64,000 nucleotides of DNA from Eledone cirrhosa (lineage: Eukaryota), in contig OZ024746.1 of assembly GCA_964016885.1 (NCBI GenBank), positions 22,630,001 through 22,694,000 of the forward strand. The letters are read 5' to 3'. Under the pieces are notes generated by a model. It did not search any database and was not told the DNA's origin. It worked only from the letters and a program-made list of their open reading frames with translations. Position numbers and translations under genes: made by a program. Shown piece after piece: positions 1-64,000 of the stretch (its first letter is position 1; each line of letters starts with the position of its first letter).

Positions 1-449
1 ATCTCCTCCACCCACACATACATACAACAGATACTTCCCCTTCCCTCATATATATGTGTGTGTATGTATGCATACTTCCAAATACACATACACTCACATA
101 CACCCACACACATGCATACACTCAACATGTACCTCCCTCTTTCATATATATGTGTGTATGTATGAATACATCCAAATGTACGTATGCACTCACATATACA
201 TGCACCCAATATCTACACAATCCTTCATATATCTGTGTATATGTGTGCAAACTTATAAATGTGCATATGCTCTCAGATACACATATACATATGCTCAAGT
301 GCACAAGCATACACACTTACATATGTGTGTACACTAGGATATATATGTGAATACAAACATACAGACACATGCATACACAAGCAAACAAATTCAGACACAC
401 ATGTGTTAACACAAATAAAAATGACATAAAACTTTACATGCAGAGATGT

Positions 450-580
450 ACATACATACATACATAGATATATACATACATACATATATATACATACATA
501 GATACATACATACATACATACATACATACATACATACATACATACATACATACATACATACACACATACATACATATATA
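450..580. repeat. (TACA)n microsatellite within CA/TA low-complexity DNA (1-580)
   Basis: Seen directly in the sequence. Confidence 0.9.
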
Positions 581-779
581 GTTCAAGGAAACAACAAACA
601 GATGAGCAAAAGTCTTATTAGTTTCATGCTTTTTATGCAAAAGGGGAAAGAAAGTTTGGCATGTCGGGATTTAGTCCTTAAAGAGAGAACAAATTTAGAC
701 TGGATCACAAAGGATAGATACAGAATATAAAAGGTAGTCCAAGTAAAAAATACATACATACCTACCTACCTACATACAT

Positions 780-1368
780 GGTGGCTGCCAACTCGTTTTT
801 GAGTACGGCCACTACTTTATATCCATGTAGGAGAACCCCTACCGATGCGCTGAACGAGTGTGACTTTTTAGTCCAGCCAGCGACTTGAAAACTCTGGTAC
901 AAACACTACACTTGTGACAATTATTGACACATAGTGCTGGGCCCATGGTACCATGTGACAAGTGCAGAGAGATCTCCAGATATAAAGCAATGCCTGTGCC
1001 GTGAAGCTTTTATAGTGAGCAAAGGCACTGCACAAAGCCAGTCCCACTCTCTTAACCAAAAAGAAGAACAAGTCAACATCATTGGATACCATCGGAGTTG
1101 CAGGTGTTATATCAGAGTTTTCCTTCTCCTAGAATTCTGCCTTGACAAAGGCTAAGGGGTCATCCCTCCCGGTGATTTTGGATGGCCATTGACTCTTAAG
1201 ATCTCCTTTGCCCTTTGACAGGTTTTGTTCTTAGTCCTGCAGGATCTCCAAAGTCACTCTCGTCACCAAGAAACCTTTGTGGGGTTGCCAGTTTAGTCGC
1301 CAACTACCCGACCATGGGACAGGTTGTACTGGAATACATGTTACCAGTAGCACCAACTGGTGACCTGA
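780..1368 (-). mobile_element. Non-coding repeat resembling the 5' region of an RTE-type LINE
   Basis: GC-richer block bounded by (CATA)n. The minus strand has ctaggagaaggaaaactctga, a motif I recall from RTE 5' UTRs (not verified). Confidence 0.4.
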
Positions 1369-1384
1369 CATACATGCATACATT

Positions 1385-2630
1385 GAATGTCGCATCATAT
1401 CTCTCCGACAACATCTACGAACCTTGAAGCGTGGGAGCCCGTTTCTCGAGCAAGTCTATCTGCATGAAACAGATAAGATCATGAGAGTTGGGAAGGAACT
1501 CCTCGAGAGATATTCCCTGTATGATAATCAAAAACTCACACCCAGGGATGTCGCTCAGCAGTATCGCAGTGAATCCATGGATGAAAAACTGCATGCCTAT
1601 CAGCCAAAAATCATGGATATGTTACCAGGAAGCTCCAGAGTGAGAGTAATATAGATAAGGAAAGTAGTCTATCTTGGACCCAAAACCGCTATATTGGCTC
1701 CCACTTTGAAGGATACGCTTTTGCAATCCAGGAACAGGAGATTAGCACGAAATACCTGATTCACAAAAGAGATAGGGATGCAGGCAAAACACCTAGATGT
1801 GATAACAAGTGCAGACTCTGCAGAACTAACATCGAGGATATCACCCATGTCATCAGCAGCTGTCCAAAGATGTCATCGCGGTACTATCTACCTATGAGGC
1901 ATGATGTAGTGGCCAAAACACTGTACAATGCAGTTCGTAAAATAGATAGCCCTGATAATAAACACATTAAAAGCTACAGCAATGTGGAAGACATCCATGT
2001 ACATAATATGAAAGAGTACTGGAGTTCCAGTAAAAACCCCAATAAAATGCAGGCATAACAGACCAGATATTATGATAGGGACAGGGAGAAGAAAACATGC
2101 ACAGTAGTGGAAATTAGCTGCCCAGCAGATGCCAATATAATATCAAAGATTAGTGAAAAGGAGAACATTTATGCAGAACTGATGAGAAATCTGCAGATAC
2201 TCCACCTTGATTACACCTTCAGATTTATGCCTGTGATTATTGGGACACTGGGATATGTTAGTAACTGCCTCAATACAAATCTTGAGAAGCTAGGCTTCAC
2301 AGGAACAGAAAGAACACAACTAGTTAGGAAATTACAAGTACAATCCATTAATGGAACAGTAAAAATATGTAAGACATTCCAAAAATGTTGCATCTAATAA
2401 CTGCAGATACACATATACAGATGCAAAACATATACATATGCACACATACAACTCAAAACATCCACAGCCACACATACAATAACATCCATATCTACACATG
2501 CATGCATACATACATATCTACCTAGTTGATGTTGTATAAATTCCAATGAGAGAGTCTTGTGTCTATGTTAGAAACCGACTCTCTCTCTATTGGTAAAACT
2601 TTGTGAAATTATAAAACCAGAACATACATA
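1385..2630 (+). mobile_element. 5'-truncated, frameshifted R4-like RLE retrotransposon
   Basis: Fragments AIQEQEISTKY, CRLCRTNIEDITHVISSC (CCHC), RHD, RPDI...VEISCPAD...EKENIY, PVIIGTLG in shifting frames; 3' end in acatacatac. Confidence 0.85.
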
Positions 2631-3854
2631 CTAAAAATCTATCTCATTAAGCCAGTGCTTATACTAGTTTCCATGATGTGAAGTGACTGAGAGTACAAGA
2701 CTGCCCCTAAAGAGGATGCCAATCCATTGCAAGGTTAAACCCACCGGTATTACTGGTAGTTATTTTCAGCTGGAGCAACATGAAATTAAGTGTTTTGTTC
2801 ACAAACACAACACACAACCCAGTCTAGAAATCGAACCCATGACATAATGATCATAAGTCCAATGTCCTTACCACTAAGCCACATGCCTACATACATACAT
2901 ATATATGCTCAGACACATTTGCATACACAGAGAGTCACACACAAACAAAGGTATGTGTTATAACTCTGTCTATATCAATGGCATGAGCTCTAGTTGTTTA
3001 GGCTACAGAACAGTCTGCTCATGAAATTAATGTACAAATGGCTAAGTATTCCATAATCATGTGTACACTTAACAAAGTTCTCAGGGAGATTCAGTGTGAC
3101 ACAATATGTGACAAAGCTGTACCTTCAAATTACAGATACACTCCTTTTTTTTCCAACTGGAACAATGTGAAATAGTTGTAAGAATCAACTAAATAATCAT
3201 AAGAAGTGACTAAAAGAGTTGGTGTTAGGAAACAAAAACACTGCCTCAAAAAGTCTCAGCTAACCCATGCTAGCATGGAAAAGTTGACATATGAATGATG
3301 ATGATGATGATGATACAGATACAAACACATGCACAAACACATACACACATACACACACATATATACATACATATATATGCACACATATTCACATAGACAC
3401 ACATACACACCCACACAAACACAAACACATTCACACTCACACATACACAATCTGATGCTCACACACAAACACAAATGCACACACACTCTCTGATCTCTAC
3501 ATACTTGACAGTAACATAGTTACATGACAATTGATAATATTTCCAAGGAGAAGTTAACACTCAATGATTAACATTCAGAAATATCATTAGTGGTGGTGGT
3601 GATGTTGGTGGTGGGGGTGTGTGGTACCTCCTCCTCATTATCATCACCATTATCATTATATTCACAATCACCATCATCAACATCATCATTATTTAACGTC
3701 TATTTTCCAGGTTAGCATGGGTTATATGAGCTGTCATGTCCTTTGGCTAGGCTAGTCAGGTGATCATGTCTTGTTTTCAACTTGGTTTCTATGGCTAGAT
3801 GTCCTACTTAACATCAACCACTTTACAGCATGTAGTGAGAGCATTTTATCATGC

Positions 3855-4660
3855 TCTGGTACTAACATTTTACGTAGTGGACTGAATATTTTTTGTTGTG
3901 ACACCAGCACTACCATCTTACAGGGTGGACTGGGAGCTTTTTGTTGTGACACCAGCACTACCATCTTACAGGGTGGACTGGGAGCTTTTTGTTGTGGCAC
4001 CAGCACTACCATCTTACAGGGTGGACTGGGTGTTTTCTTTGTGACACCAAGACTACCATCATACAGGGTGGACTGGGTGTTTCTGTTGTGACACCAGCAC
4101 TACCATCTTTCATGGTGGACTGGGTGCTTTTTGTTGTGACACCAGCACTACCATCATACAGGGTGGACTGGGTGTTTTCTTTGTGACACCAAGACTACCA
4201 TCATACAGGGTGGACTGGGTGTTTCTGTTGTGACACCAGCACTACCATCTTACAGGTTGTACTGGGTGCTTTTTGTTGTGACACCAGCACTACCATCTTA
4301 CAGGTTGTACTGGGAGCTTTTTGTTGTGACACCAGCACTACCATCTTTCATGGTGGACTGGGTGCTTTTTGTTGTGACACCAGCACTACCATCATACAGG
4401 GTGGACTGGGTGTTTTCTTTGTGACACAAAGACTACCATCATACAGGGTGGACTTGGTCTTTCTGTTGTGACACCAGCACAACCATCATACAGGGTGGAC
4501 TGGGTGTTTTCTTTGTGACACCAACACTACAATCTTACGGGGTGGACTGGGTGTCTTTGTTGTGACACCAACACTATCATCTTACAGTGCAAACTGTGTG
4601 CTTTTCATCATGGCACCAACACCACCACTTTATAGAGTGGGCTGGGTGCTTTTTGTAGTA
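3855..4660. repeat. 47-48-bp tandem array (about 16 units) derived from a SINE body module
   Basis: Unit acaccagcactaccatcttacagggtggactgggagctttttgttgtg; period 48 (3901 to 3949). Confidence 0.9.
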
Positions 4661-4724
4661 GGTTTAGAGTTGGGGGCTGGGGTTTTGGTTGATGTTGTTA
4701 CCATGATAGGGTAATAAAATATAG

Positions 4725-7152
4725 CCAGTGGTGGTGGTGGTGTTGTTATCCTGGTAGCTCAATATACCCAATGGTGGTGGTGGTGGTGTTGTTATCTTGA
4801 TAGCTCAATATACCCAATGGTGGTGGTGTTGTTATCTTGATAGCTCAATATACCCAGTGGTGGTGGTGTTGTTATCCTGGTAGCTCAATATACCCAGTGG
4901 TGGTGGTGTTGTTATCCTGGTAGCTCAATATACCCAGTGGTGGTGGTCTTATCTTGGTAGCTCAATATACCCAGTGGTGGTGGTGGTGTTGTTATCCTGG
5001 TAGCTCAATATACCCAGTGGTGGTGGTGGTGGTGTTGTTATCCTGGTAGCTCAATATACCCAGTGGTGGTGGTGGTGTTGTTATCTTGGTAGCTCAATAT
5101 ACCCAGTGGTGGTGGTGTTGTTATCTTGATAGCTCAATATACCCAGTGGTGGTGGTGTTGTTATCTTGGTAGCTCAATATACCCAGTGGTGGTGGTGTTG
5201 TTATCCTGGTAGCTCAATATACCCAGTGGTGGTGGTGTTGTTATCCTGGTAGCTCAATATACCCAGTGGTGGTGGTGTTGTTATCCTGGTAGCTCAATAT
5301 ACCCAGTGGTGGTGGTGTTGTTATCCTGGTAGCTCAATATACCCAGTGGTGGTGGTGGTGTTGTTATCTTGGTAGCTCAATATACCCAGTGGTGGTGGTG
5401 GTGTTGTTATCCTGGTAGCTCAATATACCCAGTGGTGGTGGTGGTGTTGTTATCCTGGTAGCTCAATATACCCAGTGGTGGTGGTGGTGTTGTTATCCTG
5501 GTAGCTCAATATACCCAGTGGTGGTGGTGGTGTTGTTATCTTGATAGCTCAATATACCCAGTGGTGGTGGTGTTGTTATCCTGGTAGCTCAATATACCCA
5601 GTGGTGGTGGTGGTGTTGTTATCTTGGTAGCTCAATATACCCAGTGGTGGTGGTGGTGTTGTTATCCTGGTAGCTCAATATACCCAGTGGTGGTGGTGGT
5701 GTTGTTATCCTGGTAGCTCAATATACCCAGTGGTGGTGGTGGTGTTGTTATCCTGGTAGCTCAATATACCCAGTGGTGGTGGTGGTGTTGTTATCTTGGT
5801 AGCTCAATATACCCAGTGGTGGTGGTGTTGTTATCCTGGTAGCTCAATATACCCAGTGGTGGTGGTGTTGTTATCTTGGTAACTCAATATACCCAGTGGT
5901 GGTGGTGGTGTTGTTATCCTGGTAGCTCAATATACCCAGTGGTGGTGGTGGTGTTGTTATCCTGGTAGCTCAATATACCCAGTGGTGGTGGTGGTGTTGT
6001 TATCCTGGTAGCTCAATATACCCAGTGGTGGTGGTGGTGTTATCTTGGTAACTCAATATACCCAGTGGTGGTGGTGGTGGTGTTATCTTGGTAACTCAAT
6101 ATACCCAGTGGTGGTGGTGGTGGTGGTCTTATCTTGGTAACTCAATATACCCAGTGGTGGTGGTGGTGGTGTTATCTTGGTAACTCAATATACCCAGTGG
6201 TGGTGGTGGTGGTGGTGTTATCTTGGTAACTCAATATACCCAGTGGTGGTGGTGGTGGTGTTATCTTGGTAACTCAATATACCCAGTGGTGGTGGTGGTG
6301 TTATCCTGGTAGCTCAATATACCCAGTGGTGGTGGTGGTGTTGTTATCTTGATAGCTCAATATACCCAGTGGTGGTGGTGGTGTTGTTATCCTGGTAGCT
6401 CAATATACCCAGTGGTGGTGGTGGTGTTGTTATCCTGGTAGCTCAATATACCCAGTGGTGGTGGTGGTGTTGTTATCCTGGTAGCTCAATATACCCAGTG
6501 GTGGTGGTGGTGTTGTTATCCTGGTAACTCAATATACCCAGTGGTGGTGGTGGTGTTGTTATCCTGGTAGCTCAATATACCCAGTGGTGGTGGTGGTGTT
6601 GTTATCTTGATAGCTCAATATACCCAGTGGTGGTGGTGGTGTTGTTATCCTGGTAACTCAATATACCCAGTGGTGGTGGTGGTGTTGTTATCCTGGTAGC
6701 TCAATATACCCAGTGGTGGTGGTGGTGTTGTTATCTTGGTAGCTCAATATACCCAGTGGTGGTGGTGGTGTTATCCTGGTAGCTCAATATACCCAGTGGT
6801 GGTGGTGGTGGTTTTGTTATCCTGGTAGCTCAATATACCCAGTGGTGGTGGTGGTGGTGTTATCCTGGTAACTCAATATACCCAGTGGTGGTGGTGGTGG
6901 TGGTGTTATCTTGGTAACTCAATATACCCAGTGGTGGTGGTGGTGTTGTTATCCTGGTAGTTCAATATACCCAGTGGTGGTGGTGGTGTTGTTATCCTGG
7001 TAGTTCAATATACCCAGTGGTGGTGGTGGTGGTGTTATCTTGGTAACTCAATATACCCAGTGGTGGTGGTGGTGTTGTTATCTTGTGGTGGTCTTATCTT
7101 GGTAGTTCAATATACCCAGTGGTGGTGGTGGTGGTGTTGTTATCCTGGTAGC
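4725..7152. repeat. Minisatellite, roughly 55-60 units of about 40-46 bp with a variable internal (GGT)n
   Basis: Unit cccagt(ggt)n-gttgttatcctggtagctcaatata. Confidence 0.95.
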
Positions 7153-7165
7153 ACAATCTGAATTT

Positions 7166-7598
7166 TCAGCTCAACCCCGTACTGCCAAACTCCTCCAACA
7201 AGATCAGAACCTTGGCGGTCCATCTGATGAGGGAGCCCCACGAGGTTGGGTGGCTGTTGCAGCGGGTCTCACTGGCCATCGTCCGCGGGAATGTTTTGCC
7301 GTCTTGTCTGTGGGGTGCAGCACTCCTACCCTCTTGCCTTAGGCCCAAAGCCCAATCACCCCCCCTCACCCCCTCCCTTCTCTGACACCCGAGCTCTTGC
7401 CGTCCCCTCTTCTTTCTGTTCTTTTTCTTCTTTCTTTTTCTCTTTTTTCTCTATATTTCCCTATTCTTTCTTTCCTTTTGTTTCCTTTTTTTTTTTATTA
7501 TTGCCGTCATTATAGTTGTCATTAACCCCCCACTGTCTGTGCCTTTGTATTGTCCCCTACATGTCGGCCCTTGTGGCCAATAAATGAAATCATTATTA
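7166..7598 (+). mobile_element. 3' fragment of a CRE-like RLE retrotransposon
   Basis: REPHEVGWLLQRVSLAIVRGN resembles the CRE C-terminal QR.S.AI.RGN motif; pyrimidine-rich 3' UTR ending aataaatgaaatcattatta. Confidence 0.6.
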
Positions 7599-7599
7599 C

Positions 7600-7800
7600 T
7601 GCGGTGGATTGGCAGTATCGGTAGGGGTCGGGTGCCATGCTTTGAAGCATAGAGTTAGCTCCCTTTATGATCTGAGTTCAAATCCCGCCGAGGTTAGCTT
7701 TGCCTTTCATCCTTACGGGGGTCGATAAAATAAAGTACCAGTAATGCACTGGGATAATTGCTGGCCTTGTGCCAAAAGTAGAAACAATTATTACTATTAT
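7600..7800 (+). mobile_element. Second tRNA-derived SINE family; copies near 15400-15592 (-), 37083-37300, 38730-38840, 47710-47860 and 48790-48980
   Basis: B box gagttcaaatccc; ctttgcctttcatcc...gtcgataaaataaagtacc core; (tta)n tail. Confidence 0.75.
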
Positions 7801-7834
7801 TGTTACTGTAAATAATATCATGTTTAAATAAATA

Positions 7835-7890
<56 letters not shown>

Positions 7891-7891
<1 letters not shown>

Positions 7892-10800
7892 CTTATGCTT
7901 ATTCATTTTTGGGGCCCTTTCTGCCCGTGTGTTTGTTTGTTTATGTGTGTCCGTATACAGCGTGGTGATAATGCCACACAAGGGCCAAGTGGGATGGCGG
8001 ATCCACAGATGGCTATGTAAACATACATTCGCCAATCCTCGATAAGAGTGTTTAAATATCGAACATAAACAGTTCGAATAACGGTGAAATGGAGACTAGA
8101 ACGTCATGTGACAGACTCTCACCCAACAGGTGCCCCCTGGCTCAGCAGCAGGAACCTGACTGTCAACGAAATACTGCTGATGTTGGAGGAAGAAGAAGAA
8201 GGAAAGGGGCCAGAACCAACTGGACGAAAGAATTGAATAGAACTGTTATGCAATGCTACCTGAAAAGTAACCCCAAGGAGAGGGGCTACAGGAGACGGAT
8301 TCATAACATCTGGAACGAGATTGGTTTATTTAAATTAGATGAACAAAAATTGGCCGGGCAGGCTCGGGTAATAAGAACTAATGGGTGGATAAGCGAGTTG
8401 GAACTGGAGGAACTGAGCAGAGAGAATGGCTTGGAGATGGCGGGTGTAGTATGCCAGACAAGCGAGCCGGCGGGAAATGAAGGTGAGGAGGTCCTGAGAG
8501 CGGAGGAACCACCCGAAGCAGACAATGATCTGAATACTGAGATAAATAATACCTGGAACAGAGATACGGCCACTGAGGAGATGAATGCTGACGGGCTAGG
8601 ACAAGATTCGGTTGACATCCTAAATTTAGTGGTAGATGAGTTGAACAATGATAGTGGGAGACCTATGAACCTAAGATTTGTAGACAGGAAAAAGTTAAAA
8701 GAAACAACAGCTAAGGTAAACAAAGTCATCCCATACCTTGAGGCGAGGAGTCTTCACCAGTGCAACAATATCCTCAAAGCAACAGCAAATACGGTGAGGA
8801 AACTGCTTGGTATAAAAGCGAGAGGAAACAACAGACAAGAAAGAGCAGAGCCGTGGTGGAAGAAGCGACTGAGTGGGCAAATCGGGGAAATGAGAAATGA
8901 CATAGGAAAGCTTGAGTCACTACTGAATGGGACACTAAAAAACATAGGCACTAAAAATAGACTGGAAATAAAATACAAAACTAGGAGTAAAAAGCTAAAT
9001 ATTATCATAGAGGAATTGAAGCAACGCATTGTAGCAAAGAGTGCCAAAATCAGGCGATACGAGAACAGAGTCAGTCAGTATAAACAGAACCGCATGTTCG
9101 ACAACAACCAGAAGATGCTGTTTGGACAGCTTGAGGGGAAAGAAAGAGGCACCGACTTGATCCCTGGGGCGGAACAAGCTAAAACATTCTGGAGAGGAAT
9201 ATGGGAGCAGGATGTTAGACACAATGCCCAGGCAGGGTGGATTGAGACAGTACAGAGGGAGATCGGTGAGCAGGCACAGCAACAGACTGATTTGAGTATC
9301 ACAGTTGAAACTCTTAAGGGGCAAGCCAAAAAACTAACCAACTGGAAATCACCAGGCCCAGATGGTGTGCAGGGGTATTGGATTAAACATTTAACATCCC
9401 TCCACCCGAAGCTGACGGCCATGTTCAATGACTGCTTGGTGTCGGGTGAGGTGCCAGAGTGGTTGACAAAAGGTACCACAGTTCTGATAATGAAAGACCG
9501 AATCAAGGGTAATGATGTTACCAACTATAGACCTATCACATGTCTGCCCGTAATGTGGAAACTGTTGACGAGCATTGTGTCTGAGGAAATCTACCATCAC
9601 CTCCACACAAACAACTTGTTGCCGGACGAACAGAAAGGATGCCGAAAGAAGTCACGTGGTACAAAGGACCAGTTGCTTGTTGATAAGATGGTAATGGGGA
9701 ATTGCAGGAGGAGACACACTGATCTTGCCATGGGATGGATAGACTACAGAAAGGCATTTGACATGGTGCCTCATTCCTGGATCACCAAAAGCCTGGAGAT
9801 CTTCAGGGTGGCAGATAACATCAGACAGTTGCTGGGCAGGAGTATGGGGTCCTGGGAGACAGAGTTGACATCAACTGGAGTATCCTTGGGAAGCGTGAAG
9901 ATCAAGAGAGGTATCTTCCAGGGAGATAGCCTGTCCCCTCTGTTGTTTGTCCTTGCCCTGATGCCCTTGACCATTATGCTGCGAAAAGTGAGAGCAGGAT
10001 ACAAGTTGGGAAGGGGAGAGCTTACCATCAATCACCTCCTCTTCATGGACGATCTTAAGCTCTTCGGGAAAAGTGAGAAGGAGTTGGATGTGCTTGTTGA
10101 CACTGTCCGTATTTTCAGCAGTGATATATGTATGCAGTTTGGTATTGGTAAATGTGGAGTCATTGTGATGAGGAGGGGTAGGTTGAGCAGAAGTAACGGG
10201 ATCCAGATACCAACAGGTGAGATGATAAAGGAAATTGACTCTGAGGAAGGATACAAGTATTTGGGCGTTCTGGAGGCTGATGGCATAAAGAACAAAAAAA
10301 TGAAGGAATTGTTAAGAACTGAATACATTCGGAGAGTAAGGAGCGTATTGAAGTCACATCTGAACAGCAGAAATGCCATAAGCGCAGTAAATTCCCGAGC
10401 TGTGTCTATTATTAGGTACAGTGCGGGAATTCTGAGATGGAATGTTGCTGAACAAAAAGAAATGGATAGGAAGACTAGGAAGCTATTGACTATCTACAAC
10501 ATGTTCCACAAGAGGAGTGATGTCGATAGACTCTACCTAAGGAGATCTGAGGGTGGAAGAGGTCTTATCAGCATAGAGGACTGTGTTCAGATGGAGAAAA
10601 ACAACCTATACAAATACGTGACCTATAGTAAGGAGCCAATGCTCAGAGCTGTACTGAAGGAGGGGACAGTAGGCCAGGGGATACCCAAGGAGGAAATAAC
10701 ATCAAGGAGGAAGAGCAGCCTTAAGGGAAAATCCCTTCATAGTACCTTCTTTGAGAAAACTGAATTTAGAGATCCACAGACATGGAACTGGTTGAGAAGA

Positions 10801-11555
10801 GGAGACCTCAAAAAGGCTACAGAAGGAATGCTAATGGCTGCGCAGGAGCAGGCCCTCAAAACGAAGTGGTTGAAGCACCATATCTACAAGGAGGAGGCTA
10901 GCCCACTGTGCAGGATCTGTGGAGAGAGAGAGGAGACTGTGGCTCACATTGTGTCCGAGTGTAAACACCTAGCCCAGACCCACTATAAGGGCTGGAGACA
11001 CGATGTGATGGGCAGGGTGATCCACTGGCACCTGTGCAAAGTAAACAATCTACCACATTCTGAGAAATGGTATGAGCATAGGCCAGAGGCGGTGATGGAG
11101 AACAGTCAGGTGAAGGTGCTGTGGGATTTTAGGATACAGACGGACAAAAAACTGGAACACAATAGACCTGACCTGGTGGTTGTGGACAAAGAAAAAAGAT
11201 CGTGCCTGATTGTGGATGTGGCCTGCCCGTTCGACACGAGAGTGCAAGAGAAGGAGAGGGAGAAAATTAACCGATACCAGGACCTAAAGTGGGAGGTGAA
11301 AAGGATTTGGAACTGCCATGAAGTCAAAGTGATCCCGATTGTCATAGGCGCACTGGGGACTATCTCCAAAGGTTTCCAGGGATGGTTAAAGAAAATCGGC
11401 CCCTTCACGCTTTTTGGAACGCTTCAAAAGGCATGCTTGCTTGGAACGGCAAGAACCCTCCGATACGTCCTGAATATCTGAGGCTGCAGGTAGTGGCTTG
11501 ATATTCAATCCAACGGACTTTCCAGTTAACCAACATCAATGACTGAGATTCAAGG
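7891..11555 (+). mobile_element. Full-length R4/Dong-clade non-LTR retrotransposon inserted in a (TAA)n microsatellite
   Basis: Single long ORF flanked by (TAA)n on both sides (about 7843-7890 and 11556-11582); about 200-nt 5' UTR and 75-nt 3' UTR. Confidence 0.9.
8089..11481 (+). CDS. Retrotransposon polyprotein: Myb-like N-terminus, reverse transcriptase, CCHC knuckle, restriction-like endonuclease (1130 aa)
   Basis: KSPGPDG, NYRPITCL, IDYRKAFD, GIFQGDSLSPLLF, LFMDD, YKYLG; CRICGEREETVAHIVSEC; RHD; RPDLVVVD...VDVACP...EKINRY; PIVIGALG. No stops. Confidence 0.95.
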   Translation: METRTSCDRLSPNRCPLAQQQEPDCQRNTADVGGRRRRKGARTNWTKELNRTVMQCYLKSNPKERGYRRRIHNIWNEIGLFKLDEQKLAGQARVIRTNGWISELELEELSRENGLEMAGVVCQTSEPAGNEGEEVLRAEEPPEADNDLNTEINNTWNRDTATEEMNADGLGQDSVDILNLVVDELNNDSGRPMNLRFVDRKKLKETTAKVNKVIPYLEARSLHQCNNILKATANTVRKLLGIKARGNNRQERAEPWWKKRLSGQIGEMRNDIGKLESLLNGTLKNIGTKNRLEIKYKTRSKKLNIIIEELKQRIVAKSAKIRRYENRVSQYKQNRMFDNNQKMLFGQLEGKERGTDLIPGAEQAKTFWRGIWEQDVRHNAQAGWIETVQREIGEQAQQQTDLSITVETLKGQAKKLTNWKSPGPDGVQGYWIKHLTSLHPKLTAMFNDCLVSGEVPEWLTKGTTVLIMKDRIKGNDVTNYRPITCLPVMWKLLTSIVSEEIYHHLHTNNLLPDEQKGCRKKSRGTKDQLLVDKMVMGNCRRRHTDLAMGWIDYRKAFDMVPHSWITKSLEIFRVADNIRQLLGRSMGSWETELTSTGVSLGSVKIKRGIFQGDSLSPLLFVLALMPLTIMLRKVRAGYKLGRGELTINHLLFMDDLKLFGKSEKELDVLVDTVRIFSSDICMQFGIGKCGVIVMRRGRLSRSNGIQIPTGEMIKEIDSEEGYKYLGVLEADGIKNKKMKELLRTEYIRRVRSVLKSHLNSRNAISAVNSRAVSIIRYSAGILRWNVAEQKEMDRKTRKLLTIYNMFHKRSDVDRLYLRRSEGGRGLISIEDCVQMEKNNLYKYVTYSKEPMLRAVLKEGTVGQGIPKEEITSRRKSSLKGKSLHSTFFEKTEFRDPQTWNWLRRGDLKKATEGMLMAAQEQALKTKWLKHHIYKEEASPLCRICGEREETVAHIVSECKHLAQTHYKGWRHDVMGRVIHWHLCKVNNLPHSEKWYEHRPEAVMENSQVKVLWDFRIQTDKKLEHNRPDLVVVDKEKRSCLIVDVACPFDTRVQEKEREKINRYQDLKWEVKRIWNCHEVKVIPIVIGALGTISKGFQGWLKKIGPFTLFGTLQKACLLGTARTLRYVLNI

Positions 11556-11667
11556 AATAATAATAATAATAATAATAATAAAAATTATAGATTACCACCT
11601 GTCACAATTTCACTCTATTTAAAAACTCATGTTTTACATGATATGGTTCTGCATGTCTTTAATAACA

Positions 11668-11727
11668 CCAGCCATCATCATCATCATCATCATCATTACC
11701 ACCTCCACCACCATCATCAACACCACC

Positions 11728-11761
<34 letters not shown>

Positions 11762-11950
11762 TCGTCATCATCATCATCATCTTTACCACCACCACCATGA
11801 TCATCACCACCATCACCACCATGATCATCATCATCATCATCATTATCAGCATCATCATCATCATCATTACCACCACCACCACCACCATCATCATCACCAC
11901 CATCACCACCAGGATCATCATCATTGTCATTATCCCAATCATCATTATCG
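11668..11950. repeat. Compound (CAT/CAC)n microsatellite, the expanded tail of a minus-strand SINE/LINE end
   Basis: Triplet repeats run into cgtttaacttccgttcttccatgctggcatggg, the reverse complement of the common tail. Confidence 0.85.
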
Positions 11951-12344
11951 TTTAACTTCCGTTCTTCCATGCTGGCATGGGTTGGATGGGTGTATGATAT
12001 ATAAATATAAATTGTTTTCCCCTATTGTATCTATCAATGTATAAATAATATATGAAGCAAACCTACAATAAATGCAGTATATGCAGCAGAAACTATAAAT
12101 ATTTATAAAGCAATCTTGAGAAATGAGTTAAAGTCTATTGATGATGATGATGATGATGACGATGGTGATTTTTACCCTCATTAAATGGTTGAAACATGTA
12201 AATGTCAGACTGCCAGATCTAGAGCTGATTGTTTTGGTGGTAAAAGTGTTAAAAGTGTTCAGTTCTCAATACAAGGATCGGCTGAAAAGTTCATAGACTG
12301 ACTAAGATACTCTCATAATGGACTTTTCAACCAACCCTTGTGTG

Positions 12345-12562
12345 TGTATATAGAAATGCCAGTTGAAGGAAGACATAGTAGAAGAAGACCACGAAAAACA
12401 TGGGCGGCAGTGGTGAAAGCAGACCTCAGATCGCTGAAGCTCACGGTGGAGATGATGAAGGACCGTGACAAGTGGGGAGATGCTGTGTTGAATAGGACCC
12501 GTCCTACTCTTGCAAGCAGAGAAAAGCAGACGTAAAATGATGATGATGATGATGATGATGAT
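12345..12562 (+). mobile_element. RTE LINE 3' end; similar pieces near 17815-17970, 19445-19680, 19945-20115, 21420-21900 (-) and 57750-57870
   Basis: VEG...RRPRKTW..VVK.DL...DRDKW, followed by a (GAT)n tail. Confidence 0.75.
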
Positions 12563-13970
12563 ATATATATAAACAAAATTAACTAACATATTGAGTTTTG
12601 AAAATGTGAGTATATTAGAATTTGTAGGAAAATGGAAAAACTCAGCATAAGGAAGCGACTAAAACAGCAAAATGCTGTTGAAACGGCATTGGGTAAAACA
12701 TTACCTCAAAGGATGGAAATCAGCAGCTCGAAGTGAATTGGCTTGAAGAATTGATAGGAAGGAAGAAATAGAATGAATATTTTAATACATTCATCAGCTT
12801 TCAGATGACCTGCAGTTTCGACGATTTGATTGAAAGGACTGCGAAGGATAGGTGGCTTGTAACATTGGAGAATTGGTATAATGTTTGTGTTGGGAAAGGT
12901 CAGAGAGAGAGAAAAATAAAGTGTGTCCACTTGGTCTCAAAGAAAAGAAGCAGTGGGAAAGAAAGAAAGAAAGAACAAAAGAGACTTCTCCCAACACAAA
13001 CATTATACCAACAGAAATATTTATTTTTCCATTGTTACAAGCCACCTATCCTATAAAAAACAATGAAATATTATAAAAAACTTTCAATTTGGAAAAGGTT
13101 TCTTTAATATTTCATTGTTTTTTAGGTTCACCATTTGAGGAGCTCAGGCTGTCATAACGGATAGTCCTCAGCAAAATGTACATTATGGATTTTAATAAAC
13201 TAAAACCAAATGAATATGGCCTTGGATTTTTATTGATTTATAATGCTCCAGCTTACATTTTTATACAAGTTGTTGAGCAGTTTCTTTTATCTACTTAACA
13301 ACCAACAGACCATTATGTTCGGTTAACCCCTTATTATAAATAAATAAATATATATATATATCATCATCATCATCATCATCATCATCGTTTAACATCTATC
13401 TTCCATGCTAGCATGGGTTTAGATGGGAATTGTCCCACTTGAGGCAAGATTGGTCGTCTCGCTCGTATAGGACTGTCTGACAGGTTTTCTACGGCAGGAT
13501 GCCTTTCCTAACACCAACCACGTTTACAGTGTGGACTGGGAGGTTTTTACCACATATATATATATGTGTGTGTGTGTGAAGGTGCCTGGCTTATTGGGCT
13601 TGCAATCGAAAGGTTGTGAGTTCAATTCTCAGACTGGGTGATGTGTTGTTTCCTTGAGCAAGACACTTTATTTCACATTGCTCCAGTTTACTCAGATGTA
13701 GAAATGAGATGATAGGGACTGGGGTCCCTATCATTCCACTGCAAAGTGGTCGTGGAGGTACCACAGCAAAAACAGCACTCAGCCCACACTGTAAAGTGGA
13801 TGTGTAGGCGCCATGGAAAAAAAGCACCCAGCACTCACTGTAAATGAGGTTGGTCTTAGGAACGGCATCCAGCTGTAGAAATCAAGCCAGAATCAGCCGA
13901 CTGGACACTGCCCACAACAGGACAACCCATCTAACTCATGCTAGCATGGAAGAACGGACGTGATGATGAT

Positions 13971-14112
13971 ATACAAGGGTCGATTGAAAAGTTCATAGTC
14001 CATGGAAAGAGACAATTAATAAGAAGAGTTGAAATTAATACATGCAAGATTTAACAGCTCTAGCATTACTCCTTCATAGTCAGCCTATGAACTTTTCAGT
14101 CTACCCTCGTAA
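13971..14112. mobile_element. Tc1/mariner-type MITE; related copies at 12270-12341 and 52640-52840
   Basis: TIRs ta-caagggtcgattgaaaagttcatag / ctatgaacttttcagtctaccctcg-ta, with TA flanks. Confidence 0.65.
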
Positions 14113-16403
14113 TATACTAAGCTCTCAAAGGGTGGTCAATTAACAGAATTGATAGAACATTGGTTAAAATACTACTGGGGTATTTGTTTTGGGGTCTTTA
14201 CATTCTGAGTTTAAATCCTCTCCACATTAATGATAATGAAAATTATTGTGTACTGTACTCAGGTGCACTACAACTCATCAAAGGTGCATGTATAGTACAT
14301 AGAATAATGTACAAATGTCAGGAAAGTGAACAGTGTAGGAGTCATGATATACATACAGATTCATTGTCTTTCATCCTTCTGAGGTCAATAAAATCGAGTA
14401 GCGTACAAGTACTGGGGTTGATCTAATAAACTCTGCCCTTTCTCCAAATCTTCTGGCCCTGTGCCTAAATTAGAAATTAATATCCATTAAGCTGTAAAAC
14501 CTAAGCAATAAAGGTAATGAAATTTTTGTACTGGAGTAAATACTTAATGCTGTTAAAGCCATAATGTCTTGGCTACTATACAATTGATCTGTGAGAGGCA
14601 GGAAATATACGCAAGAATACACATCATCATTTAACATTTTTTGAAGACTCTGTATGTTACAGAGAAGACAACCTGAATAAGACAGCAGTTACATTGAATT
14701 TGAATATTTTAGCACTTAAAATGACCATAACTAGTCACTCATACTGATGTTAAGGTATTGTTCTCAAAATAAATAATATCAAAATCTCATAGATTCGATA
14801 TTATGTGAGATAAAACCTTTACTGTGAAAATAAATAGTATACATAGAGTAATGTAAATGTTAAAGGGTTAAAACTGGTACAGGGCAAAGGGGACTTGGTC
14901 AGTGCTGGTGGCACAATAAAATGCACCCAATCCATGCTATAAAGTGGTTAGTGATAGGAAGGTCATCCAGCCAGAAAACCTCTGTCAAAAAGACCTAATT
15001 AGCATTAGCACAATGTATTTCCACTCTGGCACAGCTTGTCTCATGTCTACAGAAAATGATCAGCTCAAACTCCTATAACTTTGGCACCCTCACATCTTAA
15101 ATGTAGCAAATACAGCATCTTAAAGACTAGCCCTTCGTTATTTGTAAGTATATCATATACACATGTACAGGTAAACCTTACATAATTGTATGTATTTAGC
15201 CCTGATTACTAAAATACTTAATGAAATGAAACCTATATTTTACATTTGATCTGGTGGTGGTGGTGGCAGCGGTAGTGGTAGAGATGATGATGGTGGTGAA
15301 CCTACATTTCACATCAGGTCTGGGGGTTATTACCAGCTTGGCATAGGCCTCGCACCACATCTAAAACCCCCCAAACCTTAACTTAACACTACCACTAACC
15401 TTAATTGTTTCTATTTTAGGCACAAGGCCAGCAATTACCCAGTACATTACTGGTACTTTATTTTATCGACCCCGTAAGGATGAAAGGCAAAGTTAACCTC
15501 GGCCGGATTTGAACTCAGATTGTAAAGGGACGTAACTATGCTGGAAAGCATGGCGTCAGACCTTCTACCGATACTGCCAATCCACCGCCCTTCACTACCA
15601 CTAACCTTAATATTACTCAATTACCTCCCTTAACACTATTTTATTTCAATACTAAGAAACGAATCTATGAATTGATTTCTCACAACTGATGTTTGTAATT
15701 TATTTAGTGATTCTACCAGTCTGTTCTGTTCTCCTTCTATCATCGTTTTTTATGATCTGTTTGTTTGTTTGTTTTTTCCTATAACTCCTGAGGGAGTCAT
15801 ATTGGTGCTGTATTAATGTAAGGTGTTTTATGGGGACACTTTTCAAACCCGACGGAGCCCATCTCCTCTCCTGGTCTGAATACAGCAAATGTCTTCCAAG
15901 GAAAGTTAGAGAGTGAGAGAATGTAAGTGAGAAAGAGATACAGGGCAAGAAGCAACTCCAGTACTTGACTGGTACATTGTTTTATCAACCTTGAAAAGAT
16001 GAAAGGCAAAGTTGACCTCGACGGGATTTTGAACTCAGAGAAGAGAGAGCTGGAATGAATGCCACAACGCATTCTATGTGATGTTCTAACAACTCTGCCA
16101 ATTCATCGCCTTTTATGATCTGTATTGATGTCTATTGATTAGACTGTCAACGGAAATATAGAGATGATCAATGTGGAAGTGCTTAGCACATCTCATATAC
16201 TGCAGGAAGATGGTATGGTGTGTCGTTAGGGAGAGGGGAAGAGAAGATAAGGAAAAACCAAAGAAAAGATAGACAAAATTTTCTGGCAACTGTTGAAAAG
16301 AATTAAACAATTGTCAGCAATAATACAATGAAGCGTTATTAAGTATTCATCATGAAATTCAACTGTATTGTTGTTTGTTGATTATGGTTGTCGGGAGTAA
16401 CAT

Positions 16404-16436
<33 letters not shown>

Positions 16437-16565
16437 ACACCTAACATACCATGTCCAGCATATATATTGTTCTCCTAATACAACATATATATATATATAT
16501 ACACCTAACATAGCTAAAATACCACCCATCGTTATGGCTGTTGGGGAGTAACATATTTATATGTG

Positions 16566-16600
<35 letters not shown>

Positions 16601-17092
16601 ATATGTATATTTTTATACACATATATATACAGACACATAACATAGCATGTTCTGCTAACACAACATATATATACACCTAACATAGTTAAAATACCACCCA
16701 TTACTATAGATATCGGCAGTAGTAGATTAAGGGGTGGATGGTCAGGTTAAGCTATAGTCAGCTCCTTCACCCACCCCCATCCTCCCAGCAATATTTAAAA
16801 GGTGCCAAATAATTTTTTTTTGTTACCATAAATAATATATTGTACCTAGATGTAATTCATGATTCAGAGAAAAAGAGAGGCAAATATGCAGCAAATTTGG
16901 TGTTTACAGGTGATAATTAGTAATGATTGATTAACACCTGGAGAGTCCCTCCCCTCCTCCACGTCCGATGATCTTTAGCCAAACTACATCCGTCTCTGGT
17001 TGTTGAGAGCAACATATATATCTACCTAACATACCATGTCCAGCTTATCAGCCACTCCCTCATTATGGTTGCCAAGGGTAACATATAAAGAA

Positions 17093-17123
<31 letters not shown>

Positions 17124-18389
17124 TTATGTATAATAAACAGATATGTATATATATATATATACTTGCTTTGACGGCACATGGTTTAGTAGTTAGAATGTTG
17201 GGCTTACAATCATGAGGTTGTCAGTTTGATTCCAGGACTGGATGGTACGTTGTGTCCTTGAGTAAGGCACTTTATTTCATGTTGCTCCAGTTCACTCTGC
17301 TGTAGAAATGAGTTGCGACGTCACTGGTGCCAAGCTGTATCGGCCATTGCTTTTCCTTTGGATAACATCAGTAGCATGGAGAGGGGAGACTGGAATGCAT
17401 GGGTGACTGCTGGTCTTCCACAAATAACCTTGCTTAGACTTGTGCCTCGGATGGGAACTTTCTAGGTGCAAATCCCATGATCATTTGTGATCGAAGTGGG
17501 TCTTTACTTGCTGTGAATATGTTTTAACTGTGTTCATACTACAGCTACCTTAGTAACTATATACATATGCCATATATGTAGATTTCAGGATCATTAATCA
17601 ATCTTAAGTGATGCTTATTTACTATGGTATTATGACACAAAAGCTAATAACTTCTTACATAGGTTTTGAAAATAAATCCTTTTTGATGATGGCTTATTTA
17701 CATATAAGCGCCCAGTCTACCTTGTAAGGTGGTTGGGCTGGTGACAAAAAGTGCCCATTCACCCTGTAAGGTGGTCATGTTGGTGACACAAGGCTACATG
17801 TGTATTCTAAATAAACATATTGGGCAAAGGTAGTGAAAGTTGATCTTAGATCGCTGAGATTCACAAAGGAGATGAAGGATGAACACGACAAGTGGAGAGA
17901 TGCTGAAAAGGACCTGTCCAACCCATGCGAGTGTGGAAAAACAGATGTAAAAATGATAATGATAATGATGAAAATGATGAAGAGGAGGAAGAAGATTGAT
18001 AATGATGATTGATGATAATAAGGATGATGATGATGATGATGATGATGTACCTAACTGACTATGTCCTGCTGATACATAACTTTTAATTTAACTTCAAACT
18101 CTCATAGATATATTATTTTATTCTTTTACTGGTTTTAGTTATTGGTAACTCTGACTATACTGAGAGCATTGCCTGCAGTGGATTTGTTTTCCTTAGGCAA
18201 TTACACTGACTGAAATAGCTTCAAATGGAGGAGGGGAGGTTGTGTTTCCAACCACTCAATTTATCATGATGTGTTCTAAATGAGTGAGTAATCAGCAGGC
18301 ATGAAAGTGGTGCAGCCAAATGTAAATTAGGCCAATATAACAATATTGGCAAATCGCTTGTGTGTAATATTATTCAATGGACACAGAAA

Positions 18390-19425
18390 AATCAGAAGTA
18401 GTGTGCCAGAGTTTGTAGCAAATATTAATGACATAGATGCCAACTTAAAGAATGTCACAGTACTGAAATATGCAGATGACATCAAGCTGTACCTTGAGAT
18501 AAAAAGGACCGATCCTGAATACTATAGATCTTGCCTGCAATCTGACCTGGACACAATGCAACAATGGATCACAGACTGGCAACTCAAGCTAGCTGTGGAC
18601 AAGTGTACCACCTGGAGTAAAAACCCAGCAGCCACATACTCCCTCCACACACTAATATCAAGAAGTCTTCTTGTGAATGTGACCTGGGCATTACGGTTAG
18701 CAGCAATTTGCGTTGGACGAAGCACGTCTCTAAAATTGTCAAGAAGGCCGAGGGTGTCTTAGCATCACTCAGCAAGACCTTTGTCAGCCGTTCTCCAGCT
18801 ATCTATTTAAAGCTGTATATAGCTATGGTGTGGCCACACTTAGAATTTGCATCACCAATCTGGAACCCCTATCTTGCTCAGAACATTGACCGCCTGGAAA
18901 CTGTTCAGAGACGTGCAACCAAGTGCATACCCCCAATCAGAAACCTACCATACTCTGAACGCCTTGCTTCTCTGGGCATGGATATATTGAAGCTCCGATG
19001 TCTGGCAACTGACTTGGTAAACACTCACAAAATTATTAACCATCTTGCCAACAACAACCCTGAGTATCTTTTTGATTTCCATGTGTCTAACACATGTGGG
19101 CATGCCCACAAAGTCAGAAAACAGCACAGCTCCCATGACTTTCAGAAACATCTTTTCACGCTCAGAGTTGCTGAAGCATGGAACAAACTACCTGCGTCAG
19201 TTGTTAGCTGTCGAGACACTGCATCCTTTAAAACCTCCATGCTCCCTGAGATTCGCCAACACTACACCTAATATTTCCCCTCCATACACATGCACACATG
19301 TATATCATGACTCATACACTATTCACTTCCCTGACATTTGTATATCATTCTATGTACTATACATGCACCTTTGACGAGTTGTAGTGCACACCTGAGCATT
19401 GTACACAATAATTTCATTATTCATT
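18390..19425 (+). mobile_element. CR1-type LINE 3' fragment (decayed RT)
   Basis: KYADDIKLY, PHLEFASPIWNPY, LETVQRRATK, RVAEAWNKLP; frameshifts; (catt/att)n tail. Confidence 0.85.
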
Positions 19426-22024
19426 ATTCATTGCATTAGTACAGACATGGATGGTGAACCACTGGGTGAAGAAGTGCCAAATAAATCCCAGTGGAAGGAA
19501 GCTGCAGTAGAGAATGACCAAGGAAGACCTGGGCAGAGGTAGTGAAAGCTGATCTCAAATTGATGAAACTCATAGTTCAGATTGTGATGTGTGGAGAGTT
19601 GTTGTGTTGAAAAGGACCTGTCCAATCCACGTGGACATGGAAAAATGAGGTAAAAACAATGATGATGATAATGATGATGACAGCACAACTGAATGGTCAA
19701 GAAAATCGCGATTATGAGAGACTGGGTTCAATCCCAGTACATTACCAAATAGTTAAGAAGTTCACTTCACAGTTATGAGATTCCAGGTTCAACCCCATTA
19801 TATGGCACCTTCAACCCTTGAGGTTAATAAAGAAAACATTATATGGCATTTTGGACAAATGTCTTTTACCATAGCTTCTGATCAACCTATACATTATGAG
19901 TAAAACTGGATACACAGAAACTGTTTGGAAGTCCATCAGATGGATTGCACCTATCTGAAATCTGATCTCAAGATACTGAATCTTAGAAAGGAGCTGACAA
20001 AGGAAAGAAACAAGTGCAATGATGTTGTACTGGAGAAGACAATTTATATGTATATATCATACACCCATCCAACCCATGCCAGCATGGAAGAACGGAAGTT
20101 AAATGATAATGATGATGGGGAGAATGACAATGGTGATGATGATTTAAACAAATTTTTTACTGTACTGGTTCCAGTCATTGGACTGAAGTAGGAGGCTTGT
20201 GAAGTGCAATGTTTGAAGTAGCAGATATCACTCTCTGTTCTCCGTGGTAATGTTTGTGCTATCTTGCCCGTGGGGTGTAACTGAGAGATGTCCAAACAAC
20301 AGTGGAAACTTTTTTTCATGTTTACTTTGTCTTTAACCTCATTTATAATTTTATAATTGTATTTTGTAAATTCTAAAAACATATGCTACCACATATATCA
20401 GTTTTAAAGGGAGGCTACATACAAATATTTCTTTAGAGTTATCTTCCCTGTAATGTTATAAATTTAAGGTAAATCATCGACTATATTTATCAGCATTTTA
20501 GAAAACACACATATGAATCATGTATTTCACGATACACATATAATGATATATGGGCTGAGGTGATAAAAGCTGACCTTGCACAAAGGCAATGGCACAGGAT
20601 CGAGATCTTTGACGTTATACAGTGATACGGAAGATGCACCTTCCCATGTGCATGGGTTGAAGCATACATCTAGCATGCACCACTTAACAGCTATTCTTCC
20701 TCCCACGACCTAACATTCCACCCACATCTGATTATGCCACTCTTCTCCTACGCCTTTACACCCCTGCCTCACTCCCCAGTACACACTGTAAAGTACTTAA
20801 GTTGGTACCACGAGAAAAAGCACCCAGCCCATACTGTAAAGTGGTCGTGTAGGTTTCATGACAAAAAGCACCCAGCCCACACTGTGAAGTGGTCGTGTAG
20901 GTTTCATGACAAAAAGCACCCAGCCCACACTGTGAAGTGGTCATGTAGGTTTCATGACAAAAAGCACCCAGCCCACACTGTAAATGTGATTAGGAAGTGT
21001 ATCCAGTCGTAGAAACCAAGCCAGAACAGTTCTGTATAAGCAAGACATGGTCACCTGACCTGATTTGCCTCAACTAGGACAACCCATCTAATCCACACTA
21101 GTGTGCTAAATAGACATTAAAGGATGATGATGATGATATACATATAGATAAAAGTTAAACTTTGATATGGATAAAAGTTTAACTCCTGATGAAGTTGTAG
21201 GGGCGATGTCCTGACATACATCTTGGAATTTTAAACATAGGGGTATGCAGCTGATTTCATACAGTGTGGAGGAGAGAGTGAGAGACCATTCCCAGTATTG
21301 GACCTGTCCTATTGACCTTGAAATGTTGAAATAAATGCGAAGTTGGGCACAGAGGATCAGAACAACTACCGAGGTATTTTTAATCCAACATCCAGGTCAG
21401 ATTTTATTCTGATAGGTGGATCTTAATCTGTACAGTTGCAGCCTTTTGTCATCTCTAATGTGAGGTTCAGCTTCTTAAGGTAAGACTTTATTACCTCATC
21501 CCATGTATTTCTGAGTCTAAATGACTCCCATCCACTGAGATTTCTCTGCACTTCTTCAAACAGCTGTCTTCTTCCATACACATTACATGTCCATACCATA
21601 GTCTTTTGCACACTACATCCAATTTCTCTTATGCCAAGTTTGTTCTCTGTTTCCTTATGCTATGTCATTCATGTACACTAACATTATACATCCATCAGAG
21701 TATATTTGCTTCATTTCTTTCTCTAGCCATCATAGGTTTTCTGCAGTCAAGGCCCATGTCTTAATGCCTTGTAGCATTACTGTTCACATGCAGCATCAGA
21801 TAGTCTCTCCTTCACTATGAGAGAGGAATGCTTTGATGTCAGCTGAGGTACCAGCTCTCTAAACTTCATCTACCCTTTTCTTACCCTGGCTACTACATTT
21901 TCAGGTAAAGAAAGCTGTGAACAACCTTTATTGAGTCTCTGTGGTAATTGAGAGTATCTATTTCACTTGTGCTCATAATGCATACACCTTCTTTGCATCT
22001 ACTGCATACAAAATCTGTCCTTTT

Positions 22025-22340
22025 CTTGAGGTGGTGTTGCAGCATTGCAGGTGTAAATTCCACAGTTGCTATAGAATTTGATGTCAGAGGTGGTGGAGAT
22101 GGTACATTTTGATTCTCAACAGTAAAAATGCCTGCATATCATTCAGCAATAAGTTCTGCGCATTCTTTGGGATCGTCAGTAATCCAGCTTGTGTGGGGAT
22201 TGTGAAGAAGGCCAACTGGAGAGTGAGGTCTCTGCTTTGAACGTTCATATTTCTAGGACACATTGCTGCCAGTGTTGATTGCTATACGCTATTCAAATTC
22301 AAGCACTGCCTGTTTTAAATGTGTTTTTTGTATCCATTCT
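22025..22340 (-). mobile_element. CR1-like inter-domain fragment with stops
   Basis: The minus strand reads ...SKQRPHSPVGLL...ITDDPKECAELI..Y..IFTVE, typical of the CR1 linker before RT. Confidence 0.55.
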
Positions 22341-23349
22341 GAAAGAATTGTGAGCAATTTGTAATGTTACTTTATACAACTGAATAAAACTTACATATAT
22401 ATAGGAAAGTACATGTCAAATTATGATAATTGTTAATGAGAAATTTTGTTATCATTGGGATAGGCAATGGATATATTGGAATTGAGACAATTAAATTCTC
22501 TATTCCATACATCTTTAGAAAGTGTAGATTGATAACATATGTATTAAATTCGACTTGTTCGAAATTTCCATTCTTGTGCTTCATGATAAAGATTTATAAC
22601 TAGTCTTCGGATAATGGGAGATAAATCCTCGGAAGGAATTTCTTGATACAGATTTATCCCCCTTGTTGAGCCTGACTTCCCCCCCTCCTTCTTTGTTTTT
22701 GTGTTTGTTATTTTTTCTCGCTCCCTTTTACTTTTCCTCTTTGTTTTTATTGTTTTTCTCTTTGCGTTTATTTACTCTTTCACTCTCTCTCTCTTCCTTT
22801 CTTTACCTTCTCTAGTTTTATTTGCCTTTTGTTCCCCGTCTCCTCTCACACACTTCGTTTTCTTATACCCCCCCTTCCTTTTCAGTATCTCTCTTTTCCC
22901 CACTCTTTCTTATCTATCTTTGTCTCTCTCTCGCTCCTTTACATCTGCCTCTCCTCCATATAATATACAGCGTGTGTATATATCCACGTGGTCTGCTCGA
23001 CCAATTAGAAAGCTGTATTGTCTCTTCCTCTTTCTCTCTTCTCAACGTCTTCCTCCCTTCTCATTCTCAGTGTCTTTTTCACTCCACTCTCTGCTCATTC
23101 TCCTTTCTTTGCTTATTGTATTTCTCCTTTCTCTCTTCTAATTGTCTTCCTCCTTCTCCAACTCTCTTTTCTAAATATCTTCCGCCCGCTTCTGAATGTC
23201 TCCCTCTCCCTACTAATTGTCTTCCTCACTCTCCCTCTCCTCAATACCTCCTTCCCTCACTCTTCTGAATGTCCCCTCTCCTCCCCTATAATGTCGTTAA
23301 TGAGACTGCCATGGTGCAGAAAGTGTGTTGTTGTTCCCTGCAGTGGATG

Positions 23350-23664
23350 AGAGGCTGGGGGTAGTTGATATAAAAGTCGGAACAAAACAAAACTGCAAGA
23401 GAAGAAAGGAGGGGGGAGCACGACGGCTACAATCTTACCCCCTCACACAACAGAACGAGGTTAACGCAACGAAATACTAATAACAATACTACTGGTGATA
23501 ATAATAACACAACTAACATTAATACTGGTGAAATTAAAAAGAAATATCTCTATTACGTCACCTGAATTGGCAATTTGTTGTTCTTAACACTTCTGGCTAC
23601 ATTCCGATGGCCGTGATGTTGCCAGCTACACCAACACTGTAGGATTTCTCACTTATTCGATTTT
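23350..23664 (+). promoter_or_regulatory. Candidate promoter and non-coding first exon of SGF29
   Basis: TE-poor, relatively CpG-rich stretch ending in the donor-like tttt|gtaagt (23665); CRE/ATF-like TTACGTCA at 23553-23560. The exon at 28999 has an acceptor, so an upstream exon is needed. Inference only. Confidence 0.45.
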
Positions 23665-25831
23665 GTAAGTATTTATTAATTGTTTTTACGGTTATTTGTT
23701 TTATTAATTTTGTGTTCTTTTGAAGAATTAGTTCATCTTCATAAATGGCTTTCGAATATCGTTAATCCATGCTAAGATAATTACTTTAAATCTACATCTA
23801 TCTTCCTCGCATCCTATATATAGATATATATATGTATATTCGTCCGAAATCAAAACAGTTTATGTATCATCTGGGAGTAACTCTTCGTTTTTTGTGTGTT
23901 TTTTTTAAATATACATATAATGCTTAAGTATATATATATATATATATGTTGAACTTTCTATATTTGTTTTAAAAGCATCAACTTCAGAAGAATGATGGAG
24001 TGAACGAGGATGAATTTATGAATATGGTGTGATGCATATAAGAACGAAAGATATATAAATATATAACTATATATAGATGAAAGATGCAATACCATAACAA
24101 CATGTAGTAAGTGGTAGATATTTTCTTCCACCCTCGTTGATACAACAAACAAAACTAAGAGATAGAGGCACCTGTTTTATTAATAATGTCTTTACTGTTT
24201 TTTAAGTCTACACGGGACGTTCTTGTCTTAAACCGAGAGAACAACTTATCCCGCTTGGGTCATCGTTACATCTTTTGTTATTTTATTATCTTTTGTTGTA
24301 GTTGTTTTAGTCGAACACGACGAGGCTTTTTTCTATAAATATTTCTTTAGCTTTTTTTTTTTTATAACCAAACTAACAAAACAAACACTGCCCTGTTTAC
24401 TTTTGCCTGGGATTTCATTTTAGGTGAGGGATTCGTTTTGAGATTTCGATATTTATATATATTTTAAATATATATATATATGTGAATAAATAAATTATAC
24501 ACATGTATATACATGAATATTTATATATATAAGTTAAATAAAAATTACACACATGTATAAATGTAAATATATATATACACATCGAGTAAAATTAATGTAC
24601 ATTACATGTATACACACACACACACACACACACACATATGTATCGTTCAAGGTGTAAGTTTTATTACTAATTAATTTATTTTACCTTCAGATATTTCCGT
24701 GATGTAATTACCTATTTTTATCAACGGGCTAAAATATTTATTATATTACATCATGTATTAATTAGCAAATACATTACATCATTCAATTAATTATCGATTT
24801 GCTTTATTATGGGGGGCGATGAATCAATCATTGATGCACATTTGTCGCATACGTATGGGTACATCCAAAATTCATATATTTATATATACTGTATGTATAT
24901 AACGTTCAAACGTTAACTGAATCAGCACTCAATACCCGTGAGAAGAATATAATATTTACTTTTGCGAAGAAAAAGGTGTTAGTAACTTCGAAGCTGATGC
25001 CTCTTCAGAATATATATATATGTATATATGAATGATGTTTTGCGTGGGTGATATTAGCACAGTCCATCCTGGGGTATTGGTAGGTCAGTAAGGTTTAGCA
25101 TGGACCGACCTACTAAGATAGATGTTTTAGTATTTATAGCCAGTGTGATGTTTTCCATTTGCATCTATTCCAATAAACTCGGTCCCTCGGTTGTTTCTAT
25201 TTACCGTGGTACTTAGTACACGAACTCCTGTCCACTGACAATGTTTGGCAATCTATATTTTCTTATATCCGTTAACATTATCATTAGCTATGAAGCTAGG
25301 AAAACACATGTGACAATGTTTATTTTCTGTTAAACGAGGATGGGTGATAGGAGTCCACAGCAAAACCCTCTGGACAAAACCCCTCGCATAGTAAAAAGAA
25401 TAATACATAATTTGAATATATAAATAAATTACATGCTATTAAAAATATAAACATATTTTATTTTAAGGTTTTATTCTTTTACTATGTGGGTTCTTCTCCG
25501 GTAGGTGTAGGGATTTTGACCGGTGCTGTTTTTGTTTGTATCCCGGCTGATTCATAGCGGATGTTTGGACCTGAATTCAGATCTCACAAGGTTTTATTCG
25601 AAATATTAGTGGGGAAAAAGGTACTATACTGCTTTGTAAATGTTATTTTAATCTTAATATCTTGTAATAATTTAGCTGAAAACCCCTCAAAACAGGTTCG
25701 TTAATTCAGGTGCTTATAGAATCTTTACTGGTGGACAGTTGTTGTAAATATGCTGTTTTTTAAGGATGTTTTGCTTATGTGTTTTCATGCAGTAGAGGTT
25801 GTTAAGAGGTAAAGATATTTTTGTATATGTG

Positions 25832-25863
<32 letters not shown>

Positions 25864-28800
25864 ATTAATTCTATTAGGGTTGTTTGCCTGTTAATGTACC
25901 GAGAGATATTTCGGGCACTTGACTTGCTAGAAATAACAGCGAAATGTGTCTGAAATCACAACTTAAAGCTTAAAATGGGAATGACAGATTGGATAATATA
26001 TTCCTAAAAAGAGAATATGATCTTTATTGGGATGTCTCTAATTATAGATCTGCTTGATCAAAACCGATCTTATGTATGTTGAGATCAAAGTCATGTATTA
26101 AATCAATAAAAATCTTTAGATGAGGGACTAGCTTCATCTTGCATTTGGATAACTTTACTTCACAGATTCTGTTCTTCACTCATTGGAATTATTTCTGAAA
26201 TTCAAACAGATGTTTTATTGACAATAACAAGCATTTTAGTCCCATTTTTCTTCCTTAAACTAGGGGTTATTAGCCTTGTGGGAGCCCAAGACAAGCTTCT
26301 CTATCATCTACCTCTCCACTTCTTACAAACTCCCTGGTTTTCATTTCCTCTTTCATCTTTAGCTCTGTCTTTCTTGGTCTTCCTTTTCCTCTACTTCTTT
26401 CCACATTCATATCCAGTATTCTTCTCACCCAGTCACTTTAATTCTTCTTTAACACACAATATTTATCAATGCATCTATTCCCGTCAACCTATATAATACT
26501 GACAATGAATGTCAATTCTTTTATCGTATAGCTGTAATTTTAGATCAACATCTAGCTTACAAAAGAATTATAACTGCCAGTTATCATGAAAGTTTGACAC
26601 TAGAGATGGTGTGGTTGCATCAGACTGAGGGCAATTGTTGATTAAATAATATATTGAACATTAGAGAGATGGGGTTAGTGAGGAGAGATGTAGATGTTAG
26701 GGAAAACTAAGGACCCTGTTTTATTTATCTGCTTGGCTTAGTGGTTAGAGAGTTGGATTTACAATCAAGAGGATGTGAGTTCAATTCCTGGACCATGTGT
26801 TGTGTCCTTCAGTAAGATTCTTTATTTCATGTTCCTTCTACCAGGAGATGTAACCAGTAGATAGTATCAGCAATTACAATAACTAATGGAAACATTCTTT
26901 CCTTGGTCTGATCTGACAAATTCCACCTCACTCGGTAAGCAAATGAGGTTTGGGTTCTTGTTGATTTGGATCATATTCATCTAAAAACATTTATGTTCCA
27001 GACATCAGCTTAATAAGAAAGTTAGTTTATATTACTAAATTATTTGAAAATCATAGGCTGTGTCTTTCATTAGAAATAATAGGTATAACAAGCCTTCTGG
27101 CACTAAGGGGCTTTGGTTTTGACTACATTGATTTTCTATTGACTCTAACTATGTTAGTATGATTGTTTTTAATTTCTTTAGTCTCATATTGGTGATAAAA
27201 AGTGTGAGCTAATAACAATACACATGTACAGTATATATACCCCCCCCCCCCCCAATCTCAAAACTGTAATGGAAGCTCTGTATAAAAGGTTTAAAATGCT
27301 TGTTGTTGAGCAGACTGGATAAGGATATAGGAAATAGACAGTAGCAAAGATGAAAGTTATATATATATATATATATTGGAAAACTTATAGAGCAGTAGGT
27401 AGAATCAATATATATTTTTGCAAGTATATATTGGAAACCTTGTAAGATAGGTTGGAAGTTAGATCAATCTAGTGAGTGTTGAATTGAAAATGGAAGATAG
27501 AAAGATTTTGATAGCAAGGAGATGATTTGATGGTTAATCTTTTTGATACCTACTTGTCCAAAACTACCTCTGGTCCTAAAAAAAAAAGAGAAGAAATCAA
27601 AAAAAAATTTTGTTTAAATTATTTTCCAATTTAATTTTTATATAAGAAACATTTCTTATGTTACAAATATCATCTTAATAAAATTATTAATAATTTTAGG
27701 ACATTGAGCCATAGAAGGGTTTTCGTAGTAATGTTATTAGATAGAATGCATAGCTTGGAGATCAGAGAGGCGCTTTTTTACCTCGATATTACCAACACGT
27801 GGTTAAAATGTCTCGGAAAAGAATCACTGGACAGATTTTATGCTCAAAACCAGCCAACAGGAGTCCCACAGGTAGACCCTGAGCAAGATGGTTGGCTAAC
27901 ATCCACGAGCTTGGCTGGGGATGGTTGCTTCTGACAGGACCTGCTGGAAGGAGTGTTTTAGGATTCTTCCCAAACACTTTCAGGGTAAGTGGGTGAAGAA
28001 GAAGTCATAGAAATGCAAAAATATGGAGTGTATGAGCAAGACAATATCCTGTCCTGTCTTGGACTGTGATGACTATTTTAAACCATACCAGCAGATAAAA
28101 TGATGAGTAAATCTCTTCAAATTCTTCTATCTGTAATTAAAATACAGCATATTTAATTAGAAATTTAGTCAAAGAAGAGTTCTAAAAAGTCTAAAGTCTG
28201 TCTTGAGCCTAGAAGCTCATCAGAACAATGCTTATCCCAGTTTCCATGGTGTTAAGTGCCTGAGAGTACAAGAATCCCCACTGGACAGGACACTAATACA
28301 TTGCAGGGTTAAACCCCCAGTTATTGCTGGTACTCATTTTTATTTGAATATACTGGAGCAACATGAAATGAAGTGTTTTGCTGAAGAACACAACCCAGGC
28401 CAGGAACTGAACCCACAACATTGATTGTAGATCCATCACCACAGAAAAGTTAACTCTTGTATATCCACCTACTTATGGTACTTATGACATTACTTTAATA
28501 TAGGTAGACTAAATTCCACATAATGGTAAATATTTATAACATTCCTCAGTTTATATACGGTTTCATTGTTTTAGCTGAGGATAAGGCAGTTAATTAGCAT
28601 GGTCGTTAAGGATGTTCTATGAGATACCTTATATTATCTGTTCTGGCTCTTTCTGTTTAGATTTCAAATCCCTAACTTTACATTTCATTAGAACAAACAT
28701 TTTAAGACAATTTACCCTGCTAATATTAGGGATTAGCCATACAGGCCTCATGACGAGCATCTTTATTTTGCCCCATGTTCTGCATTCACCCTCACCAACC

Positions 28801-29091
28801 CCTTGGTATTCATTTCCTCCTCATCATCTTTAGCTGTGTCTTTCTGGTCTTCCTCTTCCTCCCTCCACATTCATTTCCATCACTCCTCTCACCCAGTCAT
28901 TTCCTCAATGTTTGTTATATAAATGCTTTTCAAAGAATTATATTTGTATTTCACAATTGTTTTAAAGTTATATTAATTTGTTATATTTATCTTTACAGAG
29001 CTTTATCTGTGTTACAAGTCTACATTACAATGGCAGTTTAAATTCAATTTGTGACTGGCTGTGGCAAATCGAAGGAGGGTCATATGTAAAA

Positions 29092-29241
29092 ATGGGTCGT
29101 ACGAAGGCATCTGGCAATAGTAGCCATGCTAGCCACAACAGCAGTCCAAGTAACTCTGATCTTGGTTTAACTAATAGTACTGCTGAGATTAAGATGAAGG
29201 AAATACTCAAAGATTTGTATCATCTCATTATTCAAGTTCAG
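29092..29241 (+). CDS. SGF29: SGF29 coding exon 1 (exon starts at 28999 after ctttacag): MGRTKASG...KDLYHLIIQVQ
   Basis: Acceptor ends at 28998; start context aaaATGG; donor cag|gtaagt at 29241/29242; AEIKMKEILKDLYHLIIQVQ aligns to human ADSRIAELLTELHQLIKQTQ. Confidence 0.9.
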
Positions 29242-30661
29242 GTAAGTATATACTATATCTTTGTGAAGGCATGTAGCTTAGTGTTTAGAGAATTGGATTT
29301 GCAATCATGAAGTTGCAGGTTCAATTCCTGGACTAGGCAATGTGTTATGTCTGTGAGCAAAACACTTTATTTCATGTTTCTCTTTTTGGCAGGAGTTGGG
29401 ACTGGTAGATTATATCAGCAATGCAAAACCATTGGAAACATTGTTTTCTTGGTTCCCAACTTAGTAAGCGAATGAGGTCTTGGATCTTGTCAATTGATAT
29501 ATATGTCTTAAACTGCTTTTTTAACCCTTTCATGACCATATTTTTAATGAAATCCACTTCATTTTAATTAATTAATGAAGAATTTTGAGATTTACTAAAA
29601 GTATCAATTATTTCATTATTAAATTGTAACATGGTTTGTGTTAGGAAAGGCATCCAGCCGTAAAAACCAAGCCAAAATACAGATCTATATTGCTCATATT
29701 ATGAGCAAAATGTGGTCACCTGACCTGACTTACCTCATAACGGGACAACCTGTTTAACCAATGCAAGCCGGGAAGATGGACGTTAAACAATGTTGATGAT
29801 AATCTGGTATTTATAACTTATGGTTCATCATCATTTAAACAAATTTTATGTCCACTTTTCCAATGGTGGTATGAGTTGCTTGGGATATTTTGAGACTGTT
29901 TTACAGTTGGATACCCATTGTGATGCCAACCCTTTTTGTTGCTTCTTATGACAAGCAGGGATACAGTGTATCTATTCTAAAAGCAGGAATACACACTGCA
30001 TTAGGATTCTTATATAAAATTGTCTTGGAAGATTTTAATTTAAATAGAAACGCTTTAGAATAAAAGGTTTTGTTTCATAGAACCAGAGATTCTTTTGGAT
30101 GGGTTGATATTAAAAGGGTTAAACTGTATTCTTTAACCATTTTGATACCAAACTGCCCTTGTTTCTATGCTACAATGCTTTTTAGGTGCCACTTTAGCAT
30201 GCGATCTATCTGGTCGTTTACAAAACTAATATATTCACCTTTTGATTTCTTTGTAGGAGGAACGTGCTCGCGGTGAACACAATTTATCTAATATTTCTAA
30301 AACTCATGAAAGAATGCAACAAGAACAGCGAAGTAAGATTCCTCTAAATATTCTTCATTCTAATATATATATCTTCAAAATGTTTTTATCCATTCCTTCC
30401 TCTTCTCGTTCTCTTTCTATTTCATCTTTTATTTCTCATTCTATCTTCTGATAAAGCACTGTCTTTTTTCCTACTATGTCAAATGTTAAACTAGTATATT
30501 TCTTTATTGTATCGTCTGCTTTGTTATTTCTGTTTAATTTTTGCATGCATATAAAACAGTCTGTATATTGTAGAATGAAATTAAAACTGCAAAATCAAAT
30601 ATGTTGGTGGTGCAAGTACATATCATTCACATGTGAAAAATGTGGTTTTCTCTTTTCATAC

Positions 30662-30721
<60 letters not shown>

Positions 30722-31122
30722 ATCATCATCATCTTCGTTTAACGTCCATTTACCATGCTAGCATGGGTTATATATATATATATATATATATACTTTACAA
30801 AACATACACACACACACACACACATTTATATATATATACATAAATAATACCATTATTGCTCCAATCAGTCCACTAACATTCAGCAAACACCCTAAACCGA
30901 GTGCCAACCTGTTCCCATGACTCCTGCCAAACCAAACCATACCACACTCACCCTCCAAATCCAGCAAATAAACTCAAACCACCCATCTTCCCAAACTTGG
31001 CATATGTAACCAGACCTTAATAACCACCTAATGGGGAAGACAGATGTTATTAAGCTGCAGCTGTCATATTATGTAGTTTATATAGAATAAGGCCAAAGCT
31101 ATTATTACAAAACACTCAATCA

Positions 31123-31153
<31 letters not shown>

Positions 31154-31848
31154 TTCGTTGACAAATATATCAATATGCCCAGACATGTAGATATATTGCC
31201 CTTGGTATGACAGTGTGGTTTTAGCTCAACGTAGGATAACTAGTATACTACAGAGCCGTTATAGTTATAGGAATAACCAAAGAGTGCTTAGAAATACATT
31301 GTTTTATTAGCTAACAGTGTTTCATCCATACACCATGGCAGGAATCTTCAGAGCCTATAAACATGAGTATATCAGTAGTTGCATGCTCCATCGAGCTGCG
31401 TCACCTGAACAAGGTTAAATGACCAGCAGGGGGAGGGGGCCCGAGGCTAGCGCTATATGGAAAAAGACAGAATACATGATGCACATCATGTCTTAAAAGT
31501 TTAAAAGTTAAATTAAAAATTACACCAAAAATTTATCACTTAGATGGTGCAAGAGATGATAAAGAGGTTGGGAGAGGGTAGCAAGGGATGAGTGAGGGTA
31601 TTACTCAGCATGATCAGAAACAACATTTTATGACATTATGTGCATCATGTATTCTGTCTTTTTCCATATAGCGCTAGTCTCGGGATCCCCCTGTTGGTCA
31701 TTTAACCTTGTTCTGGTAACGCAGCTCGATGGAGCATGCAACTACTGATATACTCATGGTTATAGGCTCTGAAGATTCCTGCCATGGTGTATGGATGAAA
31801 CACTGTTAGCTAATAAAACAATGTATTTCTAAGCACTCTTTGGTTATT

Positions 31849-31905
<57 letters not shown>

Positions 31906-32156
31906 TATCAGCCTAATTTGTTCTATTCAGGTATCGCTTTCCTGAGAACATATCACATTGATTTGCTCCATAACACGTGTTATCATTGAGCAGTTCTAGA
32001 AGAGGCAAGGTCAAAGTGATTGTGATGGCTTCTATGTCTTTAGCATTGTATCAATCTAAATTCCTCGTTTTATGTTTTATATATATATATATATATAGTG
32101 TATGTGATTCAGTGAATTATTGGTGGCGGTACCAATATGAGCACTTGATGCACAGG

Positions 32157-32199
<43 letters not shown>

Positions 32200-35100
32200 A
32201 CAATGTTTTTGTGACTATTCTGTAGAGAATACACGTTGAACTGAATTAAACTACAAAATCAAGGTCATCTCATTCACATATGAAAAATGTTCTTTTCTCT
32301 TTTCATAAATTTGTATGCACTGATGTATACATTACAAAACACACGCACACATCTATTATATTGGTTAAGTGCCCAGTCCACGCTGTGAAGTGGTCGTTTT
32401 GGTGCCACAATAAAAGGCACCCAGTCCACACTGTAAATATGGTTGGTGTTTGGAAGGACATCCAACCATAGAAACCAAACCAAACCAAACCAAACCAGAC
32501 CCAACAGGTTGTGTGTGAGCAAGACAGTCATGTGATCTGACTTTTCTCACAATGGGACAACCCATCTAGCCCATGCTAGCATGAAAAAATGGACATTAAA
32601 TGGTGATGATGATGTATATATGTAAGCATTCTACAGAAAGATCCAAACTCCAAGGCAAGGTATTAAATTAGTCTTAGACTTAGATTCTTCCGCGCCGTTC
32701 GACACATCGAGCAGTACGTACTCGCCAACGGTCACGAACAGCGGCAACTTTTTCGAGACCGTGCCAGGTGATGTTGGCTGCCATCAGGTCCTTCCGGAAT
32801 GTACGTCGCCAGGTGATCCTTGGGCAACCCCGCTTCCGTTTATCGCCAGGCGGATTCCAGTTCATCGCTGTTTTCGAATGCCGTTCATTTGGCAGATGCA
32901 GAATATGGCCAGCCAGATGGCACCAACGATCCGTGACCACTCTCTGTTGGATCCACGATATTAAATAAGTGTATTATATTCTGACTTTATAGTCTTTACC
33001 TGGTTAATCTTCAGAATTTCTAGAAAATGCGTACAGATGATTACATTTTACACCTTGCCTTGAAGTGTTAGGCATTCTACAGAATACTTAGATATTCTAT
33101 ATCGTGTCAGGTTTCTCACTTTATATTCTCAACATATATACTAGGAGAAAACTGCCCAGAGAATGTTTCTACTAGTTGGAATATATTAACTTTTAACATC
33201 CTGTACTACATGAAACTGTATTAGCACGACAGTCTTGGAAAGTACAAAACAGTAAACATTATGACTGCTTCACATTAAAAATTGAAGTCTTTACTCTAAA
33301 TTTTCACAAGGACCTGTCCACTGATAAAAACAATAAATATTTGAATTAGCAAACCAGTTTTTAGATAGTTACTGCTAAATCATTACAGGACTGTAAGGGT
33401 TAAGACATATTTAACATTTATCCCCTGTAACTTGACTTGAAATTATTTGACTATTCAATCAAAGACTACATATTACTTTAGACTAACACTCCCCCTCTAC
33501 TTGTTATGATACTAGAAGTCAAGTAATTGTTCTTTCCTTTCTTTGCAGACAATCCTGTCACAACAAAAGGAGAAGCTAAAGCAGCATTAGCTATTTCATG
33601 TAAGTATTAGAACCTTTGGTGATAGAACAGTCTACATGGTGTGAAGAGGTCCTTCTTAACCTTGCACTCAACTAAACAACATCTCTACTGTTAGTGTGCA
33701 CCCAATACATTCTGTAGTGTGTTAGTAATGGTACCACAATAATATGCACTCAGTACACTATATAAAACGTGATAATGATGGTGCTATGATGAAATAGATC
33801 CAATATACTGCAAATGCATTTTGTAAAGTGGTAGGTATCGTGTCACAAAAAATGTACCTAGTACATGCTATAAAGTGATACTGCTGGTACCACAATAAAA
33901 TGTACCCAGTTCACTCAGCAAAGTAGTAATGCTGGTTCCACAATAAAATGCATCCAGTACACTTTGTAGAATGGAAGTGATTGTGCTACGACATTTCTAA
34001 AGTGGTAGTGATGGTGTCATAACAATAAAATGTATCCAGTCCACTATATAATGTTGTTTGTGTTATGAAGAGCATCCAGCTATGGAAACCATGTCAAAAT
34101 ATAAACTAAGATGTGATCCTCCTGTCTGTGACTTGGTCATGAAAACAGTTACATTGCCTGTGACCTGGTCATTGACACACTTTCACTGTCTGTGACCAGG
34201 TTACAGACAGTACTGAGAAAATGTTGACACCAGAAAATGAATGAATTTAACAGTTTTTGTGTTTGTGTTTTAATGGCTAAAGTGACTCCTCTACAGTGTA
34301 ATTATTTCGAAAACAACTATCACTATAGCTGGTTGGAGCTGCATTATATTGTACCTGTTAGTAACACTGATAACTACATTAGTTGCCTATATTTTCAGTT
34401 ACGCCTTACTACAAAAATAAATTACGAGGTTTATATAACACAGCCATGCAGGATGCTGAAGCAGAAGCTGAGTAAGTAATATTGTGCAAGTTTTTACTTA
34501 TTGTTTTTATATTTCTTATGACTATCTTGTGCAGGCTTATATATATATATATATAAGGGGCACATGGCTTAGTAGTTAGAGCATTGGCCTTGCAATCGAA
34601 AGGTTGTGAGTTCAATTCTCAGACCGAGTGATGTGTTGTTTCCTTGAGCAAGACACTTTATTTCACGTTGCTCCAGTTTACTCAGCTGTAGAAATGAGAT
34701 GATAGGGACTGGATCCCTATCATTCTACTGTAAAGTGGTCGTGGAGGTGCCACAGCAAAAAAGCACCCAGCACTCACTGTAAATGAGGTTGGTGTTAGGA
34801 AGGGCATCCAGCTGTAGAAATCAAGCCAGAATCGGTTCCCGTCCCACCCTTGCAAGCAGGGAAAAGTGGACGTAAAATGAAATGATGAAATGAATGATGA
34901 TAATGTAAATATATTGACTTGACTAATAACCCCTGATGCAAATTTGGGCTAAAATACCTGAACAGCGGGATCTCAAATAGATATTGTATCTATTTCAACA
35001 ATTATATCTTGAATAAAAACATAAATTAATTAGAACAATGAAATATTACATTACATTAGCAATATACAGTTATATATATATAAATGGAATAGAATGAAAC

Positions 35101-35410
35101 GAAATTTCATTTCTCACTCTTAGTACGGCACTCGATATGCAAATTAGGCTGCTCAGCCGTTAATTTTCATAAGGAAAGTATATACTTTCGGACGTTCAAC
35201 CATCTGGCAGAAAGGTATACGGTGCTGACGATAGCTAACAAGCTTGATATTAGTACATCATTCCTGTGTCAATGTTGACCAAAAAGGTGACGTGGTTGCC
35301 TAAACACTGTACGGCGTAAATCAGGCTGTTCGTTTGTTTACAAACGAACAAAGCGAACATTATAATAAATGTTCGGTAAACTGATACATGCATATATATA
35401 TGTGTGCCTG

Positions 35411-35447
<37 letters not shown>

Positions 35448-36599
35448 GCTACTGTACGTCTGTATACATATATGTATGTACATATACATACATACTTATA
35501 TATATATATCATCATCATCATTTTACGTCCGCTTTTCCCTGCTTGCAAGGGTGGGACGGGAACCGATTCTGGCTTGATTTCTACAGCTGGATGCCCTTCC
35601 TAACACCAACCTCATTTACAGTGAGTGCTGGGTGCTTTTTTGCCGTGGCACCTGCACGACCACTTTGCAGTGGAATGATAAGGACCCCAGTCCCTATCAT
35701 CTCATTTCTACAGCTGAGTAAACTGGAGCAATGTGAAATAAAGTGTCTTGCTCAAGGAAACAACACATCACCCGGTCTGAGAATTGAACTCGCAATCTTT
35801 CGATTGCAAGGCCAATGCTCTAACCACTAAGCCATGTGCATACAACCATCATCATTTTAACATCCGTTTTCCCTGCTAGCAAGGGTTGGACGGGTCCATA
35901 TAGACCAAGTCAGTACTGAAGCAGAGCCACTGATCTTCCAGGCCAAGCCAGGAACCTGTGCGCTTATGGACAATCTCAAGTTCCATCGAGTGCTCAGGAG
36001 AGGTTGTCATGCCTTTGACACAACTGAGGGTCCTCCCAACCCTTTATTTGGTAAAGTGTTTGAGTATTTTTGTATTGATTACAGTTGAATTCACTCAATG
36101 AAAAAGAAACATAGAATTATTCTGACTCAATAGATCATCATCATCATCATCATCATCCGCTCTTCCGTGCTCATAATGAAGATAGATATAATGAATATAC
36201 CTGAACAAAACAGGAGTTGGATTGCGGGCATTTTTTTTTTTTAACTGTTCACTACACCAATCTTTTGTAACCATTTCTCCTCTTTTATCTTCCTTATCTA
36301 TCTCCCTCTTGTTTCTTTTCTCAACATTCACGTAAGTCCTCGGCCACCATGGCAAGCCAAACAGTTTATAAGGTGATACAAAAAAAATTAAAAAGTCATA
36401 TGTCCCCTTTTTTCTATTTTTCAATTTCTAATCTATCTACTTGTACTCTCCTGACGAAGGACTAATGTCCGATAGGTTGAACTTCTTTTTTTTTTCTCTC
36501 TCATCCAAAGTGTGAACTTAATAATACTAATTGTTTTTGTCATCTCTGTGTTTGCCATTTTTTATTGTATATATCTATATATCTATCTATCTATCTATC

Positions 36600-36645
<46 letters not shown>

Positions 36646-39343
36646 GCCGTGTAGGTAACACGGTAAAAACCTCCCAGTCCACACTGTAAACGTGGTTGGT
36701 GTTAGGAAGGGCATCCAGCCGTAGAAAACCCGCCAGACAGTCTTATACGAGCAAGACAACCAATCTTGCCTCAAGTGGGAAAATTCCCGTCCAAACCAAT
36801 TCTAGCGTGGAAGATGGACGTTAAACGATGATGATATATAATATGATTAAAATTTCATATATTTAACATGTACATGTGACTTTAGATATCAGGGTCCAGT
36901 TATAGCCACCACTGTATAGTGGAGGGGCTGTTTCAATGTCAGCCTCTCAGCGGGTGCCAAGACAAAAAGTCTCTTGCAATACATTGAACACACACACTCG
37001 TGTGAAGCTCGAATTTTCAAACTTATGTGGTGAGGATATATATTTGTAAGAAGATATGGGAAGCTTATTATCATTATTATAAGGGCGATGAATTGGCAGT
37101 ATCTGTAGAGTGTCGGACTACGGCCCTTTACGGTCTGAGCTTAAATCCTGCCATGGTTAACTTTGCCTTTCATCCTTATGAGGTTGATAAAATAAAGCAC
37201 CAGTAATGCACTATGGTCGATTTAATTGACCCCCCCCCCCCCCCCCAAAAAAAAAAATTGCTGGTCTTGTGCCTATAGTAGAAATCATTATGATTATTAT
37301 CTTTTCTAATTATTATTATTTATTTCTCTATTTTTCTCTCATGTCTTTTTAGGTTAGTTAGAAAAGCTTTAGATAAAATTTCTGAAATTAAATCTATACA
37401 AGAGAACCGGCGACTTGGAAAACTTGGTAATTTTATTGGTATTCTTTATTTCATTTGTTTATTTGTACATTTTTTTCAATCTTGAATATGTATATGTCTA
37501 TACTTGCATATAAGTCACACCTTTTTACACAAAAATACCATATGAAAATCCAGCATCTAACTTTTCTACTGGACTTACAAAACCTGAATTCAAAATATAT
37601 GGTACTTTTTAAATACAAACACATCTATCATTTTAAGGCCATCTTCCTTGCTAAAGCAGAGGTTAGCATTGCAGGCCCTCGTGGTAAGAAACTCTCAGGA
37701 GAGCTGGACAGCAGAAGTTCTTCAGAGAAAAAAAGCCTTCAAGCGAGTGTTTCAGTCCTTAGCTTCATATTTATTATAGGATCTTTTTTAAAGCTGTGTT
37801 TTATGGATGATCATCTTTCTGGTGCCAACCCTTTTAGTTCTGTGGTCGTGCCCTTGGCAGTTGAAACTTCTGGTATCCTTGGCCCTAGGGCTACCTCCCT
37901 ATTCACCACCATAGGCACTGTGAGCCTTGCGAGTTGGAATGGCTCTTCCAGCGCATCTCCCTTACCATCCTGTGGGGAGGCCAGCACGTGGGACCCCATT
38001 TGCTCACCATACGGATTAATAGGCAAAGTTATAAACTATTGTATGTATTCATTGTGGTCAGTAAATAATTACAAATTGTTACATACAGGAATGTGTATAT
38101 ATATCTATATATATATATATATACATACGGTACATTGTAAATGTATGTAAAATAAAGGTGCATCATATACACAAGTATATACAGTATATTATTTATGTAA
38201 TAGTTGTATAATGTTTTGTAAATAGATGTTAGTTTATTTTATACTAGCAGAGATACCCGGCGTTGCTCGGGTATTAAATAGCAGTTATGTATACCATTTA
38301 TGTCAATACTTCAGTGCTGCTTCGATAACTATACTTTTAAAAAAATCATCGGCTTTTTCCAAAAGGGGGTTCCTGCCCCAGGGGTCCCCTACTCAATATG
38401 TGCCAATTCTGAGAGTTCACATTTATCTGTAGAATAAACGTAGCCCTTGTGTCATGAAGTTATGACGTTTCAGTCGACTCCAAGGAAGTGGTTAGAGGGG
38501 GTTATCTGCCAGGAGCCTCTATAATCAATATCTGGAAAAATGAAAGTGACCATGGTACATAAGTAACCTATGTCTTAAGTTTGGTGAAAATACTGTAGAA
38601 ATGTGTAAAGTTCATACACACACACACACCACACACACATGCTTGTGTGTGCGTATGTATATGTATGTGTATGTCCGTCGGCGCATACGTATGTACTGGC
38701 CTAAATCTTTACTATTTTAAGGCAAAGTTAAAATCCCGTCGAGGTTAACTTTGCCTTTCATCATTACGGGATCGATAAAATAAAGTAGCAGTAATGTACT
38801 GGGTAATTGCTGGCCTTGTGCAAAAAGTAGAAACAACTATTTTAATAACCTCTGTCATTTTCGTTTACAATCTTATTTACATCATTCTTAAACTCCGGGG
38901 CTGGAAATCATTCGGTTATTTTAAATTAAATATTAGTCTAACGACTCCATTTACACCATAAACTTGGTCTCGTCTTTGCATGAAATTGTTCTTCTCGGTC
39001 CACATAACAACGTATTATCCTCGCTTTTTTTCCGTTCATTGTCAGGGAACGTCTTCACAAACCAAAATATCGTCTTCCTGTTTTCTTTCGGTTGCAATGT
39101 TTCTCGAAATATTGACTTCTGCGTTCACAGATTGAATTTATTAGTTTAAGAAGATCCCGTTAATGTTGAAAGCAGCGATTCTTTGCTTAAACTTTCTTTC
39201 TTTCTCAACCCTTCTCCCTTTTTTCTCCTACCCTCTCTCTCTCTCTCATACCCCCTCTCTCTCTCTTCCCCCCTCTCTCTCTCTCTTCCTCACTCATACC
39301 CCCTCTCTCTCTCTTCTACAGAATGGAGAACAATAAAGAACGT

Positions 39344-39382
<39 letters not shown>

Positions 39383-42300
39383 ATTCCCGTTCTGTGTGTG
39401 TGTGTAAAAGAGTTTCACTTGGAAAATATTCCATCCATCTCTGTCAAATTAAACACATAGCCAAAATAGGCTACCGTTTGTAACAAAGAAAAAATTATTT
39501 CATAATGATTAATTTCGAAGTCACAAACTTCGATTTTATAATCTTATAGGCTTTTGCACTAACAAATTCCATGACGGCCATTAAAGAGAAGAGCGTTCCT
39601 TTTACACACTTCTTAACTGTCCCCCTTCCACAACACAACGTTATGGGATTGTATGTGTATGTGCGTGTGTATATGTGTGTGTGTAATTTCCATAACGGCC
39701 AGAGAGAGAAGGATGTGTGAGAGGGAGATAGAAAGAGAGGAGTGAGAGAGAGAGAATAAAATAAAGAAAGAGAGGAGTGTGTGTGACGCGAATATGATAA
39801 ATACAGCGTTTATAATTTTAACTTATTTATTACACTTAACTCTCCCCCTTCCACAACGTCACGTCTTGGGATTGTGTGCGTATGTGTGTGTGTGTGTATG
39901 TGTTTGTGTGTGTGTACGTGCGTATGTGTGTGTGTATGTATAAATGTGTTAATTGTAAGAAATAACAGACGATACTTTAGCGATAAATACAGTGTTTATA
40001 ATTTTAACTTATTTATTACACTTAACTCTCCCCCTTCCACAACGTCACGCAAGCAGAACTCCAGCGTGCTCACAATGCTGCCTCTACTTTGAACGTCAGA
40101 GCATTACAGAAAGCTGAACAAGCAGAACTCCGGCGTGCTCGCAATGCTGCTTCTAATTCCAATAGCCGTGCTTTAGAGACTGTTGACCAAACGGCAACAA
40201 GGCTTGCGGCTGATTCTCAACGGAAAATGTGTACTTATGTCTTTCCGAGGGATTCTTCCTGTTACTGGTCCAAGAAAGGTTTTCAATACAACCCCCAAGA
40301 GGACTACGCATCCCATCCACATATCATCATTGGTAGTATGTCAACTGTTTGTGTCCATTGTAATGCAATGAGGTGGCCAGCTGAATCTACCGGTATATGT
40401 TGCTCCAATGGAATGGTTACATTGCCTTATTTACAAGTCGGTGCCGAACCTTTGAATTCTCTGCTGCTTGGAGACCACCCTGATTCTAAACACTTTTTCA
40501 GAAATATAAGAGCCTACAATTCGGCTTTCCAAATGACAAGCTTTGGTCATACACCAATAAAAGATGGGAATTATATGCCCACATTTAAAGTACAAAGCCA
40601 AATTTACCATCAAATAGGATCACTTATTCCACAAGATGGCAAAGAACACAGTTTTCTCCAGATCTACTTTATGGGCAACGGACCTGAAGAAATTGCACGA
40701 AGGGCTTCAGTTGCTAAAGGAACGACACCTTCTCTTCTGCAGCCCCTTCAATATATGCTTCATTCCATAAACCCGTACATCACCATTTTCAAAACTGCTT
40801 TACAACGTAGAGATGCTAACAACAATCAATACAAGGTTGTCATTCGAAATGACCGCGCTCCACCAGGGCAGCATCAGGGTTGCTTTAATAGACCCCAAAC
40901 CGATGAAGTTGCGGTGATTATAACACGTCCTCATGAGAGCGCTTCAAACCGTGATATTGTTATTGAATGGCAGGACTCGCATCTTCAAAAAATAAATGAA
41001 CTTCATCCCGCATATGATGCTCTCCAGTATCCATTGCTGTTCCCCTTTGGCGACGATGGCTACCGCATTGATTTGCAAAAGTGTAATCCTGTAAGTTTAA
41101 TGCATCTTACACCAGAGAAAAGCATTTCACAAATGGAATTTTATGCATTTAGACTTATGTTTCGCAAAAACGACGTCAACATTCTGCATAGAACACGGAT
41201 GCTCCTCAATCAATACTGTGTAGACATATTTGCTAAGATTGACACTGAATGCCTCCAATGGATAAGACATCATCAAAAGGAACTGCGTTCAGAAGAATAC
41301 GGCAATCTACGTGACGAAGTAAACCGAAATGATCAGGCTAATGCTTCGGATGTTGGGCTTTCTGTCATTCTCCCATCATCATACACTGGAGGCCCCCGTT
41401 ACATGCATGAAAAAATGCAGGATGCTCTGACCTATGTCCGCCATTGTGGCCGTCCTGATCTTTTTATCACATTTACATGCAATCCAAAATGGTTTGACAT
41501 CCAGTCTCATTTACTTCATGGCCAAAATCCTTCACACAGGCATGATATCACATCCAGAGTGTTTCACATGAAGCTTATAAAAATGATGAATGTTTTAAAA
41601 TACGGACAACTTTTTGGACCAGTAAGGTGCTTCATGTACACAGTAGAATGGCAGAAGAGAGGACTCCCACATGCCCATATTCTCCTTTGGCTTCAAAAGA
41701 AACTTATGTCAACTGATGTTGATTCCATTATCAGTGCTGAATTGCCAAATCCCCAACAAGACCCTTCGCTATTTCAAATCATAAAAGCCAACATGATACA
41801 TGGCCCGTGTGGCCACCTAAATCCAAAATCTGCATGTATGGACAATAGGAGATGTACAAAGCGTTACCCACGTAAACTCATCAATGAAACCAAAACTGGT
41901 GATGATGGCTACCCTTCATACCGTCGCCGAGCACCGCAGGAGGGTGGACATATGGCAAATATAACGATGCTTGGTGGTCAAGATTTCACTATTGACAACC
42001 GATGGGTTGTACCACATAACAAGGTGGTATGTAAAATGTTTTCAACCCATATTAACGTTGAATTCTGCAACTCCGTCAAAGCAATCCAATACATCTGCAA
42101 GTATGTCCATAAGGGAGCTGATCGAGCAGTTATTGAGTTGGCTAAAAGCGATAACCCTGATGCTGCCACAGATGAAGTCACGTGTTTTCAAACTGGACGC
42201 TACATCTCTTCTAACGAGGGATTTTGGCGCATATTCGGTTTTCCGATCCATGAACGTGAACCTGCAGTTATTCATCTCAGTGTTCATTTGGAGAATGGTC

Positions 42301-43589
42301 AACGGGTGTATTTTAACCAAGAAAATATGCTTGACTGTGCAAGACAACCTCGAAGAACGACCCTTACCGGGTTCTTTGAAATTTGTACTTCAGACTCTTT
42401 TGCCAGAACACTTCTTTATGCGGAGTTGCCTACATTCTACACGTGGAATAAATCTTCCCGCTGTTGGCAAAGAAGAAAGCGAGGACGCATTTCACAAAGG
42501 GATGCTTTGATGCGTGAGTCTGATGCCCTCTCAAGAGTGTACACAGTTCACCCGCTCAATTCAGAATGTTTTCACCTTCGTCTTCTATTGCACGTTATCA
42601 AAGGTCCGACTTCCTTTGAAGACCTCCGTACCGTCAATGGCCATATTTGGTCAACATTTAAAGAGGCCTGCTCCAAATTAGGTCTTCTCGACAACGATGA
42701 CCACGCCCTCCATGAAGCATCCATGTTGCAGTCACCAATTGCTCTTCGTAAGCTTTTCGCCGTTATGCTGGTATACTGCAGTCTTGGGAATCCACAGTCT
42801 TTCTGGGATAAATATCGTGACAGCATGTGCTTGGACATCCTAATGCAATCTCGCTTTGCGTCCACAGACATGAATTTACAGTTTACACATGAAATGTACA
42901 ATTGCGGTCTCATATTTCTAGAAGATATACTTTTGGAAATGACCGGCCATCCCTTGAAGAACTACTATATGGAATCCCCTAAAAGAGAAAATGAGGCTGT
43001 TTGTAACCGCCACGTACTAAGGGAGACATGCTACAATGCTGCCAAGATTGACACTGAATGCCTCCAATGGATAAGACATCATCAAAAGGAACTGCGTTCA
43101 GAAGAATACGGCAATCTACGTGACGAAGTAAACCGAAATGATCACGCTAATGCTTCGGATGTTGGGCTTTCTGTCATTCTCCCATCATCATACACTGGAG
43201 GCCCCCGTTACATGCATGAAAAAATGCAGGATGCTCTGACCTATGTCCACCATTGTGGCCGTCCTGATCTTTTTATCACCTTTACATGCAATCCAAGATG
43301 GTTTGACATCCAGTCTCATTTACTGTTTGTCTTTCGGTTATTAATAAAAAAAATTACACATTGTTCAACCGACACGGCTAACGATACATTTCTCTATGTT
43401 CACATTTTAATGACACATATCTGTAAATAAAACTTGCTCTTTTTGAATACCGTCTCATTTTTTTTTTATTGAAAGAGTTGATCAGGTAAAATTATCCTCC
43501 AAGTTAAACATACAACACGGAAATTGACCATTAACATTGCAGCCCTACCAAGAACTGATACCGTCCAATGGACGGGGGTCATTTGCTAG

Positions 43590-43621
<32 letters not shown>

Positions 43622-45123
43622 AACCAGCGTTCATCGCCATTTTCTCTCTATCTGATTATCTTGTACCTCTCTCTGTATAACGACCTATCTCACTCTCTCT
43701 CTCTACATCTCCCTTTCTCTAGATGATAATAATGAAATTATTGTGTAAAGTGCTCAGGTGCACTACAACTCGTCAATATAGTACATAGAATAATACACAA
43801 ATGTCAGGGAAGTACATGTTTGTATGTGTTAGCTGTAGTGTTGGCGGATCTCGGGAAGCATGGAGGCCTTGAAGGATGCAGTGTCTCGACAGCTAACAAC
43901 TGATGCAGGTAGTTTGTTCCATGCTTCAGCAACTCTGAGCGTGAAAAAATGTTTCCAAAAGTCATGGGAACTGTGCTGTTTTCTTACTTTGTGGGCATGT
44001 CCACGTGTGTTAGACACATGGAAATCGAAAAGGCACTCAGGGTTGTTGTTGGCAACATGGTTAACAATTTTGTGGGTGTTTACCAAGTCAGTTGCCAGGC
44101 GTCGGAGCTTCAATGAATCCATGCCCAGGGAAGCAAGGCGCTCAGAGTATGGTAGATGCCTGATGTATATGTATATGTGTGATATATATATAGTGAGAGT
44201 TGCCCACATGTATGCAGTTTTATAGACTTTTGAGGGTAGTGAGAATGAAAATATAAACAGAGCATATAAATAAATTTACAGTAGAATAACATAACAAATA
44301 TGTTTTAAATATATACATAAATAACATTACAAATGCCTCGGTAACACTACAAAGGATGATACAATGAAAGATATATTCCTTCAATGCTACAATATTAAAG
44401 AAAATGCAAAGGAAGGGGTGAACAACGGAGCCAACACCAGAGCAAAAGACCAACGTCGCGAGTACTGGCTGGGCAACCTCTCTAATTTTGAGGCAAGCCA
44501 GCACACTCGCAGCGTTGCCTCGGGTGATGGCGAGGCTGATGCGTTGAAATATTGTTTTAAAAGACTTTTTAATGGAAATGAAGCAAAATGGAAGCTTAAT
44601 GTTGAAACTTCGAACTCATGAATTTTGCAGGTTAAAATTTTGCTGGCCCGAAAACTCTTCGCGTATTTTTGTACGCGTAGTTAGTTCGTAACGTAAATAG
44701 ATAAACAAATGACGCCATAAAAGGGAAATAACTCGTCTCTCATCTCTATTTATACATTTGAACTGAAAAATCAATACATTACAAATTCGATTTTTGCACT
44801 TGGCGTGGGTCGATTTGAAAAGTATTTTTGACCGATGTCTCCGCCGGATCTTCATCTATAAGTGTAGCAATTTCACCGAAATTTGAACGTACGGTTTAAG
44901 AGGAGATATGTGCCGATCGTTTTAGTAGACACAAACAGTCCGACAACCTCAGTTTTATATATATAGACTAGCAGAAAACCGCCCACTCGGGTGGTTTTCT
45001 GCTAGTATATATATATATATTACACACACAGAAATGTATATATATTTCTGTGTGTGTGTGTATATATATATATTAGACACACAGAAATTTATATATATTT
45101 CTGTGTGTATATATATATATATT

Positions 45124-45160
<37 letters not shown>

Positions 45161-48100
45161 TACACACACACACAGAAATGTATATATGTTTCTGTAGCAC
45201 TCCTCAATTCCCCCCTCTCTCCCTCCCGCTATCCCCCTCTTGTAGTCTCTCTTTCTTTCACTCTCACTCTCTCACTACGCGTGCGCAAAAAACATTCGCA
45301 TGCGCGCACGTGTTTTAGTGTCTATTCGCTCTCTCTCTCTCTCTCCCTCCCGCTATCCCCCTCTCGTAGTCTCTCTTTCTTTCACTCTCTCTCTACGCGT
45401 GCGCAAAAAACATTCGCAAGCGCGCACGTGTTTCCACTGTCGGATAGACAAACAGAGAAATTGCTGGTTATATATTATAAGGAGATGATGTTAATAATAT
45501 AATTGGAATATAGCTCATAGATTGTAAGATAATGAATTGCAGAGGATGATGGGAATAGAGTCAGTGGCGAATATTGTGTGGTAAAATGGAATGAGATGGT
45601 TAAGTCATTTGTTGAGGAAGGGTGAGACAAATAGAACCAGTGATGAATGTTGTGTGGAAAAATGGAATGAAATGGTTGTGTTGAAGGATGAAAGAGACTG
45701 GTTGAGATGAATGATTGTGCAGTTTGTTAATCAGTGTCCGTGACTAGGTCGCAGATGGTGGGGTAATAATTTTCACACCAAGAAATAAGTGATTGATATG
45801 AAGTGAAGTTAAGTTTTTGTATTTTTAAGTAGTTAGAACAACTCTTCCAAGCAGTTTTAGTTTCAACACACAGTCACAGATCAAGTCATTTGCCAGACAT
45901 GTACAACTGGCTAAAATGATTGTTTTAGTTTCAACACACACTCGGTTCAAGTCATTTGCCAGACATGTACAACTGTGGCTAAAATGACTCTTCCATGATG
46001 TAATTGTTTTAGTTTCAACACACAGTCACAGATCAAGTCATTTGCCAGACATGTACAACTGGCTAAAATGATTCTTTCATGATGTAATTGTTTTAGTTTC
46101 AACACACACTCGGTTCAAGTCATTTGCCAGACAAGTACAACTGTGGCTAAAATGACTCTTCCATGATGTAATTGTTTTAGTTTCAACACACACTCGGTTC
46201 AAGTCATTTGCCAGACAAGTACAACTGTGTCTAAAAGGACTCTTCCATGATGTAATTGTTTTAGTTTCAACACACACTCGGTTCAAGTCATTTGCCAGAC
46301 AAGTACAACTGTGTCTAAAAGGACTCTTCCATGATGTAATTGTTTCAACACACACTCGGTTCAAGTCATTTGCCAGACATGTACAACTGTGGCTAAAATG
46401 ACTCTTCCATGATGTAATTGTTTTAGTTTCAACACAGTCACAGATCAAGTCACTTGCCAGACATGTGCAACTTGTTTCTTCTTTTGATTTTCAGATAGTG
46501 ACCGTCCCAAGCCAATTATTAGACGTGGTGTTCTAATGACAATGTTACAACAGAATGCTGTATCACTACCTCTGTGGGTTAGCAAACCTGGGGAAAAGTA
46601 AATATTTTATTCTTTTATTATTGTTGATTCCATACTTTGTTTTGCTGCTTATCTCTTTTGATACCAGGCTCCCTGAAACTGGTCTTGCTTCTATGGTACA
46701 CAACTGTGTTTTAACGTGTTTATATTTGTCTAAAATTCTTCCATCATAATTTTATGTCAAAACCTTTGTTAGGTTATGTTCCAAACATTAGTTTAATAAT
46801 GAGGTTAATTATATTACTAAATCCCTACAAATGATAGACATAAATATGGTATCAAAAGGGTTAAAGAATAGTGAAACCCCTCTATGTATTATAAGACAAT
46901 TGTCAGCTGATGTGGTGAATAATTAAATACCTTGCATTGTTCGTTCTGGTTCTCTGCATTCTGAGTGGAAAGTGGACGAATAAATGAATGCCTTTCTAGT
47001 GAGGGTGCCATGATAAAAATGCACTCAGTCAACATTGTAAGCCAGTTGTGCTGGAGTCACAATAACATTTTTCCAGTATGCATCGTAAAGTGGTTGGTGT
47101 TAGGAAGGGCATTGAGCCTTAGAAACCAATCCAAATATGGAACATATGCCTCAGAATATGACAACCTGTCTAACCCATGCAAGCATGGAAAATAGACATT
47201 AAACAGTGATGATGATGATGGTGATTGGATTCATATTTACAAACATTAAGAAAACCACCCTGTTAGGTGATCATTTCGGTGCCACGATAAAAACCAGCTA
47301 GTCTACACTGTAACATGTTTGGCATCTAGCTGTAGAGACCAAGTCAAAATTCAGATCCATATGTGCATGACTTGTCTCATAATGTGACAACCCATGTAAA
47401 CGTGGAAAACTGACGTTAAATGATGATGATAAATTTATCTCAGGATCATTGTTTGAGATGTAAAATGTTTGAAGGACTCGTAAAATTTCAACACTTTTTC
47501 ATGTTCAGTCATCAGTTGTTATTTGAAATTACTGTCTTTCTTAGATGGGATAGAGACCATGTTACCCTCATATATTACAGTGTCTCTGCTAATTCACTAA
47601 CCCATATTACAGAGTGTACTGGGTGCAATTTTTATCTTGACACTAGCACTAGTGAGTTTGTTTTCTGTTATACAAGACTAAAAACTATTTACTATTATTA
47701 TTATTATTATGAATTCAAATCCCGCCGAGGTTAGCTTTGCCTTTCATCCTTACGGGGGTCGATAAAATAAAGTACCAGTAACGCATTGGGATGGATTTAA
47801 TCGACTTCCCCCTTCCCTTCAAATTGCTGGCTATATGCCAAATGTTGAAAGAATTACTATTAGCATTTCATCAAAGATCAGTGGAGTAGGTGCCATAGTT
47901 AAAAGTAAAGTATGGGTTGGTATCAAGCAGGGTGTCTGGCCATAGAATATTGTAGATGAAACAAAAAGTCTTTGGAAAAGCAGACATAAAAATATGACTT
48001 AATATGTAGAAATCAGGATCAAACAATTTTTTTTTTCCTTTTTTATTATAACCAGTTAATAATATTGTATTTATAGCATGTCCCTCTTTGATTGTTTTAT

Positions 48101-51100
48101 AGGCCACCTCCACTGTGTGGAGCTGTCCCAGCAGACGCTAATTATGTGGGTAAAACGGGTGACAAGGTTGCTGCCAGAGTTAAAGGTCAGGATGGAGAAG
48201 AAGAGAATTGGATCCTGGCTGAAATTTCTTCCTATACTCCAGCTTCTGGTAAATATGAAGTCGATGATATTGATGCAGAAGAGAGCAATGAGTAAGTAAT
48301 ATTTGGAATAGTTTTTGTTCATGTATGTATGATAGCCTAAGATATCTATACTAGGAGAAACATATAAAGGGGAGGAGTGTGGCCTAGTGGTAAGTGTGTC
48401 AGACTTACAATGATAATGTTGTGGGTGCGATTTCTGGACTAGGTTGTGTGTTGTTCTTGAGCAAAACACTTCATTCCACATTGTTCCAGTATACTCAGCT
48501 GAAAATAAGTACCAGCAGTAGCTGGGGGTTTAACCCCATGACTTTGTCATTTAACGCCATGGCAACTGAGATGAGTACCAGCCTTATGAGCCTTGATTCA
48601 GACTTTAATCCCGTGATAGACTGGTGTTCTGACCTGTGAGGAGTCTTGTAATTTCAGTCACTTAATGCCATGGAAATGAGGATAAACACTGGCCTGATGA
48701 ACTTTCTGGCTTAAGACAGAGAGAATCACCTGAGATGATTTCCTGCAGGGCAGAATTTGTCCTAATATATTTTTGTAGTAAAATCTGATAATTGGCAGTG
48801 TCGGGCAACATGCTTTGTATAGCATATAGTTACATTCCTTTATGTTCTGAGTTCACATCCTACTGAGGTTTTATCCTCACAGCGTCGATAAAATAAAGTC
48901 CCAGTAATGCACTAGGGTTGTTTTTATTGGCCTTCCCCTCCCCCAAAATTGTCGGGGCTCATGCCTAAATCAGAAACCATTGTCATATATATATATACAG
49001 GTGGTGAATTGGCAGTGTCATTAGAGTAGTGGATTAAAGCTTCAGTAGCTGTTCTGGCTCTCTGAGTTCAAATCCTGTTGTGATCAACAAGACCAATGGG
49101 AACATAAATTCCTTGATCTGATGGTCTGCTCCTTTTAGTAAATCATTCAAAATTCAAAAGAAATTTTACTCTAAAAAGGTTAAAGTTTTTTCTAATTCTT
49201 CAAGAATAATTGGCATAGGGTAAGGTATAATGTTCCATAGTCTTACACAGACAATGGTTCTTCAGTGTTCATATTTATTGTATATTATATTTTGTTTACA
49301 GGAGACACTCTTTAAGTCGTAGGAGGATTGTACCGTTGCCAATATGGAAAGCAAATCCAGAAACTGACCCTGATGCCTTGTTCCCTAAAGAAACGGTGAG
49401 AAATCATATAATATCTCTCATGTAGAAAATCTTGATAATTTCTCAGTTTTGGGGATTAACACTAGGATAGTTCCATTAATATCTTGTAAGAAAACCTATT
49501 TAACTTATTTAAATGGAAATGGGGCACATCAACAAAAGAATCTTTTGCTTTGCAGACCTATCAAACACTGAAAGTTTTTTTCAATATATTTGATGTTATT
49601 TCATTTAGTTTGATATGCTCCATCCCCCACATGGCATATGCCTAGCCCACAGCCATCAACAACATTAATCTCACTGGTATCATGTGAAGACTATGGAAAC
49701 TGCCCTCTCAAGAGCATTTATCTCACTGGTATCAGAGGGGCTAGTGAAGGCTATGGGCACTGTCCCCTCCTACACCAACTATGTGGACTTTGTAAGCCAC
49801 AGTGCAGGCAACCAATTTACGAGAGTAGTCACTCTGAATAAATATGTCCACAGAGGGTAGACTTGGGCTCTGTAAGCCACAGTGAAGGAAGCCCATCTAG
49901 GAGAGCAGTCACTCTGAATAAAAACTGTATTTTGGCTTGGTTTCTATGGCTATTGCTCTTCCTAACACCAACCATATTACAGTGTGTACTGGGTACTTTT
50001 TATCGTAATGCTGAAGCAACCACTTTATTGGGTGAACTGGGTGCTTTTTGTCATGTCACCAGCACAACCACCTTACAGTGTGGACTAGTTGCTTTTTTTT
50101 CTTGTCACAATTACAATCACCTTACATATAGTTATTAGAAGTTATGTCCAGCTATTGACAATGAATTATTAATGGAATGAAATATTGTTGATATTCTTTG
50201 TATTATTATTATTTCATTTATTTTATTTTTGTTTTGTAGCTTGTGTTGGCCCTGTATCCACAGACTACATGCTTCTATCGTGCACTCATCCATGAACCAC
50301 CAAAAAGGGTACTGTTTATTTTGTTATCGTTAACTTTGCGAAGTTCTCACCATTAATAATAAATTATTGAACCCTTTCATTACCATATTTCTAATGAAAG
50401 ACACTTATAATTTTCAAATAATTTTAAAAATAAATAAGAATTTGGAGGGTTAAGTGATATAACTAAACTTCTCAGTATTTATCTGCTGTTTGGAACATAA
50501 AAATAAAATTATTATGTGAAGTTTATGAAAAATTGTGAATTTTTTTTTTTTAGATAAATATAGATACTTTAAACACTTTCATTATCATATTTCTAATGAA
50601 AGACTGCCTATGAGTTTCATTTAATATATAAAGTAATCAAATATTTGGAGGCATTTAATAAAATATAACTAACTTTTCATATTTATTAAGCTGATGTTTG
50701 GAACATAACAAAGGTTCTTAACTAAGATAGATGTCAATTTTTTTTGATAAACATAAATACTTCAAAATAAATAGTTTTGTATCTTATAATGAAGGACAGT
50801 TTCAGTAAGTCTGGGATGAAAAAATGTTAAAGTAGTAGAAATGAGAAATATATAAGGACAGCAAATATCTGACAGTTTATATTTTTGTACATTTAGACCT
50901 GAGTTCTAATCTTGTTAAGATTAGAATTTGTAAAGGACGTGACGACCTCCTTAGTGCTTGTCATCACCATCTAATATCCATTTTTCCACACTAGCATGAG
51001 TTATCCCATTGCGAGACAAACCAGATCAGATAACCATGACTGGCTCATATAGAAATGTTTCTTTCTTGGTTTCTGTAGATGGATGCCCTTCCTAATGCCA

Positions 51101-52843
51101 ACCACATTTACAATGTGGACTGGGTACTTTTTGTCATGACACCTACACAACCATTTTACAGTATGGACTGGGTGCTTTTTGTCATACCAACACATGGTAA
51201 ATGCACCCAGTACATTCTGTAAAGTGGTTGATGATAGTAGAAAGCTTGCCAAACAAAAGGTTGAGCAAGACATTCATTTCATATTACTCCAATTTACTCA
51301 GCTGGAAAAATAACAGTTGAGAGTTAATGTTGTCATAGACAGATATCCCATCAAAGAGTAGCCTTGTACTCTCTCTTCTCTAACACTGCATGAAACCTGG
51401 ATAAGTTGTTCCAAACATCAGTTTAATGATATAATTTTATGGAAGATTTTAGATAAATATATACTATAAAACAAGTAGTTTTGTATCATAATACCAAGGA
51501 CCAGTTTGGCATCAAGCATTATGGTCATGTTTGGAACATAACAAAAAATTATGATGGAAGGTTTTTAAATAAATATAAACTCATTAAAATAAATAGCTTT
51601 GAAACCTCCCCTCGGCCATGTGAAAGTTTGCATTAGCTAGATATTCTTGAAAAGTTTAAAACAGCACTGACTGCATCACATTAAATATTAAAATCTTTAC
51701 ATTAATTACTGCAAATTTTTTACATTATTAGCAAGACAATTTTGGAATATACAAAACAGCGTTATAATTGCATCACGTTAAATATTAGTCTTTAATCTAA
51801 TACTGCCAATTTTCACACGAATCTGTCCTCTAGTAAAGATACTATAAACATTAGAATTAATATCTCTCGCTATTTTGTGCTAAATCATTATTGAATGTTA
51901 TGTGTTAAAATACAGATTTCTTTAAAAACTGAGAATCATTAATTATCTGCCCCTCTTTCATGAATTTTTTCATGTGTGTGTGTGTGTGTGAAGTTAATTT
52001 GATATATATTTTGTACAGGATTATTTGAGACACTTCCAACCTATGCTGGCATGGAATAGCAAGTGTTAGATTATGATCATGTGTGTTATTTAACCTTTCC
52101 TTAACCCTTTAGGATTTACATTACTCTATATTTACTATTGTATTTTCACGGTAAACACTTTATCTCATATAATATGGAATCTACGAGATTTTGATATTAT
52201 TCATTTTGAGAACAATACCTTAACATAAGTATGAGCAGCTGGTTATGGCCGATTTGAACAGAAAGAGGTAAAAGATATGACCGGTTTAAATGTTGTGGGT
52301 TCAATTTCTGGACTAGGTTGTGTGTTGTATTCTTGAGCAAAACACTTTATTTCACATTGCTCCAGTGAAAATGGTACCAACAATAGCTGGAGGTTTAACC
52401 CTGCAATGGGCTGGCATACTGTCCAGGAGGGAGTCTTGTACTCTGTTACTTCACGCCATGGCAACCAGGACAAGCATTGGCCTAATGAGTTTCTGGGCTT
52501 GAGCCAGACTTTAGACTTTTTAAGCATTTTGAATCTGGTGAATGAGTTTGAATGTCAGTGTATGGATTTGCTTGAGTTCACGGGTGGCTTTAATTTGATC
52601 TGGATGACTTTACGTTCAAGTTAAGGCAATTGATGGTCTTACATGGGTCAGCTGAAAAGTTATAGACTGACCCAGATACTCTCATCGAATGACCAAATGA
52701 GGTTCGTTTTTCAACATAGTCCCTGGAAAGAAACAATGCAGTTATTAATAAGAATAGTTGAAATTAATCCATACAAGATTTCACAGCTCTAGCATCAATC
52801 CTTCATAGTCAGCCTTTGAACTTTTCAGCCTATCCTTATATAT

Positions 52844-52887
<44 letters not shown>

Positions 52888-54193
52888 GTGATGCTGTGAT
52901 ACTGAAGACCCGCCTTCCCAAGAACACAGATTGAAGTATACATCGAGTATGCACCCCCTTTACCTCCATCGCCACTTCCATACATCTTCCATGTCCTAAC
53001 ATTCTGCCTTCACACACACCCCTATACCTACCTCGCCAATCCCCACACACCTACCCCACCAAAGTCCCCAGCCCACACTGTAAAGTGGTCATGTAGGTGT
53101 CACAGCAAAAAGCACCCAGTATACTGTAAAGTGGTCGTAGAAGTGGTTGGCGTCAGATAATAATAATGAAAATATTGTGTACAGTGCTCAGGTGCACTAC
53201 AACTCATCAAAAGTGTATGTATAGTACATAGGGTAATGTATAAACGTCAGGAAAATGAACAGTGCATGAGTCATGATATACACGTGTGCATGTGTATGGA
53301 AGGGGGACATCAGGTGTAGTTTTGGCGAATTTCGGGAAGCTTGAGGGTTTTAAATGATGCAGTGTCTCGGCAGCTAACAACTGACACAGGCAGTTTGCTC
53401 CATGCTTTCTGACTTTGTAGGCATGTCCACGTGTGTTAGACACATGGAGATCAAAAAGGTGCTCAGGGTTGTTGTTGGCGAGATGGTTAATAACTTCGTC
53501 GGTGTTTACCAAGTCCATTGCCAGACGTCGGAGCTTTAATGAATCCATGCCCAGGGATGCAAGGCGTTCAGAGTATGGTAGGTGTCTGATGGAGGGTTTG
53601 CGCTTGGTTGCACGTCTCAGAACAGTTTCCAGGAGGTCAATGTTCTGATGCTGCAAATTCCAAGTGTGGTCGTACCATAGCTGTATACAGCTTTAAGTAG
53701 ATGGTTGGAGAGCGGCTAACAAAGGTCTTGCTGAGTGATGCCAAGACACCCTCGGCCTTCTTGACAGGAAGGGCACCCTGCCAGAGAAACCAAACCAGAA
53801 AAAAAACAGTTCTGTATAAGCAAGATATGGTCTCCTAACCCAACTTGCCTCAAATATAACAACCCATCTAACCTAAGCTAGCTTGTAAAATAGACCTTAA
53901 ATGAATATATATATTCATCATCATCGTTTAAGTTTGGTAGTTCACCACTGGGTAGAATTGGTCATTCTGTGATGTTAACCATGATGTAATAGAAGGAAAG
54001 CATTCAATGTTACGCACTTCATCCATCTTTGATGTTGAATCCTGTTGAGTTAAATATTATAAAAGTAAAATGTCAGGAGGCTGCAAAGGTTAAATTCTGA
54101 AGGAATTTAACCTTTCAGTAAAATGTACATAGTGTTTGCAGGAATAAAAATCTGAAGGAATTTAACCTGTCCAGTCTCCTGTCATTTTACTCA

Positions 54194-54255
<62 letters not shown>

Positions 54256-54416
54256 TGAGAACATTTCAAGTATTTTCTGTCTCTACTTATATTTTTCAGC
54301 CTCAAGATGATTACCAGGTATTATTTGAAGACACTTCTTATTCAGATGGTTACTCACCACCTTTAGGTGTTGCACAACGTTATGTTATTGCCTGCAAAGA
54401 AGAGAAGAGAAAATAG
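29092..54416 (+). CDS. SGF29: SAGA-associated factor 29 (tandem Tudor H3K4me2/3 reader); spliced CDS join(29092-29241,30257-30332,34399-34471,37353-37426,46495-46597,48103-48291,49302-49395,50240-50308,54300-54416), 314 aa
   Basis: Hand-spliced GT-AG exons are phase-consistent and total 945 nt. The translation is collinear with human SGF29 as I recall it: EERARGEHNL..KTHERMQ, PYYKNKLRGLY, RKALDKISEIKS, RRGVLMTMLQQ, PPPLCGA, GDKVAARVK, WILAE, YEVDDID, WKANPETDP, LVLALYPQTTCFYRALIH, PQDDYQVLFEDTSYSDGYSPPL.VAQRYV. Confidence 0.96.
30257..30332 (+). CDS. SGF29: SGF29 coding exon 2: EERARGEHNLSNISKTHERMQQEQR
   Basis: ttgtag acceptor, gtaag donor, homology. Confidence 0.95.
31266..31854. mobile_element. 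Long inverted repeat (arms of about 230 bp), probably derived from a Penelope-like element
   Basis: 31266-31498 is nearly the reverse complement of 31626-31854. Each arm has CTGAAGA-stem-GAAAC followed by AATAAA, as in PLE terminal repeats. Confidence 0.65.
32670..32960 (-). mobile_element. RTE-like LINE 3' fragment (different family)
   Basis: W..GHI..LP.ER..K.AM.W.P..KRKRG.PR.TWRR...DRWR. Confidence 0.75.
34399..34471 (+). CDS. SGF29: SGF29 coding exon 3: (I)TPYYKNKLRGLYNTAMQDAEAEA
   Basis: ttttcag acceptor, gtaagt donor, homology. Confidence 0.95.
34557..34900 (+). mobile_element. tRNA-headed CORE-like SINE with RTE-like tail; further copies or relatives near 2645-2888 (-), 13580-13970, 17170-17510, 48375-48710, 56975-57220 and 61768-61993
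   Basis: A box tggcttagtagtt, B box gagttcaattc, ccttgagcaagacactttatttcac core, tail ending ggacgtaaaatgatgat. Confidence 0.8.
35509..35839 (-). mobile_element. Same SINE family, inverted relative to the 34557 copy
   Basis: Reverse complement of 34560-34880 with scattered substitutions. Confidence 0.8.
37353..37426 (+). CDS. SGF29: SGF29 coding exon 4: (E)LVRKALDKISEIKSIQENRRLGKL
   Basis: tttttag acceptor, gtaatt donor, homology. Confidence 0.93.
37830..38000 (+). mobile_element. CRE-like RLE retrotransposon C-terminal fragment
   Basis: VPLAVETSGILGP...; shifted frame EPCELEWLFQRISLTI. Confidence 0.55.
38244..39348 (-). mobile_element. Non-autonomous Helitron (minus strand) containing a SINE fragment
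   Basis: Minus-strand 3' end: hairpin atacccg/cgggtat (38253-38274), then CTAG|T at 38244. The 5' TC at 39348 is tentative. Confidence 0.6.
39349..43589 (+). mobile_element. Helitron, Rep-only (helicase deleted), inside an SGF29 intron
   Basis: 3' end: hairpin ccgtcc-aat-ggacgg (43561-43575), then CTAG (43586-43589) followed by T. The candidate 5' A|TC at 39349 is less certain. Encodes a Rep ORF. Confidence 0.85.
40089..43430 (+). CDS. Helitron Rep (HUH-Y2 rolling-circle endonuclease) ORF without the Pif1 helicase; first ATG at 40227
   Basis: CVHCNA..W..E....CC zinc motif; YDALQYPL; LPSSYTGGPRYM; motif 1 DLFITFTCNPKW; motif 2 VEWQKRGLPHAH; motif 3 YICKYVHKG; LRLLL..KGPTSFEDLRTV. No Walker A seen. 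Confidence 0.9.
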   Translation: MNVRALQKAEQAELRRARNAASNSNSRALETVDQTATRLAADSQRKMCTYVFPRDSSCYWSKKGFQYNPQEDYASHPHIIIGSMSTVCVHCNAMRWPAESTGICCSNGMVTLPYLQVGAEPLNSLLLGDHPDSKHFFRNIRAYNSAFQMTSFGHTPIKDGNYMPTFKVQSQIYHQIGSLIPQDGKEHSFLQIYFMGNGPEEIARRASVAKGTTPSLLQPLQYMLHSINPYITIFKTALQRRDANNNQYKVVIRNDRAPPGQHQGCFNRPQTDEVAVIITRPHESASNRDIVIEWQDSHLQKINELHPAYDALQYPLLFPFGDDGYRIDLQKCNPVSLMHLTPEKSISQMEFYAFRLMFRKNDVNILHRTRMLLNQYCVDIFAKIDTECLQWIRHHQKELRSEEYGNLRDEVNRNDQANASDVGLSVILPSSYTGGPRYMHEKMQDALTYVRHCGRPDLFITFTCNPKWFDIQSHLLHGQNPSHRHDITSRVFHMKLIKMMNVLKYGQLFGPVRCFMYTVEWQKRGLPHAHILLWLQKKLMSTDVDSIISAELPNPQQDPSLFQIIKANMIHGPCGHLNPKSACMDNRRCTKRYPRKLINETKTGDDGYPSYRRRAPQEGGHMANITMLGGQDFTIDNRWVVPHNKVVCKMFSTHINVEFCNSVKAIQYICKYVHKGADRAVIELAKSDNPDAATDEVTCFQTGRYISSNEGFWRIFGFPIHEREPAVIHLSVHLENGQRVYFNQENMLDCARQPRRTTLTGFFEICTSDSFARTLLYAELPTFYTWNKSSRCWQRRKRGRISQRDALMRESDALSRVYTVHPLNSECFHLRLLLHVIKGPTSFEDLRTVNGHIWSTFKEACSKLGLLDNDDHALHEASMLQSPIALRKLFAVMLVYCSLGNPQSFWDKYRDSMCLDILMQSRFASTDMNLQFTHEMYNCGLIFLEDILLEMTGHPLKNYYMESPKRENEAVCNRHVLRETCYNAAKIDTECLQWIRHHQKELRSEEYGNLRDEVNRNDHANASDVGLSVILPSSYTGGPRYMHEKMQDALTYVHHCGRPDLFITFTCNPRWFDIQSHLLFVFRLLIKKITHCSTDTANDTFLYVHILMTHICK
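43725..44165 (-). mobile_element. CR1-type LINE 3' fragment (same family as 18390)
   Basis: LPYSERLASLGMDSLKLRR...WNKLP, near-identical to 18945-19270. Confidence 0.85.
44460..44967 (-). mobile_element. Non-autonomous Helitron (minus strand), 3' end degenerate
   Basis: The minus strand starts TCTATATATATAAAACTGAGGTTGTC, a typical Helitron 5' end. A degenerate hairpin with CTGG lies near 44498-44525. Confidence 0.6.
44968..45485 (-). mobile_element. Non-autonomous Helitron (minus strand) with an internal duplication of about 120 bp
   Basis: Minus-strand 5' A|TCTCCTTATAATATATAACC at 45485; 3' hairpin and CTAG at 44968; duplicated block at about 45215-45313 and 45338-45433. Confidence 0.6.
45845..46472. 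repeat. 84-bp tandem repeat (about 8 units, some shortened) next to an SGF29 acceptor
   Basis: Period 84 (46081 to 46165). Confidence 0.9.
46495..46597 (+). CDS. SGF29: SGF29 coding exon 5: (D)SDRPKPIIRRGVLMTMLQQNAVSLPLWVSKPGE
   Basis: ttttcag acceptor, gtaaat donor, homology. Confidence 0.94.
48103..48291 (+). CDS. SGF29: SGF29 coding exon 6 (Tudor 1): PPPLCGAVPADANYVGKTGDKVAARVK...YEVDDIDAEESN
   Basis: ttttatag acceptor, gtaagt donor, homology. Confidence 0.96.
49302..49395 (+). CDS. SGF29: SGF29 coding exon 7: RHSLSRRRIVPLPIWKANPETDPDALFPKET
   Basis: tttacag acceptor, gtgaga donor, homology. Confidence 0.95.
50240..50308 (+). CDS. SGF29: SGF29 coding exon 8 (Tudor 2): LVLALYPQTTCFYRALIHEPPKR
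   Basis: ttttgtag acceptor, gtactg donor, homology. Confidence 0.95.
53158..53765 (-). mobile_element. CR1-type LINE 3' fragment (same family)
   Basis: LETVLRRATK..LPYSERLASLG and the same 3' UTR. Confidence 0.85.
54300..54416 (+). CDS. SGF29: SGF29 last coding exon: PQDDYQVLFEDTSYSDGYSPPLGVAQRYVIACKEEKRK*
   Basis: tttttcag acceptor, TAG stop at 54414-54416, homology. Confidence 0.96.
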   Translation, partial: PQDDYQVLFEDTSYSDGYSPPLGVAQRYVIACKEEKRK

Positions 54417-54574
54417 AGGAATGCCTTCTATTTTCTACATTTAACAGAAAAGATCAAAATAATATATAAATTTGAATTTAATATGCTGAGTGGAAGAAAC
54501 TATCTGGATGAAGTGAACACTAAAAGCAAAAAAGGATTTGTAAAAAAAAAATTAAATGACAAACATATGCTATA

Positions 54575-54609
<35 letters not shown>

Positions 54610-57600
54610 CACACATATATACACATATACATATGTATATATATACATATACACATGTGTATATATGTATGTATATATACATATATATGTGTATGTATTA
54701 TACAAGGCTGTGCCCCAGCATGGCCACGCCACAGTCTAATGACTGAAACCAATAAAAGTTGGAATATATATATATATATACATACATACCTGATACCTGA
54801 CTAATTGTGGACAGCTATGGAGAACTACTGTGATTGGTTGCTAAGTTCTTGGACTAAATAGCAGTATTTTTTTTTTTTATTTCATTGTTTTTTTAAACAA
54901 AAGAAACTCTACTTGTTGGAAACAGCGTCCATGTTTGGGCTTTATTGCATTTTTTTCTAGATATTTTCCAAGAGTTTAACAATGAGAAGAACAAAAAAAC
55001 TGCATTGTTTCATAGGATTGACTTTTATCCTTCTATATTGCCTTCAAATGACTGATTTATCTTCCACATATCACTAAAATCTGCCATTATCCAAAATTCT
55101 TCACTCACACACACTCCCAAACATGAACATATACATATACATATGCATACAAATACATATTTTCAGATGTCATTTCTGAAAATAAAGTTGTTTAATATAT
55201 AAATAACCACCATTGTAGTTTCTTTTTCTTTGAAATACAAAAAAAAAAAAATACAATTAATAGTGCTGGTGTCATAAAATATACTTAGTACACTTTGAAA
55301 AAGGTTAGTGCTGGTGCCATAATAAAATATACTCAGTACACTGTAAAATGTTATTGCTGGTGTCATAAGATACACCCAGTACATTCTGTAAAATGTTAGT
55401 GCTGGTGTCATGATAAAATGTACTCAGTACACTCTGTAAAATGTTAGTGCTGGTGTCCTGATGAAATATAGCCAGTACACTCTGTAACATGGTATTGCTG
55501 GTGTCATGATAAAGTTTATCCCATACTTTCTGTAAAATGGTAGTCCTGGTGTCATGATACAATGCAACCAGTACAATCTTTAATGTGGTAGTTAGGTGCC
55601 AAACCAAATATATCCAGTATGCTGTAAAGTTGTTGGCATTAGTAAGAGCATCCAGCCATAGAAACCTTGCCAAATATAGAATATATGAACAAGACTTGGT
55701 CATCTGACCTGTCTTTTCTCTGAACATGACAACCTGTCCAACATACACCAGCAGAGAAAGCAGACTGGAAATGATGATGAATATATGATGTGTATGAATG
55801 ATGATCATTGGGTGAAAAAGTGCCAGGAGCTCCAAGGTAGCTGCAGAATAGGAAGATGTCAGAAAATTTGGACAAAAGTGGTGAGAACAGATCTCGGAAT
55901 ATGATCCCTCACTGAGGAGATGACAAGGAATACATGTGGAGAAGAGTTATCCAGTACATGTAAGTATTGAAAGGTGGACATAAAAATGAAGGTAAATCCT
56001 TTTTGCATAAGGAAGGACATGATATAATTTATTATTGGTGATCTAGTGAGCCTGTGCTAACCTGTTCCATGTATTAGACTCTCTTAATATGACAATGGCA
56101 CAATAGATTGGTTGATGATCAAAGACACTGAATCACAAGAAACAGTGGACTCTTTAAGTTTGTCAGAGATATGACTTCTCTTGTGCTTTTTTCATCATAA
56201 AATACACTTAACACTCACTGTTAAGTAGCTGCTATTAGGAAGTGCATCCAACCATAGAAGCCACACCAAAAATGGAACATACAAGAGAAATGTGGTCCAT
56301 CTAAGAAAGCAGTAACTTTGAATAAAAACTGACTGGGATCATGGAAAGCAAATAAATAATTATAAAAATTTTTCAGATAAGCTATTGAGATGGTAATTTC
56401 AATTTTCTGTTTTTCAAATTATCAAACTTATGAACTTTATACTATTCTATCCTATGTTGTTTTTTTGTTATATATAAAAGATATTTCAAGATATATCATA
56501 TCTTTGAAATAATTATTCAAGTGCAAAAACACCCGATGTTAAATATTAAGGAATGGAAATTAACAGATCCCAGCTCTGATATTACAGGCATGTGGTTAGA
56601 ATGTCTTAGGAAAGAATCACTGGATAGATTTAATGGGCAAAACCATCATGCAGGGGATCGAGGAGTAAGCCCCCAAGCAAGGTGGTTAAATGTCATCCAT
56701 GAGCTCAGCTGGTCTTGCTTGAGGATTCTGCCCCTGTGACCCTCCCAGGAATATGTGGGAGAAGAAATTATGGTTATTTTATTCTTGCTGTGAAGTCAAA
56801 CTAATGTCATTCATATGGAATATAATTTGTTTTGTTGTTTTTTTTTGTTTGTTTATTTGTTTATTGCAATGGCTTAAGGTAAGAAAAAAGAAAACAATAT
56901 TCACCCCCCCCCCCCCCAAAAAAAACCCCCAGTGTTTAGTAATAATACTTGAATATAATGTGAGTTATGAAAGTACGTGGCTTAGTAGTTAGAGAGTTGG
57001 ATTCACAATTGTGAGGTTGTGAGTTCGATTCCCGGAACAGGCAATGTGTTATGTCCTTGAGCAAGACACTTTATTTCATGTTGATCTTTCTGCCAGGAGT
57101 TGCAACCAATAGATAGCATTAACAATTGGAAAGACCTATGGAGACATTGTTTCCATTGGTCTGATTTGACAAGTACCATCCCACTTGGTAAGTGAATGAT
57201 GTCTGAGATCTTGTCATTCATTTAAAACTTTCCCCTACCCCCAAATAGTTGGGCTTGTACCTGAATCAGAAACTATTATTTCATTAGTAGTACTTAATTA
57301 TTGATTTATTCAAATTTTCACTTTACATAATAAGTTAGTTCATTAGTACATATGCACTAGTTCTTATCATCTCGTCAAATGGTATAAAATTCATTCTATC
57401 TAATCTCTATAATCTATCTCTATACTTGCAGTCAAAGTATGATGACATGTTATCTCATTCATCCATCATATCTTTCTGAATTTTCTATATGATATTTGAC
57501 TGTCATATTTTTAAATGTTTATGTCTGCATCCACAGATCCCATGAAAGGGTGAAAGCAGAGAGCCTGTGTTTAAACTTATAATCTGTTCAAATGATAATA

Positions 57601-58091
57601 TATATAGTGTGTGTGTGTGTGTGTGGGTGATTATACAAATTAGACAAAATGAATTTTATACCGCTTGACAAGACAAGAACTAGTGTGTGCTCGTGATGAA
57701 AAAAAACTAGTGTATATAAATACTTTTCAACTGAATACGCACGTTTTTTTTTGGTAGACCAAGAAAAACCTGTGTAGCGATGGTGAGAGCTGATCTCAAG
57801 TAGCTGAGGCTTACAGAGATGAAGGAACATGGCGTGTGGAGACAAATTGTTCTGAAAATGATGATTATGGACTCTCCAGTCCAAAGCATGAGTGTTTAAC
57901 AATCTTCTCAGTTCATTTTCTATGATTATTCATTAAATAGAATTTCAGTTCAACTGCTAATTTACACATCAAGCTGCATTTCGTGCAGATGACAGGATTT
58001 TGAACGGAGCAGGATGGAAGCTTTGTGATCTAAGACCTAACACCAAGATCTGGTCAAAGATGGAACATATATATATATATATATATTACAG

Positions 58092-58144
<53 letters not shown>

Positions 58145-61100
58145 CATATGCTGTTATATAATCAATCCCCAATCAATATTATAATTCATGAAACTAGATC
58201 ACCAAATAATTGTTGCATGTGGGGCAGGGAAAACAATTGAGGATATCCCAAACAATAAATGATAAGATTTATCTAACATAGTTATTGGGAAGTTGGTTAA
58301 TAAGCAGTTCATCCATGTATAGTGATGATAAATAAATTTATCAATGGTGTTGTGATAACAGTTTGAGTTCTGGGTCAAACAAAAGAAAACAAACACTGAT
58401 GATGAACAACAACAATGATAATCATAATGGTTTCTAATTTAAGTACAAGGATACTACTACTAATGATACTGATGATGGTTGGATTATGGACCAACAGGTG
58501 AGCTGTGTTTGAAATCTCTTGGTTTGATATATATTTTTTAAAAACACCCCTATTTTGGCAGCTTCAACTGAAATACTCTAATTAAATCATGTTTATACAG
58601 TTAGTAATAAATGTCACGTTTATTGTTATTGACACACACCAAGTCTCTCCCTCTCTCTCTCTCTATATATATATATACACACACACACAGAAGGAGAGAG
58701 AGAGTTCACGTGTATGTTTATTTCCCAGTGTTAATTTTTATCCTTGTTACATGTGTTATCATTATGCAGTCCTACTCGTGGAAAGTTCCTTTATTCCTCT
58801 CCATATTTCTATTCATTTCACTCTCTCCCTGAAACTTCTTTTGCGTTTCTATTTCTTATTTTTTTTACTGTTTTTGTCACCTATATATATATAGGGAGAC
58901 ACAGGACAAAGACAAATATAAAAATGTACTGTCCCATCCCCCCAGTCAACCTCCAGAAATCACTAGTTTCGGTTCATCAAAGTCGATACAATTCATTCCA
59001 GTACACACTGGGACACGAGAAAAAATATCTGTTATTCCTTATCATTAATATAAAAAATAATAGTCATATAGTTATTTTAAATTTCTTTTACCCAAAATCT
59101 TTTAGAGAAGGTTCTCAAATTTCATATAGCTTAGGGCCAAAGCAGGTGAAAGTCCAGCCCTGTGTAGAGTTCCTCCTCTCTGTCTTATTCTTTTTTTATT
59201 TATTTCCTCAATGTATTATTTATAAGGTATGTAGTGAGGTTTTGTCAAACGACTGTATAAATTATTAAGGTATTTTGTTTTCAAATAAATTTTTTTTTAA
59301 ATGTTTTTTTTTTTATTTTCCAATATTTTTTAAAGTTATAAATTCTAAATAAATAGTTCATTTCGAATTTTCAAAAGTTTAATTTGGAAGGAAAAAAATA
59401 AAAAATAAAAAAGACTTGAGGGCTTCCTAGCTATTCTCCTAATGAGATTCAAATTTAAAAAAAGTTTTGTGAGGTGGAAAGAAGAAAAGGAAGAAAATAT
59501 GAACTGTACACAATGAAGGGAAAGAGTCCAGGTTGAGAAAGGAGGGGGAGAGAAGAAAATGATAGCAACGAGTAATGAGAAAAATTTTGCTTATATCATC
59601 ATAGTTATCATTTGACAACTTTCCATGCTAGTATTGGTTGGACAGATTGTCATAGGCTTAGAGCTACTTCATCTAGCTCATACATTTCATATTTGACATG
59701 GTTCCTACTGCTGGATACTTTTGCTAATGCTATCTGCCTTACAGAGTGTATTGAGGACGTCACCTCTTACCACTTATTTACTGTCTGTCTGTGTATGTAT
59801 ATATATATAATGATTTAACATGTTGATTTAACACTTCACTGCTCGCAAGTGTTTTTTAAGCTTCATATCAGGTCTCCCTATTTTATCTGATGAGAATGCA
59901 AATATCATCCCATGATATTTGTTTTTGAAATCATCATCATCATCATCGTTTAATGTCCATCTTCCACGCTTGGATGGGTTTGGACGGGAGTTTTCCCACT
60001 TGAGGCAAGATTGGTTGTCTTGCTGGTATAGGACTGTCTGGTGGGTTTTCTATGGCTGGATGCCCTTACCATTTAGTCAGGGAGGGACAATGCCCATGAT
60101 ACTTCCCACCCTTCCATCACTGAGACTTATACTTCAAATTACTAGTTAAACTAAAGTTGAATAGCTCTTGAGTGTAACAGATTTATTTATATTTACATGT
60201 ATAGATATTTCAACTCTACTCAATGGGGTGTCTTAAAGGATTTGATTGTTTTATGTTTTTAGAATCAGGTGATGGATTCAAGGGCTATACTGAAAAAAGG
60301 TTTCTCAGCATGAGTAGGAAAAAGAAAGGAAAGGAGCCAATCCTCAGTTCAATCCAAGGAAACTTTTTCCATTGATCTTTCCATTGCTAAAACTGTCTGC
60401 CAACAGTGACTCTAATATCTGAAGGTGTAACTTTATTTTTAAAAAGGTAGGAAGATGGGAGTTAAAATCTATATTAAAATCAAAAGCAAAGAGAGGGTTA
60501 AAGGGAAAATGTTAATTTAAAAAAAATAGGTTATTTAAATAAATCCTGGTCTAAACTGAATATAATTTTAGTAGAAGTGATTTCAGGTAAAAGAATAATT
60601 GTATGCCTTTGGGTAAAATGTTCTAATTTTATTCAAAATGAAAGCCATATTTCTAATAAAATACATTGCCTATAATTTTCAAATAATTTCGAAAATAAAT
60701 GCGAATTTGGAGGGGCTTAGTAATATAGCTAAATTTCTCGTTATTACGCTGGTGTTTGAAACATAACTTAACAAAGATTCTTACATTGAATTATGTTGGA
60801 AGGTTTTTTTGGATAACTCTTTCATTAGCATATTTTTAATGAAAGACACTGCCTATGATTTTCGAAGAATTTTTAAAATAATCAAAATGCTGGAGGGTTT
60901 TTTGTAATAAAACTCACTTTCTCATTACCAGGTCAACCTTGTCTTTAATCTTCCTAGTGTTGATAAAATAAAGTACTATGGTCAATATAATCGACTTTCC
61001 CCATCTACCAACTATCTGGTCTTGTGCCAATGTTAGAAAGAGTTATCAAATATAAATGGTTTAAAACAAAATATTTTGTATTGTAGAACCAAGGTTGGTT

Positions 61101-61732
61101 CCATGCAGTTTGGTATGGAAAAGGCTTAACTTGTAAACCAGACAGATTTTTATGAGCAAAATCAACCAGAAGTAGACCCCGAGCAAGATGGTTGGATAAC
61201 ATCCATGAGCTTGACTGGTCTCACTTGGGGATCCAGCTGGATCAGTTGGAGACGGGTGCTTTTGACAGGAACTGCTGGAAAGAGTATTTGAGGACTCTGC
61301 CCCCGCTACCCTCTCAGGAATATGTGGGTAAAGAAGAAGTAGACCCACATCTTGCCATAAATCTTCTTTAATATTAGGAAATATTACTTTAAGATTATGT
61401 AAAAGAACAGACCTATGAAGTCGCTTATTTCAAGTTAGACGTTACTGTCCATACATCAAATGAGGAATTAAACATTTAAAAAAATCCAGATAGAATTTTA
61501 GTTGTTTACAATCATTTTATGTCTGTGAGCGATGATGTCCGAACCTTCAAGGCTGTTGTTTGATTTGGTATGGTTAAGGTTAATGAATACAGCTAGTATG
61601 ACAGAAGGGCTGCATTCTTTCATGTTGAATTGTAAATTTACAAATGAGAGAAAGAAAAGGAATAAAATGCATCAAGTATTCAACCCATCAGATTCTAACA
61701 CACACACACACATGTATATGTATATATGTATA

Positions 61733-61767
<35 letters not shown>

Positions 61768-61992
61768 CACATTGCTCTAGTTTACTCAGCTGTAGAAATG
61801 AGATGATAGGGACTGGGGTCCCTATCATTCCACTGCAAAGTGGTCATGGAGGTGCCACAGCAAAAAAAACACCCAGCACTCACTGTAAATGAGGTTGGTG
61901 TTAGGAAGGGCATCCAGCTGTAGAAATCAAGCGAGAATCAGTTCCCGTCCCACCCTTGCAAGCAGGGAAAAGTGGACATAAAATGATGATGA

Positions 61993-62031
<39 letters not shown>

Positions 62032-62267
62032 ATATATATGTATTAAAAACAGGAGTTTATGGTTATATTACTTCCTCCTCTTACTAAAATATACAACCAC
62101 TCCTGCACGCACACCTGTCCAATATCCGCACACATTTACACAAGTCATAACATGTGGCATATTAATGTAATCATGATCACACACATATGTATGTTTGTAC
62201 ATGTATTTATTTCTCCCCCCCCTTTCTCTTTCTCTCTCTCTCTCTATAAAGAGAGACACACATATAG

Positions 62268-64000
62268 GACGGAGACATCGTTATGCTAGCAGGAGACTTC
62301 AATGGTCATGTTGGACAGCTCCAGGATGGTTACACTGGGGTACATGGTGGGCACAGTTACGGTTCAAGAAATGAAGAAGGAGTGAGACTTCTTGAATTTT
62401 GTGATGCGAGTACATTGACTATTTGCAACACAAACTTCCAGAAACCTGCCAATCACCTAATAACCTACAAATCTGGTGAGCACATAAGCCAGATTGACTT
62501 CCTGCTAGTTAGGCAGCGGGACAGGCAGATAGTGTCTAATACCAAGGCATACCCTGGGGAAGAATGTACCCCACAGCATAGGTTAGTTGTTAGTGATATC
62601 TCAGTAAGCAAGAGATGGAATGAGACATATAGGAAGGTGTGGAGAAGAAAGGTCTGGAAGCTAAAAGACCTTTCACTAAAATACAAATTTAGGAAAGCCC
62701 TTCAAGATGTATATGACGAAAAAGAAGACGATTTAGAGACGTATTACATAGATAATAACTGTAAGTTCTTACGTGACAACTTGCTGCAGGCTACTGATGA
62801 AACCTGTGGCTGGAGCAGAGCTCCAACCAGACAGAGAGTGACCTGGTGGTGGAACAGCACAGTAGATAAGGCTATTAGAGACAAAAGACTAGCATGGAAG
62901 GCTTGGAAAAAGGGTGGGAGTAGGGAAGAATATACAGCCACTAAGAGAGAAGCTAGACGTCAGGTGTACTTAGCACACAGGGAGGCAGAGAGTAGGAGGT
63001 TTGCCAATGTTCTGCGATGGGAAGATCAGAGGCGTGCGGTGTTCCACATTGCAAGGCAGTGTGTCAATGCAAATCAGGATGTTGTTGGAGATAAATGTGT
63101 CCGGGATGATGCCGGTGTACTTAGTGTCACGAATGACCAGAAAAAGGAGGCCTGGAAATGTCATTATGAGAGACTGATGAATGTGGAGAACGAATGGGAG
63201 AGAGAGAAATTACCCTTGGTAGATCCGACAGAGGGACCAGCTATTGAGATTGACGAATATAGGGTCCAAGAGGCGATTAGGGAAATGAAAAATGGTAAGG
63301 CGGCCGGACCATCGGGAATAGTTGCTGAGATGCTGAAGGCATCAGGGGACGTAGGCACTAAACTGGTTGCACGCATCATCAATCAGGCTATATATGGTGG
63401 TGTCATACCCAAAGACTGGTGCAGCAGTATTCTCATAAATTGCTACAAAGGTAAAGGGGATGCTTTGGAGAGGAGCAATTATAGGGGTATAAAACTGATA
63501 GATCAGGTTATGAAAGTGGCAGAAAGGATTTTAGCACAACTAATTAGAGAAAGGGTCAAACTAGATGAGATGCAGTTTGGTTTTGTGCCTGGGAAGAGTA
63601 CAACAGATGCCCTCTTCTTGGTGAGACAAATGCAAGAGAGATTCTTAGAGAAGAATAAGCCACTATACTTAGCCTTTGTTGACCTAGAGAAGGCCTTTGA
63701 TAGGGTACTCCGATCTGTCATCTGGTGGTCCCTAAGGAAGCTAGGTGTTGAGGAATGGCTTGTGAGGACAGTGCAAACTTTGTACAGAGGTACTCTCAGT
63801 AAAGTCAGGTTAGGAATGGAGTTTAGTGAGGAATTCCAGATACAAGTAGGAGTACATCAGGGTTCGGTCCTCAGCCCGCTCTTGTTCATTATAGTCCTCC
63901 AAGCCATAACAGAGGAGTTTAAGACTGGCTGTCCATGGGAACTTCTCTATGCTGACGATCTGGCTCTTATAGCAGAATCAGTAGAGGAGCTAGAGAATAA
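62268..64000 (+). mobile_element. RTE-clade LINE, 5'-truncated within the APE endonuclease; open reading frame continues past the window end
   Basis: Hand translation from 62268 shows no stop to 64000: AGDFNGHVG, RNEEG, CNTNF, SQIDFLL, QHRLVV (APE); TWWWN; GKAAGPSG, YRGIKL, QFGF, FVDLEKAFD, GVHQGSVLSPLLF, LYADD (RT). Confidence 0.93.

Follow-up and report, generated by a model that had tools for sequence, protein, structure and literature searches.

The SGF29 gene of Eledone cirrhosa raises the question of whether a reader of the histone H3 tip may also carry, at its own N-terminus, a working copy of that tip. The gene lies on the forward strand of the window (the whole stretch of 64,000 nt analysed, positions 22,630,001 to 22,694,000 of contig OZ024746.1, assembly GCA_964016885.1), and all features given below are on this strand. 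Its coding sequence opens at 29092–29106 with ATG GGT CGT ACG AAG, in the context aaaATGG. The encoded M-G-R-T-K would leave G1-R2-T3-K4 after the predicted removal of Met, in the register of A1-R2-T3-K4 of H3; in what follows, positions are counted from this Gly and residues from the initiator Met. Work on SGF29 has been carried out almost entirely in yeast and vertebrates, both of which are without this tail.

The start of translation can be placed on a spliced transcript. A contig of 1,680 nt from run X4 joins 23258–23664 to 28999–29241 and the latter to 30257–30332, with GT..AG at the joint between 23664 and 28999; it is one contig from one study, and the run, whose library type is not on record, was counted as RNA because its contig is spliced. 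Exon 1 (23258–23664), the first base of which is the mere beginning of the contig and thus a boundary of the observed leader only, is non-coding in this transcript and contains seven upstream ATGs together with a TGA in the SGF29 frame at 23614–23616, which is followed by 47 sense codons without ATG up to 29092. With this stop in the spliced upstream exon, no in-frame ATG precedes that at 29092, so that translation from the first in-frame ATG of the one spliced leader observed gives M-G-R-T-K, as the preliminary description of the locus had read from the exon. The 47 codons are open in the SGF29 frame, and near-cognate starts within them, or other first exons, are possible. Exon 2 (28999–29241, supported by the spliced contig and the gene model) supplies 93 nt of leader and then codons 1–50. 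Over its 500 nt (23258–23664 plus 28999–29091), the leader carries nine upstream ATGs, each closed by a stop ahead of the main ATG; among them are M-A-V-stop in the strong context acaATGG (29030–29041) and the start-stop frame ATG TAA (29084–29089), two bases ahead of the main ATG. Such a leader may possibly serve translational control. A start at the second Met, M35 (29194–29196), was rejected, as this residue is unconserved and falls inside modelled helix 1 (residues 26–76), which agrees with the earlier preference for the upstream start. In fact, M35 is not a general start, because 13 of the 21 motif-bearing genera have no second Met ahead of the conserved KTHER stretch of helix 1.

Downstream of this start, the gene model comprises ten coding exons between 29092 and 54416, with GT-AG at all borders, and encodes 331 aa, differing in one residue from the SGF29 of Octopus vulgaris/sinensis (P0006). 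In a search of the 3.0-Gb genome, the SGF29 Tudor was found at one locus and exon 2 matched once. Helix 1 continues in the exon at 30257–30332, which is also in the spliced contig, and helix 2 is encoded by the exons at 34399–34471 and 37353–37426; helix 3 and the lead-in to the Tudor pair come from 46495–46597. Between helices 1 and 2, a 51-nt exon (33549–33599; spliced contig, gene model and comparison) encodes a 17-residue insert present in Octopus and Argonauta, missing in the squid-like P0007 and in most molluscs, and matched in place by shorter inserts in Haliotis and Helobdella. The SGF29 tandem Tudor profile (PF07039) gives two exon matches above the cut-off, and the protein aligns to PDB 3ME9 with an E of 4e-94. 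The Tudor 1 exon (48103–48291) encodes D231 and D233, the aligned counterparts of human D194 and D196, which have a role in the H3 A1 pocket. After an exon lying between the two barrels (49302–49395), the Tudor 2 exon (50240–50308) provides Y276 and Y283, and the last coding exon (54300–54416), which ends in the basic C-terminus KEEKRK, provides F302 and D304; these correspond to Y238, Y245, F264 and D266, the aromatic cage of human SGF29 (PMC4589357, in excerpt). The three motifs on which the preliminary description had relied (YEVDDID, LYPQTTCFY and LFED) are all present, and the cage Y276/Y283/F302/D304 and the acidic A1 pocket D231/D233 are, to judge from the alignment, intact. An AlphaFold2 model based on a 38-sequence alignment has residues 1–24 disordered (pLDDT <50), helices at 26–76, 95–141 and 152–163, and the tandem Tudor; the tail is undocked in this single-chain model, which retains Met1 and has no methyl-lysine. 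The octopus protein thus shares with its orthologue SGF29/CCDC101 (PF07039, PDB 3ME9) the N-terminal helices, the tandem Tudor and all pocket residues, and differs from it by a 30-residue N-terminal extension that is missing in the vertebrate protein of the metazoan structures found.

Comparison across animals, with one row per named genus, indicates how far this extension is kept. Of the 25 mollusc genera with a name, 20 have an exact M-G-R-x-K start, and one more has it behind a double Met. Counted as M-small-R-x-K, the exact start is present in cephalopods (2/2 genera), bivalves (12/12) and non-heterobranch gastropods (6/7, the seventh, Gigantopelta, having the motif behind a double Met, MMGRNK), and is lacking in heterobranchs (0/3) and the chiton (0/1). 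Annelids have it in two of four genera; in Capitella, whose model is longer, MGRPK stands at residue 93, and the annelid Owenia and Lingula begin MRKAK and MRHK, respectively. No exact start was found among the brachiopod and nemertean (0/3), ambulacrarian (0/5), chordate (0/6), arthropod (0/7) or cnidarian (0/2) genera. The tail is missing in vertebrates, most arthropods, two nemerteans and one chiton, where the Tudor motifs are alike; vertebrate SGF29 begins MALVSAD, in line with the earlier remark that the tail has no human counterpart. A scan of 79 metagenome loci gave no clear mollusc transcript. Two of 67 distant cluster representatives of at least 250 aa also match the pattern. The distant SGF29 P0226 begins MGRSKQT, extending the H3 match to positions 5 and 6.

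In the 41-row mollusc clade (99% SH-aLRT support, in a quick tree where 15 of the 83 rows retained their tails), 29 rows begin MGRxK, two have this motif behind an upstream Met, seven read M[G/P]RxxK and three are without motif. For two of these last three, a relative that is identical or clusters with them begins MGRTK, which suggests that their start was called too far downstream. The seven M[G/P]RxxK rows form one heterobranch clade nested in gastropods in both trees, each a quick version and the second built from the core only. As a side observation, the heterobranch proteins P0011, P0018, P0019, P0026, P0030, P0034 and P0070 combine the shifted Lys with a long Lys/Glu/Ser/Asp-rich tail and a long stem branch. 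Across the 25 named mollusc genera, Arg occupies residue 3 in 24 and Lys residue 5 in 21, with Arg never at residue 5. The 57 fetched proteins that have both R3 and K5, which are related rows, carry Gly (53), Arg (three) or Pro (one) at residue 2, and never Ala or Ser; Gly, rarely Pro, stands at position 1 wherever Met removal is expected. Position 3 is freer, being T in 37, S in 7, V in 3, P in 2, I in 2, L in 1 and N in 1 of 53 fetched rows that are related and partly redundant. The expectation of an invariant M[GA]RTK in front of a diverging linker was largely borne out: cephalopods and bivalves, most gastropods and several annelids do have M-G-R-x-K with a diverging linker behind it, but RTK itself is not invariant, as position 3 takes any of the seven residues just listed, Ala is absent, and the heterobranch Lys is shifted by one.

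The linker was described beforehand as Ser/Asn-rich, and so it is at residues 6–30 (29107–29181), which are mostly predicted to be disordered and are conserved in neither sequence nor length. Across mollusc classes its identity is 0.31, versus 0.25 for shuffled sequence and 0.77 for the core (113 pairs, without Dreissena and Capitella); it measures 19–45 aa in 22 genera and is made mainly of Ser, Gly, Thr and Ala. The motif itself scores 0.86 in this comparison, an inflated value, and the genus counts were preferred to it because the rows were picked for having the motif. In many mollusc linkers a Ser-Pro dipeptide lies 8–17 residues ahead of helix 1, possibly a site for a proline-directed kinase. 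The motif, kept in front of a drifting linker, is therefore likely to be a working docking signal. Its retention since the divergence of the mollusc classes, over 500 million years ago, points to a lineage-specific control of SAGA/ATAC.

A docking signal of this kind would have to present a free amino end. Removal of Met before Gly, leaving a free alpha-amine on G1, is to be expected from established rules. In HeLa cells, N-termini beginning with Gly (0/10 acetylated) or Pro (0/68) are unacetylated, and those beginning with Ala are 95% acetylated (PMC3131286, in excerpt). The restriction to Gly and Pro starts fits selection for a free amine, the Gly sample being small, and the N-acetylation or myristoylation once feared as a block of the Gly is unlikely under published substrate rules.

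We give about an even chance to the proposal that the SGF29 tip is an H3-tip-like docking motif read by a reader of the H3 N-terminus, because four residues suffice for several such readers. In this proposal, the first five residues of SGF29 in molluscs and many annelids would mimic the H3 tip on a disordered leash and would dock in a pocket that recognizes Arg2, Lys4 and the free amino end of H3. Tethered in or near the acetyltransferase module of SAGA/ATAC, the tail would then compete weakly with H3, and this competition might raise the threshold for nucleosome engagement or hold the reader in place. For example, Sgf29 has been reported to require essentially only ARTKme3 (PMC4589357, in excerpt, citing Pieters 2013), and the ZZ domain of ZZZ3, an ATAC subunit, engages the first four residues of H3 and the free amine of A1 regardless of methylation, with K4 acetylation improving binding somewhat (PMC6138639, in excerpt). 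Another example is the PHD of UHRF1, which binds VRTK of PAF15 like H3, mutation of the K mattering little; here an unmethylated x-R-T-K tip substitutes for H3 with a Kd of 2.2 uM, versus 1.5 uM for H3 (PMC7060239, in excerpt). PAF15 resembles H3 over a longer part of the tail and is a ubiquitylation substrate (PMC7060239, in excerpt), whereas in SGF29 the likeness ends at position 4. The subunits found beside SGF29 in ATAC include ZZZ3 and WDR5 (PMC11439848, PMC13631227, both in excerpt). Within the docking proposal, we tentatively favor a reader that needs no methylation, with a ZZ, PHD or WD40 pocket (e.g., ZZZ3-ZZ or WDR5 in ATAC), as more likely than SGF29's own Tudor pair acting after K4 methylation. 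A search of the species' own genome with the Pfam ZZ profile gave at least eight matches, and none of the seven viewed looked, by eye, like ZZZ3.

The tip also falls within a pattern already defined in human proteins. The definition of the H3 N-terminal mimicry proteins (H3TMs; Chen et al. 2021) is iM-Z-R-x-K, with Z being A, G, S, C, T, P or V, and the pattern occurs at 48 of 20,996 human N-termini, where it is enriched in chromatin proteins (PMC8166343). MGRTK fits this sequence definition, and the predicted disorder of the N-terminus (pLDDT <50, residues 1–24) fits it as well. Like VRK1, PCLAF, HIVEP1, MEF2C and BCL11B, SGF29 has iMet-small-R-x-K on the disordered tail of a chromatin protein (PMC8166343), and its GRTK is as near to ARTK as are VRTK of PCLAF or PRTK of HIVEP1. 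On the other hand, the pattern by itself says little, because the human list also has members without a chromatin role, such as aquaporin 3 and sucrase-isomaltase (PMC8166343). The 48 do not include human SGF29, and no H3K4me2/3 reader was seen among those of Table S1, the nearest being the acetyltransferase KAT7 (PMC8166343). In SGF29, by contrast, the protein that bears the mimic is itself a reader of that sequence, and the mimic is limited to some invertebrate lineages. Internal copies of a histone ligand have been described for other chromatin proteins, namely the BAZ2B linker (PMC5663869, in excerpt) and ARKT of G9a (as described in PMC8166343), whereas the SGF29 copy is at the true N-terminus, where pockets of the SGF29 type need a free amine. 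In the open-access literature, no description of the mollusc SGF29 N-terminus was found, nor, among the matches listed, of the tail in connection with a histone mimic, autoinhibition or non-histone ligands of SGF29. The tail is real and conserved, and has apparently gone undescribed. Strict mimicry is opposed by the fact that Ala, which H3 has here and which a single base change would give, is never found, that Pro is tolerated at position 3, and that 7 of the 41 mollusc-clade rows, all from one heterobranch group, carry M-[G/P]-R-x-x-K, off the H3 register.

A narrower form of the docking proposal holds that an H3K4 methyltransferase methylates K4 and that the tail then folds into its own Tudor pair, auto-inhibiting it, or bridges two SGF29 molecules. 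This form is doubtful, because it requires K4 methylation and Chen et al. found no direct in-vivo K4me3 on any of the human mimics (PMC8166343). A basic targeting signal, or another reader that takes the H3 tip unmethylated, would account for the conservation at least as well. In its favor, the A1-pocket and cage residues are intact, ARTKme3 alone is needed for binding (PMC4589357, in excerpt), G1, R2 and K4 are fixed, and the leash has at least 19 residues. In addition, all three human mimic peptides tested with Set7/9 in vitro became methylated, and a mass spectrometry report exists of K4me1 on VRK1 (PMC8166343). However, MLL1 and PRDM9 were active on VRK1 alone, and SPIN1 is the sole Tudor binder named, SGF29/CCDC101 going unmentioned in the main text (PMC8166343); the heterobranchs are off register, yet their pocket motifs are unaltered save for DDID to DDVD. 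On H3 A1G with SGF29, nothing was found in the open-access literature. With the same reserve, SGF29 of molluscs and many annelids might be said to carry its own ligand, an old basic tip having been tuned into a free-amine G-R-x-K for methylation by H3K4 methyltransferases, which would thereby also close the reader, as a self-limiting feedback switch on acetyltransferase recruitment. If this were true, the enzymes that mark promoters would also shut SGF29, by a switch lacking in vertebrates and flies. The H3-mimic idea, which stands without in-vivo proof of K4 trimethylation, would gain in SGF29 a case with evolutionary support, for which heterobranch snails and starfish are natural negative controls.

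The strongest alternative, which we hold possible on present evidence, though less probable than a docking motif, is that the tip is an ancestral basic patch serving nuclear import, or contact with DNA or the nucleosome acidic patch, and that the R-x-K match to H3 is fortuitous. Starfish begin MRRTK or MRRAK, amphioxus MRRGR and anemones MRRSR, all, like Owenia and Lingula, with a basic tip at the same place that should keep its Met, and M-R-R-x-K/R also occurs in some metagenome transcripts; the basic residues of echinoderms, amphioxus and cnidarians are kept off the H3 register, as are the shifted heterobranch Lys and, in one clade, an SRRTK that lies some way behind the start. A tip of the M-R-R-x-K/R type, with its Met retained, should find no entry to a pocket that fits A1 of H3. 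Because such tips occupy the same place in other phyla, it seems that the basic patch came first and the mimic later, and the simplest history we infer is that a basic tip was present early, disappeared in vertebrates and most arthropods, and gained the H3 register in molluscs and many annelids; this history depends on an incompletely resolved tree. Against a purely basic role, mere charge would neither fix Gly1 nor bar exchange of R and K, and the protein already has a C-terminal basic run, common to tail-less orthologues. Two basic residues also make a weak nuclear import signal. Even so, the human M-G-R-x-K proteins ZNF207, NOL12 and ELOF1 open with plain basic runs (PMC8166343).

It is rather improbable that the tip governs the turnover or synthesis of SGF29, as a Gly/Pro N-degron of the unassembled subunit or through a constraint on the first codons. 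Gly and Pro N-termini each have dedicated N-degron pathways, and the Met-cleaved starts are solely Gly and Pro; the nine upstream ATGs of the leader likewise suggest translational control. However, the fixed Lys at position 4 would be left unexplained, and the G at Kozak +4 equally permits Ala, Val, Asp and Glu codons. Functionless chance resemblance, against which the preliminary description had cautioned, is very improbable: the match is of just four residues and is missing from many animal groups, but three mollusc classes and annelids keep it while the adjoining linker approaches shuffled identity, and on this conservation chance was rejected as largely refuted. A site of N-myristoylation or N-terminal methylation, suggested by the Gly left N-terminal after Met removal, is scarcely credible, as myristoylation wants a small residue at position 4, here Lys, and NTMT1 an X-Pro-Lys type start with Lys or Arg at position 3, here G-R-T (PMC4692089, in excerpt), and heterobranchs have Pro in place of the Gly. 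Finally, in P0142, P0190, P0195, P0132 and P0275, which include oyster and limpet models, an in-frame Met lies about 20–35 residues upstream of MGRxK and, if used, would give an isoform with a buried motif.
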